Assembly: GCA_965235115.1 (NCBI GenBank)
Contig: OZ249447.1
Span: forward strand, 13,392,001-13,456,000
Direction: 5' to 3'
Length of the DNA stretch: 64,000 nucleotides
Source of the DNA: Laetmonice hystrix
Lineage: Eukaryota
The notes below the pieces were generated by a model. It was not told the origin of the DNA, ran no database searches, and saw nothing but the letters and a program-made list of their open reading frames with translations. The translations under genes were made by a program, and so were the position numbers. Below, in pieces: positions 1-64,000 of the stretch. Every line of letters starts with the position of its first letter. Position 1 is the first letter of the stretch.

Positions 1-472
1 TATCGTTTGGCCCTTGCAGCTTTCGATTTGTGTCCCTAGGCGTGACCCCAAACAGTAACAACACATTCTTCGTCATGTGCCGGATTTTTGGACGATGTCT
101 GTCTGTCCCAGACTTTTCGAATTTTACAACACTAACTATAAATCCTTCCTGTCTTCATTCGTCTCCAGGAGTTCAGTTATCTCCGTCCTGTTCGTACAAA
201 TTCCAAAAGCTCATTCAGTTCCTCATGTCCTCTGCTGGTCACTGGGTCAGAGATTCTAGGCGCCATAATGTTGGGTGGGGTGGGGGGGGGACAATACCTG
301 ACCAGAGTGGAGAGTAAGCCTTGATCTAATGTCATAACAGACAGGGTGGCCGAGCTATAATGGTCGTTAGGTGGAGATCACGGTGCTGAATTCAATAAAC
401 TGGTGACGTATGGTAGACACAAGGAGCTTGCCCTGGTGAGGAAGGACTTTCACCGGCTTACCTAGCCGAGCG

Positions 473-512
473 GGCACCGGGCAGGCACCGGGCAGGCACC
501 GGGCAGGCACCG
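473..512. repeat. 11-bp tandem repeat (GGCACCGGGCA), ~3.6 copies
   Basis: Read directly. Confidence 0.85.
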
Positions 513-1329
513 AACATCGCTTGGAAAATGTCCGTAGTCACGTAGCAACTCCAGCTTAACACTCCCGTCACAGGGGCAGCGGTGTGGCTGTCCCTCCATC
601 CTGTCAAGGTGACACTAATTGTGAGAGCTTTAGAAGGATGCCACGGATGTCCGCAGTGGGGCTGTGGCCGCGGTAATGAGTGACTGGATTAAACGTGGGT
701 CTGTAGCCGCAGGCATGGGATAGAACAATAAAACGGGAGAAATCAGTCCGAATCAGGGAGATTGGAATTTGGCTCCCGACGCTTCACATGAAAACATTAT
801 ATGGACATCTGGTACGGACATAAGATATTATTCATTGATCATCAGTGTGACCGGTTACTGGATATGTCGGGCAGCATCAACTCACAGCACTGAGTGGGCC
901 TGCAGGGGACAGCTGTACGAATGCTTTTATACTGTATCTTGTATATAATTTACTATGAGACTATATCAAATTATTTTGATGAGACTAACTTCAAAGGACT
1001 ATATCGTATATAATCGCCTAGTTTTCTTCCCTGGTGTTTCAAGTCTTTGAAGATACGAGGCTGTGAAGACGCCTTATCTATTCGTCTGGTGGAAGGTCTT
1101 TTTGCTGAAGATTCCATCCATGCAGGGTCGGGTGGTAGGTTATAGGTTCAGCCAGGTCCCGCTGCTGGCCTTTTTTACATTCAGCTGTTTCCTGCCAAAG
1201 AAATGGCGATAATAACTGAACCAGGGCACCAATTGGACCCCCGGCGGTTGTGGCCGGGAAGGGGGTCGGAATCATTTAAAGGATCGAGAGGCCCCAGATT
1301 GATCGGAATTTGTCTGGGAGCAGGAGCAG

Positions 1330-1359
1330 CCGTGGCCGTGGCCGTGGCCGTGGCCGTGG
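1330..1359. repeat. 6-bp microsatellite (CCGTGG) x5
   Basis: Read directly. Confidence 0.85.
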
Positions 1360-3680
1360 CTGTGATTGCTGTGAACGGTTGCGGCACGGTATGTTTGATA
1401 TGGATTGATTCGAGGTTGAGTGGACGGCTGCCAGAGACGGTTTTGGTCAGGACTGGAGGACACGGTGTATGGGGAACTGGTCAGCGGGTCTCACCTGGGG
1501 CTCGGTCGGCTGGTTTATTGGCTCTACCACCTGCTCGGCCAGTCTGCATAGGCGCATTTTGGGGGCAGCGGAATAACAAGATCTCTGTGCCCTTTTCTGA
1601 ATTGTTCCTAATCCCCATACAATGGGGTTGTGAGAAGTGTGCTTAACATGCAGCTACTGTTTCACGAAACTACAGTGAGATTCAGTAAATTATTGCCAAA
1701 TAAAGTCACGAATTTTGTGTCAAGCGCAGATAGCTATAAGATATATACCCTGAAGCCCCACGTCCCTTTCACATTGGTAATGTTCAGTGAATTTGATTGC
1801 AGGAAAATAAAAAGGGTTCCTTGAAGTTTAAAAAAGGTATACTGGACTCACTCCCTTTGTTTGTATACTCTGGCCTTTGCCGTCGAAGCCCGAGAGTTTA
1901 CCGCACAGAAGAAAGTATTTTGTTAGTTTGGCTGGTCATCAAAGTCATCACTCCACTGCAATCCATCATGGCTGTAGACACTTGACTTGCACGGCAGCTC
2001 GTGTCCCGGGACTAAGTACACCTCATGGAGGCAGCTAGAGTAATTTGTTGATCTGTTGTAAGTCAACCTGGCAGCAGGTACAATCTGGGTCAGGGAAGAA
2101 ACCGACCCGGAAGGTGCTCCCAGCATTGACTGCGTACATACAGCCGTCAATATCCACCAATTGCTATCTGAGTGTTATTGATGAACTCTCTCAGACGCCG
2201 TCCACATCGCCGGCACAGTGAAGTAATTGCTTCTAAAAATGTCGGATTTCTAGGACTGAGTTAGGTGGGCTTGGCGGCCGGGAGATGATGGCCTTGGCTC
2301 ATATTGCACTCAGCTTCTCTTGATGGGACACTTGTCGGCTTGCCCGGCAGTCTTTAAATGTGTCGATTTCAGTTGACGATTCCTCAGGCTCAGACATTTA
2401 GGTAACATAGACGTGACGATCATGGCCCATGGATACTTGAATTAAATGTACCATGGATTTGCGGTAAAATAACAGTGTTTAGAGCCACTGGGCACCCGTA
2501 CTGTGGGTAAACGTTCCAGGGTATAGTGTTTATACCGTAGGGAGGCTCTAGTCACCATGTACAGCTATCATGCTAAGTGTTGGACCGTATCTGTGTATTA
2601 GCCTCTCTGAGAAATTGTTATTCTTATGGAGTCAAGGAATGTATGTGCTATATGCAGGCTAATATATCTTGGCATGTAATCCTACAAATAGGTATTTTTT
2701 AGGTGTGAGTGTGGGTGGAGATTGCTTGCAGTGGTTGATCCACCCACCTGATGGATGGTAGCCAATATTGGCGCCGACCCCACATAGTATATGACAGTGG
2801 CTAACGTCCTGGAACCATTCACCGCCGTTCTGTCTGGTCATCTGGGAGTCCGAATCTTTGGTGTGAACTGCACATGTTATTAAGTGATTTTTTGGGCGGT
2901 GTCAAGATGGTAGGTCGTGGGCAGCAGTTGCTAGTATATGAGCCATGGTAAGGGCAATAGTGGCCAACACGTACCGGTGAGCCGAGCAGTGGGGGCGTTG
3001 GTTCGGCACAGTCCTGCCCTTACTGTACAGAACTAACAGTTTGTCCTTGAAACCCAGACTTATACATCACTGGCCGGTTGTACTGGTCTGGCCTCTCCAG
3101 ACCCAACTGGCAGCCTGTGTAGACCATTGGCCTGGCCGCGCTCTAGCTATGAGAATAGGTCCACAACACTGACATGAGCTCTATGACGCTCCACTCCCAG
3201 GACTGCCTTTGTATTGAGGCTAGGTCCAGCTGGCTGGCTGGACATTGGGGTTCGTGAAAGTCTATGTTAATGTAGAAGGTCTGATTAGTGTAATGAGAAT
3301 TCAGCAGAAAAAGGCCCCCTGGGTCTTCATTAATATCTCAGTGGCTGTACAAATTATTGGGAGGGAAGTGGAAAAGAAACGTCGAACGAGTCTGACAGTA
3401 CTTCAGCAGTTAGCGGAGGGGTGTGAGAAGCGGCAGTAAAACGACACAGACAGTGTTAAACGTTAAATGTATGGAAATTGCATGTGCCTGTACAAGCCAT
3501 CAGGAAAATGGATGCTAACATAGGGATGACATGGAGGTGATTGGCTTTTTTTTCGCCTCCTCTTCCGCACCATATGGAAATAAAGATAGGAAATTGTCTG
3601 TCCAATGACGGGCCCTGCATTGAACATGCTGGGCTTTGTTCGGAAGATGAGATATTGTGCTATGGGTGGAGTGTTGAGGC

Positions 3681-4351
3681 TGAGGATGGGGTGTTGTGGT
3701 TGAGGATGGGGTGTTGTGGTTGAGGATGGGGTGTTGTGGTTGGGGATGGGGTGTTGTGGTTGGGGATGGGGTGTTGTGGTTGAGGATGGGGTGTTGTGGT
3801 TGAGGATGGGGTGTTGTGGTTGGGGATGGGGTGTTGTGGTTGGGGATGGGGTGTTGTGGTTGAGGATGGGGTGTTGTGGTTGAGGATGGGGTGTTGTGGT
3901 TGAGGATGGGGTGTTGTGGTTGAGGATGGGGTGTTGTGGTTGAGGATGGGGTGTTGTGGTTGAGGATGGGGTGTTGTGGTTGAGGATGGGGTGTTGTGGT
4001 TGAGGATGGGGTGTTGTGGTTGAGGATGGGGTGTTGTGGTTGAGGATGGGGTGTTGTGGTTGAGGATGGGGTGTTGTGGTTGAGGATGGAGTGTTGTGGT
4101 TGAGGATGGAGTGTTGTGGTTGAGGATGGGGTGTTGTGGTTGAGGATGGGGTGTTGTGGTTGAGGATGGAGTGTTGTGGTTGAGGATGGAGTGTTGTGGT
4201 TGAGGATGGGGTGTTGTGGTTGAGGATGGGGTGTTGTGGTTGAGGATGGGGTGTTGTGGTTGAGGATGGGGTGTTGTGGTTGAGGATGGGGTGTTGTGGT
4301 TGAGGATGGGGTGTTGTGGTTGAGGATGGAGTGTTGTGGTTGAGGATGGAG
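3681..4351. repeat. 20-bp G-rich minisatellite (TGAGGATGGGGTGTTGTGGT), ~33 copies
   Basis: Read directly; explains ORFs 3515..4465 and 3660..4505. Confidence 0.98.
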
Positions 4352-4963
4352 ACCTGAGGTTGAGATCAGGAGGGGAGTGTGGTTGAGGACGAGATGGAGT
4401 GTCGAGGTTGAGGATGAGATGATTTCCGACCTGCATTTCGTTTGAGATATAATATACGAACTCATGATGGTACAAAATCGTTGTGGTTCGGTAAGAAAGG
4501 TTCATTATAAGGAGTGATCCTCAAGAATTCCCCGACTTCACGGTGAGTCACCCAAGGGCCATCTGAAAACTCCACTTTGATGTGAGGCATGGTTCATATC
4601 GTGAGGTGTATTTATATTATATTCCGGCTGTGTTATTGTGAGGAACTAGCAATGTTTATGTCGGACCCCAGGAGCCAGCGAGTGGGCCCTGCTGGCTTGT
4701 TGTTATACTGTAGGAAACAGAGCTTTTAGCTAACCATATTGTGATTTCATAATACAGACTAGAGAACCAACGCCAATAGTTCCTTCCTGCCTCCTCCTCT
4801 CATTTTCAGTCCCATTATTTTAGCCCTATGTATGTATCTGTTTAAATGCCCCACAGAGCGTACAAAGTTACCCAGATTCCACGTCCGAGGAACCGTGATT
4901 TAAAGGGTCCTTGGCAATATAGCTGATCCATTCAAACGAATGAACGAAGAGTTGATAGAAATC

Positions 4964-5300
4964 CTCAGGGCAAGCCATCAAGGTGAAACTTGTAATGGAC
5001 AACCCTGGATACTCAGGGCAAGCCATCAAGGTGAAACTTGTAATGGACAACCCTGGATACTCAGGGCAAGCCATCAAGGTGAAACTTGTAATGGACAACC
5101 CCGGATACTCAGGGCAAGCCATCAAGGTGAAACTTGTAATGGACAACCCTGGATACTCAGGGCAAGCCATCAAGGTGAAACTTGTAATGGACAACCCTGG
5201 ATACTCAGGGCAAGCCATCAAGGTGAAACTTGTAATGGACAACCCTGGATACTCAGGGCAAGCCATCAAGGTGAAACTTGTAATGGACAACCCTGGATAC
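4964..5300. repeat. 48-bp minisatellite x7
   Basis: CTCAGGGCAAGCCATCAAGGTGAAACTTGTAATGGACAACCCTGGATA. Confidence 0.98.
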
Positions 5301-8300
5301 GGATTTTTTGTATCTTGCCTGAAAGACGCTGTACACGTCGCCTTGAGTAGCTCTATGGTTATTACACAGAAGCAGGGACAATTAGGGCATTGCATGGCCG
5401 TTATCAAGTGTGTGTATCGGTATTGCCCTAAGGCCATTTCCATACCTCAGGCAACTTAGACCTGAGGAGGTTTTGTTAAGATTTTTCTTTCATTTATAAT
5501 TTTTGGTTCGGTCCTGCTTTGCATCCAGCAGAGGCATCATTTTGAGAAGGACTACACTTACATTATTTAGTCAATTGAAGATGTTAGTAAAGTAGAAATT
5601 TTGTTACAATGTACCTTCCATACATGTACGATGTTAGTAAAGTAGAAATTTTGTTACTTTCCATACATGTACGATTAGAATGTCAAACTGATCATAATGT
5701 ATTTTTGTTTGTTTTATAATGCTTTATTCACATAAATTTCGAAAAACATTTTTGATTCTTTATGAAGTTTATCATTCCCAGAGAAACTCTTTTTGAAGGC
5801 ATGACAGGGCTATGCAGCCTAAGATTATATGAGCAGATAAGTGACATGTTTGTATGCCGCTTCAGTATAATCTCATATACTGTGTTATTTAGCCGTGGGG
5901 AGTCCATCACCTTCAGGTAGGTACTACAAGTCGCTGTAGCAGGCTCTGCTTCGAAAACGTTCATCTTAACTGTTCAAAGCTGTGTTCAAGATCGTCCCAG
6001 TGTAAGCCCCTTAGTAGACTATATATATAGAATCAACTTAGGTCAATATTAGGGGAAACAGGAAGTGCTTTATTTAACGTAACCCATGACTGCCTGAAAA
6101 TGTGAAACTTTTTTCTTTTTTCGGAAGTTAGAAATATTTATAATTTGGACATTTTAACACAGTTCTGTTTTAAGGTCGTAACGTTAGAAGCTCGGGTAAG
6201 GAACGGTTCGGAGTGTACTGCCTGTGGTTATATAGCCCACACAATGCAGGCAAATGAAAACTTCACATTTTAAAGTTACACTGAGCAATTAATGGGAGTT
6301 TCTTTACGAGCTCGTCAGCAGTGCCCTCCGATATTGTCCCAGTTCCTGATTGGAGCTCGTTCGAGGATGTAGTCTCTCTTGTTCTTCATGCTCTTCGTCT
6401 GCATGACCGTGTGTAGACTGTCGGGGGCAGCGTTTGCTTACTTTACTGACTGCAGTTATACGTAGATAGGTGATGGGCCTTAAATAACCTTAGGGAATGC
6501 ATTGGGAGATTTGGTTGTGACTTTGTAGGGTGTGTCTGTGTTAGAAACATCTTGATGGTATCAGACTCTATAAGTACTATAAACTGCATCGATACAAGCC
6601 GAATCGTTGGAGGTCTTTTAGTTTTAGTAATTGTGTCCATTTTGTTTCAAATAGTTCTCTCTTAGTTTATTGTTGTTACATTACGAGGGAAGAATTTGAA
6701 ATGTATTGTATCATAATGTGAGGCACGTAGTATAGCTAGTATACAATGTCGGAATCACCGTATCGAGCGAGTGGAACTCGCGGCTCTATAGGAATGTGAT
6801 ACATTTTAATATTTCCTGATAGTTCAGCTTGTGGCACTCAGAGAAACGAAAACAGACGGTCCAATGTACATTTATATGAATAGCCATTATCATTTTGCCC
6901 GTTTCTTTTTTTTCTGTTTTGTTTGAGATAACAGGTAAAGAGGCCTTTCAGGTGCAGGTGTGGTTTTCTTTTTACTCATTTTGTTTGTCTGTATATTGTT
7001 TGAAAGTATTAGTTGTAGAATAGATTTTAGGAATTCCGTAATAGATGTACAACAGAGGTAGAGAGTTGAAAATCTAAGATATGATTTATAAGCAATATAG
7101 ATGTATACGACTTAGTAAAAGTGTAGGCATAGAATTTGTTCATTCCATTTTTTTCTGTTGACCGGTGAATAAATCCATCAGGTAAAGTAGGACAGCGGTC
7201 AGGTAAGATCGTATGTGTAGAGACGATGCCGGCGGTGGGGATCGGGGGGGGGGGGAGGGGCCCCTAAACAGCCGAGCACCATGATAAGGGTGTCCCCTCC
7301 CCTGCAGTACTCCGTATACGTCCTGTTACCCCCCCCCCCCCCCTCCTCCTCCGGACGTGTCATTCTGCTCAGGTCTGCCCAGTAGACACCTCGTTAATAT
7401 CTGTTTTACTGCAAACAAGTCATGATGTCCCCGGGCTATATCTGTCAGTGTCGTCGTCACCAGAAACACCTTAGTGTGTCAAGTTTAGCGGCCTACTGCG
7501 GACTGCTTCACTCTGCAAGTTGACAAATTGTGTCTTCTTGAATCCACGGGCTCAGTGAAAGCAAAAACGTTTTAAAGGAAGTTTGTTTTCACAGTGATTT
7601 CTCCTCACATATTTCATAATCAGATCTTATTGACTTTATGATAAGGTTGTGCAGTTTAGAGAGAGACATTATTTACTTAGTGTCTCGTTGATTGGTGTTT
7701 TTTGTTTTTCAAGATTTTCAAGGAAGAATATAAATTTTATACATGGTGGCTAGTGTAAGTCATGAAACAGGACACCTTTATTACCGTGGTCAGCAACAGA
7801 TATTACCACGTTGTTGTTTTTATATACATGTATACCATACATTACATCTCACATTAGAATAAAAACCATCGCATTTGTCAATTTCTTACAATGACTACTT
7901 TTTTTCAGATCAATACCATATGCATTTTGATAGAAATTTGGTTGAATATTCATGACATAACCTGAGGGACCATGTACATGTTGTATTCGGAAAACCAAAT
8001 TCTTTTATTCCTGTCATACAAAGATAAGGATAACGCGGAGGTCAAGAGGCCCACAATCCAGAAAGATATTCTACAAATTCAAACGTCCTTTATCGAAAGA
8101 ACTTGAACTGCTGATGAAAGCAGATTCTTTGTCATAAACGGAAGCAATTTCACAGCTGTTAAAAGCGTGTTCGTTCATATAGAAACACAAATCTATACAA
8201 ATCTATGGAACCTGGCCTGCAGTGGGATGTATGTGTAGTATGTATGTGCCACTTGTTGTGCCTACCGGCGCAGCCGAATGTCGGTGGACCTCTCTGACTC

Positions 8301-11300
8301 CGAGATGACTTTGCCGGGTCAGCCACATGTGACCTGCCGATACGTGCCGGGCCGACTCACAGTCCTTGCCTGCACATAGTGGAGGCGGGAATATCACATG
8401 TTGACATTGGCTCGGGTCGATGATGGGAGGAGGGGGGTGCAGTCACGAGAAAATGACACACCTTTTTTTAGAACTAGTTGCGGACCGGTCGAGTCGCAAA
8501 TGGAGGAGGAAGGGGATGATGTTGCAGAGCAGCCGCCAGTCATGACGTAACCAGAACACGGGAGGTTGGTGATCCCGACTTGGTGGAAATGTGCTGTTCC
8601 GAGGAACTGGTAATAAATAATTAAAAAAACATTTAGAGAAAGCACATGGGGGTTTCGTACATATAGCAACTTCCTCTTAGGTTTTCTTCAAACGAAACGT
8701 CACTGCAAAATCAGCGTTCAGCTTGATATGTACGGAAAACGTCAAGTTGAAGCCAGCATTTATGATAGAGCTCTCGGTGTATGTGAGCTAAACTAGCGCA
8801 GGGTTTGTAGTTGAGCCTGATGTCACATAACGTGCTACAATAATTGCATTCGGTGTTTAGATAACCCATTAGGATGGTGTTTGTTTCAATACGGTTGGCG
8901 TTTCTCGTCAAGGAAAAACAACAACAAATCATCATTTTTTGTGACGCCAGAACCACTGTAGAAATAGACTGTTTGCTGTTGTTGAGTTGTCCTATTTGGG
9001 ACAGAGTTCCTGACTGATTAACTAAACGTTTTATAATCATGCAAAAGAAGATAATTTAATTATGAGATGTGGCTTATTGGCTTCATGTTGTCTAACATGA
9101 CAGGCTGGGTTTGTCACCGATTGCTCCGTGTGGCACAGATCAGTGGGAAAATGTTCTCTCAGCTTCTTCAGCTTACATTATCATTAGTGGATTATTTATC
9201 TGGAGAGAATCATTAGTTCAGTGTATACCCTCTTCTCTCTTTATTCTAAGTACCATATAGTCATACGATATTTGATCCAAGCAGCTATATCGATATAAAA
9301 AATGAACTGCTGTTATGACAGGTTGTTATTTTGAAAGTAATCCCTAACCGATGTGTCTTGTAGGAGTTTTTAACTGCCGGTATTCACAGCATGTCCCAAT
9401 GTGAATGGAGCACGTGTGAGTGGGACCAGAGGACTTATACTGAAGGTATACACTCCTGCTACTGTTGACTTGTTGAGGATGTGACTTATTGACAGAGCAG
9501 ACTGAGGTGATGAGGCTGGTTGAGCTGGTCGTGCACGGTGACCGTGAGAAGGGAGATGATGAGTCAGACGTCCGACTAACAGCCTTTGTCACACGCCCAC
9601 CTGTCCAGTCTGACCCTGGCTCGCTCGGTACACCAGGAACTCCTGTCTCTCCCAGACCCCCCCCCCCCCCTCCTCCTCCTACTCCGCAGGGCTTACCGAT
9701 ATTTCAACACATATCGTTGCTACAATTCAAAGGCAGGACACATTAAATACCCTGAAATCTGTACTGGGCAAATATTCAGTCTGAATGGCATACATGTATT
9801 ATGGTTATTGATACTGACAGTAATGTTAGTAGTTCAGTCTCAGATTGCCGTCTATACTGGCAATGTGATTAGGTCGTATGACAAGATGAAATGTAATACC
9901 AACATAATTCACAGCACGCCCCGCAGTAGTTAGCTCACCTAACTAACTTCTTTTCTCAGGATTAACATAAAGTCAAAAGAAATGCTTTCACCATGTGCTG
10001 GAGTTTTTGAAGCGTCCTATCTATCACCCTCCTCACCCCCACCCCCGGAATAAAGAGGGGTGGGTGGCGGAGGGATACGAATGTCTGTGAATGGTTGTCT
10101 CTGGTCACGAGAAACACAAGTACGAGTAATTAACGTGGCTTGAATGGGGCTAGGTGGCACTGATTAAAGGACAAATTATAGGCTCATTAAGAATTCATTT
10201 AATCAGGGCAAGAAAGGCGCCTGGAGAGACAAGTCTAACGTGTGTAATTGCAGAACGTGTTAGAGGGCAGAACATGTTTTTCTGGGGTACCGATATTAGA
10301 TGTCAACTACAGAGGCAATATTGAAAGTGTTTTATGGCCAGCTTTTAGAAAACGTGCACATTGGAGATCTTGTTCGGAAAATCTAAGACGCGTTTTATTA
10401 GTGCCCTTTACTTGTGGGGGTAAAGGAGAGAACACTTATCTGTCTACCGTTAGGAAATAAAACCAATAAAGTTATGTTTTGTTAACAATAATCTTCTGTT
10501 TGTGATGGAAATAACCTGGGCTAGCGCCAGCGCAATGGTATCTTACCTTGAAAAGGAAGAAGAACAAAATTAGACTCAAAAGAAAGGAGGGCTTGTTAAG
10601 ACCAACAGCAGCAGCACCAGCAGCAGCAGTAGCTGCAGCTGCTGCAGCAAGAGGCAATAAGGAAATGTGCCATCGATAAGTTAGAAACAGTAAATAAATT
10701 GATCTGTTGGAGTGAGAAGAGACAGGATATTAGCCTGTGCTGTTCACACATGCCGAGGTGCGACCAGTTCGGGCAATGTAAGCCCAGTTGGTGACATAAT
10801 ATCGCTATGACTATATTTGACTCGCACCGTCACCCTGTAATTATTGTTTACTTTGCTGAATAGATTCTGAGGACCACACTTTTTATTCTTTCTTCATGAC
10901 ACAAAACTGTGGCGGGCATATTTTCTACTGATGTTGACTGAGGTTAGCAATATTATGACTTGTGTATTCCTCGTTAGGCCTGAAATAGGCCAGCAACGAT
11001 TCGTTGTTGTGCCTCAGTTCACTAGAAGCTGGAAGATAATGGGATGTTCATGGTTTTTAATTTAATATAGCGGGAATGCATCCCCAATAAAATAATCCTA
11101 ACTGCTCATTTATTAGTGATACGCCAACTGGGGTATTAGTCCTGGACAGCCGACGTTGCTAATTGGGAGTAATCAAATAGTTGTTGCCTGCCATGATAAA
11201 CATTAAAAGTAGGTCAGCGGCACCGTGACTGTGCTAGCTTTCCCATGGTCATGGCCACTGCACTCGCTGACCCCCGTTGGCACATACGTAAGGTTGACGA

Positions 11301-13041
11301 CGTGTTTCCCCCAATGTTTTTCTGTTAAAATGAGGTGAGAAAATTTCAATGAGACGAGATATGGGTAATCTGTGGTATGCCCTTCCACCCCCCCCCCCCC
11401 CCCCACCCCCCACCCCCAACCCCCACCCGCCATCGCCACACACTGGGGACCGACAAGTCAGAGTTGCATGACTCATATAATGGTGTGGATCAGGTTGGCA
11501 GTGGGTGCCATACTCCCAGATCTCCTTACATCAAGCAGGGAAAAAATAAACTGGGGTAAACATGCAACACAGCGGATAGAGCATTGCATGCTCATTTATT
11601 GAGTATCTCCGAGGCAGACTCGTTGCGTGATCAGGCCGACCTTTACAAAGGTAATGTTATCATTACAGGGATAACTCCTTCAGTTGGCTCTTACTTGATC
11701 AACGCTTTTAGAATATTCTATTTCTACACTAGTTCTCTTGATGTGTTTGATGTCAATGTCAATGAACATATTGGCCGAGCCTATTTCTTTATACATATCT
11801 CAGTATCTGGAATGAATGCAGATAAACATTGGGATTTAACACATCTATAGGAGAGGGAGGAGGATTTTGTTATGGTGAGCTGTCACTCAATCAGGAAGTC
11901 ACCCGGTTAGGTTACACTGGTACCGGATCAACTGTTGACAGAAGTAAGGTAATCAGTGGTTTCACAATGTTATGCTGGTCTACACTGATTCTAAGAAATG
12001 TAGGATATTATATTCGTCTGCCTGTAAAGTTAGGGAGTCAGATAGCAGTAGTCGGGCAGTCAGATGGTGCAGTTTTATTATGTAGGTCCCCTAATGAAAT
12101 CAAACAGTCAGATGATACACTCGTCCCCTACTGAACCCAGGCGGCCGATCAGATATAGTGTCATGTAGGGGGCACTGCTTCAAGTGGTGGTGGTGGGAGG
12201 GGGGGGGGGCAGGTGTGTTTGACATTTTCCCCAGATCGAGGTAGGCCTAATTTCCAGGAGCCTTTGGCCTTTTAAAGCTACCAGTAAAAGTGTGTGTGTG
12301 TCAGACGTTTGACACACACTATAATTGAACGGTACTGATCCCATGCAGATTTTGTGTAATAGCAGTTAGTGCCCCTAAAGTACAATGATAAAATGCCCAA
12401 ATATTCCAGATAATTAGATTTTCTATCACAATATTTCATCTTGAGATTGAATGTGATTAACGAAGGGTTAACCCGCCCAGATGGGGTCAACATGTGCTGT
12501 GATTGACCCAGTTCTGTGAGGACCGGACCGGTCACCGGCTGAAGTCCTTGATATTCAGTCGTCCTCTCAGAGCGAGCATGGCCGTCATAGAGCACACAAA
12601 ACTGGGTCCGTTTCTGCACCGTTTCCCAGGCTCGGAGCAGCAGATGTCGGGGTGTGAGGGCACGACATGTTGGAGTGTGAGGGGTGCAATATGGTGGGGT
12701 ATGCGAGTGCAATGCCCAGAGATGCACAGCGGGGGGGGGGAGGGTTAAAGTTTGAGGAGTCAATCCTGCCAGTGGTACCATGTGTGCGCGACCACTGTCA
12801 CCAGTGGATGGTGTAGGGAACCTGGCACGCTCACAGACAACATGACATATGGCACTGTCACCGGTCATGTCATCATCGTCACCATGGCTGGCTGGGTGCA
12901 GGCGTGTCTGGCAGGCACGGCTAGACCAGAGCCAAACCTCGGACACTGCCCCGAACTGCTGGGCCATTAATCGGAACTCATGGCCTCCCGTTCACTGGGT
13001 GGGCCACCGGCAGAATGTGGCCATTTGTGAGGCATGTTGTA

Positions 13042-13606
13042 CTGTTGGTGGGCCCCCTTGCATCTTGAGGTTTCGTTGGTGGGCCCCCTTGCATCTTGAG
13101 GTTCTGTTGGTGGGCCCCCTTGCATCTTGAGGTTCCGTTGGTGGGCCCCTTGCATCTTGAGGCTCTGTTGGTGGGCCCCCTTGCATCTTGAGGTTCCGTT
13201 GGTGGGCCCCCTTGCATCTTGAGGTATCGTTGGTGGGCCCCTCTGCATCTTGAGGTTCTGTTGGTGGGCCCCCTTGCATCTTGAGGTTCTGTTGGTGGGC
13301 CCCCTTGCATCTTGAGGTTCTGTTGGTGGGCCCCCTTGCATCTTGAGGTTCCGTTGGTGGCCCCCCTTGCATCTCGACGTTCCATTGTTGGGCCCCCTTG
13401 CACCTTGAGGTTCCATTGGTGGGCCCCCTTGCATCTTGAATCCCGTTGGTGGGCCCCCTTGCATCTTGAGGTTCTGTTGGTGGGCCCCCTTGCATCTTGA
13501 ATCCCGTTGGTTGGCCCCCTTGCATCTTGAGGTTCTGTTGGTGGGCCCCCTTGCATCTTGAGGTCCCGTTGGTGGGCCCCCTTGCATTTTGAATCCCGTT
13601 GGTGGG
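13042..13606. repeat. ~31-bp minisatellite, ~18 copies
   Basis: GTTGGTGGGCCCCCTTGCATCTTGAGGTTCT with variants; explains the ORFs at 12967-13704. Confidence 0.97.
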
Positions 13607-14158
13607 ACCAAATTGCACCTCGATAATAGGTTTCGTTGGTCGGGCCACATGCTGCATAAACCCATTATAATAAGGCCCTTTTTCCTTGTACTAGAACTCC
13701 TCATTTTATTCGATATTTGAACTTACTTTTTGAGGAGGCTTGGAATCCTCACTTGACGTGTATTGTAGGATCCAATGAGGCCTGAAATATCCTTTCAATT
13801 TCAGGGCACGTTAGGCAATTCTTTCCGGCGCTACACGCAGGATTGGTAATGAATGTTTTACTGTCTGTATTGCTGCATGTCTTTCAGAGGGCCGCCAGCA
13901 TTGTAAAGGTTGGATGTATGTAATCAATGTGTGCAGATTGTCAATGGCAATGTAACGTAAAACAACACATTACAATTTTCCAGGTTACCAGTGACAGTTG
14001 AGTGTGTGACCACTGAGGGCTGTTGTGGGGTCCCAAATATGGGCATGCCCTCCTGCCGCCAGAGGTGGTCGTTTTGACCAGTATAATTGTACTATGACAC
14101 ATCCATTCATACAATAAGTGTTGACATGTCCGTGTAATGTGTGTCTGGTGTCTTGCAG

Positions 14159-14255
14159 GCCCCACGAGACGGTCACGCCCGTAGAGGACTCGGTCGTGCG
14201 AGAGGTCAACTACGTGCTCCGAGAATGGAGCATCATATGGAAACGACTTTACACC
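14159..14255 (+). CDS. DOCK3/DOCK4: DOCK exon (first seen in window): PHETVTPVEDSVVREVNYVLREWSIIWKRLYT
   Basis: ttgcag acceptor, gtaag donor, 97 nt; matches the DOCK post-SH3 segment ETV.P.EDS.V.EV...L.EW..IWK.LY. Confidence 0.95.
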
Positions 14256-14718
14256 GTAAGTACAAAACGTATACATGGGCATGACCCTTTTTAGCCTGGC
14301 CGTGGAGTTATTTGTTACCTACTTGTGCATATAGTGTACATTAATTACTATAACGGATTGATAAGGATAATTAGGTAATTATTCACTATTCGTTATGATA
14401 ATAGCGTTTGTGCACCAGAATAATGGGAATATGGATGGTATTTTACATGTTCCTATTGTTTCTGTTAAAAAAATGACAAGTCACAAATAGCTGTCAGTAT
14501 AATGCATGGAGAATGAGACAAATAATGTTGAATACAAATGTACATGCAAGCAGTCTTTTTGTAACATTTTATTAAAATATTTTCCTCCAATACTTAGTAG
14601 TAAGCGTCAAGAAGGGAAACAAAGGGGTTTTCATTTCAACCTTAATTATTTCCTTTTATTCCTACACTCAATGTTTATGAAGGTAGAGTTTAGAATATGT
14701 TGTGGTTGTTGGTTGTAG

Positions 14719-14867
14719 GACCGCAAGGCGGACAAGGTTCACAGGGTAAGGACGGTCATGCTAGACCTGATCGACTGCCGCCGACAGCTAATCTCGGGTA
14801 CGCTGACCCTCGACCAGAGTCGGGACCTGAAGGCCCGCATCACCGCCAAGATCGACTGGGGAAACCG
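14719..14867 (+). CDS. DOCK3/DOCK4: DOCK exon: DRKADKVHRVRTVMLDLIDCRRQLISGTLTLDQSRDLKARITAKIDWGN(R)
   Basis: ttgtag/gtacga, 149 nt, phase 0 to 2; IDWGN motif. Confidence 0.95.
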
Positions 14868-17778
14868 GTACGAAATAACCTCCTCTCTTTATACAAAAAA
14901 ATCTGTTTTACCTGACGTTCGGGAATATAATACTTGATGTTAACTTAAGTGTAGCCAGGATGTGGCTGATGAACACCTGTGTATCGTAGACCTTGATAAC
15001 ATATGCCCCCGTTACGTGACTCAGTCTCAGGTATATAGTCTAGACGTAGATGTGCCAGATTCGCAGATATACTATGGTGGCACCTGGCCAGATATCATAG
15101 GTGTTACATGATAACAGGTCGTTTCAGACTGCTGTCCCCTCCATCCATGCGTACCCAGGTATGCCTGATCATTTACCATGGAAATCACAAACCCTATTTA
15201 AGAAGCTTTTTGCTTGACAAAGAAATCCTTTCCGAAGAGAAGAAAAGCATAACAAACGTGCTGACGAGTCGCACTGTTGGATTGGGCAGAGCAAGAAATA
15301 GAGATTGAGATTCGTGGAATTGGCCATCGTTAAGTACGGGTCATCCAATGACCCATATCAATCAAATATTTTGTAGTTTGTAGAATGCCTTTGAGTGAAA
15401 GCTCTGAGAATATTTCAAATGTGGAGGAAGGAAAGTAGTGAGCGTTTTTAGTTACCAAGAAAACACAAAATGAAATCGTTCAGTGGGTCCTTGCCGATTA
15501 CAAAATGTATTGTAGATAAGACCAGGCTATAGGCCCACCATTGGAGTCCGAAACCCAGAGGATCTCCGAGCTATCTGAAGGTTTGGTCTGACCTCCTGTG
15601 GCGATTTAAAATCGTGGTGAGCTGTTGGTGAAGATACCGGCAGAAGACACCATACACTCATCCGACATTCTCAGCACGACTATATACCCACAGGACCGTT
15701 CCCCATGCAGGACCCCCCTCACTTACCCAGGACAATAGCATCAGCAATCTTTCCCTGGTCAAGTGGAATTGTTCTAAAGCTGACGGCAACGAGACAGTCG
15801 GCTCCATTAGAGTATGGAATACCCAGGGCAGCGCCATACTGTAGCTATATCTCACTACCAGCATCACTGCTGGGGCACCAGCTTTAAATAAATTTTACAA
15901 GAAAAGATTCAGGTTTGACGGTTCAGGCACTATCTTGTATGATGAGACTGTGGCTATCCAATTATAGCGGGCAGGCAGCGACTGAGAGGACCCAGTACTG
16001 GTGGGGGTAGAGTCTCCGCCGTCCCTCCAGGGGGCGCTGGTCACACCCTTGGTGATGCTCTGCTACAGTACTAGTCACGTGACCAAGGGCCGGCAGATAT
16101 TGTCTATCTAATGATGGACGGGTAATCCAGGACAAAGTCCCAATTGGTGCTAATCTTGATCCGCCTAGCGCCGGTTGATGGGATCACTGAGCCCCCATCA
16201 CCATTGATGCCCTGTGTTAGTGTGGTTAGGAGGGCCGTTACGGACGGCTCAGGCAGGAAATCAAAGATGAAAGTGTAATGGTTTTTTTTTTTTCAATACT
16301 GAACCGTTCATTGGATTCGGTGCTAGATTGTACAAAATCAGAAGAAATCAAGTGAAGAGAGTCGAGAGTTACCATCTGTTGGTGATTAGAGTGGAAATTG
16401 TTCGTCGTTATAATGTTTGGAATCTGAATGGATGGTGATGTCGTGGTAGGAATTCTAAGCTCTCGGGGTTTTTTTTAGCGGGAGTGACTGTTTGGAGAGG
16501 ACTGTACTAGATATGACGAATGAGGCGGAGGAGAGGGAGAACTGTATTGCCGGCATGGAGGCGCCTGCCGTCTTGAGGTCCATAGTGAATAAACTCGAGG
16601 TCGTTTAAAGTCAGTGTCAAGTGGCCGTCAGGCATGTTAAGAGCTGCAGCTGACCCGATAACCTTCCAACAAAATATTCACTGGCCAGTCCTCGCCAAGT
16701 AGAAAGAAGGAGGAAGCTTAGAAAATGGATTTTGAACCGAGCTAATCAAGCCTGATCAAATAAGAGTGGAAAAGATTTTTTTTATATAATAATATCAATG
16801 CCGTTTTCAAGCATGAAGCCGTACTTGAAGGGAGGAAAGCCGTATTAATGGTTGGTTTGGCTATGTCGATCAGCCGGAAGATGTGGGTAGTCCAGATTAC
16901 AGAGCTAACAATAGGTCCATTCACACACACGTGAATACCCTATCTCCGACACGTGCACACCGGCGTGCACATGTTCGTGTACCATTAACCTAATTCACAT
17001 CGTTGACGAGATAAAACGACGGAATGAACACTTAGACTAGGGACAGTAGCTGTCAGTGGATGGCGGCCAGGGAATCTATAAATGTTCTGTATGAACTGTC
17101 TCGTTATAGATGGTCATTAGTGTACCGTATAGATGGTAATTAATCGTCTGATGTGGGTTCAACCATATCTCGGATACCATCGTAAGACCACAAATATGTA
17201 TTAAGTGGACAAACAACACATTAGGTGTCCATATCTCTAGTAGCCTTTTTGCACAGATTTAATTTGGAATACCCCACGCTGGGTCTCTCCTTCCTTTTTG
17301 GCAGATATAATTTGTATCTACCACGGGAAATAGACGCAGAGATAAAGTAGAAAATAGATGACCTGGTGCACAAATCAATGTGCAGCCGCCTGCTCATTGG
17401 CGTAATTAGTACATTTAAATAAGTCCGAAGTGAAAACTCTTACGTTGCTAAATATGTTAAGATTGCTGTTGTGTTCTTCCAGTATGAGACCTATCATTAC
17501 CTCAGGCCTGTCATTATCTGAGACGCTACTCAATATTGGCAGATTGTCGTCTGTTCTAGCGTCCCTGCCCACTGGTTGGTAGTAGTGTTGTGTCGAGATG
17601 AGACAGGACATGACAACCATGGCTGCTGAGATCAGAATCTATCTCACCCAATTCACCAGTCAAGCAAGACAGAGGCCTGCCGGACAGTTAGCCAGTTCAA
17701 AGACTTCGCCATGATGTCTTTAATCTGGCGGTAGCTCCTGGGGCTCTGGTACCTTTGTCCAGTGTTGAAGTCAATGCA

Positions 17779-17892
17779 AGGGGTGCGTTTCACAACCATC
17801 GTTAATATCCTGTCGTGCGTTAAAATCCTCATCGGAAATACATTGATGTTAACGATACGACAATCTAACGACAGGTTGTGAAACGCACCCCT
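17779..17892. mobile_element. 114-bp foldback, MITE-like (PIF/Harbinger-like terminus?)
   Basis: Perfect 19-bp terminal inverted repeats AGGGGTGCGTTTCACAACC (17779-17797) and GGTTGTGAAACGCACCCCT (17874-17892), with further imperfect inward pairing; no target-site duplication seen. Confidence 0.55.
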
Positions 17893-19096
17893 CGTTATTT
17901 CCCAGATGTCCGCATGATGACACAGTGGCTGACACTTCATTTAATTAACAGACGCAGACGTACGTCTGATAGTGCTGTCGTCATCTTAGTGACAGTTTCA
18001 TTTATGAACCTCGGCATTTACCGGGAATGTTGTGTCAAGGAACAGAATTAAATGGAGGTTTACTGGTTAATTACGGCATACTGGGCCCCTGAAAGCGGCG
18101 AGTGGATGCTATATCAGCCATTCGTTTACTGTATGGCTGGCTCATACTGTGTCACTATCCTGACTGCCCAGTGTGTGAGATTAAATTAACAGTACACTCT
18201 GAACGTTAAGCCTCTTTCAGTGGGGAATCCTTTATATGTATGAGGTGATTTTTACAATAGGCCTACGTGTCCTAAATTAACTGATGCCTTGAATGTTCCC
18301 TGCGGAATATTCATTTTTTTTAAATAGGAATTAAATTTCAATCAAGAATTATACTTTGGCATTCCTGATTCTTGTTTTTGTAGTTAAAGTAATGAAAAAT
18401 ACAGCATTTGAACATCTTATGCTGGTATTTAAGAACCTGGGCTTTTTTAAAAGCTTGATTAAAGAGCGCTGTAAGGATGGTGGGATCAGAAACGCCACTT
18501 TCATCTACTACTGACAGCCTACCTCCCACCTGCCGACAGTCTCAGCTGTTGAACGGGAAGGTCTACATCTCGGAGGACTCCCAAGTTTTGACGCTAGGCT
18601 CCATGGGAGATACTGCACTGTCGTAACATTTCCATGTTAAATATATACTACGGTACTCATATATGCAGGATAAAGGGTTTCTTTTATTTTTGGTTGAGAA
18701 TTGTTGAGCTATATCCTTTGATTCCAAAGGGGGCCGATTTCTGTTGATACGGAGAAGAACCGATTGATAAAGGCGTGGGAAAAAGTGGAGCGCTGGGAAG
18801 TGGAGTTATTATCCTGTTGGTTGTGATTCCTTAAACCGTTTGTGCAGTGAAGTGGGTTGGATGGAGGAGGATATCGACACTGAAAGACGACGAAAAAAAA
18901 GGAGATTATTGAATTGTGCTGCTGCTTTAACTGAGGCAACCGTTACAACCGCTTCTTTAACACGCTGCAGATTAGGGACGAGCGTTGGATACAAGCACAC
19001 TTAGAGACGACAAAGGGAGACGTGAAATCTCCTCTTAATGCCAGATCTCTACGCTTAATGTTCCACCCAGCGCTGTTAGCATTATCACCGCTCAAA

Positions 19097-19229
19097 ACGG
19101 CAGTCCTCGCCACGGCAGTCCTCGCCACGCCAGTCCTTGCCACGGCAGTCCTGGACATGGCAGTTCTCGCCACGGCAGTCCTCGCCACGGTAGTCCTCGA
19201 CACGGCAGTCCTCGCCACGGCAGTCCTCG
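19097..19229. repeat. 15-bp minisatellite (GCCACGGCAGTCCTC), ~9 copies
   Basis: Read directly. Confidence 0.95.
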
Positions 19230-20239
19230 GGGATTAGACCGTGACAAGTTTCAATTTACTCATTAGGCGTTTATCACGAGGGATTGTCTCAGTCGTACCG
19301 GTGAGAGCCCTCATTGGGGCGGGGCTATACGGAGCAAACCCTCATTGAGAGTAGCTTGTGAGCGATACAAGATTATTGAACACGAAATTAATTAGAACGA
19401 AATGCCAGGGGAATAGACTGTCGGTGGAAATTAATTTTCGGACGTTGGCAGGCTCTGTATTGTGTAAAGGACATAATCCATGACCAGAGTGGTGGTAACA
19501 CAGTTTGTGGACAGCGATTGGTTGTTGTGTAGACTATGGAGATAGAGTCAGGAATGTCGCATTGAAGGTCTCAATAAACATGGCATTGAAAACCCCGGTG
19601 AATTTCAGGAAAGATAAGGCAGCGTGGAGGTTTCCAGGAATCTCACTGGAATGTACTGTGGATCGAGTGCTTTTCAAAGCATGATACAAAGTAAGGCAAG
19701 TAGGAGATATTGTAATTAAAGCCCAGACTGAGAGGTTGAGTGCTATATTAACTGACAGAGACGTAGGGAAGTAGTAATTCATGGTATTACTGGGATTGAC
19801 CAGTTACTAGTACACTACATGTCGTGACCGCTGTGTTGGTGTCGAGACCGGCGTCAGTCCTATAGTAGTTCGACACAATCATGGACGAATGTCTTATCAA
19901 CTCCAGCAAGCTGCTCCAGTAGGCAGCTCTGGCGAGATGCATGCATGCAGCCGGGCGCTGGAGCAAGCGGGCGTGCTGCCACACAGCAACCCTCGATCCT
20001 TTTTTTGAAAATACCAGGCAGTGTGTTGATGTGTGGTGGGGTATTGAGCAGTGTTGGAAACTAGGTCATCATCATATTGCCAGGTGGTGGCATGCGTTGG
20101 CGATTGTGGTAATAATGGTGGCAGCGTCAGTATTACAGCAGTCAGCGATCGGGAACGGGAGGGAGTTGGTTTCCTCCATTGACCTCGGACGTATGGAACC
20201 ACAATTTACACTGGAGTGACTATTGATGACATGAACGTA

Positions 20240-21189
20240 TGTGTCATTATACTACCGACTAGTGCGTCTGCCCACACTAACAGACTGTGTCATATACTAC
20301 CGACTAGTGCGTCTGCCCACACTAACAGACTGTGTCATATACTACCGACTAGTGCGTCTGCCCACACTAACAGACTGTGTCATATACTACCGACTAGTGC
20401 GTCTGCCCACACTAACAGACTGTGTCATATACTACCGACTAGTGCGTCTGCCCACACTAACAGACTGTGTCATATACTACCGACTAGTGCGTCTGCCCAC
20501 ACTAACAGACTGTGTCATATACTACCGACTAGTGCGTCTGCCCACACTAACAGACTGTCATATACTACCGACTAGTGCGTCTGCCCACAATAACAGACTG
20601 TGTCATATACTACCGACTAGTGCGTCTGCCCACACTAACAGACTGTGTCATATACTACCGACTAGTGCGTCTGCCCACACTAACAGACTGTGTCATATAC
20701 TACCGACTAGTGCGTCTGCCCACAATAACAGACTGTGTCATATACTACCGACTAGTGCGTCTGCCCACACTAACAGACTGTCATATACTACCGACTAGTG
20801 CGTCTGCCCACACTAACAGACTGTGTCATATACTACCGACTAGTGCGTCTGCCCACACTAACAGACTGTCATATACTACTGACTAGTGCGTCTGCCCACA
20901 CTAACAGACTGTGTCATATACTACTGACTAGTGCGTCTGCCCACACTAACAGACTGTCATATACTACCGACTAGTGCGTCTGCCCACACTAACAGACTGT
21001 GTCATATACTACTGACTAGTGCGTCTGCCCACACTAACAGACTGTCATATACTACTGACTAGTGCGTCTGCCCACACTAACAGACTGTGTCATATACTAC
21101 CGACTAGTGCGTCTGCCCACACTAACAGACTGTGTCATATACATGTACTACCGACTAGTGCGTCTGCCCACACTAACAGACTGTGTCAT
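20240..21189. repeat. 45-bp minisatellite (43-bp variants), ~21 copies
   Basis: TGTGTCATATACTACCGACTAGTGCGTCTGCCCACACTAACAGAC. Confidence 0.98.
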
Positions 21190-21465
21190 GTAATTAGATA
21201 AAGTCTTTCCCGATATGGAGCTGTCTGAAAATTCATTCCCAAAAAATTCGTTTTCGGTTTCTTAATCGTGAATTAAGACATTTTGATTGTGCAAGGAAGA
21301 AGAACAAGATGGTTCCATGCATTCTCCTTTCCTGATATCTGATTTGCTGCAGTATGAACTGTTTCAAGGGGACTGCCAGGCGCCGACTTTGATAGAAGCT
21401 TAGAAAACGATTCTGATACGGTCCAGAAATATTCGGGGAATACCAGGCTGTGATACCAAGGATTT

Positions 21466-22887
21466 CCACAAGGTGTCAGTACTGGTAGATGAGGTGACCT
21501 CTGTGTGTGTTATGAAGGTGTCACATACTGTAGTAATGTTCAAGTGATATCACTGAGACCTCTGTGAACAGAGAGAGACATCGGATTGCCACAAGGTGTC
21601 AGTACTGGTAGATGAGGTAACCTGTGTGTGTGTGTGTGTTATGAAGGTGTCACATACTGTAGTAATGTTCAAGTGATATCACTGAGACCTCTGTGAACAG
21701 AGAGAGCCACAAGGTGTCAGTACCGGTAGATGAGGAGACCTGTGTGTGTGTTATGAAGGTGTCACATACTGTAGTAATGTTCAAGTGATATCACTGAGAC
21801 CTCTGTGAACAGAGAGAGACATCGGATTGCCACAAGGTGTCAGTACCGGTAGATGAGGGGACCTGTGTGTGTGTTATGAAGGTGTCACATACTGTAGTAA
21901 TGTTCAAGTGATTGCCACAAGGTGTCAGTACTGGTAGATGAGGAGACCTCTGTGTGTGTGTTATGGAGGTGTCACATACTGTAGTAATGTTCAAGTGATT
22001 GCCACAAGGTGTCAGTACTGGTAGATGAGGTAACCTGTGTGTGTGTTATGAAGGTGTCACATACTGTAGTAATGTTCAAGTGATTGCCACAAGGTGTCAG
22101 TACTGGTAGATGAGGTAACCTGTGTGTGTGTTATGAAGGTGTCACATACTGTAGTAATGTTCAAGTGATTGCCACAAGGTGTCAGTACTGGTAGATGAGG
22201 TAACCTGTGTGTGTGTTATGAAGGTGTCACATACTGTAGTAATGTTCAAGTGATTGCCACAAGGTGTCAGTACTGGTAGATGAGGTAACCTGTGTGTGTG
22301 TTATGAAGGTGTCACATACTGTAGTAATGTTCAAGTGATTGCCACAAGGTGTCAGTACTGGTAGATGAGGTAACCTGTGGGTGTTATGAAGGTGTCACAT
22401 ACTGTAGTAATGTTCAAGTGATTGCCACAAGGTGTCAGTACTGGTAGATGAGGTAACCTGTGGGTGTTATGAAGGTGTCACATACTGTAGTAATGTTTAA
22501 GTGATATCACTGAGACCTCTGTGAACAGAGAGAGCCACAAGGTGTCAGTACTGGTAGATGAGGTGACCTGTGTGTGTGTTATGAAGGTGTCACATACTGT
22601 AGTAATGTTCAAGTGATATCACTGAGACCTCTGTGTACAGAGAGAGACATCTGATTGCCACAAGGTGTCAGTACTGGTAGATGAGGTGACCAGTGTGTGT
22701 GTTATGAAGGTGTCACATACTGTGGTAATGTTCAAGTGATATCACTGAGACCTCTGTGAACAGAGAGAGACATCGGATTGCCACAAGGTGTCAGTACTGG
22801 TAGATGAGGTGACCAGTGTGTGTGTTATGAAGGTGTCACATACTGTAGTAATGTTCAAGTGATATCACTGAGACCTCTGTGAACAGA
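21466..22887. repeat. Composite minisatellite: 85-bp core with an optional ~30-37-bp module, ~14 copies
   Basis: Core CCACAAGGTGTCAGTACTGGTAGATGAGG...TTCAAGTGAT; module ATCACTGAGACCTCTGTGAACAGAGAGAG(ACATCGG). Confidence 0.96.
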
Positions 22888-23801
22888 ATGGGACATCGAG
22901 GGAATACCCCCCACCCCCACCCAGAGAAGTGATCATATAGCGATGGCGTATACGGACAGGGTGGACTGATGGTGGTTGGGGTGCCGACACAGTCCGATGG
23001 TGTATACATGGAGCTGGGGAGGAGAGGGGGTACGGGGGGGGGGGTACAGGGCAGCACTGGTTGATGTAGGAAATCTAATTACATCAGTCTCCATTTACTT
23101 GATTACTTGCCGAGTTGGGACTGCCCGTCCCAGAGATGAAAGCGCCCAGCTCCAGCAGGAAGCGTGTGGCCAGCCGGCCGGACGGACGGACAGGCACCCA
23201 GACGGACGGAGACCGACTGTGTGATGAAAGGCAACATACGAGATCATGGCCGGCCATTGATCCTCGACTGGTCAAGTGTCGGTGTTAGCGAGGGAGTGAT
23301 GGTGACCATCTATGGAATCACACACCCAACAACCAACAACTTTGTGGGTCTAAGATTGAGGGTCCAAGTCGGCATACGGGGAGGGGGTTCACTGTCAGTG
23401 CGACGAGCACAAAGGGCCTTGGCATTTCCCTGTTGCAATAAAAAATGGATGTGCACATAATTGTAACTTATCATATTGCCAAAGTGTATTATGAACTTGG
23501 GGATTTTATTAGTTTATGGTCATGTGGGGTGATCATTCCGCAATAAGTCCTGGTGTTACACAGCGTGATAACGTGGAGTACAGGAGAATTCGATATACTT
23601 CACATACTGGGTTGTAATGAACAGAGCGGGTACCCCAATGTTGTTATGCCTCGGATACTCGCTTAGGTCGGCATGAAAGGGTCTGATTTGGCAGGTGTGT
23701 TCTCACTAAAGGGTTGGAGATCGCCCAGTATTATTAAGTCATCTTTAGAATAGTGCAGTAAGAGATCGGAAAAAGGAACATTGCCCCTGGACAGGATTAC
23801 G

Positions 23802-24039
23802 ATAGACTGTCACAGCTTGAGGAGTTTTACCAAGGCTACTGGTGTATGTATAGACTGTCACAGCTTGAGGAGTTTTACCAAGGCTACTGGTGTATGTATA
23901 GACTGTCACAGCTTGAGGAGTTTTACCAAGGCTACTGGTGTATGTATAGACTGTCACAGCTTGAGGAGTTTTACCAAGGCTACTGGTGTATGTATAGACT
24001 GTCACAGCTTGAGGAGTTTCCCCAAGGCTACTGGTGTAT
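23802..24039. repeat. 48-bp minisatellite x5
   Basis: ATAGACTGTCACAGCTTGAGGAGTTTTACCAAGGCTACTGGTGTATGT. Confidence 0.97.
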
Positions 24040-24468
24040 GATATAGTACGGCTTCAGACTGAACCAGGAAGTTCAGTAGAAGTGCTTCAGATCCAAAAAA
24101 GAAATCATATCCATTGTTAACTGATATAGACAACATGACATTACATCAGGAAGTATGAACCTGAATAATACGTTACATTTTAAAATTTAACATATGGACT
24201 TTCAGGATACTTCACCGATTTTATCATTCTTGGGAGTTTGCATTTTGTGCCCGTTCGGAATATTCCAAAAAGGATAAAATAGCAAATTTAAGAGTAAAAG
24301 CAAAGAAGATGAAAATTATGCCCAAGGGGGACATACAGTGCGCCATGGTTTCCGTGAGATCCTCAGAGGCCCTCGACCCCGCCCCTTTCTCCAATCCAAA
24401 TCTCACTATGAAAAATGTTTGAGAGGAATAATGCCAGGTGTGTAATGACTTGTTTTGGTGTGTTGTAG

Positions 24469-24589
24469 GTTGCTGGGACTCGACCTGGTACCACGAGTTG
24501 AAGGAGAAATGGCCGACTGTGAACAGATCAGTATCGTCGAACTCTTCAACATCCACGAGCAAAGTACCGTCAATTCTCAGGAAGCTTCG
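24469..24589 (+). CDS. DOCK3/DOCK4: DOCK exon: LLGLDLVPRVEGEMADCEQISIVELFNIHEQSTVNSQEAS
   Basis: ttgtag/gtatgt, 121 nt, phase 2 to 0; LGLDLVPR motif. Confidence 0.95.
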
Positions 24590-25070
24590 GTATGTGGGTC
24601 AGAAATCTTTGAGGGGAATTCCAAAAATAGCATAGAGGACGTGAATGTAGATTGATGTAATCCAACCCCCATTTGGTGCATGCACCCGGTGCGGCTTTAC
24701 ATGGTGCTTGTAATCAATTTGTTATTTTTCTTCGGGTCACCTTACAATACAGGTATGATTGTCGCACCTGTTAATATAGATACACATGATCCTGGTTATG
24801 TTCTGGGTGTCCACACGTTCTCTAAGATACGAGGATATGTGAAGGGATAGATGGTAACTGGGGTTGGCCCCTGGGTAGTCACAACAGTACTCCTGACTTC
24901 CCCCTGTCTCTCTGGGTATTGTAGAGTACTTTGTACAAAAGGCTCATGTTGGAATGGTAACCGTTTTGTGAAACTTTTATTTCACCCTTCATGTATAGTT
25001 GGGGCTTGGTAGAGTATGACTAACCTGGACTGCAGTCGGTAGATTTTGAGTACCTGAGGTCTGGACAGAC

Positions 25071-25264
25071 CCCGTCCTCACCCCACCCCGTCCCGAGGCC
25101 CTCACCCCATCCCGTCCCGAGGCCCTCACCCCATCCCGTCCCCAGGCCCTCACCCCATCCCGTCCCCAGGCCCTCACCCCACCCCGTCCCCAGGCCCTCA
25201 CCACATCCCGTCACGAGGCCCTCAGCCCACCCCGTCCCCAGGCCCTCACCCCATCCCGTCACGA
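25071..25264. repeat. 24-bp C-rich minisatellite, ~8 copies
   Basis: (G/C)AGGCCCTCACCCCATCCCGTCCC. Confidence 0.93.
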
Positions 25265-26281
25265 GGCCCTCACCCCATCTCATGCCATCCAGGAGGAGCT
25301 AACGTACCCAGGCCCCTGGCCACTGGCTGTCTCCGTGTAGCTCACAGTTGGCCTCCCCACTCATTCTAAAGTGAGCTCAGTCAGTAAGGCCCTCACCCCA
25401 TCCCATCCCATCCCATGCCATCCAGAAGGAGCTAACGTACCCAGGCCCCTGGCCACTGGCTGTCTCCGTGTAGCTCACAGTTGGCCTCCCCACTCATTCT
25501 AAAGTGAGCTCAGTCAGTAAGGCCCTCACCCCATCCCATCCCATCCAGAAGGAGCTAACGTACCCAGGCCCCTGGCCACTGGCTGTCTCCGTGTAGCTCA
25601 CAGTTGGCCTCCCCACTCATTCTAAAGTGAGCCCAGTCAGTAAGGCCCTTACCCCATCCCATCCCATGCCATCCAGGAGGAGCTAACTTACCTAGGCCCC
25701 TGGCCACTGGTTGTCTCCGTGTAGCTCACAGTTGGCCTCCCCACTCATTCTAAAGTGAGCTCAGTCAGTAAGGCCCTCACCCCATCCCATCCCATCCCAT
25801 GCCATCCAGAAGGAGCTAACGTACCCAGGCCCCTGGCCAATGGCTGTCTCCGTGTAACTCACAGTTGGCCTCCCCACTCATTCTAAAGTGAGCTCAGTCA
25901 GTAAGGCCCTCACCCCATCCCATCCCATCCAGGAGGAGCTAACGTACTCAGGCCCCTGGCCATTGGGGGTCTCCGTGTAGCTCACAGTTGGCCTCCCCAC
26001 TCATTCTAAAGTGAGCTCAGTCAGTAAGGCCCTCACCCCATCCCATCCCATCCCATGCCATCCAGAAGGAGCTAACGTACCCAGGCCCCTGGCCAATGGC
26101 TGTCTCCGTGTAACTCACAGTTGGCCTCCCCACTCATTCTAAAGTGAGCTCAGTCAGTAAGGCCCTCACCCCATCCCATCCTATCCAGGAGGAGCTAACG
26201 TACTCAGGCCCCTGGCCATTGGGGGTCTCCGTGTAGCTCACAGTTGGCCTCCCCACTCATTCTAAAGTGAGCTCAGTCAGT
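25265..26281. repeat. 122-133-bp tandem repeat x8 with an internal variable (CATCC)n
   Basis: Unit starts at 25265, 25387, 25520, 25643, 25771, 25904, 26027 and 26160. Confidence 0.96.
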
Positions 26282-26626
26282 ACAATGATTTGGCATGTCA
26301 CCAGAGTATGTACTCATATTACGTTTAATGAATGATCGAATGACATGGGATTGACATTCCCCAGCGATGAACTTTATTTTCCAAATTTTGCAGTAGAGTA
26401 CGGGTGCCGTTTTCTTCATAACATGCCATTGTATAATTCACCCCAACACCAGGAGGCGTTAGTTTGGACGTTTTTTATTCTAGAGTTTTGCCTGTCAGCT
26501 ATTCTCGTTCACTTGGATGAACCGATATATAGTAAGTTGGTGTTGTAGCCAGTCTGAGAGGGAGTAGTTAGTAGGGTTAGCGTGCATCTACGTCTAAAGA
26601 CGGCCTTGGCTTATCTTTGTGTTCAG

Positions 26627-26674
26627 ACCTATGGAGGAACTCCGGGTCGGCCCATCCACCCTCTTGAAAAAAGC
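26627..26674 (+). CDS. DOCK3/DOCK4: Putative small cassette exon: TYGGTPGRPIHPLEKS
   Basis: ctttgtgttcag acceptor, gtgagt donor, 48 nt, phase 0-0, no stop; no homology support recognised. Confidence 0.6.
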
Positions 26675-27371
26675 GTGAGTATATAGACGGGCCTGGTCAT
26701 GGGCATGGTCAAGGTAGCATCAAGATCTTTGTAGATATATGTTTGTATCGGTATGATGTACATGATACAGTATCAGTGATAACGTGATACCCTGCACGTC
26801 AGACCACATCTAATCAGCACCGTGATTATATGGAAGAAACAATCTGAAGTACTCGCAGTCAGAATACAGAAGTCGTGATGATTTATCCTACTTGACAAAT
26901 CGGACACATTTGACACAGCGTGGTCATTTAGATATAAACTCCTAAACATTTGTTTTAGTCCAGACGGTAGATGCGTGAATATAGATGTGGCCTGAGCGGG
27001 GACTCGTGTTCTGTGACCTTCACTCTAGCGGGGCAGTTGTCAGAGCACTGTGGGGAAACAAGGGGTGCACGCCGCAACGTTCACCGGCCCGACCCGACTG
27101 GTACCCGACCCGACCCGACTCCCCATGGTGGTCGGAGGTCGGGTAGCGTCGGGCCAGTGTGTGGTGGCCTTTAGAATCCTTCAGTGTGCTTCTCTTCAAC
27201 TCCAGTACACCTATATCTAGGTTAAGATCAGGATTAGGGTGGCTTAATTAGTATACTTAAGGAACAATTAAAGTTAGCGTAGAAAGATAAGATCCGCGAC
27301 TTTGTTTAATTTGGAGTATAGAATATATGTCCCAATCAAGGGTTCCTTACTGTACAGGTGTTCTGTGATGC

Positions 27372-27837
27372 GTATGATATCAATTGAGATGTTAGTGAAG
27401 GATCTCCCTGTCTGGTATGATATCAGTTGAGATAAGGATCTCCCTGTCTGGTATGATATCAGTTGAGATGTTAGTGAAGGATCTCCCTGTCTGGTATGAT
27501 ATCAGTTGAGATGTTAGTGAAGGATCTCCCTGTCTGGTATGATATCAGTTGAGATGTTAGTGAAGGATCTCCCTGTCTGGTATGATATCAGTTGAGATGT
27601 TAGTGAAGGATCTCCCTGTCTGGTATGATATCAGTTGAGATGTTAGTGAAGGATCTCCCTGTCTGGTATGATATCAATTGAGATGTTAGTGAAGGATCTC
27701 CCTGTCTGGTATGATATCAGTTGAGATGTTAGTGAAGGATCTCCCTGTCTGGTATGATATCAATTGAGATAAGGATCTCCCTGTCTGGTATGATATCAGT
27801 AGAGATGTTAGTGAAGGATCTCCCTGTCTGGTATGAT
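27372..27837. repeat. 43-bp minisatellite (35-bp deletion variants), ~11 copies
   Basis: ATATCAGTTGAGATGTTAGTGAAGGATCTCCCTGTCTGGTATG. Confidence 0.97.
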
Positions 27838-30689
27838 CTGTGCGACCTTTCCACTCATGACAACTGCTCCCAGCTTCATGTAGTAAGGCAGCGAGGTTAT
27901 CCTCAGGACATACGGTTTACCAAATGATAGTCGTGATACAGTAGACAGTTCTGATATCTAGATTATAGGTAGATATATTATCGGATAGTAACAACAGCAT
28001 GTTGGTGGAATGGGTTGATTTTTATGTGACGTGTAGCTCCTGCCAGAGGTTTGGAGTTGACAGACGCAAAAGAGGGGTGAACTCATGTTTTGAAATTTTA
28101 GAAAATCCCTCCTTAAAAGCTAAGAATTCGGGTCGTTCGGCTACCGTTTTGTGTAGTTTTTGAAATGTATCCATTAATGTACAGGCCTTAAAACTTTGGA
28201 TAGCGAAATAGTATATGTTAGTCAAGTAAGTTGCGAGTACCGGTACTAATTATTCAGAAAAAAAGCAGAATTTGTGGAGAAATGTCCAATTTTAGAAGGA
28301 AACTTCTGAAAATAGGGTTTTCTCTTGAAATACTTGTTTTACTCTTTCATTGATATATTCTTCTAGTAGTCGTGATATAATGTGTTCGTTTGTTTTATTA
28401 TCAGTTTTCCGTGGATGTGATTTAATTTGCACCGTTACATAGATAATGCATGCTTACCGAAACCTTGAACTATTTGGATGTCATCAGATCTGGTCTGCAG
28501 TCTGTTGCTCATTGCAAGTTTAGAGAAGCAGGTAGGAGTAGTATTAAAATATAAAGGACAGACGTGCAGAAAACGTTTAAGATGTTGGTCACTATACTGT
28601 CGATGTGGGTTTACCACAGTAGAGGTTTACCACATCAACAAGTCTTTAAATCTTTAAGTGATGTCCGATTGTTCAGATAATTAAACTAACACTGATCCAC
28701 CTACTGGTTTCAATGTCTCAGATCTCCAGTTAGTTACTATCTTTGTTACCGACAGGAATCGGTATGGCTACGAGATCCTAACGCCAAACATTAGCTTCAT
28801 CATGTCTAAGTGATAATTAGTAGTTGTAGTTCAGACATGATTAAAATGTCGTTTTCAAGAAATGTGTAATTTTCCAGTAGATGTACGAATCTGTGCGTGT
28901 TCATGTTGGCTATATAACAACACTAAATACTGGACACGACCTTTACAAAACCAGACGTTTCCACAGAAGTAAGTGCGTGAAGCAGCATACTCGTTCGCCA
29001 TCCATCGAGTCCGACAATGAAAGCTCCAGCCAAGGCAGTGCTCAAGACATCTGTTATGTGAACCAAAAAAAACTGCTGATTGTTTTATTACCTAAGTGGC
29101 TTCCTCAGTGTTACTCGTAATTAGGCCAATCTTAGGACGAGCACAGAGGCAGTGACCTTTGCTTTCCGGCATTGCCTTTGACAGTCCCTGCTTGGGAATG
29201 GTTTCTGCTGGACAGTGATGAAATAGAACTACCGGCGGTGGGAGTAAACGGTTCCCAGCGGGGCCAGGGTCAGTCCCGCAATGGTGCCTGGGGGTCCGGT
29301 GGAAGTAAGCGCAGAAAATATATACGATGTGTTGATATGCCGATACATTACAAGTATAGAGGACATCATTTTAAAGATGAATGTAGATGTCGAAATGAAG
29401 AGTACATTATTGCTTAAAGTCAAGCAGTAATGAGTTAATGAGGTAATGAGTTTAGATAGACTTTTCTACAGTTTCTCTACATCTTTCCTTGGTCAGTTTT
29501 CTCGTTTGTCTGTTCTGTCTGTGATTGAATGGTGCCACATTTTTATTTTGACTATCCGATAGGTTTTTGTCTTCTTTTATGGGGGTAAAATTTTCTGTGA
29601 TGATGTGCTAGTGATCTTTGGTGATTTTGTCTTCGTTATTTATATAAAAAAAACTATTTCTGCTAACTCCCAAATTAAGGTTTAGAATTTTCTTCTGTGA
29701 TACCATTTCACTTTGAATTTAAGTAGTGACAGAGATTCGTACACAATTCCGCGATTAGAAATGTTGTAATTCGGATCTTAATCATAAAACCAAGCTACAT
29801 ATTTATTTATGTGATAGAAGATAGCCCTAACTGAAGTGAACCAACAGTTTAGTTAACTATAACGGGGTCTCAGCACTCAGTATGTCATCAATCATTGTGC
29901 TGACGACGGTGGACGACCGACACTGCCCTCTGGTGTGTAATAAGGTTATGATTGTAATGGAGCCGTACGGGGCGGGTGGAGGGTGGCCAGCAGGCGGCCG
30001 GGGGCGGGTGGCCAGCAGGCGGCCGGGGGCCGAGGGCCGGTGGCTGTGGCGTTACTTGTCGACCACAACTTTACGTCAACAATACCGGAAGGTTCCCCAG
30101 GCGGGGCCCAACTTCCTCAGTTAAATAACGGATCGCTGCAGAAATAGGTCGTGGATGGCCCATGGCCAACTCGCCTTTTAAAGAAAGGTTTCCAAAGGAA
30201 AAAAAATCCTTTCAGTATTAGGGAACGTTTAAATTTCGAATAGAGTAGCTAACATAATTTGTAGCTATATGTTAGCAATATAATAGTGAAGCTTCAGATG
30301 CCAGCGTGTAGATTTAGTTTAGAGTCAATCAGTGTACCTTGAGTGAAGTGTATACCGTAATCATCATAATTAACGAGAGCCTACATGGATGAAATATTAC
30401 TTTTGATAATAGATTGTTTCATTAGGCTTAAGATATACCTGCTGTATCTTATTCTTTCCTCTTTCTGTGTCATGGCCACTGAACAAACAAAGCTCTCATC
30501 TCTAGGAGAAATGTTTGTGACTCGTGTGCTGCTGCTATGTTTGATGCTTGAGGAGCGAGGTATTTTGAGAAGAGAGATTATTCGGATTGGTGATTCTAGT
30601 TGATTTGTTTGGATACTTGCAGTGTTTGAGAGCTGCTGGTTGTTGGTAGGTTGGCGGTTGTTTGACGGTGGGTCTGTTCATGTTTCCAG

Positions 30690-30838
30690 GTCCGTGGGTC
30701 GTTAAGGAAGAAGAAAGGGACGAGGAAACCCCTTACACATCACCTGTACTGTCTCCTACGGAACTTTGGTTGTCACGTGACAGAGGAGGCAGAGATATAC
30801 CTGGCTCTCTATGACGCCAAGGTTGGCAGGTACTTCAG
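30690..30838 (+). CDS. DOCK3/DOCK4: DOCK exon: VRGSLRKKKGTRKPLTHHLYCLLRNFGCHVTEEAEIYLALYDAKVGRYF(S)
   Basis: tttccag/gtaagt, 149 nt, phase 0 to 2. Confidence 0.93.
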
Positions 30839-31236
30839 GTAAGTCATTCACTATTGATTCTACCTTGCAGTCCTCGCGAGACGCGAGAACATGTGAGATA
30901 CGGTTTGGCGCGCTTAGGTCAATTGAGCGTTTGGTTTCTTGATTTTATTGGGAAGTTAACGTAACGTGTCTAAATGTTAGGGGCAGACGATCTGATGTCC
31001 CAGGACTGAGGGGGGGGGGGGAGGTATGGTTTTTCTTTCTCTTCCAGCGTTTTTATTATTAATTCTGTCTCTACCCTCTCTCTGCCAACCCTTAATCTCC
31101 TTACAAGTCTCTCTGCCTCCTGTAGTCTGACCCTCGCTTCGTCTGGCTCTGGTTCTGTCTGACTGCCCCGATCTGACCTTTGCCCTCCACCAACTCTCCC
31201 CTTATTAAGTTTGTAAGATGATCCTCTCCATTTCAG

Positions 31237-31315
31237 TGAACGCTTCTTGGCCAAGATGAGGAATGGTCTGCCAATCAACCTGGAAAAAATCCATAATAAC
31301 AGTGCTTTCTTCACA
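31237..31315 (+). CDS. DOCK3/DOCK4: DOCK exon: ERFLAKMRNGLPINLEKIHNNSAFFT
   Basis: tttcag/gtgagt, 79 nt, phase 2 to 0; SERF motif. Confidence 0.95.
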
Positions 31316-31653
31316 GTGAGTGCACATATTACCGGATCATATAACAGTGTTGATCCTCTATGTCCTAGTCTTGGTAGTTATATGATACATAGTGGGGTTT
31401 AAAATTGAGCGGATTCTGTATAAAAAATAGATAATCTAATTTCATTACTTATAAAGCCTTGGGGGGGGGGGCACTAGATGACTTGTAAAACAACAGCTTT
31501 TACAGCCTAAAATCAAGAGCTTTTACAACATATTATCATAGATAAATGGTATAGTAAGAAAACAGTAGAAGCAGAAAACTGTTGGAATATCACATTGGGT
31601 GTAGAAAGATTACGACGTGCCATATTAGATGACTATGTACCACTATTTACCAG

Positions 31654-31714
31654 GACCTCGGTAGTGGCGACCTCTACAGGGACGCCTACCTTGTGGCGCA
31701 TGTCTTCAGGATTG
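31654..31714 (+). CDS. DOCK3/DOCK4: DOCK exon: DLGSGDLYRDAYLVAHVFRI(G)
   Basis: taccag/gtgagt, 61 nt, phase 0 to 1. Confidence 0.95.
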
Positions 31715-31850
31715 GTGAGTTCAAGAGTTTCCTGTAGAATATACCGTCATTTGTATCTGGAACTAGTGACATAAGCATTTAAATGAAGCTTGTGATAGTC
31801 CAGACGATATGGTAATACATGTATTGAGTTAGGAATTGTCCGTACTTCAG

Positions 31851-31922
31851 GTGCTCTTAAAGAAGCCGACTCGGCCAAGAAAGGGAATGTCAACCGTTAC
31901 AAACGACCATATGGATGTGGAG
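31851..31922 (+). CDS. DOCK3/DOCK4: DOCK exon: ALKEADSAKKGNVNRYKRPYGCG
   Basis: cttcag/gtaaga, 72 nt, phase 1-1; RPYGC motif. Confidence 0.95.
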
Positions 31923-32161
31923 GTAAGAACTACAGTACATCTTACTGTTCTTTGTTTTGGACCTGGCAGCTAATGTTTCCCAGCTGTCATTTGAAGGAAG
32001 TCACTATAATGGTTGGATACTAGGAGCATGTATGCTGTGTATATTTTGAATTTAGCGAAGATTGTTACAGTGAGTATTTCTGAAGTAATGACAACAGTTG
32101 GGTAGTAAGTGAAGATGACTTACCTGTCCGAGTACATGTCGTAACACCCTGTCTGTCTCAG

Positions 32162-32237
32162 TGCTACCTGTCCGTGATGTCCTGCTCGGAACACATGAGG
32201 ACACGGAGGAGAAAGAGTTCCACATCCGTATCTACAG
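32162..32237 (+). CDS. DOCK3/DOCK4: DOCK exon: LPVRDVLLGTHEDTEEKEFHIRIY(S)
   Basis: tctcag/gtaggt, 76 nt, phase 1 to 2. Confidence 0.93.
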
Positions 32238-32388
32238 GTAGGTAACTGAGCCACTGTAGGGACCTTAAACTCATTGAACATTGGGTCGTAACAAACTAGG
32301 AGATGATATACAGAAAGAAATGCTATGAATGAACGAGTGTCTCATTCGTGCTGGGTAGTCTCTGATTAGTTTCACTGATTTGTTTTAG

Positions 32389-32480
32389 CTGCAATGAAAG
32401 TGATTTCCCCCAACTTCATGACAATATCATTCGACGGCAGAGCAATAAGTTTAGCCTCTCCTCAGCCCAGAGCAACTGCG
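32389..32480 (+). CDS. DOCK3/DOCK4: DOCK exon: CNESDFPQLHDNIIRRQSNKFSLSSAQSNC(G)
   Basis: ttttag/gtaaga, 92 nt, phase 2 to 1. Confidence 0.95.
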
Positions 32481-32737
32481 GTAAGACAGTCTTAATGAAA
32501 CATCCTTTAATTATCTGTTAAATACATGTAATATTTTAAAATCTTCTTTCCATGAAGATGAAATGGTCGCTGCATATTTAGTTATAGTCGTCTCTAAGCC
32601 TTGAGTGAAGAAGATAAAAGATAATTGGCAGCAGGCAATGTCTTAACTTTTTATTAAGAGTATGAATTATTAAAGCAAATCTGATATTAAAAAAGTGATT
32701 ATTATATAAATACTGTGCATATTGAAATGGTGGACAG

Positions 32738-32860
32738 GTATCGTGGTGGGTGTTCGGATGTTACACGGAGACCTGGAACAGGTGAGGAAGGAGGAACCGG
32801 TTCTGATGAGAGGGATCGCTCTCACCCGCAAACTGGGCTTCTCTGACGTCATCATGCCAG
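32738..32860 (+). CDS. DOCK3/DOCK4: DOCK exon: IVVGVRMLHGDLEQVRKEEPVLMRGIALTRKLGFSDVIMP(G)
   Basis: ggacag/gtgagc, 123 nt, phase 1-1; TRKLGF.DVIMPG. Confidence 0.96.
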
Positions 32861-32961
32861 GTGAGCCCAACGTTTGTTATGAGATTGTTTATTATATAAA
32901 CATAGAACTTGTTGACAACTGTCCGATAATCCATTGACTCTTTGGGGATATATTGATACAG

Positions 32962-33086
32962 GTGACGTACGTAATGACTTGTATTTGACGTTAGTAAGAG
33001 GAGAGTTTGAGAAAGGTACCAAAACTACACAACGCAATGTGGAAGTACGTGTCGTGGTACTGGACGTGGAGGGACAGGTCATACCG
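32962..33086 (+). CDS. DOCK3/DOCK4: DOCK exon, DHR-1 start: DVRNDLYLTLVRGEFEKGTKTTQRNVEVRVVVLDVEGQVIP
   Basis: atacag/gtaagt, 125 nt, phase 1 to 0. Confidence 0.96.
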
Positions 33087-33215
33087 GTAAGTCACCACTT
33101 CAACCTCATTATAACTGCTACCAGCTACTTCGTATAGAAGACTAAATAGGATCGTGATGGTCTTATATTACACTTATATATTTCCTGAATAATCATCAAC
33201 CTGTGTTGGTTTCAG

Positions 33216-33314
33216 AACTGTTTGAGTGCGGGATCGGGCGAGCCTGAGGTGACGGATTATAACGCCGTCATATTCTACCACAACAACAACCCCAAGTGGA
33301 ACGATACCATCAAG
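33216..33314 (+). CDS. DOCK3/DOCK4: DOCK exon (DHR-1): NCLSAGSGEPEVTDYNAVIFYHNNNPKWNDTIK; ends at a GC donor
   Basis: tttcag acceptor, 99 nt; AAG|gcaggc donor inferred from alignment to the next exon and an in-frame TAG shortly downstream. Confidence 0.9.
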
Positions 33315-33550
33315 GCAGGCCACATACCTTTCTCTATACAATGTATATAGTGTGACTGTGATATAGGACCTGTGGATGGAGTTAGATATATGAGACGTCA
33401 TATCATACATGTAACTCCATACACGGGTCCTATATCACAGTCACAGAATACTACTATAATACTTAAATAGATACGGAATATTGCAATTCTTACTCACGTG
33501 TACAAAATTTAGAAGTAACATTTTTACTCAACATTGTCATCTTCTTCCAG
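33315..33550 (+). other. GC-AG intron (236 nt)
   Basis: AAG|GCAGGC ... cttcttccag; needed to join NDTIK to LAIPIEKF in frame. Confidence 0.85.
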
Positions 33551-33626
33551 TTGGCAATACCCATTGAGAAGTTCTATGGCTCACACATACGATTGGAATT
33601 CCGCCACTGTTCCAGTGATGCTAGAA
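33551..33626 (+). CDS. DOCK3/DOCK4: DOCK exon (DHR-1): LAIPIEKFYGSHIRLEFRHCSSDAR(T)
   Basis: ttccag/gtgagt, 76 nt, phase 0 to 1; an alternative in-frame donor would end it at 33614. Confidence 0.92.
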
Positions 33627-33710
33627 GTGAGTTGACATTTGTTTATTTTCATCAACAACATGATTTGGTTATGTAATTTATAATATCACCTTTATCGTGA
33701 TATAAAAAAT

Positions 33711-34326
33711 GTTTGGTTATTATTGTGTTTGGTATAAAGAGACGTGCCACGGTCTTATCTTATGTTTGTACATGATCTGAGTGTGTGATGGTTTAACAGT
33801 TTGGTTATTATTGTGTTTGGTATAAAGATACATGCCACGGTCTTATCTTATGTTTGTACATGATCTGAGTGTGTGATTGGTTTAACAGTTTGGTTATTAT
33901 TGTGTTTGGTATAAAGAGACGTGCCACGGTATTATCTTATGTTTGTACATGATCTGAGTGTGTGATGGTTTAACAGTTTGGTTATTATTGTGTTTGGTAT
34001 AAAGATACATGCCACGGTCTTATCTTATGTTTGTACATGATCTGAGTGTGTGATGGTTTAACAGTTTGGTTATTATTGTGTTTGGTATAAAGAGACGTGC
34101 CACGGTCTTATCTTATGTTTGTACATGATCTGAGTGTGTGATGGTTTAACAGTTTGGTTATTATTGTGTTTGGTATAAAGAGACGTGCCACGGTCTTATC
34201 TTATGTTTGTACATGATCTGAGTGTGTGATGGTTTAACAGTTTGGTTATTATTCTGTTTCATATAAAGAGACGTGCCACGGTCTTATCTTATGTTTGTAC
34301 ATGATCTGAGTGTGTGATGGTTTAAC
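33711..34326. repeat. 88-bp minisatellite x7, ending 7 nt before exon 34334
   Basis: GTTTGGTTATTATTGTGTTTGGTATAAAGAGACGTGCCACGG...GATGGTTTAACA. Confidence 0.97.
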
Positions 34327-34333
34327 TTTCCAG

Positions 34334-34440
34334 CACGAGACAAGGCAGAGAAAAAACTATTTGGATTTTCCTTTACCAAGTTAGTTGCTGATGACGGGAC
34401 AACATTAAGTGATGGTCCACACGAACTCTACTTATATAAG
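34334..34440 (+). CDS. DOCK3/DOCK4: DOCK exon (DHR-1): RDKAEKKLFGFSFTKLVADDGTTLSDGPHELYLYK
   Basis: tttccag/gtgagt, 107 nt, phase 1 to 0. Confidence 0.96.
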
Positions 34441-37210
34441 GTGAGTTGTATCTCTTATCATTCCGGAACTAGACCCAATAAACCAAGAACTCGCTTCTCA
34501 AGGATTAATACCTTAGGTGCTGTTAAAGGCAGCTGATTGGCTGGTCGTCAACCATTCAGCCAATCAGGTCAGCTGGAGATCGAATTAAGCAGCTTGGCTG
34601 TGAGATTTCGTCTCATCATTTGTCAATGTATATGTATAGCTATGTAAGGGTGCAGGTCAAGGTATTTTGATGGCTATGTTAAGAGTTAGACTATAATTAT
34701 AATGATCGCATTAGGGATGTACAGAGGTTAACAATATGTAAGGTATCATGCAGGAAACAGATAAGATGCCTCAGTGGTGGTGTATTAGATTATTAAGATA
34801 GATACTGTATTCCTGAGTAAATTAAGCAGACCAGTTTGAATGCAGTCTGTTGGTATTTTATGGCCCTCATTATGGTGGATCAGGGACAGCATGCCAAGCA
34901 GTCAGAGACCATGCAAGCTTGACAGTCTCCAAATATGTTTTCTTCCCTTGTCCTTGAACTGAAGAGTATCGTGTTTCCCACTACATTTCTATTTTTTTTT
35001 CCATGTGTGAGTCATGCGTTCCCATATGTGTGAATCTTGTCACTCTTGGCCAGTTTTTTTTCTGTAGTATTTCCCCCCCCCCCCATTCCTGTTATTACTT
35101 ATTCATTTTGTGGAGTATTATATTTCTCTATCAGAAAACAAAAACACTTGAAGCCTTCAAGCGCCAGTTCAGAATAGAATAACTCATTTAAAGCTTCACT
35201 GCAGAAATGCTGTAAATGTCCACATTTGTTTTCAAAAATGAATTTTAAAACCCAAGTTTGGGGGACCTCCTGGGAATTCAGATTTTGTTCGTAAACTTAC
35301 TTTTAAGGTGTGCCCAGTGGTTTTACCAGGAAGTACTTTGTAGGATTACGCACTTAGACTTTTGGTATTTCTAGAATCCCTGGTTTCGTTCTCCACGGCC
35401 CGATCTGTGTCTACTCGATATCAAACGTGGGAATTTTTCGTAAATACTGAATTAAAGGGTTCAGTATCAAAACCTGGAACCAGCTAAATTCCAGTTATTT
35501 ACCTAAACAATAACATGAACCCCTTTCGGGGGCAGATATCATAGAAGCGGTTTAGGATGAGCGACATTGAATCTTTCACTACATTTACCGGTATATGTTT
35601 AAAGAATCAGCTGAAAGTACCGTCTCATTCCGGGCCCATTAAGCCTGGATGAAGCTATAAACTGTCTAAGTGGGTTCATTTTGTTGTTCTGGTGCCAAGT
35701 TCACGCTCCCTGGCAAATATGGGTCAGCAGCCGCTCCAAAGGTACGGACTGAAAGTGATCGTCGAGGCTTAGCTTCCATATAATGTTACTACATAATGCA
35801 AGCCAACGGCCAATAATCAACATTGGAACACTTTTGTTTTTACAGAAATCTAAAACATCCATCTCATGTTTGCTGTTTTCTGTTTTTGCTGGGTCTTAAT
35901 TTGGTTGTGGTTTCACAGACTGCCAGAGCTATGCCCACAGCTGACTGGGGAAAGATCTATAGATACCAGCTGGAAATATTTTTTTGGCTTATTTTGTGAA
36001 TGCTGCAGATTGCCTCTTTAATCTGTGCCTTTAGATCGCCCTACAGCTCTTCCCCTGTATATATTTTCTTCTCTGCCATTATCCTGTTCGAACTGATTTG
36101 ACAATCTGTGCATATGACACTGGGAAGATTACAAGTTTATAAACCCGTACCGTTTTGATTAGTTTGACTCTATCTCATCATTAGTCCTGCATGCCTCATA
36201 CTAAGTTATTAACGACCTGGACCTAACGTGATCAGTGTGCAGGTTGTGATGGCCAAATAACCAGTCGGACTGGTAGTGAATTATAGTAGTTGATTGTTAT
36301 TTGAAATTGGATTCCACCTTGTCCTGGTTTCGTTTGAAAGACCTCGCGGCATTGCCACATATGTCGTGACTACCGACTTGAACCACTGACCGAAATAGTC
36401 CCTGAGTCTTTTATTTCATCCCAGTGATAAATTTAACTTAAATTTCACTACCAATTTGAGTTGGCAATTGGAACGATGGCAGAGCCACTTTCTTCAGGCA
36501 GTAGTTTACCACATTTATGGGAATACATGTACAAGCTTTTAGTTTTTAATCCTCTGGTTTCAGGCAAATGTCTAGGTCCAAGGTCTACTGCAGTCACACA
36601 CCCAACCCCGCCTTAAACAAATCTTTAAGTCTCCAGCTTGATTCCATGCTGAATAAATTCTAACCCTCAAACTTAATGCGTAATGAGGAAACTTGTGTCT
36701 TTGTTTCAGTGGGTGGGTTTCATACCGTTAAAATCATGGCATTATCTGCACTGCATATCGCATTACTGAGCAGCACGCCTCAGTGTCCTGAAGGAAATAA
36801 CCGTAGCATGAGTTGTATTGAGTTGTCTGAGAACAATGTTGGTAAAGAGATCGATAGTGGATTGACACAAGAGAGATACGGTTCCAACCGTTATTGATGA
36901 GTCATAGATTGATATGGCGGAGAACAACCATTGTCAGGACATTATCCCATTATTAGATTGTGTACTGTGTCGGACAGATTTACATAATTTGATGTCACAT
37001 GAAATGATGGCAATTATCCATAGTTATGGAGGAAGGCAGCCTTGACCAGTAGATCCTGTAGAATATGGTTCCCTTGTGGACCGTCAACCATTAGAAACTG
37101 TCATTGTTTTGTTCATTGTTCACGGAGTCCACCCTGTATTCGTATAACAGTGATGAGTTGATTTGATTGAGTAAAATGTTTTATATTTTGTATGTTGTCC
37201 TTGTTTACAG

Positions 37211-37385
37211 TGTGAAGATTCTCGTAAACTACAAACACCAGACAAGTACATCACTCTGCCAAGTTCACAATCAGAACTGAACCCGGCGTATGGTACCACA
37301 CAGGGAAATGTCTTCTTCCGACGCAGTGAACGAGAATCCATCTTTATCGAGACACTCCTCTGTTCTACCAAACTCACACAAAACT
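37211..37385 (+). CDS. DOCK3/DOCK4: DOCK exon (DHR-1 end): CEDSRKLQTPDKYITLPSS...RRSERESIFIETLLCSTKLTQN
   Basis: ttacag/gtaagt, 175 nt, phase 0 to 1; STKLTQN. Confidence 0.96.
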
Positions 37386-37513
37386 GTAAGTGGAGGATGG
37401 TGATGTTTAAAAAATAAAATAAAATAATAAAAGTCATTATTCTACATTCTTGAAAAAGTGAGGTGTGCAAGGCAGATTGTGACTGAACCTAAATATTGTT
37501 TGTCCACCTGTAG

Positions 37514-37611
37514 CTGATTTGTTGGGGTTACTAAAGTGGAAGGCTCAGCCGGAGCAGATTGACCGACATCTGGAGAACTTGATCAAACTAGACGGCCAGG
37601 AGATTGTCAAG
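37514..37611 (+). CDS. DOCK3/DOCK4: DOCK exon: DLLGLLKWKAQPEQIDRHLENLIKLDGQEIVK
   Basis: ctgtag/gtaggt, 98 nt, phase 1 to 0. Confidence 0.96.
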
Positions 37612-37916
37612 GTAGGTTATCACTCACAGACCTAGAATAATATCTTACACTGGATGGTAGTCTAATGATCATTGATGGTCCAATAGACATTGGCATCAAA
37701 TCAATGCCTAACCAACTTATGTCCGAACATTCCACTTGATGGCCACAATAGTTGCTACAACTGCCACCTAGTGGCAAGTTACAACACTGATTACCATTTA
37801 CCGTGAAAGCCAATGAGATGCTATATCTTCAATCAATGTCTTAGTGTAAACATCCTGTGTAAGATAAAGTATGACGTTTTAATTCCAACAATAATGTTCT
37901 ATCTCATCTTACACAG

Positions 37917-38009
37917 TACCTGCGGGACATTCTTGATGCACTCTTCACCATGTTTTCTATGGAGAATGGGAACCGGTTACCACAGGCTGACCTCGTGTTT
38001 CAGGCCCTG
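37917..38009 (+). CDS. DOCK3/DOCK4: DOCK exon: YLRDILDALFTMFSMENGNRLPQADLVFQAL
   Basis: acacag/gtgagt, 93 nt, phase 0-0. Confidence 0.95.
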
Positions 38010-38325
38010 GTGAGTGGTTTATTTATAGTCAATACTTGGCATGCTGAAGTAAATGGTATTGTTCTTATGTCAGACAGATTAGCCACCTCTCCAGATGGTA
38101 TTTCAGCTGCAGGCCATGATATTTGTTAATAATAGGAGATTTTTGTAGTCTGTATAATAAACTGTAAACAATGACTCAATAATTCTTCTAATGCATACAA
38201 GGTTATGTAAATATTGATACAACATTTTCCTCAGTAGGAAGTGTCCCCGAGAAAGAACAAGGCACAGGGGTGACTAAAGATAAGATAAATGATATAAGCT
38301 GAATGTATTTTTATTGTTTTCCCAG

Positions 38326-38426
38326 GTTTACATCTTTGAGTTACTAGAAGACAGCAAATATGAGCACTTCAAGCCAGTGATGGACACATACATAGCCAAC
38401 CATTTCTCGGCACCACTTGTTTACAG
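38326..38426 (+). CDS. DOCK3/DOCK4: DOCK exon: VYIFELLEDSKYEHFKPVMDTYIANHFSAPLVY(R)
   Basis: tcccag/gtctgt, 101 nt, phase 0 to 2. Confidence 0.95.
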
Positions 38427-38608
38427 GTCTGTAGATTTCTAGGGCTCATACTGAAATTTTGCATTTTGTTGAAATACGTTAAATAAATGGCAAGTGTTTT
38501 TGTTGTCTCTTTCATATAATAAAGTCCATGCGGATATTATGTTTTTGCCAGCAAAGCTTCATTGTTTTGTGTACTGATTAGAAAGGTAAGTTTTGTTTTG
38601 TGTTGCAG

Positions 38609-38693
38609 AGACTTACTCAAATGTTTGCGGGAAAACAACTTAGAGGCCGTCACTGACGCCGAGGACCATGGGCCATATCAGTCCTGCTTCAAG
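38609..38693 (+). CDS. DOCK3/DOCK4: DOCK exon: DLLKCLRENNLEAVTDAEDHGPYQSCFK
   Basis: ttgcag/gtttgt, 85 nt, phase 2 to 0. Confidence 0.92.
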
Positions 38694-38806
38694 GTTTGTT
38701 GATACGTGGGTTAGTCAGAGCAGAAGGAAGAAATGAGTAAATGGGTTGGGGTAGCGCAGTTTCTTAGAGTATAATCTTGTTTCACATAATATTATATTGT
38801 TTGTAG

Positions 38807-38859
38807 GTGCTGGAGTATATAATCAAGTATGTCGTTCAGTCGAGACTGCTGTTTGCCAG
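38807..38859 (+). CDS. DOCK3/DOCK4: DOCK exon: VLEYIIKYVVQSRLLFA(R)
   Basis: ttgtag/gtgagt, 53 nt, phase 0 to 2. Confidence 0.95.
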
Positions 38860-38908
38860 GTGAGTGGATTGCCTTGATTGTACCACTGATTTTGTATGTG
38901 TGATTGTG

Positions 38909-39258
38909 GGTGGAACTGAGCGAAAGGCAGTGGTGAAACTGAGCGAAAGGCAGTGGTGAAACTGAGCGAAAGGCAGTGGTGAAACTGAGCGAAAGGCAGA
39001 GGTGGAACTGAGTGAAAGGCAGTGGTGAAACTGAGCGAAAGGCAGAGGTGGAACTGAGCGAAAGGCAGTGGTGAAACTGAGCGAAAGGCAGTGGTGAAAC
39101 TGAGCGAAAGGCAGTGGTGAAACTGAGCGAAAGGCAGAGGTGGAACTGAGTGAAAGGCAGTGGTGAAACTGAGCGAAAGGCAGAGGTGGAACTGAGCGAA
39201 AGGCAGTGGTGAAACTGAGCGAAAGGCAGAGGTGGAACTGAGCGAAAGGCAGTGGTGA
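38909..39258. repeat. 23-bp minisatellite, ~15 copies
   Basis: GGTG(A/G)AACTGAGCGAAAGGCAG(T/A). Confidence 0.97.
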
Positions 39259-39351
39259 TTGCGAGCAGTATAAAATGTTTTGGTTCTGGCAGTTTTCTAT
39301 AGCTTTCTGATTGTCTTCTGCATTCATGAGTTAATATTTTGTCCGTTATAG

Positions 39352-39460
39352 GGCAACTGGAGGGCAGAACCTGGAGGAATTCCAGACAGGACTTCACGAA
39401 GTATTTGAAGCCATGTGCCATGTCCTTTCCAAGACTTCAGAACCTTTTGTTGACACTCAG
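39352..39460 (+). CDS. DOCK3/DOCK4: DOCK exon: ATGGQNLEEFQTGLHEVFEAMCHVLSKTSEPFVDTQ
   Basis: ttatag/gtaata, 109 nt, phase 2 to 0. Confidence 0.94.
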
Positions 39461-39667
39461 GTAATATGTGTTTTAATAAACATGTGGTCTGCCTGGTCTG
39501 TGAATGTTTTTTGATTGTCACTAAAATATCAGTTACCATTTAGTGGCCTGTATCATTCAAGAACAGTACAGTATGAGAAATGTATGTAACATAAGATTTG
39601 CTGAGTGTTAATTGAGTCTGAGTGACTGTTAACCATCTCACGTGCTTGTTATTGTTGTCCCTGCCAG

Positions 39668-39854
39668 TGTTTGCTCCTGAAGGCCGTGCCCAAAATCTGT
39701 GACCACCTGCTCAAAGTCATCCCAGCAGCTGAACTCGGTACTCTAGTCTGTCAGCTCTACAACATTGTGTCTGTCGAAAACACCGCAAAGGTTCACCGCC
39801 AAAAACTTAACAGTCTCCGCGACCTCGTCGGGCTGCAACTCTTCGCCTGTCCAG
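39668..39854 (+). CDS. DOCK3/DOCK4: DOCK exon: CLLLKAVPKICDHLLKVIPAAELG...LVGLQLFACP
   Basis: tgccag/gtaggt, 187 nt, phase 0 to 1. Confidence 0.93.
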
Positions 39855-39989
39855 GTAGGTCCAGCGATTGATTCCCAGAAAATACAGCATTGAGATGTGG
39901 ATATTCACACCTAGGTGTCAGGTGTGAATGTTGAGAATCTGAAGTCTCTGGTATCATTAAGTAATGGTGATGTATGTCTGTGGTTACAG

Positions 39990-40219
39990 AGTCGAGGATC
40001 TGCCTCTTGCCAATGGTGATGAACCAATTGAAGGCGTACTTTGTGGCACGACAAGAGCTCAAACAAACGACTGGAATCCTTGGGGATGTGCTCAGTGTGC
40101 TACACAAGGAGCACGTGCAGGGGGTATCAGTCAGTTCCGACGTCACTGTCCTCGTCACAGCCATGATGGACGTGTCAGTGCAAACCCTGCTCGCCCTCGA
40201 TCGGACTAGTGAGATCCTG
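39990..40219 (+). CDS. DOCK3/DOCK4: DOCK exon: SRICLLPMVMNQLKAYF...QTLLALDRTSEIL
   Basis: ttacag/gtaggt, 230 nt, phase 1 to 0. Confidence 0.94.
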
Positions 40220-40349
40220 GTAGGTTGGAGACTACAATCTGACGTTTTCTTTCTGAGTTGACCTTTTGCTTCATGTCACAGAACTTACGGGTACCAGTGA
40301 CCCAGTCTCTGCTATGGCTCATTGTGTTTTGGTTGGGGTATTATTGCAG

Positions 40350-40448
40350 GGCCAGCTGGTAGCCTGTCTCATAGGGATGCTGCGCTTGATGGAAGAAAGA
40401 CATTACCGACTCTTGTTGGAACAATACAGTGACCGCAAAGTTCTGAAG
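40350..40448 (+). CDS. DOCK3/DOCK4: DOCK exon: GQLVACLIGMLRLMEERHYRLLLEQYSDRKVLK
   Basis: ttgcag/gtatgt, 99 nt, phase 0-0. Confidence 0.95.
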
Positions 40449-42589
40449 GTATGTCCCCAGCCCACGCTGAACCGTTCACTATCCTTTAAACTTAACAAAT
40501 TCTCAAACATAGGTACCAACAGCGTTTTCTCATGAAACAGTGCTTCATGGTAACTGTATGTCGGAGTATAGGATTCAGCCCATTAACTCTGTCCTAATGG
40601 CAATGCTTTAGCTTTCAGTTATACTTAGCCTTGGGGAGCCAATCCGTTATTTGTAAACAAACACGTGTAATATCTTTGCTTTTGAGCTTGCTGTTAATAG
40701 ATACTCGCTAATATAATATAGCATTAACCTAAATCTGAGAAATCAAATGAAACTTCGGGATAATCAGTAGATACTCGCGAAGATAATATCTAGCGAGACC
40801 CTACAACTGAGAAATCATATAATATTTATGTCTTGATAATCAGAAAATATATTCAAAACAGTTAAAGTTAAACCTTAATCCTTTGATACTACAGTGAAAG
40901 TCAAACCTTAATCCTTTGATACTACAGTGAGCTATTACTGTGAAGTCGTGTCACATTATGTTCTGCTCGGGGATAGGACTTAGTGAAGCTAGGATGGGGC
41001 CGTCTTATATGAGAGGGATGACATGTAGTTGTAGACACGTTATGTGGAGGCCAAACCTTTCATAGCTAGGTTATAACGGTTTACCAGGGGCATAGCATGA
41101 CGAATTATGTTATTTTATTAGAAAACAATAATAATATGTGCTAATTAGGTTTGACTGTGACTATTTGAGATCCTTTAGTTCTATTTAGTGTTTTTACGGC
41201 CCTAGGTAACTTCACAATATTTGCTTCTGGAATTCTCTTTAGCAAAGACAGAGCTACAAGAACGAGGTTGGTATAGGATCTGCCGGAGCCCCTGCCCTTC
41301 CACCCCTTAAATCCTGCAGTTTGGCCCATCCATGCGTTTTGACTGCCACAATAAACCTGGATCTAGGGGTGGAAGGTTGAGATTTGAACACTAACTGGTG
41401 GAAGTGCTAGCCTCCCGTTCCAAGCCATTCATGTGCAATAATTATTAGGTGTTCTGGCCGTTGTTATGAAGCTTCGTGTCAGATGATCGCTAAGCGTTAA
41501 CACAGCTCGTCATACAATAAGCTTCATGTGGCGAGCTTCTACAGGACTTCATACTTAATTAAGCATACCCACATCTGTGAAACCAACCCCTATTTCTTTA
41601 TTTTCTAAGTAAGTTATTTTTCCAGAGGTGATATTTGAGCTGATCAGTTTTGTTGTTGAGCGATCCTATGGTTGCTGCTAATCACATTGTGTACATGTAT
41701 TAACTTGCTTGTGTTTAAAAGTTTTTGGAGATTTTCATTTTGAAAAGTTAATATCGCTAAGATCGCTTCTTTGAATGTTTTTGTGCGATGCATTGCCCTG
41801 TGTTACTCAGGAACTCTACAAAGTAACCACGTCAACACGGCCATAGCCCAGCACACTGTACTTGTCGATGTCCAGGTGTAACAGTAGATCGTTTTAGACA
41901 GTTTAACCAACGGGATGACGATGATTTATAATAATACATGTAGCACTAATCATGGTGAAAAATTTACATTTTGTGGCCAGTTCTCACCTTGTTTAGAACC
42001 TTTATGAGGCTATGAATAAGTCTGTGTTCTAAAACCAGATGAGCACTCTTTCACAGTCCGTTTCTCCACATGCTCTATGACCCCCAACATTTTCTGGACA
42101 GTTTTTTAAGAAATATTTTTACGATCCATTCATTATTTCCCTGTCATTTGACCCCTCTTGTAAAGTAGTAGTAAGCTAATATTCTGCATAACCCAACCCT
42201 CTTATTAAGAAAACTAAAACGTCCTATTCTTTCAAGAGAACGTATGATTACCTCTCTCTAACATTGAAATTTAAACGAAATTCAAAAGTGTACAGAAAAT
42301 TTAAATTGACTTAGCCTTTCAGTGTATGAGAGTTTTGTGTCTTTTTTTCAAGATTAAAATTTGATAAATGTCTAGAAATAGTTGGAAGTTGAGAGATCCC
42401 ATTAGCAGTATGCATAGTGTTGTCTTTAATGGTAACCTAGAATTACACGTATAGATACAGCGATGTCTGGATGTACTAGTAAGATCGTTGAAAACCTCTG
42501 GGTAAAGTGTGGAGGCCACCTTACAGCTAGTACTGATATAGTGATACCGGTATGTAAGTAAGTCTGGGTTTTCTGTGTCTCACCCACAG

Positions 42590-42684
42590 GACCTACTGGT
42601 CCGAATGTTGACCGTGTTCAAGGAGCTGGTCAAACAGGACGTCTACCCCCACGACTGGATGGTCATGAGAATGGTCACCAACAA
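42590..42684 (+). CDS. DOCK3/DOCK4: DOCK exon: DLLVRMLTVFKELVKQDVYPHDWMVMRMVTN(N)
   Basis: ccacag/gtcagt, 95 nt, phase 0 to 2; P.DWMVM motif. Confidence 0.95.
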
Positions 42685-42871
42685 GTCAGTATCACGTCAC
42701 ATTTAATGTTCTAAGATAATGTAGAATATGGAGCATGTGCTTTGTCTGTAAGAAGTAATGGTTATGCACGCTTCATAACCAATTTTAATATTTTGAACCT
42801 CTAAGCCGCTGACCTACCTGATGAAGAATTACGCAGGAGATAAAGTTGAAACAATTTCTCTCTGTTTTTAG

Positions 42872-42950
42872 TGCAATCCTTGTAGCCATGCAGTTCCTGT
42901 CACAGGCTCTCATCGACAAGTTTCTCATGGGGCTCGAGTTTGATAGTACG
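42872..42950 (+). CDS. DOCK3/DOCK4: DOCK exon: AILVAMQFLSQALIDKFLMGLEFDST
   Basis: ttttag/gtaaga, 79 nt, phase 2 to 0. Confidence 0.94.
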
Positions 42951-43117
42951 GTAAGAACACTCGGCAGCTATATCAGGTGTTATCAATATCAAAGTTACAG
43001 ATTTCAACATTTCAATATTGATACTGATTGCGATGGACTGCTCGAGAAGTAAGAAGTTCGGTAAGTCGGTAAGAAGTCTGGACCAGACGCTCACGGAGTC
43101 GTTTTCTTATATTTCAG

Positions 43118-43218
43118 TTGTGGGAGCGTTACTTTAACCTAGCTGTCAGCTTCCTCACCCAGGAATGTTTACAACTTGAGCGATTCTCAGAGGCCAAGAG
43201 GGACAAGATACTGGAAAA
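43118..43218 (+). CDS. DOCK3/DOCK4: DOCK exon: [33 protein letters not shown](K)
   Basis: tttcag/gtgagt, 101 nt, phase 0 to 2. Confidence 0.96.
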
Positions 43219-43324
43219 GTGAGTGTCAGATTACAATGATAGCAAAGTGTGGGACTAATATTGTGTCTGAATGACCTTTGGGTATGGACTCATGACGTAT
43301 GTTAACATTTGTTGTCTCCTATAG

Positions 43325-43383
43325 GTACGGTGATATGCGTGTACAGATGGGCTACGAGATCCTGGCCATGTGGCAGAATTTAG
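43325..43383 (+). CDS. DOCK3/DOCK4: DOCK exon: YGDMRVQMGYEILAMWQNL(G)
   Basis: ctatag/gtgagt, 59 nt, phase 2 to 1. Confidence 0.96.
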
Positions 43384-43478
43384 GTGAGTTTCTAATTCCT
43401 GTCTTGACTATTGACCTTTGCACTGATCAATAATAAGTCATGATGTAACAGGATTTATTACTGTGTTGATTTTTTATT

Positions 43479-43873
43479 GTTGTCCAAATGTACGGTAATG
43501 TAGTGGAAATGTTTGGGTGTCAGTTGTCCAAATGTATGGTAATGTAATGGAAATGTTTCGGTGTCAGTTGTCCAAATGTTTGGTAATGTAATGGAAATGT
43601 TTGCTTGTCAGATGTCCAAATGTATGGTAATGTAGTGGAAATGTTTGGTTGTCGGTTGTCCAAATGTATGGTAATGTAATGGAAATGTTTGGGTGTTAGT
43701 TGTCCAAATGTATGGTAATGTAATGGAAATGTTTGGATGTCAGTTGTCCAAATATATGGTAATGTAATGGAAATGTTTGGGTGTCAGTTGTCCAAATGTA
43801 TGGTAATGTATTGGAAATGTTTGGTTGTCGGTTGTCCAAATGTACGGTATGGAAATATTTGGTTGTCGGTTGT
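43479..43873. repeat. 44-bp minisatellite, ~9 copies, running into the acceptor of exon 43876
   Basis: GTTGTCCAAATGTATGGTAATGTAATGGAAATGTTTGGGTGTCA. Confidence 0.96.
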
Positions 43874-43875
43874 AG

Positions 43876-44024
43876 GGCCCCACAAACTTCACTTTGTGCC
43901 AAGCATGGTGGGACCGTTCTTGGAGGTGACGTTGGTACCCGAGACAGAACTCCGTAAAGCGACCCTGCCAATATTCTTTGACATGATGGAGTGTGAGCAG
44001 AGAGCCCGGGGGAACTTCAGACAG
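43876..44024 (+). CDS. DOCK3/DOCK4: DOCK exon: PHKLHFVPSMVGPFLEVTLVPETELRKATLPIFFDMMECEQRARGNFRQ
   Basis: ttgtag/gtacgt, 149 nt, phase 1 to 0. Confidence 0.96.
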
Positions 44025-44147
44025 GTACGTTCTCTGACAGCAGGCTTTCCAGTAATATACAGATTTAACCCACATGTAACCTACTTTTTTATTTTTCTCA
44101 TGATTGGTTATCAATACCATGATGTAAACAATGTGTTGTCTGCGCAG

Positions 44148-44233
44148 GTTGAGTGTGAACTGATCAACAAGTTGGACATCTTAGTGGGTGAGAACAAGGG
44201 AGACGACGAGTACAAACAACTCTTCAACACCAT
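44148..44233 (+). CDS. DOCK3/DOCK4: DOCK exon: VECELINKLDILVGENKGDDEYKQLFNT(M)
   Basis: gcgcag/gtgagt, 86 nt, phase 0 to 2. Confidence 0.96.
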
Positions 44234-44643
44234 GTGAGTTCACATCACTCAATCATAACCTAGGATACAGACAGTAGTAGGCTGACACATAGCCAGACTC
44301 GTGCACTGGTCTCTGTTCTCACGCTCTGGGTCCCTGTTCAGATATATAGGTCACCTCTATATTGGAAGAATGGTTTCTAAGTTCTTAAAAGAAAATAGAA
44401 TTCTGACTCAAAAACTGGACTTTACCTTAATTTGTACACTTTACCAATTGAGTACTATAGAATGATGTGGATCAAAGATCACAGTCTAAATCAAACCGTG
44501 ACTTAAGTTCTACTTATGCTTAAGCCTGCTGCTTGAGCTTCCTGCTTAGGACATAATCTGACTGTGTAAGTGGGTGCGTGTGGTAATAATGTGAACTGTG
44601 CCCCGCTGCAGCTCTCGACGCTTCCAGTCCATTGAGGAATGGT

Positions 44644-45142
44644 GCGTAAACACAGGCAGCTTAACAGTGTTTGTTAACTGGCACCTCATAGACACTGTTG
44701 TTAAACTGATCAATGTGTAAACACAGGCAGCTTAACAGTGTTTGTTAATTGGCACCTCATAGACACTGTTGTTAAACTGATCAATGTGTAAACACAGGCA
44801 TCTTAACAGTGTTTGTTAACTGGCACCTCCTAGACACTGTTGATAAACTGATCAATGTGTAAACACAGGCAGCTTAACAGTGTTTGTTAACCGCCACCTC
44901 ATAGACACTGTTGATAAACTGATCAATGTGTAAACACAGGCATCTTAACAGTGTTTGTTAACCGCCACCTCATAGACACTGTTGATAAACTGATCAATGT
45001 GTAAACACAGGCATTTTAACAGTGTTTGTTAATTGGCACCTCATAGACACTGTTGTTAAACTGATCAATGTGTAAACACAGGCAGCTTAACAGTGTTTGT
45101 TAACTGGCACCTCCTAGACACTGTTGATAAACTGATCAATGT
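44644..45142. repeat. 71-bp minisatellite x7
   Basis: GTGTAAACACAGGCAGCTTAACAGTGTTTGTTAACTGGCACCTCATAGACACTGTTGTTAAACTGATCAAT. Confidence 0.97.
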
Positions 45143-46219
45143 GACAATTTTCTACACATTGTTCACCACAAACCTCACGTTTTGTTGATCACGAGCAGTG
45201 AGTGTATGATTGAAAACAAGGACATCCATAATTCTGATTGTTTACACCACACTGCATATACAAACATCTTTATGCTTGCAACATCTGTGGTCATAAAGAT
45301 GACAACTTAGAGGAAAACAGTGGATTCTGTAATTCGTCCCTCACTATTATATGATAGGAATGATAGAGGTGATGTAACAGAAAAACTCTGACAGAAGTTG
45401 TGCACGTTTTGGTAACGTTCGTGTGGTATATATTGAAGTGATCGGGGATGGCTGAGGCAGTGTATGTGCACAGTTTACAATGATATCTGGTCTGGGAACC
45501 TCTGTGCAGACACCATCCCCTCCACCCAGCGTCTATCTTTGTCTCTCACTCCACCCCACTCAGTGGAGACTAAACCCTGTCACACTCCAACACGTATCAC
45601 TGAATCCCTTTACGGCTAGACTTGATGCGGAATCCGTGATGGAGTGTCAATTGTATATCTTTAATGAACCAGTAATATTAAGGAAATGTGTGTAGTAAAC
45701 AGTCAGAATGGGGAAATGTATTTAGTAAAGCAGTAACATATAGAGAGATTCGTTTAGTAAACCGATTTGGGAAGTATCGGGTTTCATCATGACAGGTTGA
45801 TGGTAAACGTTGCTGTGTGAAAAGCTCACCTCAGATGTTCAGTATGAGGGTCCAGTGTACAAGTGTACCTGTTGTGGAAACATGACCTGTGATCTTGGAG
45901 CAAACCTATACGTAGCAAACCCATGGAGCGATTTTATTTATGTTAAAAAAATGTCAGAACATTTTCATAATATTGTCTATTCATACGTCCACTGGAAAAA
46001 ACACATTTAAAATATGTGTCGTATTGAGATATTTTGGAATATCAATTTTTAATTCCATCCTCCAAGTTGTATACATTTGCTGGCAGAGGTTTGCTATCAC
46101 TGCATGTGGTGATCATGTTGAAGAGTGTGCTCTGACTGAGTGAGGAGACTGAGGTCTGACCTACTACTACTATACACCATGACTAACCCTCTCAATGCTC
46201 TTACCTTACTGACTTACAG

Positions 46220-46237
46220 GGAATACCTGAGCAACGT
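46220..46237 (+). CDS. DOCK3/DOCK4: Putative 18-nt microexon, inserts EYLSNV (FNTM-EYLSNV-LLVKVQ)
   Basis: gacttacag|GGAATACCTGAGCAACGT|gtaagt; phase 2-2, matching the host intron; TGACTAAC branch-like motif at 46180-46187, TGC at 46196, TGCATG at 46101 and 46247. Confidence 0.75.
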
Positions 46238-46282
46238 GTAAGTGTTTGCATGAACCTGACATGTGATCTCAGGATCCCTGGC

Positions 46283-46426
46283 TGCCCGGGACTCCGTGCC
46301 CGGTACTCCGTGCCCGGTACTCTGTGCCCGGTACTCTGTGCCCGGTACTCTGTGCCCGGTACTCTGTGCCCGGTACTCTGTGCCCGGTACTCCGTGCCCG
46401 GTACTCCGTGCCCGGTACTCCGTGCC
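46283..46426. repeat. 14-bp minisatellite (TGCCCGGTACTC(T/C)G), ~10 copies
   Basis: Read directly; explains the ORFs at 46214-46828. Confidence 0.95.
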
Positions 46427-48549
46427 TGTCACAGAGAATCCATGAATCCACAGATGAGTGGGATTCACGGATTGGGACACCAACTGACTTGGTGTTACTG
46501 GGACACGAGTTCCCGGCCAGCCTGGGGTCATGACACGTGTGTGTATCATTTTCCAAGCTGGATATGTTGTGTTTCATCATATTTCATTTACATCCTTCGT
46601 TTCAGTGTTCCTTTTATTTTCTTCTGTAAAAGTTCTTTCGTCTTTTTGTTGGTATTATTTGCTGTAAAATTTAGGACAAGAGGATATAATTTAGGACAAG
46701 AACCCGGTATATACCGGCAAGAGGGTTTAGATTCCCACAACCTGGCGTGTCAAAAAACACAGAATACGTGTGAGAGTGATCCGGCCGTGGGGGATTCGAT
46801 ATCTATATTCTTACCCCTGGAAGATTGAGAGTAGGGGTTTTTCCCTAAGTTCATCTGAATTATGACTGCCCAAAAAAAATTACTGTGAAATCGCAGCAAA
46901 ACCTCATTCCCCGTTACAAAAGTGCGAGTAAATGTAAATGTGCTCTTAATAGTTTGCTAAATGTACTCTTAATAGTTTGCTAAAAGAATTGAACAATTCA
47001 GAATAACAAAATAATCTCGACAAAGACGCCCTCTCCATGGGGACAAACGGAATCCGTCTTATTTCTTTCCTGTTCTTTTATTTGATTAGATTATCGCGAG
47101 ATCAAAGCATGTATCATAGTGATCATTTTAATCCCTTTTTTAGATTGTTTTGTTGGAGAGTTTTCGCTTGTTTATATATTACGTATTTAAATAAGCTTTT
47201 CTCGCCTTTAAGCGGAATTCTTGATTTTATTCCGCAATTTTTGCAGTCATGTAGCTCATAGTTTAGAACGTCCATCATTGATGTTGTCTTGTAATTTGTT
47301 AGTTGAGCTGTTTGTTGTTTCTGGGGTTTCCCTTGGACTCTGGCCTTATCTTAGTTGAGTACATGTATTCGATAAAATGCATGCATATTTGTTTTACTCT
47401 AGTATGATACATTTTGAATAACTAAAATATTCACTAAAATAAATCAAATAAATAAGCCCACACAATAATGAATTTACCGTATTGTGTAAATTACTGGGGG
47501 TAAGGGATACATACTCTCGTTGGTTTCCTCGTAAAACTCGAGTAGTGAACCTGTCCGACGCCAGGGGGCAGTAGTTGTATTGCTCAGCTCCCCTGCCGCC
47601 GTGTGGTCACTTGGAGATTGGGCCAGCCTAGCGTCGCAGTTATCCTGATTATCATGACCTGATGATTACAGACAATTGGCTGGCTCAGTATGACGTTACC
47701 ATGACAACTGGTCTCCTGCACACAACCAGTGACACAGGACAGTGTCGACTGTCATACTGATACATGGGTCCGAATTGTGGGCAGAACACAAAGGTCAACA
47801 TGACCTTCATGTACTAAATGGTTTCTTTATCGTTACCCCAATCAATACAGTGGTGGTGGTGGGGGGGGGGGGGTGAGGGTTAGATAATATGACCTAATAA
47901 CTAACTGAGGAATTTCTTTTCTGTGTAAATATTTGGTTGTGGAATTCTTGACATTAATTGTTGGGGATACACGTAGGCCCATATAGTTCACCTGACTCAA
48001 AAGTTTTATCCATGAAAAGTGTTAGGATAATTAACAAATAACGGTCAATATTGTTGTTGTGACATTGTCGTCAGGCCTGCCAGGTCTGGTGGTTTTGTGT
48101 TCTCACGACCCAAGTATCAACAATCAGTATAAATTTCCATGGAAAGCTTTAGATTTGATCACATCAACTCCTGCGGGATATTTTTGGCGATTCTCACATC
48201 TCAATCTTTTCCTATGTTTTTCTCCGTTTTTGTTATTTGCCTGAAGATCTTTTGTTACTTTTTGACGTTTTACATCAGTACACCCATTCATTATTATCTC
48301 CAACAAAAAAAACTCGAGTGCAGTAAGCTTGCTCATTGTGATATTATCCGGGACAGGTATTAGTCACAAACAAACAGACGACATTTTGAAGGAGCTTTAG
48401 TTTTCAGTGAAAACATCTAAAGTCCTGTTTCCGTTCAGATGGCCCAATAAAAACGTAGTACCCTTTCATCAGCTGTGGTTGGCTGCCTGTTGCTTACCAT
48501 GTCCCCGGCCACTGAGACCTATACCCCCTCTCCTAGCCTGATCCCATGG

Positions 48550-48550
<1 letters not shown>

Positions 48551-48583
<33 letters not shown>
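48551..48583. repeat. (CTG)11 trinucleotide repeat, intronic
   Basis: Read directly. Confidence 0.95.
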
Positions 48584-48585
<2 letters not shown>

Positions 48586-48987
48586 GCGTTCCTCACCTCT
48601 AACCCGGATACTGTGATGGGCCGATTTGTTGGCAATTACCAGCCGAGGTTTGCAGGAATTCTGCACATGCCACCGCTATTGTGTGCACTGGGGCGGAGAA
48701 CCACAATGTGGTGAAGTTTCAGTCTGGTGTTAGCCACTGTGGTTTCAAGGATTCCTGAACTTTCTATAGATGATGGTGATGATGACGACGACGATGAAGC
48801 GAGATGAGAGGTGATGTGTGTTGTTGTTGGGATCCAGTGTGCGGCCGGTAGTGGCTGGACGGGGGGCGGGTGGATAGAGGTCGGGTGGGGGTGGGGGTGT
48901 GGGCGGGGGGAGAGGGCCGCCGGGGGGGAGCAGGGTCGACCCTCTGACCACCTCTCAGAGCTTACACGTCCTCTGGTCGTTTTGTAG

Positions 48988-49086
48988 GTTACTGGTGAAG
49001 GTACAGTCGGAGCCAGGATGGCAGGAGAGTGGAATGGCATTCATACAGTCGGTCACCCGGCTCCTGGAGAGACTACTAGATTATAG
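48988..49086 (+). CDS. DOCK3/DOCK4: DOCK exon (DHR-2 start): LLVKVQSEPGWQESGMAFIQSVTRLLERLLDY(R)
   Basis: ttgtag/gtacgt, 99 nt, phase 2-2; SVTRL.ERLLDYR. Confidence 0.96.
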   Translation, partial: VTGEGTVGARMAGEWNGIHTVGHPAPGETTRL

Positions 49087-49170
49087 GTACGTATACGTGG
49101 TTATTTACTTTCTACCCAGGCTTTGTCCACCAACTGATGGCGACGGATACAAGGATCTCGTTTGGTTATA

Positions 49171-49695
49171 GTTTTACGATGACGCTATGTTTATACAGTC
49201 CTAGATATAGAGAGTTTTACGGTGACCGCTGTGTTTATACAGTCCTAGATATAGAGAGTTTTACGGTGACCGCTGTGTTTATACAGTCCTAGATATAGAG
49301 AGTTTTACGGTGACCGCTATGTTTATACAGTCCTAGATATAGAGAGTTTTACGGTGACCGCTATGTTTATACAGTCCTAGATATAGAGAGTTTTACGGTG
49401 ACCGCTGTGTTTATACAGTCCTAGATATAGAGAGTTTTACGGTGACCGCTATGTTTATACAGTCCTAGATATAGAGAGTTTTACGGTGACTGCTATGTTT
49501 ATACAGTCCTATATATAGAGAGTTTTACGGTGACTGCTATGTTTATACAGTCCTAGATATAGAGAGTTTTACGGTGACCGCTGTGTTTATACAGTCCTAG
49601 ATATAGAGAGTTTTACGGTGACCGCTATGTTTATACAGTCCTAGATATAGAGTTTTACGGTGACCGCTATGTTTATACAGTCCTAGATATAGAGA
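49171..49695. repeat. 44-bp minisatellite, ~12 copies
   Basis: GTTTTACGGTGACCGCTATGTTTATACAGTCCTAGATATAGAGA. Confidence 0.97.
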
Positions 49696-50565
49696 CTGAC
49701 TGTACATACGCCTATCTATGATCAAATGTCATGAACTTCGTCTGTAGTATTTTCAGTCGAACTATATAGGGAAGACCCGATGTTGAGAAAACCTTCACAC
49801 ACTGAAACCAAAGAATAGTGATAGTCCTAAAATCCCGGAAATGCTGTAACGTAGAAACCGTTACTACGTTCAGTTAGCAATAGCAATCAGTATTTTAGTA
49901 TTTTAGTATTTCATTGCTTTAAACATCTTGTATGTATCCTATAGGCCCACAAAAATGTATCAGGATTTGTATTATTATTTTTCCGATGTTTTCATAGAGA
50001 CCTTAGCCGGGTATTCGACGTATTTAACTGTTTTTATGGCACCCATATCTGGTTTAATGATGTGGTTAATTACACCAGGGTACGTTCATGTTTACCTAAC
50101 ATCAAACATCCCGACTGATTAAATGTTCCATTCTACTCGCCGACCTTGCACCACCACCAGGGGGCACCACCGGCACTTACATAAACGTGCAATCTCTGTG
50201 CCGATTGACGAGGTGATCTCTTGGGTCAGGTCAAAGGTCACAACTGAGCCAGGAACATGGAGGCTTATTGGGTTGGCAGCGACACGGGATGCGTTGATGT
50301 GCCCCCCCCCCCCCCATTATAGCATTAAAGGTCTAAATAATCTTTCTAGGATTTTTTATATCTCCATTTTGGAGGGGAGGTAACTGTGTATATCATGAGG
50401 GACTCTTATAATTAAACTACATGTATGTCATTAACACCTTGATAAGTGACCTATATGAGAATAGAAATTTGAGCGAAATTGAACGAGTGAGGTTGCCAAC
50501 TTAGGGCTACATGTACCACGGTCGGGAATGTACATATAATTATGTCAGTGTGCCAGGCGTTCAAA

Positions 50566-51664
50566 GTCGGCTCTAGCTCTGTACCAGACGCTCACGGTCG
50601 GCTCTAGCTCTGTACCAGCCGCTAACAGTCGGCTATAGATCTGTACCAGCCGCTAACAGTCGGCTATAGATCTGTACCAGCCGCTAACAGTCGGCTATAG
50701 ATCAGTACCAGCCGCTAACAGTCGGCTATAGATCTGTACCAGCCGCTAACAGTGGGCTATACATCTGTACCAGCCGCTAACAGTCGGCTATACATCTGTA
50801 CCAGACGCTTACTGTGGGGTCGAGCTCTGTACCAGACGCTCACGGTCAGCTCTAGATCTGTACCAGACGCTCACGGTCGGCTCGAGCTCTGTACCAGCCG
50901 CTAACAGTCCGTTATAAATCTGTACCAGACGCTCACAGACTGCTCTGTACCAGACGCTCACGGTCAGCTCTAGATCTGTACCAGACGCTCACAGACTGCT
51001 CTGTACCAGACGCTCACGGTCAGCTCTAGATCTGTACCAGCCGCTAACAGTCGGCTATAGATCTGTACCAGCCGCTAACAGTGGGCTATAGATCAGTACC
51101 AGCCGCTAACAGTCGGCTATAGATCTGTACCAGCCGCTAACAGTCGGCTATAGATCTGTACCAGCCGCTAACGGTTGGCTATAGATCTGTACCAGCCGCT
51201 AACAGTCGGCTATAGATCTGTACCAGACGCTCACTGTGGGGTTGAGCTCTGTACCAGACGCTCACGGTCAGCTCTAGATCTGTACCAGACGCTCACAGAC
51301 TGCTCTGTACCAGACGCTCACGGTCAGCTCTAGATCTGTACCAGCCGCTAACAGTCGGCTATAGATCTGTACCAGACGCTCACGGTCGGCTCGAGCTCTG
51401 TACCAGCCGCTAACAGTCGGCTCTAGATCTGTACCAGACGCTCACAGACTGCTCTGTACCAGACGCTCACGGTCAGCTCTAGATCTGTACCAGCCGCTAA
51501 CAGTCGGCTATAGATCTGTACCAGACGCTCTCGGTCAGCTCTAGCTCTGTACCAGACGCTCACGGTCGGCTCGAGCTCTGTACCAGCCGCTAACAGTCGG
51601 CTATAGATCTGTACCAGACGCTCACAGACTGCTCTGTACCAGACGCTCACTGTCGGCTGTAGAT
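50566..51664. repeat. Polymorphic 25/31-bp minisatellite, ~36 units of several interspersed variant types
   Basis: Shared core CTGTACCAG(A/C)CGCT(A/C)AC; variants ATCTGTACCAGCCGCTAACAGTCGGCTATAG, CTCTGTACCAGACGCTCACGGTCAGCTCTAG and CTCTGTACCAGACGCTCACAGACTG. Confidence 0.96.
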
Positions 51665-52149
51665 ATATGTCTTGCCAAGGGCATGATGTCCATGTGTTGC
51701 GTGTAAACATGATAAGGCAGGAGGCACGAGGAAGATATTCTAGATGTGCCTCAGATGTGGGCTGTGATAGCGATATACATTATAACCATAATGTCACGTA
51801 CAGGAGTCGATCAAAGAACACTTCCTATTTTGGTTATCTGTCGTGATGGTATTCAACAGAAATCGTTATGAATTGAATGACAGCGATGTGGGGGCTGGAC
51901 AGAGGAGGGGATGAAAGTGAAAGAAAACGTGCATTGAACAGATGGTAACCGTCATAATATTCATCATCTGTTGTGGGTGTACAGATGGTAATTTGATGAT
52001 GGAAGGTTGAGTGGGCCAGTGACTGTGGTCGTCGTACTCCGAATATTCACACACAAATCAGTTCCCGTCACATCACTTGGTGATACTGGGATGCAGAGAG
52101 TGAAATGTCGGTGGTGATTCACGGATGGTATTAACTATTTGTGTTACAG

Positions 52150-52210
52150 GAATGTTTTGGAGGGAGATGACAACCGTGACAAGCGAATGACGTGCACCGT
52201 CAACCTCCTG
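52150..52210 (+). CDS. DOCK3/DOCK4: DOCK exon (DHR-2): NVLEGDDNRDKRMTCTVNLL
   Basis: ttacag/gtaggt, 61 nt, phase 2 to 0. Confidence 0.95.
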
Positions 52211-52426
52211 GTAGGTACTCGCTGTATCTTTCTACCGTCAGGTTACATCAGGCTACAATAGCAACACGTCACGGTTAATAAAAAAGTTATCATGGCCTCG
52301 ATAGTAAATGTGTACCATCTGTGAGATGGATTTATTTGATGTGTTCAACCTCAATAATTCTTGTTCCACAGTACCCAGAATTGCTGATGCTCACTGTAAT
52401 ACTTGTGTGTTTTTTTTTTCTGACAG

Positions 52427-52669
52427 AATTTCTACAAGAATGAGATTGACCGACAAGAAATGTACATTCGGTACATTTACAAGTTGCGGGACCTTCACCT
52501 GGCCAGTAATAACTTCACGGAGGCAGGTTTTACGTTGTTACTACACGCCAACCTACTGGACTGGCGAAATACCACCGTACCCGGTGACCACACCTTCCCG
52601 ACACAACCCGAGTGGCAACGGAAGGAGACGCTGTATAGGACAATCATTGATTACTTTGACACCGGAAAG
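52427..52669 (+). CDS. DOCK3/DOCK4: DOCK exon (DHR-2): NFYKNEIDRQEMYIRYIYKLRDLH...IIDYFDTGK
   Basis: tgacag/gtaggc, 243 nt, phase 0-0. Confidence 0.97.
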
Positions 52670-52694
52670 GTAGGCTCCACCAGGCTACACTGGG

Positions 52695-53062
52695 AACTTA
52701 GGGATCAGGGTTTTATTGTAGTCAGTAAACTTCACTTCTCATACTCAACATCTGCCCACACTGAGAGGGGACATTGAGATTGAGAGATAGAAGTTCAAGT
52801 TGACACATCAGAGGTTTATATTGAAATCTGTCTCGGTAACATATTGTGGTGTGTTTCGTCTTACAGTGCTGGGAAGCTTGAAACTTAGGGATCAGGGTTT
52901 TATTGTAGTAAACTTCACTTCTCATACTCACTCGACATCTGCCCACACTGAGAGGGGACATTGAGATTGAGAGATAGAAGTTCAAGTTGACACATCAGAG
53001 GTTTATAGTGAAATCTGTCTCAGTAACATATTGTGGTGTGTTTCACCTTACAGTGCTGGGAA
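52695..53062. repeat. 181-bp tandem duplication (52695-52875 and 52882-53062) that includes a 3' splice site and 9 nt of exon
   Basis: Two near-identical copies read directly, both ending ttacag|tgctgggaa. Confidence 0.95.
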
Positions 53063-53140
53063 AACGGCATTCCACTGCTGAAAGAACTTGCCAAAGTCTA
53101 TGAGACAAAGTTTGACTACAAGAAACTTAGTAAAAACCTG
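53054..53140 (+). CDS. DOCK3/DOCK4: DOCK exon (DHR-2): CWENGIPLLKELAKVYETKFDYKKLSKNL
   Basis: ttacag/gtaagt, 87 nt, phase 0-0; a duplicate decoy acceptor lies 187 nt upstream. Confidence 0.95.
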
Positions 53141-53264
53141 GTAAGTCACAGGACTTGTATGACTTCATGAAGCTGAGCTTTAGTCACAGAGAGAGAGAAT
53201 TGATTATTTAGAAGTAAAGGTTTTTTTAACAATGAATTCTGATTGTCTGAATAATTGATTTCAG

Positions 53265-53369
53265 GAAACCCAAGCAAGGTTCTATGAGAAGATCCTGAAC
53301 GAACTCCGACCAGAGCCCGAGTATTTCCGTGTTGGTTTCTATGGCCAGAGTTTCCCACTGTTCCTCAGG
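53265..53369 (+). CDS. DOCK3/DOCK4: DOCK exon (DHR-2): [35 protein letters not shown]
   Basis: tttcag/gtaagt, 105 nt, phase 0-0. Confidence 0.97.
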
Positions 53370-53490
53370 GTAAGTCGTCCTCTGATTCTCCTCTGGTTTA
53401 AAAGATTATTTTAAGAGAAAGTTGTAAAATTGTTCATCACAACTCAGACTAAACACCATAAGGTACACATTGACTTCTTTCTCTTTGCAG

Positions 53491-53629
53491 AACAAAGTGT
53501 TTGTTTATAGAGGTGAAGAATATGAAAAGCTTGGATCCTTCCAGCAACGACTGCAGTCTGAGTTCCCTGGTGCCACTATGCATAACAATAACCCAGTCAG
53601 TGCAAACATCAAGCAAGGGGAGACACAGT
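53491..53629 (+). CDS. DOCK3/DOCK4: DOCK exon (DHR-2): NKVFVYRGEEYEKLGSFQQRLQSEFPGATMHNNNPVSANIKQGETQ
   Basis: ttgcag acceptor; U12-type donor gtatcctt; 139 nt, phase 0 to 1. Confidence 0.95.
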
Positions 53630-54039
53630 GTATCCTTGTGTCAATAACATGAGGACTTGTCGTTAGTAGTGGTTCATTGTCACTGTCAGTGTCCTCGTCG
53701 TTAGTAGTGGTTCATTGTCACTGTCAGTGTACAGTGTCCTCACCATCATAATGATCTACTTTTGTTTGCAGTGTCCACGTTACTGTGTAACTGATCTACC
53801 ATTACTGAATTATCTGATAAATTGATTCACTCGGGACTCGCTTTAGTTGTTTACCCTTGCCTATTAGACCTGGATACCTTTTTAGGGGCCCCATTTTGGC
53901 GTATTTTTCACATTGTTGGCCATTAATCGTACGTGGCTGACGATGAATGGCAGTGGTGAGTCAGCGTTGTTGGGCCTGGGTGGTGGTGGTTTGAGAAGTG
54001 AGTACCCCCGGTATTCGTCCTTGACCCTGACAATAACAG
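53630..54039 (+). other. U12-type (minor spliceosome) GT-AG intron, 410 nt
   Basis: 5' GTATCCTT; branch site TCCTTGAC at 54018-54025, about 15 nt before the 3' AG; no polypyrimidine tract; joins the flanking exons in frame (t|gc = Cys). Confidence 0.9.
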
Positions 54040-54206
54040 GCATCCAGATATGTTCCGTGAAACCAGTACCAAGGTCACGAGAACAGTTCTATGGACAGTC
54101 TGTCCCCGAACCCGTCATCAGCTTCTACAAGGTCAATGAGGTCAGTGAGTTCCAGTTTGACCGTCCTTTCCATCGAGGCCAAAAGGATGAAAATAATGAG
54201 TTCAAG
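54040..54206 (+). CDS. DOCK3/DOCK4: DOCK exon (DHR-2): IQICSVKPVPRSREQFYGQSVPEPVISFYKVNEVSEFQFDRPFHRGQKDENNEFK
   Basis: taacag/gtgagt, 167 nt, phase 1 to 0. Confidence 0.96.
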
Positions 54207-54454
54207 GTGAGTCATAGAACATGGAGAAAAAAAACTGTCTGTTGGAATTAGGGGTGCTTTCTCATCATGTCGTTAGCTTGTCATATCGTTAACTCCAATG
54301 TATTTTCAATGGGGATTTTAATGCACGACAGGATAACGATAGATGAGAAATGCGCCCCTGTATCATAAGGAGTTTAATAACCTTCAGAAGTACAATTTAT
54401 TATTTGAATAATCTAAGCGTATTTCTAAATCTGCTCGACTAAACAATATTGCAG

Positions 54455-54718
54455 ACGCTCCATCGTGAGCGGACGTCGCTAAGGACAGCGTCCGAGTTAC
54501 CCGGTATCTTACGATGGTTTGAAGTGGTCGAGAGTGAGGTCCAACAACTCAGCCCAATCGAATCGGCCATTGACAGTATGGAGCTCATGAACCGAACGTT
54601 ACGCAGCCTGGTGGCCACTTATAGTACCAACAATTACCAACAGTTGAGCCCACTCACTATGCGTTTAAAAGGTGTCATCGACGCAGCAGTCAATGGTGGC
54701 TTCACCAAATACCAAGAA
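54455..54718 (+). CDS. DOCK3/DOCK4: DOCK exon (DHR-2 catalytic lobe): TLHRERT...LPGILRWFEV...GVIDAAVNGGFTKYQE
   Basis: ttgcag/gtaagt, 264 nt, phase 0-0; nucleotide-sensor valine motif. Confidence 0.97.
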
Positions 54719-54900
54719 GTAAGTTCAAGTATTCTGCATTTACTGGTAATATTTAAATCCACGTATTTTGTCTTGCAATTTTACGTGTTTTAATTGGGAG
54801 TTGTCTAGTTGGAGAGTTGACGGATGTTTGATGGAAACTTTGGTAAGGATTGGTTGAAAACCTGAAATGAAGCTCACTTTGTTTGCTGTTTTTTCACCAG

Positions 54901-54984
54901 GCCTTCTTCAGTAACGAGTACGCCATCAAGTACCCTGAGAATACACACGCCGTGAACAGGTTAAAGGCATTGTTCCTCGAGCAG
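54901..54984 (+). CDS. DOCK3/DOCK4: DOCK exon (DHR-2): AFFSNEYAIKYPENTHAVNRLKALFLEQ
   Basis: caccag/gtaggt, 84 nt, phase 0-0. Confidence 0.96.
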
Positions 54985-55140
54985 GTAGGTGGTCATCAGT
55001 TTCTGGCTTGAAACCATCAGCTTCAGTCATGAACCAGCTCAAGGCAACAGCTTGTTGACTTAAGTCATCAAGTGGGATGATGAATGGGGTCTGCATAGAC
55101 GGACGAACTGTATGAATGTGAGTATTGTATGTGATTCCAG

Positions 55141-55260
55141 GTTCAGATTCTAGAGGGCGCTCTGTCCCTTCACGGTCGGCTGGCCCCGCTCGATCTGCAG
55201 CCACTACACAAACGTCTGGTGGAACTGTTCGGGACCATGAAACAAAGCATCAAGGAGTCG
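55141..55260 (+). CDS. DOCK3/DOCK4: DOCK exon (DHR-2 end): VQILEGALSLHGRLAPLDLQPLHKRLVELFGTMKQSIKES
   Basis: ttccag/gtgagt, 120 nt, phase 0-0. Confidence 0.95.
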
Positions 55261-55348
55261 GTGAGTAATCCCACTTATCACTGACAGTCTTCAGCCTTCT
55301 GGTGGACACTACGACCTGATTCAACCTTGACCCTGTGAACATTTCCAG

Positions 55349-55464
55349 GGCTCTCCCAACATGGTGCGGTTACTCGGCGCCTTGAGAGCGGAGGAGGCAG
55401 CAGCACAGATGGACCCACTCGGAGGCTCTCGGCGGTCAAGTCTTCACTCCAACAAATCTTCCAT
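55349..55464 (+). CDS. DOCK3/DOCK4: DOCK C-terminal tail exon: GSPNMVRLLGALRAEEAAAQMDPLGGSRRSSLHSNKSS(M)
   Basis: tttccag/gtgaga, 116 nt, phase 0 to 2; fits the next exon's phase. Confidence 0.8.
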
Positions 55465-55646
55465 GTGAGAAGTCGACTGGTTCTCTTTCATTCACTGCCA
55501 GAACTTGTGCCGCATAAAACTGTAAATGCAGGTTAACAGTAATAGAACAAGGGGTAATCTCCCCTTTTGATTTCTGATGTGATTTCTGAAGTTTCAACGA
55601 GTAAATCTGCAGAGAGTTGATGATTTATTATTTTTCTTTGTCTAAG

Positions 55647-55755
55647 GTCAACTCCAACCCCGACTCCTCCAGGAAGTAATCGGTCGTCAGGGATCTTCAC
55701 AGACACCCACTCCGAGATCATCCCAGAGATGGAGCCTGATCTACAGTGTAATGAG
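55647..55755 (+). CDS. DOCK3/DOCK4: DOCK tail exon: STPTPTPPGSNRSSGIFTDTHSEIIPEMEPDLQCNE
   Basis: tttgtctaag/gtaagg, 109 nt, phase 2 to 0. Confidence 0.8.
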
Positions 55756-57087
55756 GTAAGGCCGACCCTGCCTCTGCTGACACCTGGTGGTCACCTCTCC
55801 AACTACATAGAAATAACACTCATGATAGGTCATTACTCCACTGACCCTGAGATGTAGAGAAATTAACACATTTTGTATTTATATCTTTTTCAACATTCTT
55901 ATAACCCCTAACATGATCACCGTAGTCTGTCTCACATGGTGGTACCAACACTAAACTTAACACTCTCATTTACACCAAGAGATTTATCTTTTTATAGCTT
56001 GTGTTGGCTGGTGGCACCCTAAGCTAAGCTGTCATTTTTCAGTGTGCATTCCGTTCCCGGTGGCCATAGAGCATAGTGGTAGAGTGCTAGTACTGTGCCG
56101 TATACGTGTGTTTTAATAATGTCCCAAACTATACTGTCTCATGTCCCATGTACCGGTAGTGAGAGAAACTGGCTCTCACTTCCTTTCATTGACCCCTGTG
56201 TTGATATGGAACCTGGCGCCAAATCTTGTCAGTAATTTTAATGGACCTCTTTATAGAACCTGTCATGGACCTCATTTATAAGTGACGTAGTGCCAGACTG
56301 TGTAATAGGCCTCCGTTTTTAGAATGGACCTGGTTCCAGATCTTGTCATGGACCTTGGTATTGTTAATCAAGGATGTGACCTGTTTTGAAGCCTAGTGTG
56401 TATATGTGATAGAAATGTTGAGGTATTATGTAAGTGCATGGTACGGAGCTGTGTGTTGTTCAAGTCATTGCCTTGCACTCTGGAGGTATACAAGGTAGAG
56501 CAAATCACCGATAAGTGAAGTTAGAGTTTCCCTCCTCACCCTACACACAGCTCATTACTTCCTAACTGAGGTCTTAGCACAGAACAGTGCTACACATTGA
56601 CAAGACTGGACAAATAAAAATGCCGGTACCAGACATTATAGGTTGGCGACAGTGGACATAGCCACAGTGGAGGAAAACTTTGGTGTCTACGTGCTAAATT
56701 CGTTCTGATTCAATACATAAAGGTCCATGATCAACAAAACCAAATCTGCAACATTAATAGTAGCCTCACCTACTGGTGTATCTCTCGGTAACAAAGTGAA
56801 ATACCAGGGGGAACAAACCCCCAGAGGGTCCAGCATACAGGTTTGATTTCCCAAGGGGTGAGGTCAGTTGGTGGTGTAGGTGACGGATGACCGTCTCCTG
56901 AGGTCACTGAGACGCTGACTCCTACTGGTACCTGGCCGTTCTTCACACGGTCATCCCCCGCCCTCACCACCTCCCTGGTTGCTTGGCACTAATGGATCCA
57001 TACACCCCCCCCCCCTCCACCCCAACACCCCCACCCCCTGCTCACCTGCACGCGCTCACCTGCATGGTGCTACCTATCCACCCACAG

Positions 57088-57273
57088 ACTTGTCATCAGA
57101 ACGGCAGTGGCTCTGCCGGGACCACTTCAAGCCTGATGTCGTCGGGTCTGACCAAGCGGCGATTTAGTTCGCCGATGGGGATGGGGCGCCTCCTCTCCAA
57201 CCTGAACCGCCCCCATTCTGCCATCTATGTAAACAACAAGGCTAACGGAGAACCTAGCTCATCTCCCCCGCAG
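57088..57273 (+). CDS. DOCK3/DOCK4: DOCK tail exon: TCHQNGSGSAG...LNRPHSAIYVNNKANGEPSSSPPQ
   Basis: ccacag/gttagt, 186 nt, phase 0-0; RP.SAIY resembles the DOCK3/4 tail motif as I recall it. Confidence 0.82.
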
Positions 57274-58800
57274 GTTAGTATCAGCCACCGCCGCCAGGGG
57301 GCTGCGTCCACAGCGCCACAGTCGATGACGCGATCAGTGGAGAAAAAAATGTTTAACAACGGCGCGGTTGTGTGTGTCCGGGACGTTCCCTGGGTGTAGT
57401 AGTTCCACTGTTGTGTGACAAAACGGGCAGGAGTGTGTGCATACAGACTTTAAGTGGTTGTAAACTCGAGTGTGATTAAAGTGTTCAGGAAAATGGTGTT
57501 GTAAAGGTAGCTTGTCAGGAGTATTCCGTGTTAGTTTATATGGCTTAGGTCTCCTCGAAAGAAAGATGATGCAAGTGTCCTGTTATAAATAGCATCCTAA
57601 ATCAAAGTCGTGATTTTGGGAGTCGTAGATGTTAACTGTAAAAACTGTCGTGATAAAACCAATATGGAGCTTCCAAACCTGCCCATATAATAGCTACAGT
57701 CTCCTAACGTAACTACCCATTGTCATGTCGTACTGTACACATTCCTATCTTCCTGAATATGAATTCCGTCCCCACACGGTGTAACCTAGATCTCATAGTT
57801 AAGCAGGCCCTCGTCACCCCCTGGTGGTCCTTGTGTTAGGCGACCCCCACCTCCCCCGACAACACATAACCTACCCTGTATTGTGACATCAAGGTAGACG
57901 CTACAGAACATATCTCATACAAAACTCGAAACATTTAGTTCACAGTTTTCAGATCAGATCTGCCACCCGTCCTGACAAATATGTCGACTTTATTCGAAAA
58001 GAACAACGTCAGTTCATAAGGAAAGAGTGAAAACACAATGTAAACCATCTCTAGTTGGATGGGTTTTTTTCTGCAGAGGAGGTTACAACATAAAAGATTC
58101 CCACTTTTAGCAGACTGTATTTTATTGCTAATATTTTGATAGAAATAGGTTGCCGCAGAAACTCATTCCATCAAAATGTTGACTGTTTTGTCCTTTGTGT
58201 AAAGTTGCAATTATTCTCTGTTATCACCATTGTCTCCTTAAGATGCACCTGATATTCCACCTAATTAATCCCTAGTGATTAGTTTACTAATATTGATTCT
58301 CTTCACTAGATTTATGTACATGTGTTCTTCCAACATGTTGTGATTATCGAGTAATTCAATTTTGATATAATTCATATCGTATATATGTCAATTGTGCTTG
58401 CTTACCCATGTCAGTGAGCAGTATTGTTAGATGTCATACATACAAACATAAGGGAGGATGAATAAATCCAATCACATTATCAATACATTTACATACAATG
58501 ACGTATATCGTTATATGAGATCGGAAGATCTTGTCTGAAAACATTTGAGTTTGGTAGAGTTTGCCCTGTTTCGGGTTTATAAATTCGAGGGCACGAAGGC
58601 CCCCTAGCCTCTGCTGGACTGGACTCCACGTATTTTCTTGTGTGACAGTTTCAGTCTCATATCTTAGTCCCTTTCATGCATGGTTTCAGAGTAAGATCGT
58701 TTTTAATATTAAGGGACAAATTATATTACGACCTAAGATTACAGATCTGTAGGTGTGTGTGTGTAAGTGTGTGACCAGTCGTTTGTTTGTTATACCACAG

Positions 58801-58879
58801 ACCAATGGACAAGAGACGAGGACGCCCAGTGACCCAGGACTTGGTAACAAGAATGTGCCTGGACAACCTCCCTTCCCTG
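58801..58879 (+). CDS. DOCK3/DOCK4: DOCK tail exon: TNGQETRTPSDPGLGNKNVPGQPPFP
   Basis: ccacag/gtaatc, 79 nt, phase 0 to 1; supplies exactly the phase needed by the exon at 58997. Confidence 0.72.
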
Positions 58880-58996
58880 GTAATCTTTGCAATCTCTGTA
58901 ACTTAGCATCACAACTGATGATTTCCCTCTAACATTGTCGTACATTGACGGAGATCGTCGTGTGTTCTATCAAAGTATCATTGGGATCTCTTACAG

Positions 58997-59203
58997 AACT
59001 CATCCCTGCCCCCTCCAGCCTCAGTCTGGACAGTGGTCTAGGTCAAGGTCAGGGTCAAGGTCAGAGTCCGATGGGCCGAGGTCAGGCCCCGTCTGGACAC
59101 CGTAGAACTCGGACCACGAGTCCTGTTACTATCGGCAGGACGACGGCCAACCCGGTGGACGGCACACCCCCGCGGTTACCGCCCAGAAAAACCTCCTCCC
59201 CAG
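58997..59203 (+). CDS. DOCK3/DOCK4: DOCK tail exon: (E)LIPAPSSLSLDSGLGQGQGQGQSP...DGTPPRLPPRKTSSP; proline-rich SH3-ligand-like motif
   Basis: ttacag/gtgaga, 207 nt, phase 1-1; alternative in-frame donors at 59255 and 59306. Confidence 0.75.
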
Positions 59204-59333
59204 GTGAGACCCTCAAACACAGACACCCACACCCCAGAAAAACCTCCTCCCCAGGTGAGACCCTGAAACACAGACACCCACACCCCAGAAAAACCTCCTC
59301 CCCAGGTGAGACCCTGAAACACAGACACCCCCA
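59182..59333. repeat. 51-bp tandem repeat x3 spanning an exon/intron junction
   Basis: CCCAGAAAAACCTCCTCCCCAG|GTGAGACCCT(C/G)AAACACAGACACCCACAC. Confidence 0.96.
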
Positions 59334-59686
59334 CCCCCTGTTTGCTGCCACAGGACACCGCTAAAAACAACGTTTTGTTATGAGTTCAAAGTTGCTATAT
59401 GTGATGAATTTAAAGGGAAATCAGATGTATTTATTTTAGGAAAAATTGTACTAAGCACGCATTCTGCTTTAAGCAGAATGCAACATGTTTTCAAATGGCC
59501 TGAACTAAGACCTTATAAATTGTTCATATCTATTTGTGTGACACATTTTTCCCTAAACTGTTTGTTTGTTTGTTTACTCCTGAGTTAGATGTGAGTTAGA
59601 GCTGGCAGTGCTATGCCGCGGTAGTCCCCCCCCCCCTCCCCAGTTACTGTACATTACATGCCTGTGTCGTTGATTTCTACCGTCAG

Positions 59687-59713
59687 ACTCCCGCTGTAGG
59701 TCCCACAACACTG
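59687..59713 (+). CDS. DOCK3/DOCK4: Putative 27-nt exon: (D)SRCRSHNT(G)
   Basis: tttctaccgtcag|...|gtaaga, phase 1-1, no stop; splice-signal evidence only. Confidence 0.5.
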
Positions 59714-59847
59714 GTAAGACTGGGTTTTAACACCAAGCTTGTCTTTCTGCCTGCTTCACGGCTACTTGACATCGATTTCTGCCATGTTTTACCCCCTTCT
59801 CATTGCTTTGCAAATATCATTTTGAAGTAATGTCAAAATTGTTACAG

Positions 59848-59861
59848 GTTCTGTATCTTGA
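59848..59861 (+). CDS. Possible terminal coding exon: (G)SVS-stop
   Basis: ttgttacag acceptor in phase 1 gives TGA at 59859-59861, with AATAAA at 59967; the acceptor is weak and the gene could continue beyond the window instead. Confidence 0.25.
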
Positions 59862-59966
59862 TTTCATCACGTCAGTATAAAACATTGGTTAATTACATAC
59901 GCTTCTACTTACCTCATAACATATGAGAGACTTACAGTTTCTCGATTCCCAATGGTCAAAAAATTT

Positions 59967-59972
59967 AATAAA
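59967..59972 (+). terminator. Candidate polyadenylation signal AATAAA
   Basis: Exact hexamer followed by GTGTTCT; relevant only if 59848 starts the last exon. Confidence 0.2.
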
Positions 59973-59999
59973 AGTGTTCTAAGTGAAACAAGAATGAGT

Positions 60000-62900
60000 T
60001 CCACCAGAACTCCTGTCTATCTAACATATTCGGTGTATGGCTCCCTCTAGCGGAGATCCGCTGGATCGTGCGCCCCCTAGTGTCCATGTGACCTAGTAGT
60101 CAGATTTGAAATGACCACTGCTACCGCAGGACGTCTTCGTGAGTACCGTGGTTTTTTTCCTTATAGTTCTGTATTCCCTTTGGTCATTCCTGTCTATTTG
60201 TTGTTTGTAGTCTACCAGTATAGGTAGACGCACTACCTCCTTGTGTGGTAGAAGTTATTCAGCATGTTCCCTTAGTTATTCTAAGGGTCAGGTATACACT
60301 CCTTGTCGGCCTCTGTTAGTCCAGGTAAGCGAGGCCATGTTGACCGACAAGTTTTCCTCGGTTGGCCTTGTCTGACCAGGCGGAACGGTCAGCAGTGAGC
60401 CGGGGTGCACACTGTGCTTGCTCCAGGCAATGAAGCGTGTCACCCGCCCACCCACCCGCCGTGGTGGCTAAGGGTGTGACGTCACGCTCACGTCTCAATC
60501 AGCTGGTCAGTCCCGTGCAGGACTAGGTGGGTAAGCGTAAGGTCATGGATCCTCGACCTACGCACCCACCTGACCAGTCTGAATACGCTGATACGCCCAA
60601 TCACGCACAGCGGGTGGCGTACAGCGTAGGCACCGATCACTGGGTCGAAATGATAATGTCTCGGGATCGGTGCCTCGGGCTTCCCACGCGAGGAAGGGAA
60701 TTAAGCCCGTTGAGACGTTGAGACGATCACACGCAGACGTTCAGCGTCTCTGGATCGATCTCTTGACGCGAGGGGAGACTCGAGTTCGCCTCGAGCCAGA
60801 GCTCGAGCGACCGTTCTCCCCCTCGTCTGCGTCCGGGGGTCTCCTCGAGGAGGCCACCCGGGCCAGCCGCGCGAGCCCTGGATCCATCTCTTGACGCGAG
60901 GGGAGACTCGCGTTCGCCTCGAGCCAGAGCTCGAGCAACCGTTCTCCCCCTCGTCTGCGTCCGGTGGTCTCCTCGAGGAGGCCACCCGGGCCAGCCGCGC
61001 GAGGCGGCTCGGGATCGATCTCTTGACGCGAGGGGAGACTCGCGTTCGCCTCGAGCCAGAGCTCGAGCGACCGTTCTCCCCCTCGTCTGCGTCCGGTGGT
61101 CTCCTCGAGGAGACCACCCGGGCCAGCCGCGCAGACGCGCGTAGACAATCGGGGATTCTTCCTGAGATCGGGCATTTGTGCCTTCGGGCCTCGGTGCCTC
61201 GGGCATGCGAGGATTGAGATCTCTCGTATAGGCTCACTGAGACGATGTCGGGCAGTCGATCATTTGATGATCTGCGGTTCGATCCCCCGATCTGATCCGA
61301 TCTGATCAAGATCAGGCACCGAGCCTTACTCCAGTTCGTTCCTGGCTCGAGGTCGAGATCGTTACTCCTGCTTAGGCGGGAGAACTCCCGAATTTTGGGG
61401 TTATTTGCACCCGTCATGAATTAGGGATACAGTTTATCTCTCGCTAGGAGATGGCATCAAGTGGAAGATTTCCCCGCTTGATAGGCACAAGATTTGGCAG
61501 GTCCGTCGAGCTCGAGATCGATGAGATCGGGATCCAGTTAGGATCGGAATCCAGATCAGGATTGGGATAAGGATCAGGATCGGTGCCTGGAGCTAGAGAT
61601 CTAGGCCTAGGATACATGCGAGGAAAGAGTTCTCTCGCACTAAGTGCATTAAGAGACAAGATCGCACAGACGATTTTGTTTGTTGATCGATCTCCCCGTA
61701 ATGACTAGATCAAGATCGAGTTCGAGATCGATGCCTTGGCTAGAGATCTACATGCCAGGAAGATATCTCTCGCATCTAGACCATTGAGACGATATCGTGC
61801 AGGTGATATTTATTTATTTAATCCCCGAGGCGGCATCCAGACCGAGATCGGGAGCGTTCGCGATCGTCTGTACCTAGGAACGTCTCTTTCACGCGGGTCG
61901 TCGATCTCAGGATCGTTGCCCGGGTCAAGTTGGCCGTCGCACTAGACTTTGGGGTTTTCATAGGACAGCGTCGTCACCGTGGTCTGGTCTAGATCTTGGG
62001 ACCATGAGAGATGTCGATCAGTATAGGCCTATGGCCTAGGCTTACGCGACCGATCGAGGAGTGCTCTGTCGGCCAGGCAGCGTAATCGCGCCTCCCTCGC
62101 GGATCGGGGGAGTCAGTAGGCTAGAGGCGGCCTCTCTCTTGTATGCTTGCAGGGTCTCCGCAGCACCTTGAAGTCAAGTAAGCCTTGAAAATCTTTAAAT
62201 CGGCTTTTTTGGAAAATCCTAAATTTCCTGTTCTCTTTGTCCCCCCGCCTGACACATATGAAGTTATTTAAACTGGCTTGGGGACCATGATGGCACGAGG
62301 TAGAGTCCTTGTAGCGCCATCTATGGCTGTGAGTAGTCTATGGAAACGGTGGTAAAGATCAGACTATCTGGAAAACTGCATGTTGATACAGTTTTTAAAT
62401 TGAGAGACAAAGAAAAACATGGTGATTCAAAAGTTCTTTTTGAGTTAATCACATCGGATTAAGTAGAGTCCTATATGGTCTGTTATTTGTGGCGATTTGG
62501 CATGGATTGGTTGCCAATATCTAGACGGTTACGGGCAGAGTTTCGGGGGGTGTAGAGGATCTACGCTCAGTTTGTCCAACTATGGATCTTTTCACGGATC
62601 CCTTCCCCTTGTATCCTACTTCGGTCGGACGTTAGGGGAGATCAACCCCCGTTAATCCGTTTTTTATGGCGGAATGTACTCTGCATTCGGACCTTCCTGG
62701 TAGGGGGTTCTAGGTTGGACCCAAGGGACCTTTCTCTTGGACTGAAGGAGCCTTCGACCTTTTCAGTTCCAAAGTGCCCTTTCTTTGCTCAGGCAAACCG
62801 TGTTCGCCTAGTCACGGCGGCGGCCATCTAGGCCGACCTTGGTTATAGTCGCCGGAGGCTATATCTTTCGGCGATAGGACTAGGGCGGCCCTGGCCTTAT

Positions 62901-63236
62901 ACGTCACTCGGCATAGAGTTTGGTTTTTAATTCCTATCTACTCTATCCTGTTTCGCCGGGGTTCGACTCTAAGTCCTCAGTTTTGCATAGCCGTCTAGCG
63001 ATATAAGCCTGAGTTGGATCTGGACATTTTGGTTCGGAATTAAGCGTTCGCTTACAACGAAGCACACACAAGCGGTGAGCTTGCTTCATCAATTACCAGA
63101 TTCCTTGGACCCTGTCTGTTCTCAGGGAGTGATTGCGTCTGGAGTTTGTCGAGCCCGCCAGGTGTGGCCCATTCATCGGCTCACTCTCGCAGGGCCCTCC
63201 CTTTTTGTTTCCCTAAGTTCTAGCTAAAGAATAGGA
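60000..63236 (+). mobile_element. Probable 5' and gag-like portion of the same DIRS element (boundaries approximate)
   Basis: Abrupt switch to CpG- and GATC-rich sequence; + strand fragments such as RSRSSSRS and RDRERSRS suggest a decayed Arg/Ser-rich ORF1; directly upstream of the RT remnant; terminal repeats not identified. Confidence 0.45.
60752..61132. repeat. Three copies of a ~130-bp GC-rich tandem repeat
   Basis: ggatc(g/c)atctcttgacgcgaggggagactcg... starts at 60752, 60880 and 61012. Confidence 0.9.
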
Positions 63237-64000
63237 GAGATCAGGAAACTTCGAGAGAAAGGTGCAGTCGTCACTTTGGGGTCGGTAGTGAGTCCGCCCC
63301 GGGAATTATTTTCCTTCAACCCGTAGGGGTTCTCGAGAAACGTGGGGTGTCTCAGTGTCTATAGGTAGATACGATAGACACGATAGACATCGAGGACACT
63401 TTCTTGCACTAGAAGTTTCTCAGTGTTCCAACGACAGTCCATGTTTCCAGTTGGTAGTTCTGCCGTTCGGTCCGAGTTTACCTATAGCTGGCAACACAGT
63501 TGGGAAGCTGGACAGGTCGGAAGGGATGGAGCTTCATCCTTACATGGTGTGGCCCGTTCAGGCCACCCAGTTGCTCTCAGTTTTACCTCCCCTGGGATGG
63601 AGGATAAACCTAGGAAGTTGCACCGACAAGCTATGTCTGCAGTTTATCGGAGTTTCTTTTTTGAACTCAGGACCGCTTGGCAAACTGTATGGGTGACTGA
63701 TGCAGTTTGCGTTGTTGAGTGCGTGGCGCTCGAGCAGGGATTTCCTCGGCGGGTGCAGGGTTCTCCTTCCTCGGTCTCTGGCGCAGTTCCTCCAGTGGTG
63801 GATCGATCCACAGACTTTTCAGAGGGGTGTACTTTGGAATATCTAACCCCGGATGTTTCCCTTCTCCACAGATATCTCAGGGAGGTTTGTGAGCTATTTC
63901 CTAAATAGTTGGAGCGGGGTGTGGCACGGACACATATATGGTCTAGAATTAAAGGCAATTTTCCTAGGCTCTTCATCTCTTCGCCTGGCTCCCGACGCGA
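63237..64000 (+). mobile_element. Decayed DIRS-type (tyrosine-recombinase retrotransposon) RT/RNase H remnant, runs off the window end
   Basis: Motifs in the expected order: EIRKLREKGAV (63237), IDIEDTFLH*KF (63383), FQLVVLPFGPS (63445), LHPY with the DD lost (63532), LGWRIN...LQFIGVSF (63592-63660), LQWWIDP (63790), FSTDISG (63862), SGVW..HIYGLELKAIFLG (63913-63969); stops, a frameshift and deletions. Confidence 0.8.

What the first reader, a model, noticed from the sequence alone, without database searches (positions are those of the whole stretch)
46101..46252. 18-nt microexon carrying the neural microexon splicing code, at the entry to DHR-2
Seen: perfect splice sites (ttacag|18 nt|gtaagt) and phase 2-2 matching the host intron, adding EYLSNV between FNTM and LLVKVQ. 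It has a TGACTAAC branch motif (46180-46187), a TGC 24 nt upstream of the exon, and TGCATG both upstream (46101) and 9 nt downstream (46247). Established: SRRM3/4 (the eMIC domain of bilaterian Srrm234) activates neural microexons through upstream UGC, and RBFOX binding to downstream UGCAUG promotes inclusion. From memory, unverified here: vertebrate DOCK3/DOCK4 carry an optional ~9-residue insert (..LFGPYPS) at this same junction. Inference: an ancient or convergent neural switch at the N-terminal edge of the GEF domain, invisible to ORF finders. This is the best candidate in the window for an undescribed regulatory feature.
Basis: partly seen in the sequence, partly recalled or inferred. Interest (0 to 1): 0.8.

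Follow-up and report, generated by a model that had tools for sequence, protein, structure and literature searches.

The report
Conserved 18-nt DOCK3/spg microexon
The 18-base segment very probably is a real exon: it matches a nerve-cell microexon already known in the fly DOCK3/4 gene sponge and annotated across arthropods, and finding it here and in a brachiopod suggests it is older than published work assumed.

Summary
The host gene is the DOCK3/4-type (fly sponge, spg) exchange factor of a non-mollusc lophotrochozoan.

- **Homology.** The 18-nt segment at 46220-46237 encodes EYLSNV. Arthropod DOCK3/spg isoforms carry a 6-residue cassette at exactly this junction and phase. It reads EHLSAV, EHLSTV or EHLSNV in most insects, crustaceans and spiders, EHLSLV in Drosophila, EHLQEV in a tick and EHLGSV in a millipede. 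Isoforms with and without it are annotated in the same species.
- **Brachiopod copy.** The orthologous intron of Lingula holds an unannotated 18-nt copy (EYLSSA) between cag| and |gtaagt.
- **Chance.** Only 8 of 20,000 shuffled introns give a match this good.
- **Shared splice signals.** Window, Lingula, tick and fly all have a GTAAGT donor, a UGC 9-26 nt before the acceptor and a 48-120 nt AG-free zone. The genome encodes an SRRM eMIC exon.
- **Published function.** The fly exon is eMIC-dependent (PMC8797185) and neural-specific, with a knockout phenotype (bioRxiv 10.64898/2026.09.05.749416).
- **Not conserved.** The downstream TGCATG occurs only in the window.
- **Absences.** Molluscs, amphioxus and annotated hemichordate isoforms lack the exon.

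No RNA data exist for this organism, so inclusion and tissue specificity remain inferred. Verdict: a new member of a known kind, probably of protostome-ancestral age.

The parts
44148..44233 (+). Upstream constitutive exon (86 nt), ..VECELINKLDILVGENKGDDEYKQLFNT + AT; donor gtgagt at 44234
   Evidence: sequence and tblastn to Lingula/tick DOCK3
46101..46106 (+). Upstream TGCATG (114 nt before the microexon)
   Evidence: not found in orthologs
46154..46217 (+). AG-exclusion zone of 64 nt before the acceptor AG
   Evidence: 48-120 nt in Lingula, tick and fly orthologs
46180..46187 (+). Branch-point-like TGACTAAC (CUAAC core starts 37 nt before the exon)
46196..46198 (+). UGC 24 nt upstream of the exon, the position class bound by SRRM eMIC factors
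   Evidence: UGC at 9-26 nt in all four orthologs
46214..46219 (+). 3' splice site ttacag
46220..46237 (+). 18-nt microexon GGAATACCTGAGCAACGT, adds EYLSNV
   Evidence: 5/6 identical to arthropod EHLSNV, 4/6 to Lingula EYLSSA; same junction and phase
46238..46243 (+). 5' splice site gtaagt
   Evidence: GTAAGT in all four orthologs
46247..46252 (+). Downstream TGCATG (RBFOX-type motif) 9 nt after the exon
   Evidence: present only in the window
48988..49086 (+). Downstream constitutive exon (99 nt), (G)LLVKVQSEPGWQESGMAFIQSVTRLLERLLDYR

Best explanation
46220-46237 is a genuine, evolutionarily conserved cassette microexon of the DOCK3/4-type (spg) gene of this lophotrochozoan. It is orthologous to the 18-nt microexon of Drosophila sponge and of arthropod DOCK3 genes.

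Shown here:
- Same intron, same phase and same length as the arthropod cassette.
- A homologous peptide, E[HY]LSx[VA].
- A shared GTAAGT donor, a UGC close to the acceptor and a long AG-free zone.
- An independent unannotated copy in Lingula.
- An eMIC-type SRRM exon encoded in this genome.

Inferred:
- In neurons the eMIC form of SRRM binds the UGC between branch point and acceptor and helps define the otherwise too-short exon. Elsewhere the exon is skipped.
- Inclusion adds six residues. A model of the tick ortholog places them inside a helix at the end of the TPR/ARM region, about 45 residues before the crystallised DHR-2 core. This would lengthen that helix by about 1.7 turns and so change how DHR-2 lobe A sits against the rest of the protein or its partners.
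- The TGCATG 9 nt downstream may add RBFOX-dependent enhancement in this lineage only.
For: - **Sequence and phase:**
- **Best splice-site pair in the intron:**
- **Gene identity:** DOCK3-like, placed in a lophotrochozoan clade with SH-aLRT 99.
- **Arthropod cassette:** 58 of the roughly 118 cluster representatives parsed, nearly all arthropod DOCK3/spg, carry the 6-aa insert at this junction. Forms with and without it are annotated in the same species, for example Tribolium, Bombus, Ornithodoros and Tetranychus.
- **Orthologous exons in DNA:** Lingula L001:40827-40844 (unannotated), tick L002:21146-21163 and D. ananassae L007:19468-19485.
- **Shuffle test:** 8 of 20,000.
- **Copy number:** single copy in the genome.
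- **eMIC exon:** PF15230 at 29.9 bits against a cut-off of 27, with the motif GSPSHLDRRRIT.
- **Position in the protein:** Pfam TPR_DOCK ends at residue 1165 and the insert is 1167-1172 in the tick protein. This maps to about DOCK2 1153-1156 in 6TGB, before the 3B13/2YIN constructs. An AF2 model puts the insert inside helix 117-140.
- **Literature:** the fly spg exon is eMIC-dependent and sits at the same position as a mouse Srrm3/4-regulated exon (PMC8797185). It is neural-specific, and its deletion impairs climbing and lifespan (bioRxiv 10.64898/2026.09.05.749416).
Against: - There is no RNA evidence for this organism. The only runs found are DNA contigs without joints.
- Molluscs lack the exon: no homolog in the Lottia intron and no insert in about 92 annotated isoforms. 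Presence is therefore patchy among lophotrochozoans.
- The nemertean Tubulanus has only a doubtful 12-nt candidate.
- The downstream TGCATG is not conserved.
- A UGC within 30 nt of the acceptor is expected by chance in about a third of sequences, so it supports eMIC control only modestly.
- The structural model has low local confidence at the insert (pLDDT 63-71).
Confidence: 0.8

Rival explanations
1. The exon is real and used, but it is not a neuron-restricted, eMIC-controlled switch in this animal. It could be constitutive, broadly alternative, or controlled by other factors such as RBFOX alone.
For: There are no tissue data here. The acceptor ttacag and donor gtaagt are strong, whereas fly eMIC exons are described as having very weak 3' splice sites (PMC8797185). 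A TGCATG lies 9 nt downstream.
Against: An 18-nt exon generally needs dedicated help to be defined. A UGC near the acceptor and a long AG-free zone are shared with the fly exon, which is eMIC-dependent. Arthropod annotations show both isoforms.
Confidence: 0.12
2. It is a relic: an ancestral microexon still recognisable in the intron but no longer spliced into mRNA in this lineage, as appears to have happened completely in molluscs.
For: The exon is lost in molluscs and amphioxus, and there are no RNA data.
Against: The reading frame, both consensus splice sites, the branch motif and the UGC are all intact after divergence deep enough that the rest of the intron is unalignable. No variant was seen in or next to the exon among three contig sets, while the intron 330-960 nt upstream carries 10 SNPs.
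Confidence: 0.05
3. It is a chance pair of splice-site-like motifs with no biological use.
For: Long introns do produce such pairs. The Lottia intron has one AG-18nt-GTAAGT.
Against: Peptide identity of 5/6 to the arthropod cassette at the same junction has a shuffle frequency of 4e-4. There is also an independent copy in Lingula.
Confidence: 0.03

Closest known systems
Drosophila sponge (spg) 18-nt neural microexon, eMIC-dependent (PMC8797185; bioRxiv 10.64898/2026.09.05.749416)
   Same: Orthologous gene, same intron, same phase 2, same 18-nt length. Peptide EHLSLV against EYLSNV, with 12 of 18 nucleotides identical to the D. ananassae exon. GTAAGT donor. UGC 22 nt (fly) against 24 nt (window) before the exon. 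Long AG-free zone.
   Different: The window has a strong acceptor (ttacag) where the fly has ataataaag. The flanking introns are kilobases long rather than 108 and 162 nt. The window has a downstream TGCATG that the fly lacks. Regulation and phenotype are untested here.
Annotated arthropod DOCK3 isoforms with MEHLSAV/MEHLSTV/MEHLSNV/MEHLQEV/MEHLKVV/MEHLGSV (NCBI models for spiders, ticks, mites, a millipede, crustaceans and insects)
   Same: A cassette of six residues at the identical junction, with both isoforms annotated.
   Different: Position 2 is Tyr here and in Lingula, but His (rarely Gln) in arthropods.
Vertebrate DOCK3/DOCK4 microexon (..[TI][QP]LFGPYPS..), Srrm3/4-regulated in mouse
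   Same: Same exon junction at the TPR-to-DHR-2 border. It is an optional insert and is reported as neural.
   Different: It has 9 residues (27 nt) and no sequence similarity. Amphioxus has a 320-nt intron with no exon here. Published work calls it convergent.
Lingula anatina DOCK3 (XP_013418248.1) intron copy, L001:40827-40844
   Same: 18 nt, same phase, EYLSSA, cag| and |gtaagt, UGC 9 nt upstream.
   Different: It is not in the annotated protein. The last residue is Ala (GC|G) instead of Val (GT|G). It has no CTRAY branch motif within 100 nt.

Membership tests
spg/DOCK3 junction microexon (protostome E[HY]LSx[VA] cassette) | Host gene is the DOCK-B (DOCK3/4/spg) ortholog | tested here: met
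   best matches are named DOCK3-like, and the tree places the window with DOCK3-like proteins, apart from the DOCK1/2 type.
spg/DOCK3 junction microexon (protostome E[HY]LSx[VA] cassette) | Lies in the intron between ..GDDEY[RK]xLFNT[MI] and LLx[KR]V.., phase 2, length 18 nt | tested here: met
spg/DOCK3 junction microexon (protostome E[HY]LSx[VA] cassette) | Encoded peptide is homologous to the cassette | tested here: met
   EYLSNV against EHLSNV is 5/6. Shuffle frequency is 8 of 20,000.
spg/DOCK3 junction microexon (protostome E[HY]LSx[VA] cassette) | Actually spliced into mRNA as an alternative exon | not testable with these tools
   No RNA runs exist for the organism. The laid runs are DNA contigs.
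eMIC (SRRM3/4, Srrm234)-dependent neural microexons | Exon of 27 nt or less with a UGC shortly upstream of the 3' splice site, a long AG-exclusion zone and a strong branch point | tested here: met
   UGC at -24, AG-free zone of 64 nt, CUAAC at -37. The criteria are as described in PMC8797185.
eMIC (SRRM3/4, Srrm234)-dependent neural microexons | Weak 3' splice site | tested here: inconclusive
   ttacag with 68% pyrimidines looks fairly strong. No calibrated splice-site score was available.
eMIC (SRRM3/4, Srrm234)-dependent neural microexons | Organism encodes the eMIC domain | tested here: met
   PF15230 match of 29.9 bits (cut-off 27) at G000:C18:20459758-20459838, reading ..RRRKGSPSHLDRRRITR.
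eMIC (SRRM3/4, Srrm234)-dependent neural microexons | Inclusion depends on the eMIC factor and is neural | not testable with these tools
   Known only for the fly ortholog (PMC8797185; bioRxiv 10.64898/2026.09.05.749416).
RBFOX-enhanced exons | (U)GCAUG in the downstream intron, conserved among orthologs | tested here: not met
   The motif is present 9 nt downstream in the window, with a chance of about 1%. It is absent within 200 nt downstream in Lingula, tick and fly.

The most novel reading that the evidence does not exclude
The DOCK3/spg 18-nt microexon dates back at least to the last common ancestor of arthropods and lophotrochozoans, with later loss in molluscs. That would make it one of very few neural microexons of that age. 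The 2026 preprint infers only two bilaterian-ancestral ones, in APBB1/2/3 and MADD. The 2022 fly paper favoured convergence for spg.

A bolder version is that the vertebrate DOCK3/4 27-nt exon at the same junction descends from it.

The probability given is for the protostome-ancestral version. For the vertebrate-homology version I estimate about 0.1-0.15.
Probability: 0.7. Interest if true: 0.6.

Novelty: new member of a known kind. Interest (0 to 1): 0.5.

Why it matters
Removing this microexon in flies shortens life and impairs climbing (bioRxiv 10.64898/2026.09.05.749416). Vertebrate DOCK3/DOCK4, which are linked to neurological disease, carry another microexon at the same spot.

A recognisably homologous copy in a lophotrochozoan genome and in a brachiopod, both invisible to ORF finders and missing from the Lingula annotation, has three consequences:
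- It moves the exon's origin from insects to the protostome ancestor.
- It gives a concrete case for testing how old the eMIC-controlled splicing programme's targets are.
- It shows that comparing peptides at fixed junctions can recover unannotated microexons without RNA data.

Tried and rejected
- **RNA evidence.** Two run searches, one with the long intronic stretch and one with a 270-nt exon, found only three DNA contig sets from one sample. Laying them showed no joints.
- **Nearest relative's locus.** P0001, an ENA contig, returned no DNA.
- **Loci that could not be fetched.** Haliotis has a gene range of 133 kb. Glandiceps, Ptychodera, Crassostrea angulata and C. virginica are not on record. 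Hemichordate and bivalve introns could therefore not be scanned; only their annotated isoforms were checked.
- **Repeat origin.** Rejected, because the region is single copy.
- **Inner 6-nt candidate.** 46232-46237 shares the donor but has a gAG acceptor without a pyrimidine tract, and was rejected.
- **Conserved RBFOX site.** Rejected.
- **Reference 46 of the preprint (GRB2 interaction).** It could not be identified in the held text, so that claim is only cited second-hand.
- **Earlier scan notes.** There were none near this place.

Full report
**Observation.** The letters are exactly as described.
- The acceptor ttacag ends at 46219. The 18-nt segment ggaatacctgagcaacgt occupies 46220-46237. 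The donor gtaagt follows at 46238-46243.
- The upstream exon (44148-44233) ends ..TTC AAC ACC AT|gtgagt. The downstream exon begins at 48988 with G TTA CTG GTG AAG GTA CAG. Both junctions split a codon after its second base. Inclusion gives FNTM-EYLSNV-LLVKVQ and skipping gives FNTM-LLVKVQ.
- TGACTAAC (46180-46187), TGC (46196-46198) and the two TGCATG (46101-46106, 46247-46252) are present.

**Is it more than chance?**
- The 4754-nt intron holds 171 frame-preserving, stop-free AG..GT segments of 3-51 nt. This one ranks first on a simple splice-site score and is the only GTAAGT donor paired with a YAG acceptor and a pyrimidine tract.
- That alone is weak evidence. The orthologous 9-kb intron of the limpet Lottia also holds one AG-18nt-GTAAGT, which has no similarity to anything.
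- The region is single copy in the 627-Mb assembly, so it is not part of a repeat. It sits between a 71-nt tandem array and a 14-nt minisatellite.

**What gene.** A 90-residue exon of the window retrieved DOCK proteins. The closest named full-length ones are 'dedicator of cytokinesis protein 3-like' from Lingula, ticks, amphioxus, a nemertean, abalone and an acorn worm. tblastn maps about 30 exons of this gene between 14.1 and 55.8 kb of the window. A maximum-likelihood tree places the window protein in a clade (SH-aLRT 99) with brachiopod, nemertean and mollusc DOCK3-like proteins. It falls outside the molluscs and apart from the DOCK1/2 type. The animal is therefore a non-mollusc lophotrochozoan, and the gene is the ortholog of fly sponge (spg) and vertebrate DOCK3/4.

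**The decisive comparison.**
- Isoform X1 of the tick Ornithodoros reads ..QLFNTM-EHLQEV-LLDRVK, where isoform X2 reads ..QLFNTI-LLDRVK.
- A search seeded with that region returned 120 cluster representatives, nearly all arthropod DOCK3/spg. Of the 118 whose junction could be parsed, 58 carry a six-residue insert at this junction.
- The insert reads MEHLSAV in termite, bees, wasps, beetles, crabs, crayfish and spiders, and MEHLSTV in planthopper and bark beetles. It reads MEHLSNV in the bug Nesidiocoris, MEHLSLV in Drosophila and Hermetia, MEHLGSV in a millipede, MEQLSAV in a mealybug and MEHLKVV in a spider mite.
- Both forms are annotated within single species, including Tribolium X1/X2, Bombus X1/X2, Eriocheir, Homarus, Ornithodoros and Tetranychus.
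- The window's EYLSNV is 5/6 identical to EHLSNV, at the same junction, in the same phase and of the same length.
- In 20,000 dinucleotide-preserving shuffles of the intron, only 8 produced any frame-preserving AG-18nt-GT with at least 5/6 identity to one of eight arthropod variants.

**Orthologous introns in DNA.**
- *Lingula anatina.* The annotated protein lacks the insert, but the intron holds ..aatgcaaacag|GGAGTATTTAAGTTCAGC|gtaagt at L001:40827-40844. This reads FNAV-EYLSSA-LLDKVQ in frame.
- *Tick.* The annotated exon is ..tctgctgcatccag|GGAGCACTTGCAAGAAGT|gtaagt.
- *Drosophila ananassae.* The exon is ..cattgcaacgccatccataataaag|GGAGCATCTGAGCTTGGT|gtaagt, and 12 of its 18 bases match the window.
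- *Shared features.* All four exons have a GTAAGT donor and a UGC 9-26 nt before the exon (window 24; Lingula 9; tick 9, 12 and 26; fly 22). Their AG-free zones are 64, 48, 120 and 100 nt.
- *Not shared.* GCATG within 200 nt downstream occurs only in the window.

**Where it is absent.**
- Amphioxus has a 320-nt intron with nothing comparable.
- Lottia has no homolog in its 9-kb intron.
- None of about 40 mollusc cluster representatives, or about 92 further mollusc isoforms, carries an insert at the junction. These cover Octopus, Mytilus, Magallana/Crassostrea, Mizuhopecten, Ruditapes, Dreissena, Haliotis and Mya.
- The annotated hemichordate isoforms also lack it.
- The nemertean Tubulanus has only a 12-nt candidate (ctcacag|GAAAATGTTGGT|gtaagt, KMLV) that is not in any of its 13 annotated isoforms.
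- Vertebrate DOCK3/4-like proteins carry a different, 9-residue insert (..[TI][QP]LFGPYPS) at the same junction. One trout isoform carries SVSVFS.

**What is known.**
- Torres-Méndez et al. 2022 (PMC8797185) list the spg exon among Drosophila eMIC-dependent exons. It is one of only four that share their position with a mouse Srrm3/4-regulated exon. They favoured convergence because the exon was not identified in all insects studied.
- They describe the eMIC code as long AG-exclusion zones, UGC close to the 3' splice site, long pyrimidine tracts and strong CUAAY branch points. The window fits this, with CUAAC at -37, UGC at -24 and a 64-nt AG-free zone.
- A 2026 preprint (10.64898/2026.09.05.749416) calls the spg exon an 18-nt neural-specific microexon conserved across insects. 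It occupies the equivalent intron position to the vertebrate DOCK3/4 microexon ('type I convergence'). Deleting it delays climbing and halves median lifespan.
- That preprint's bilaterian sample (amphioxus, sea urchin, centipede, octopus) did not lead it to claim conservation beyond insects.

**Trans factor.** The genome has an exon matching Pfam SRRM_C (PF15230) above the curated cut-off. It translates to ..RSPSIRRRKGSPSHLDRRRITR. This agrees with my recollection of the conserved core of the eMIC region, which I did not check against a reference sequence.

**Position in the protein.** In the tick isoform, Pfam TPR_DOCK ends at residue 1165 and the insert is 1167-1172. This maps to about residues 1153-1156 of DOCK2 in 6TGB, roughly 45 residues before the crystallised DHR-2 constructs begin. 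An AlphaFold2 model of tick residues 1040-1340 (mean pLDDT 85) places the six residues inside a continuous helix, model residues 117-140, with lower local confidence of 63-71. The most likely effect is a helix lengthened by about 1.7 turns at the hinge between the ARM/TPR array and lobe A of DHR-2. That is inference.

**What is missing.** No RNA run of this organism was found. The three holders are DNA contig sets from one sample and show no joints. They do show an 8-nt insertion allele behind 46164 and no substitutions between 45889 and 46832, against ten in the preceding 630 nt. This hints weakly at constraint. Inclusion, alternative use and neural restriction in this animal are therefore inferred from orthology and cis-architecture.

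**Verdict.** The segment is very probably a real microexon, orthologous to a known and functionally validated arthropod microexon. The kind is known. What is new is an unannotated lophotrochozoan member, a second one in Lingula, and with them evidence that the exon predates the arthropod-lophotrochozoan split and was lost in molluscs. The RBFOX element is lineage-specific at best.

Noticed in passing
L001:40827-40844 (Lingula anatina, GCA_001039355.2 LFEI02000001.1): An unannotated 18-nt in-frame microexon (EYLSSA), flanked by cag| and |gtaagt, lies in the DOCK3 intron. The NCBI model XP_013418248.1 lacks it.
   Followed up: yes
L003:18916-18927 (Tubulanus polymorphus): A 12-nt in-frame candidate (GAAAATGTTGGT, KMLV) sits between ctcacag| and |gtaagt in the orthologous intron. 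It is not in any of the 13 annotated isoforms. It could be a shortened derivative or chance.
   Followed up: partly
window 46283-46426, 44646-45143, 48551-48584: The microexon's host intron holds a 14-nt minisatellite (10 copies) starting 45 nt after the exon, a 71-nt tandem array (7 copies) and a (CTG)11 run.
   Followed up: no
window 46772-46938: Contig word depth jumps to 2,000-7,000x against about 50x around it, with loose ends at 46768-46816. This indicates a very high-copy repeat fragment in the downstream part of the intron.
   Followed up: no
window 46164: Two of three contig sets carry an 8-nt insertion (TACATTTG) 55 nt upstream of the microexon, just before the branch motif. No substitutions were seen at 45889-46832, against ten at 45257-45888.
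   Followed up: partly
G000:C18:20459758-20459838 (-), locus L008: An exon encodes ..RRRKGSPSHLDRRRITR and matches Pfam SRRM_C above the cut-off. It is the eMIC-type region of the SRRM234 ortholog of this genome.
   Followed up: partly
proteins P0102/P0178 against P0179 (Salmo trutta DOCK3): A trout isoform carries a 6-residue insert, SVSVFS, at the same junction where other vertebrate DOCK3/4 proteins carry the 9-residue ..LFGPYPS insert. This is a second vertebrate variant at the site.
   Followed up: no
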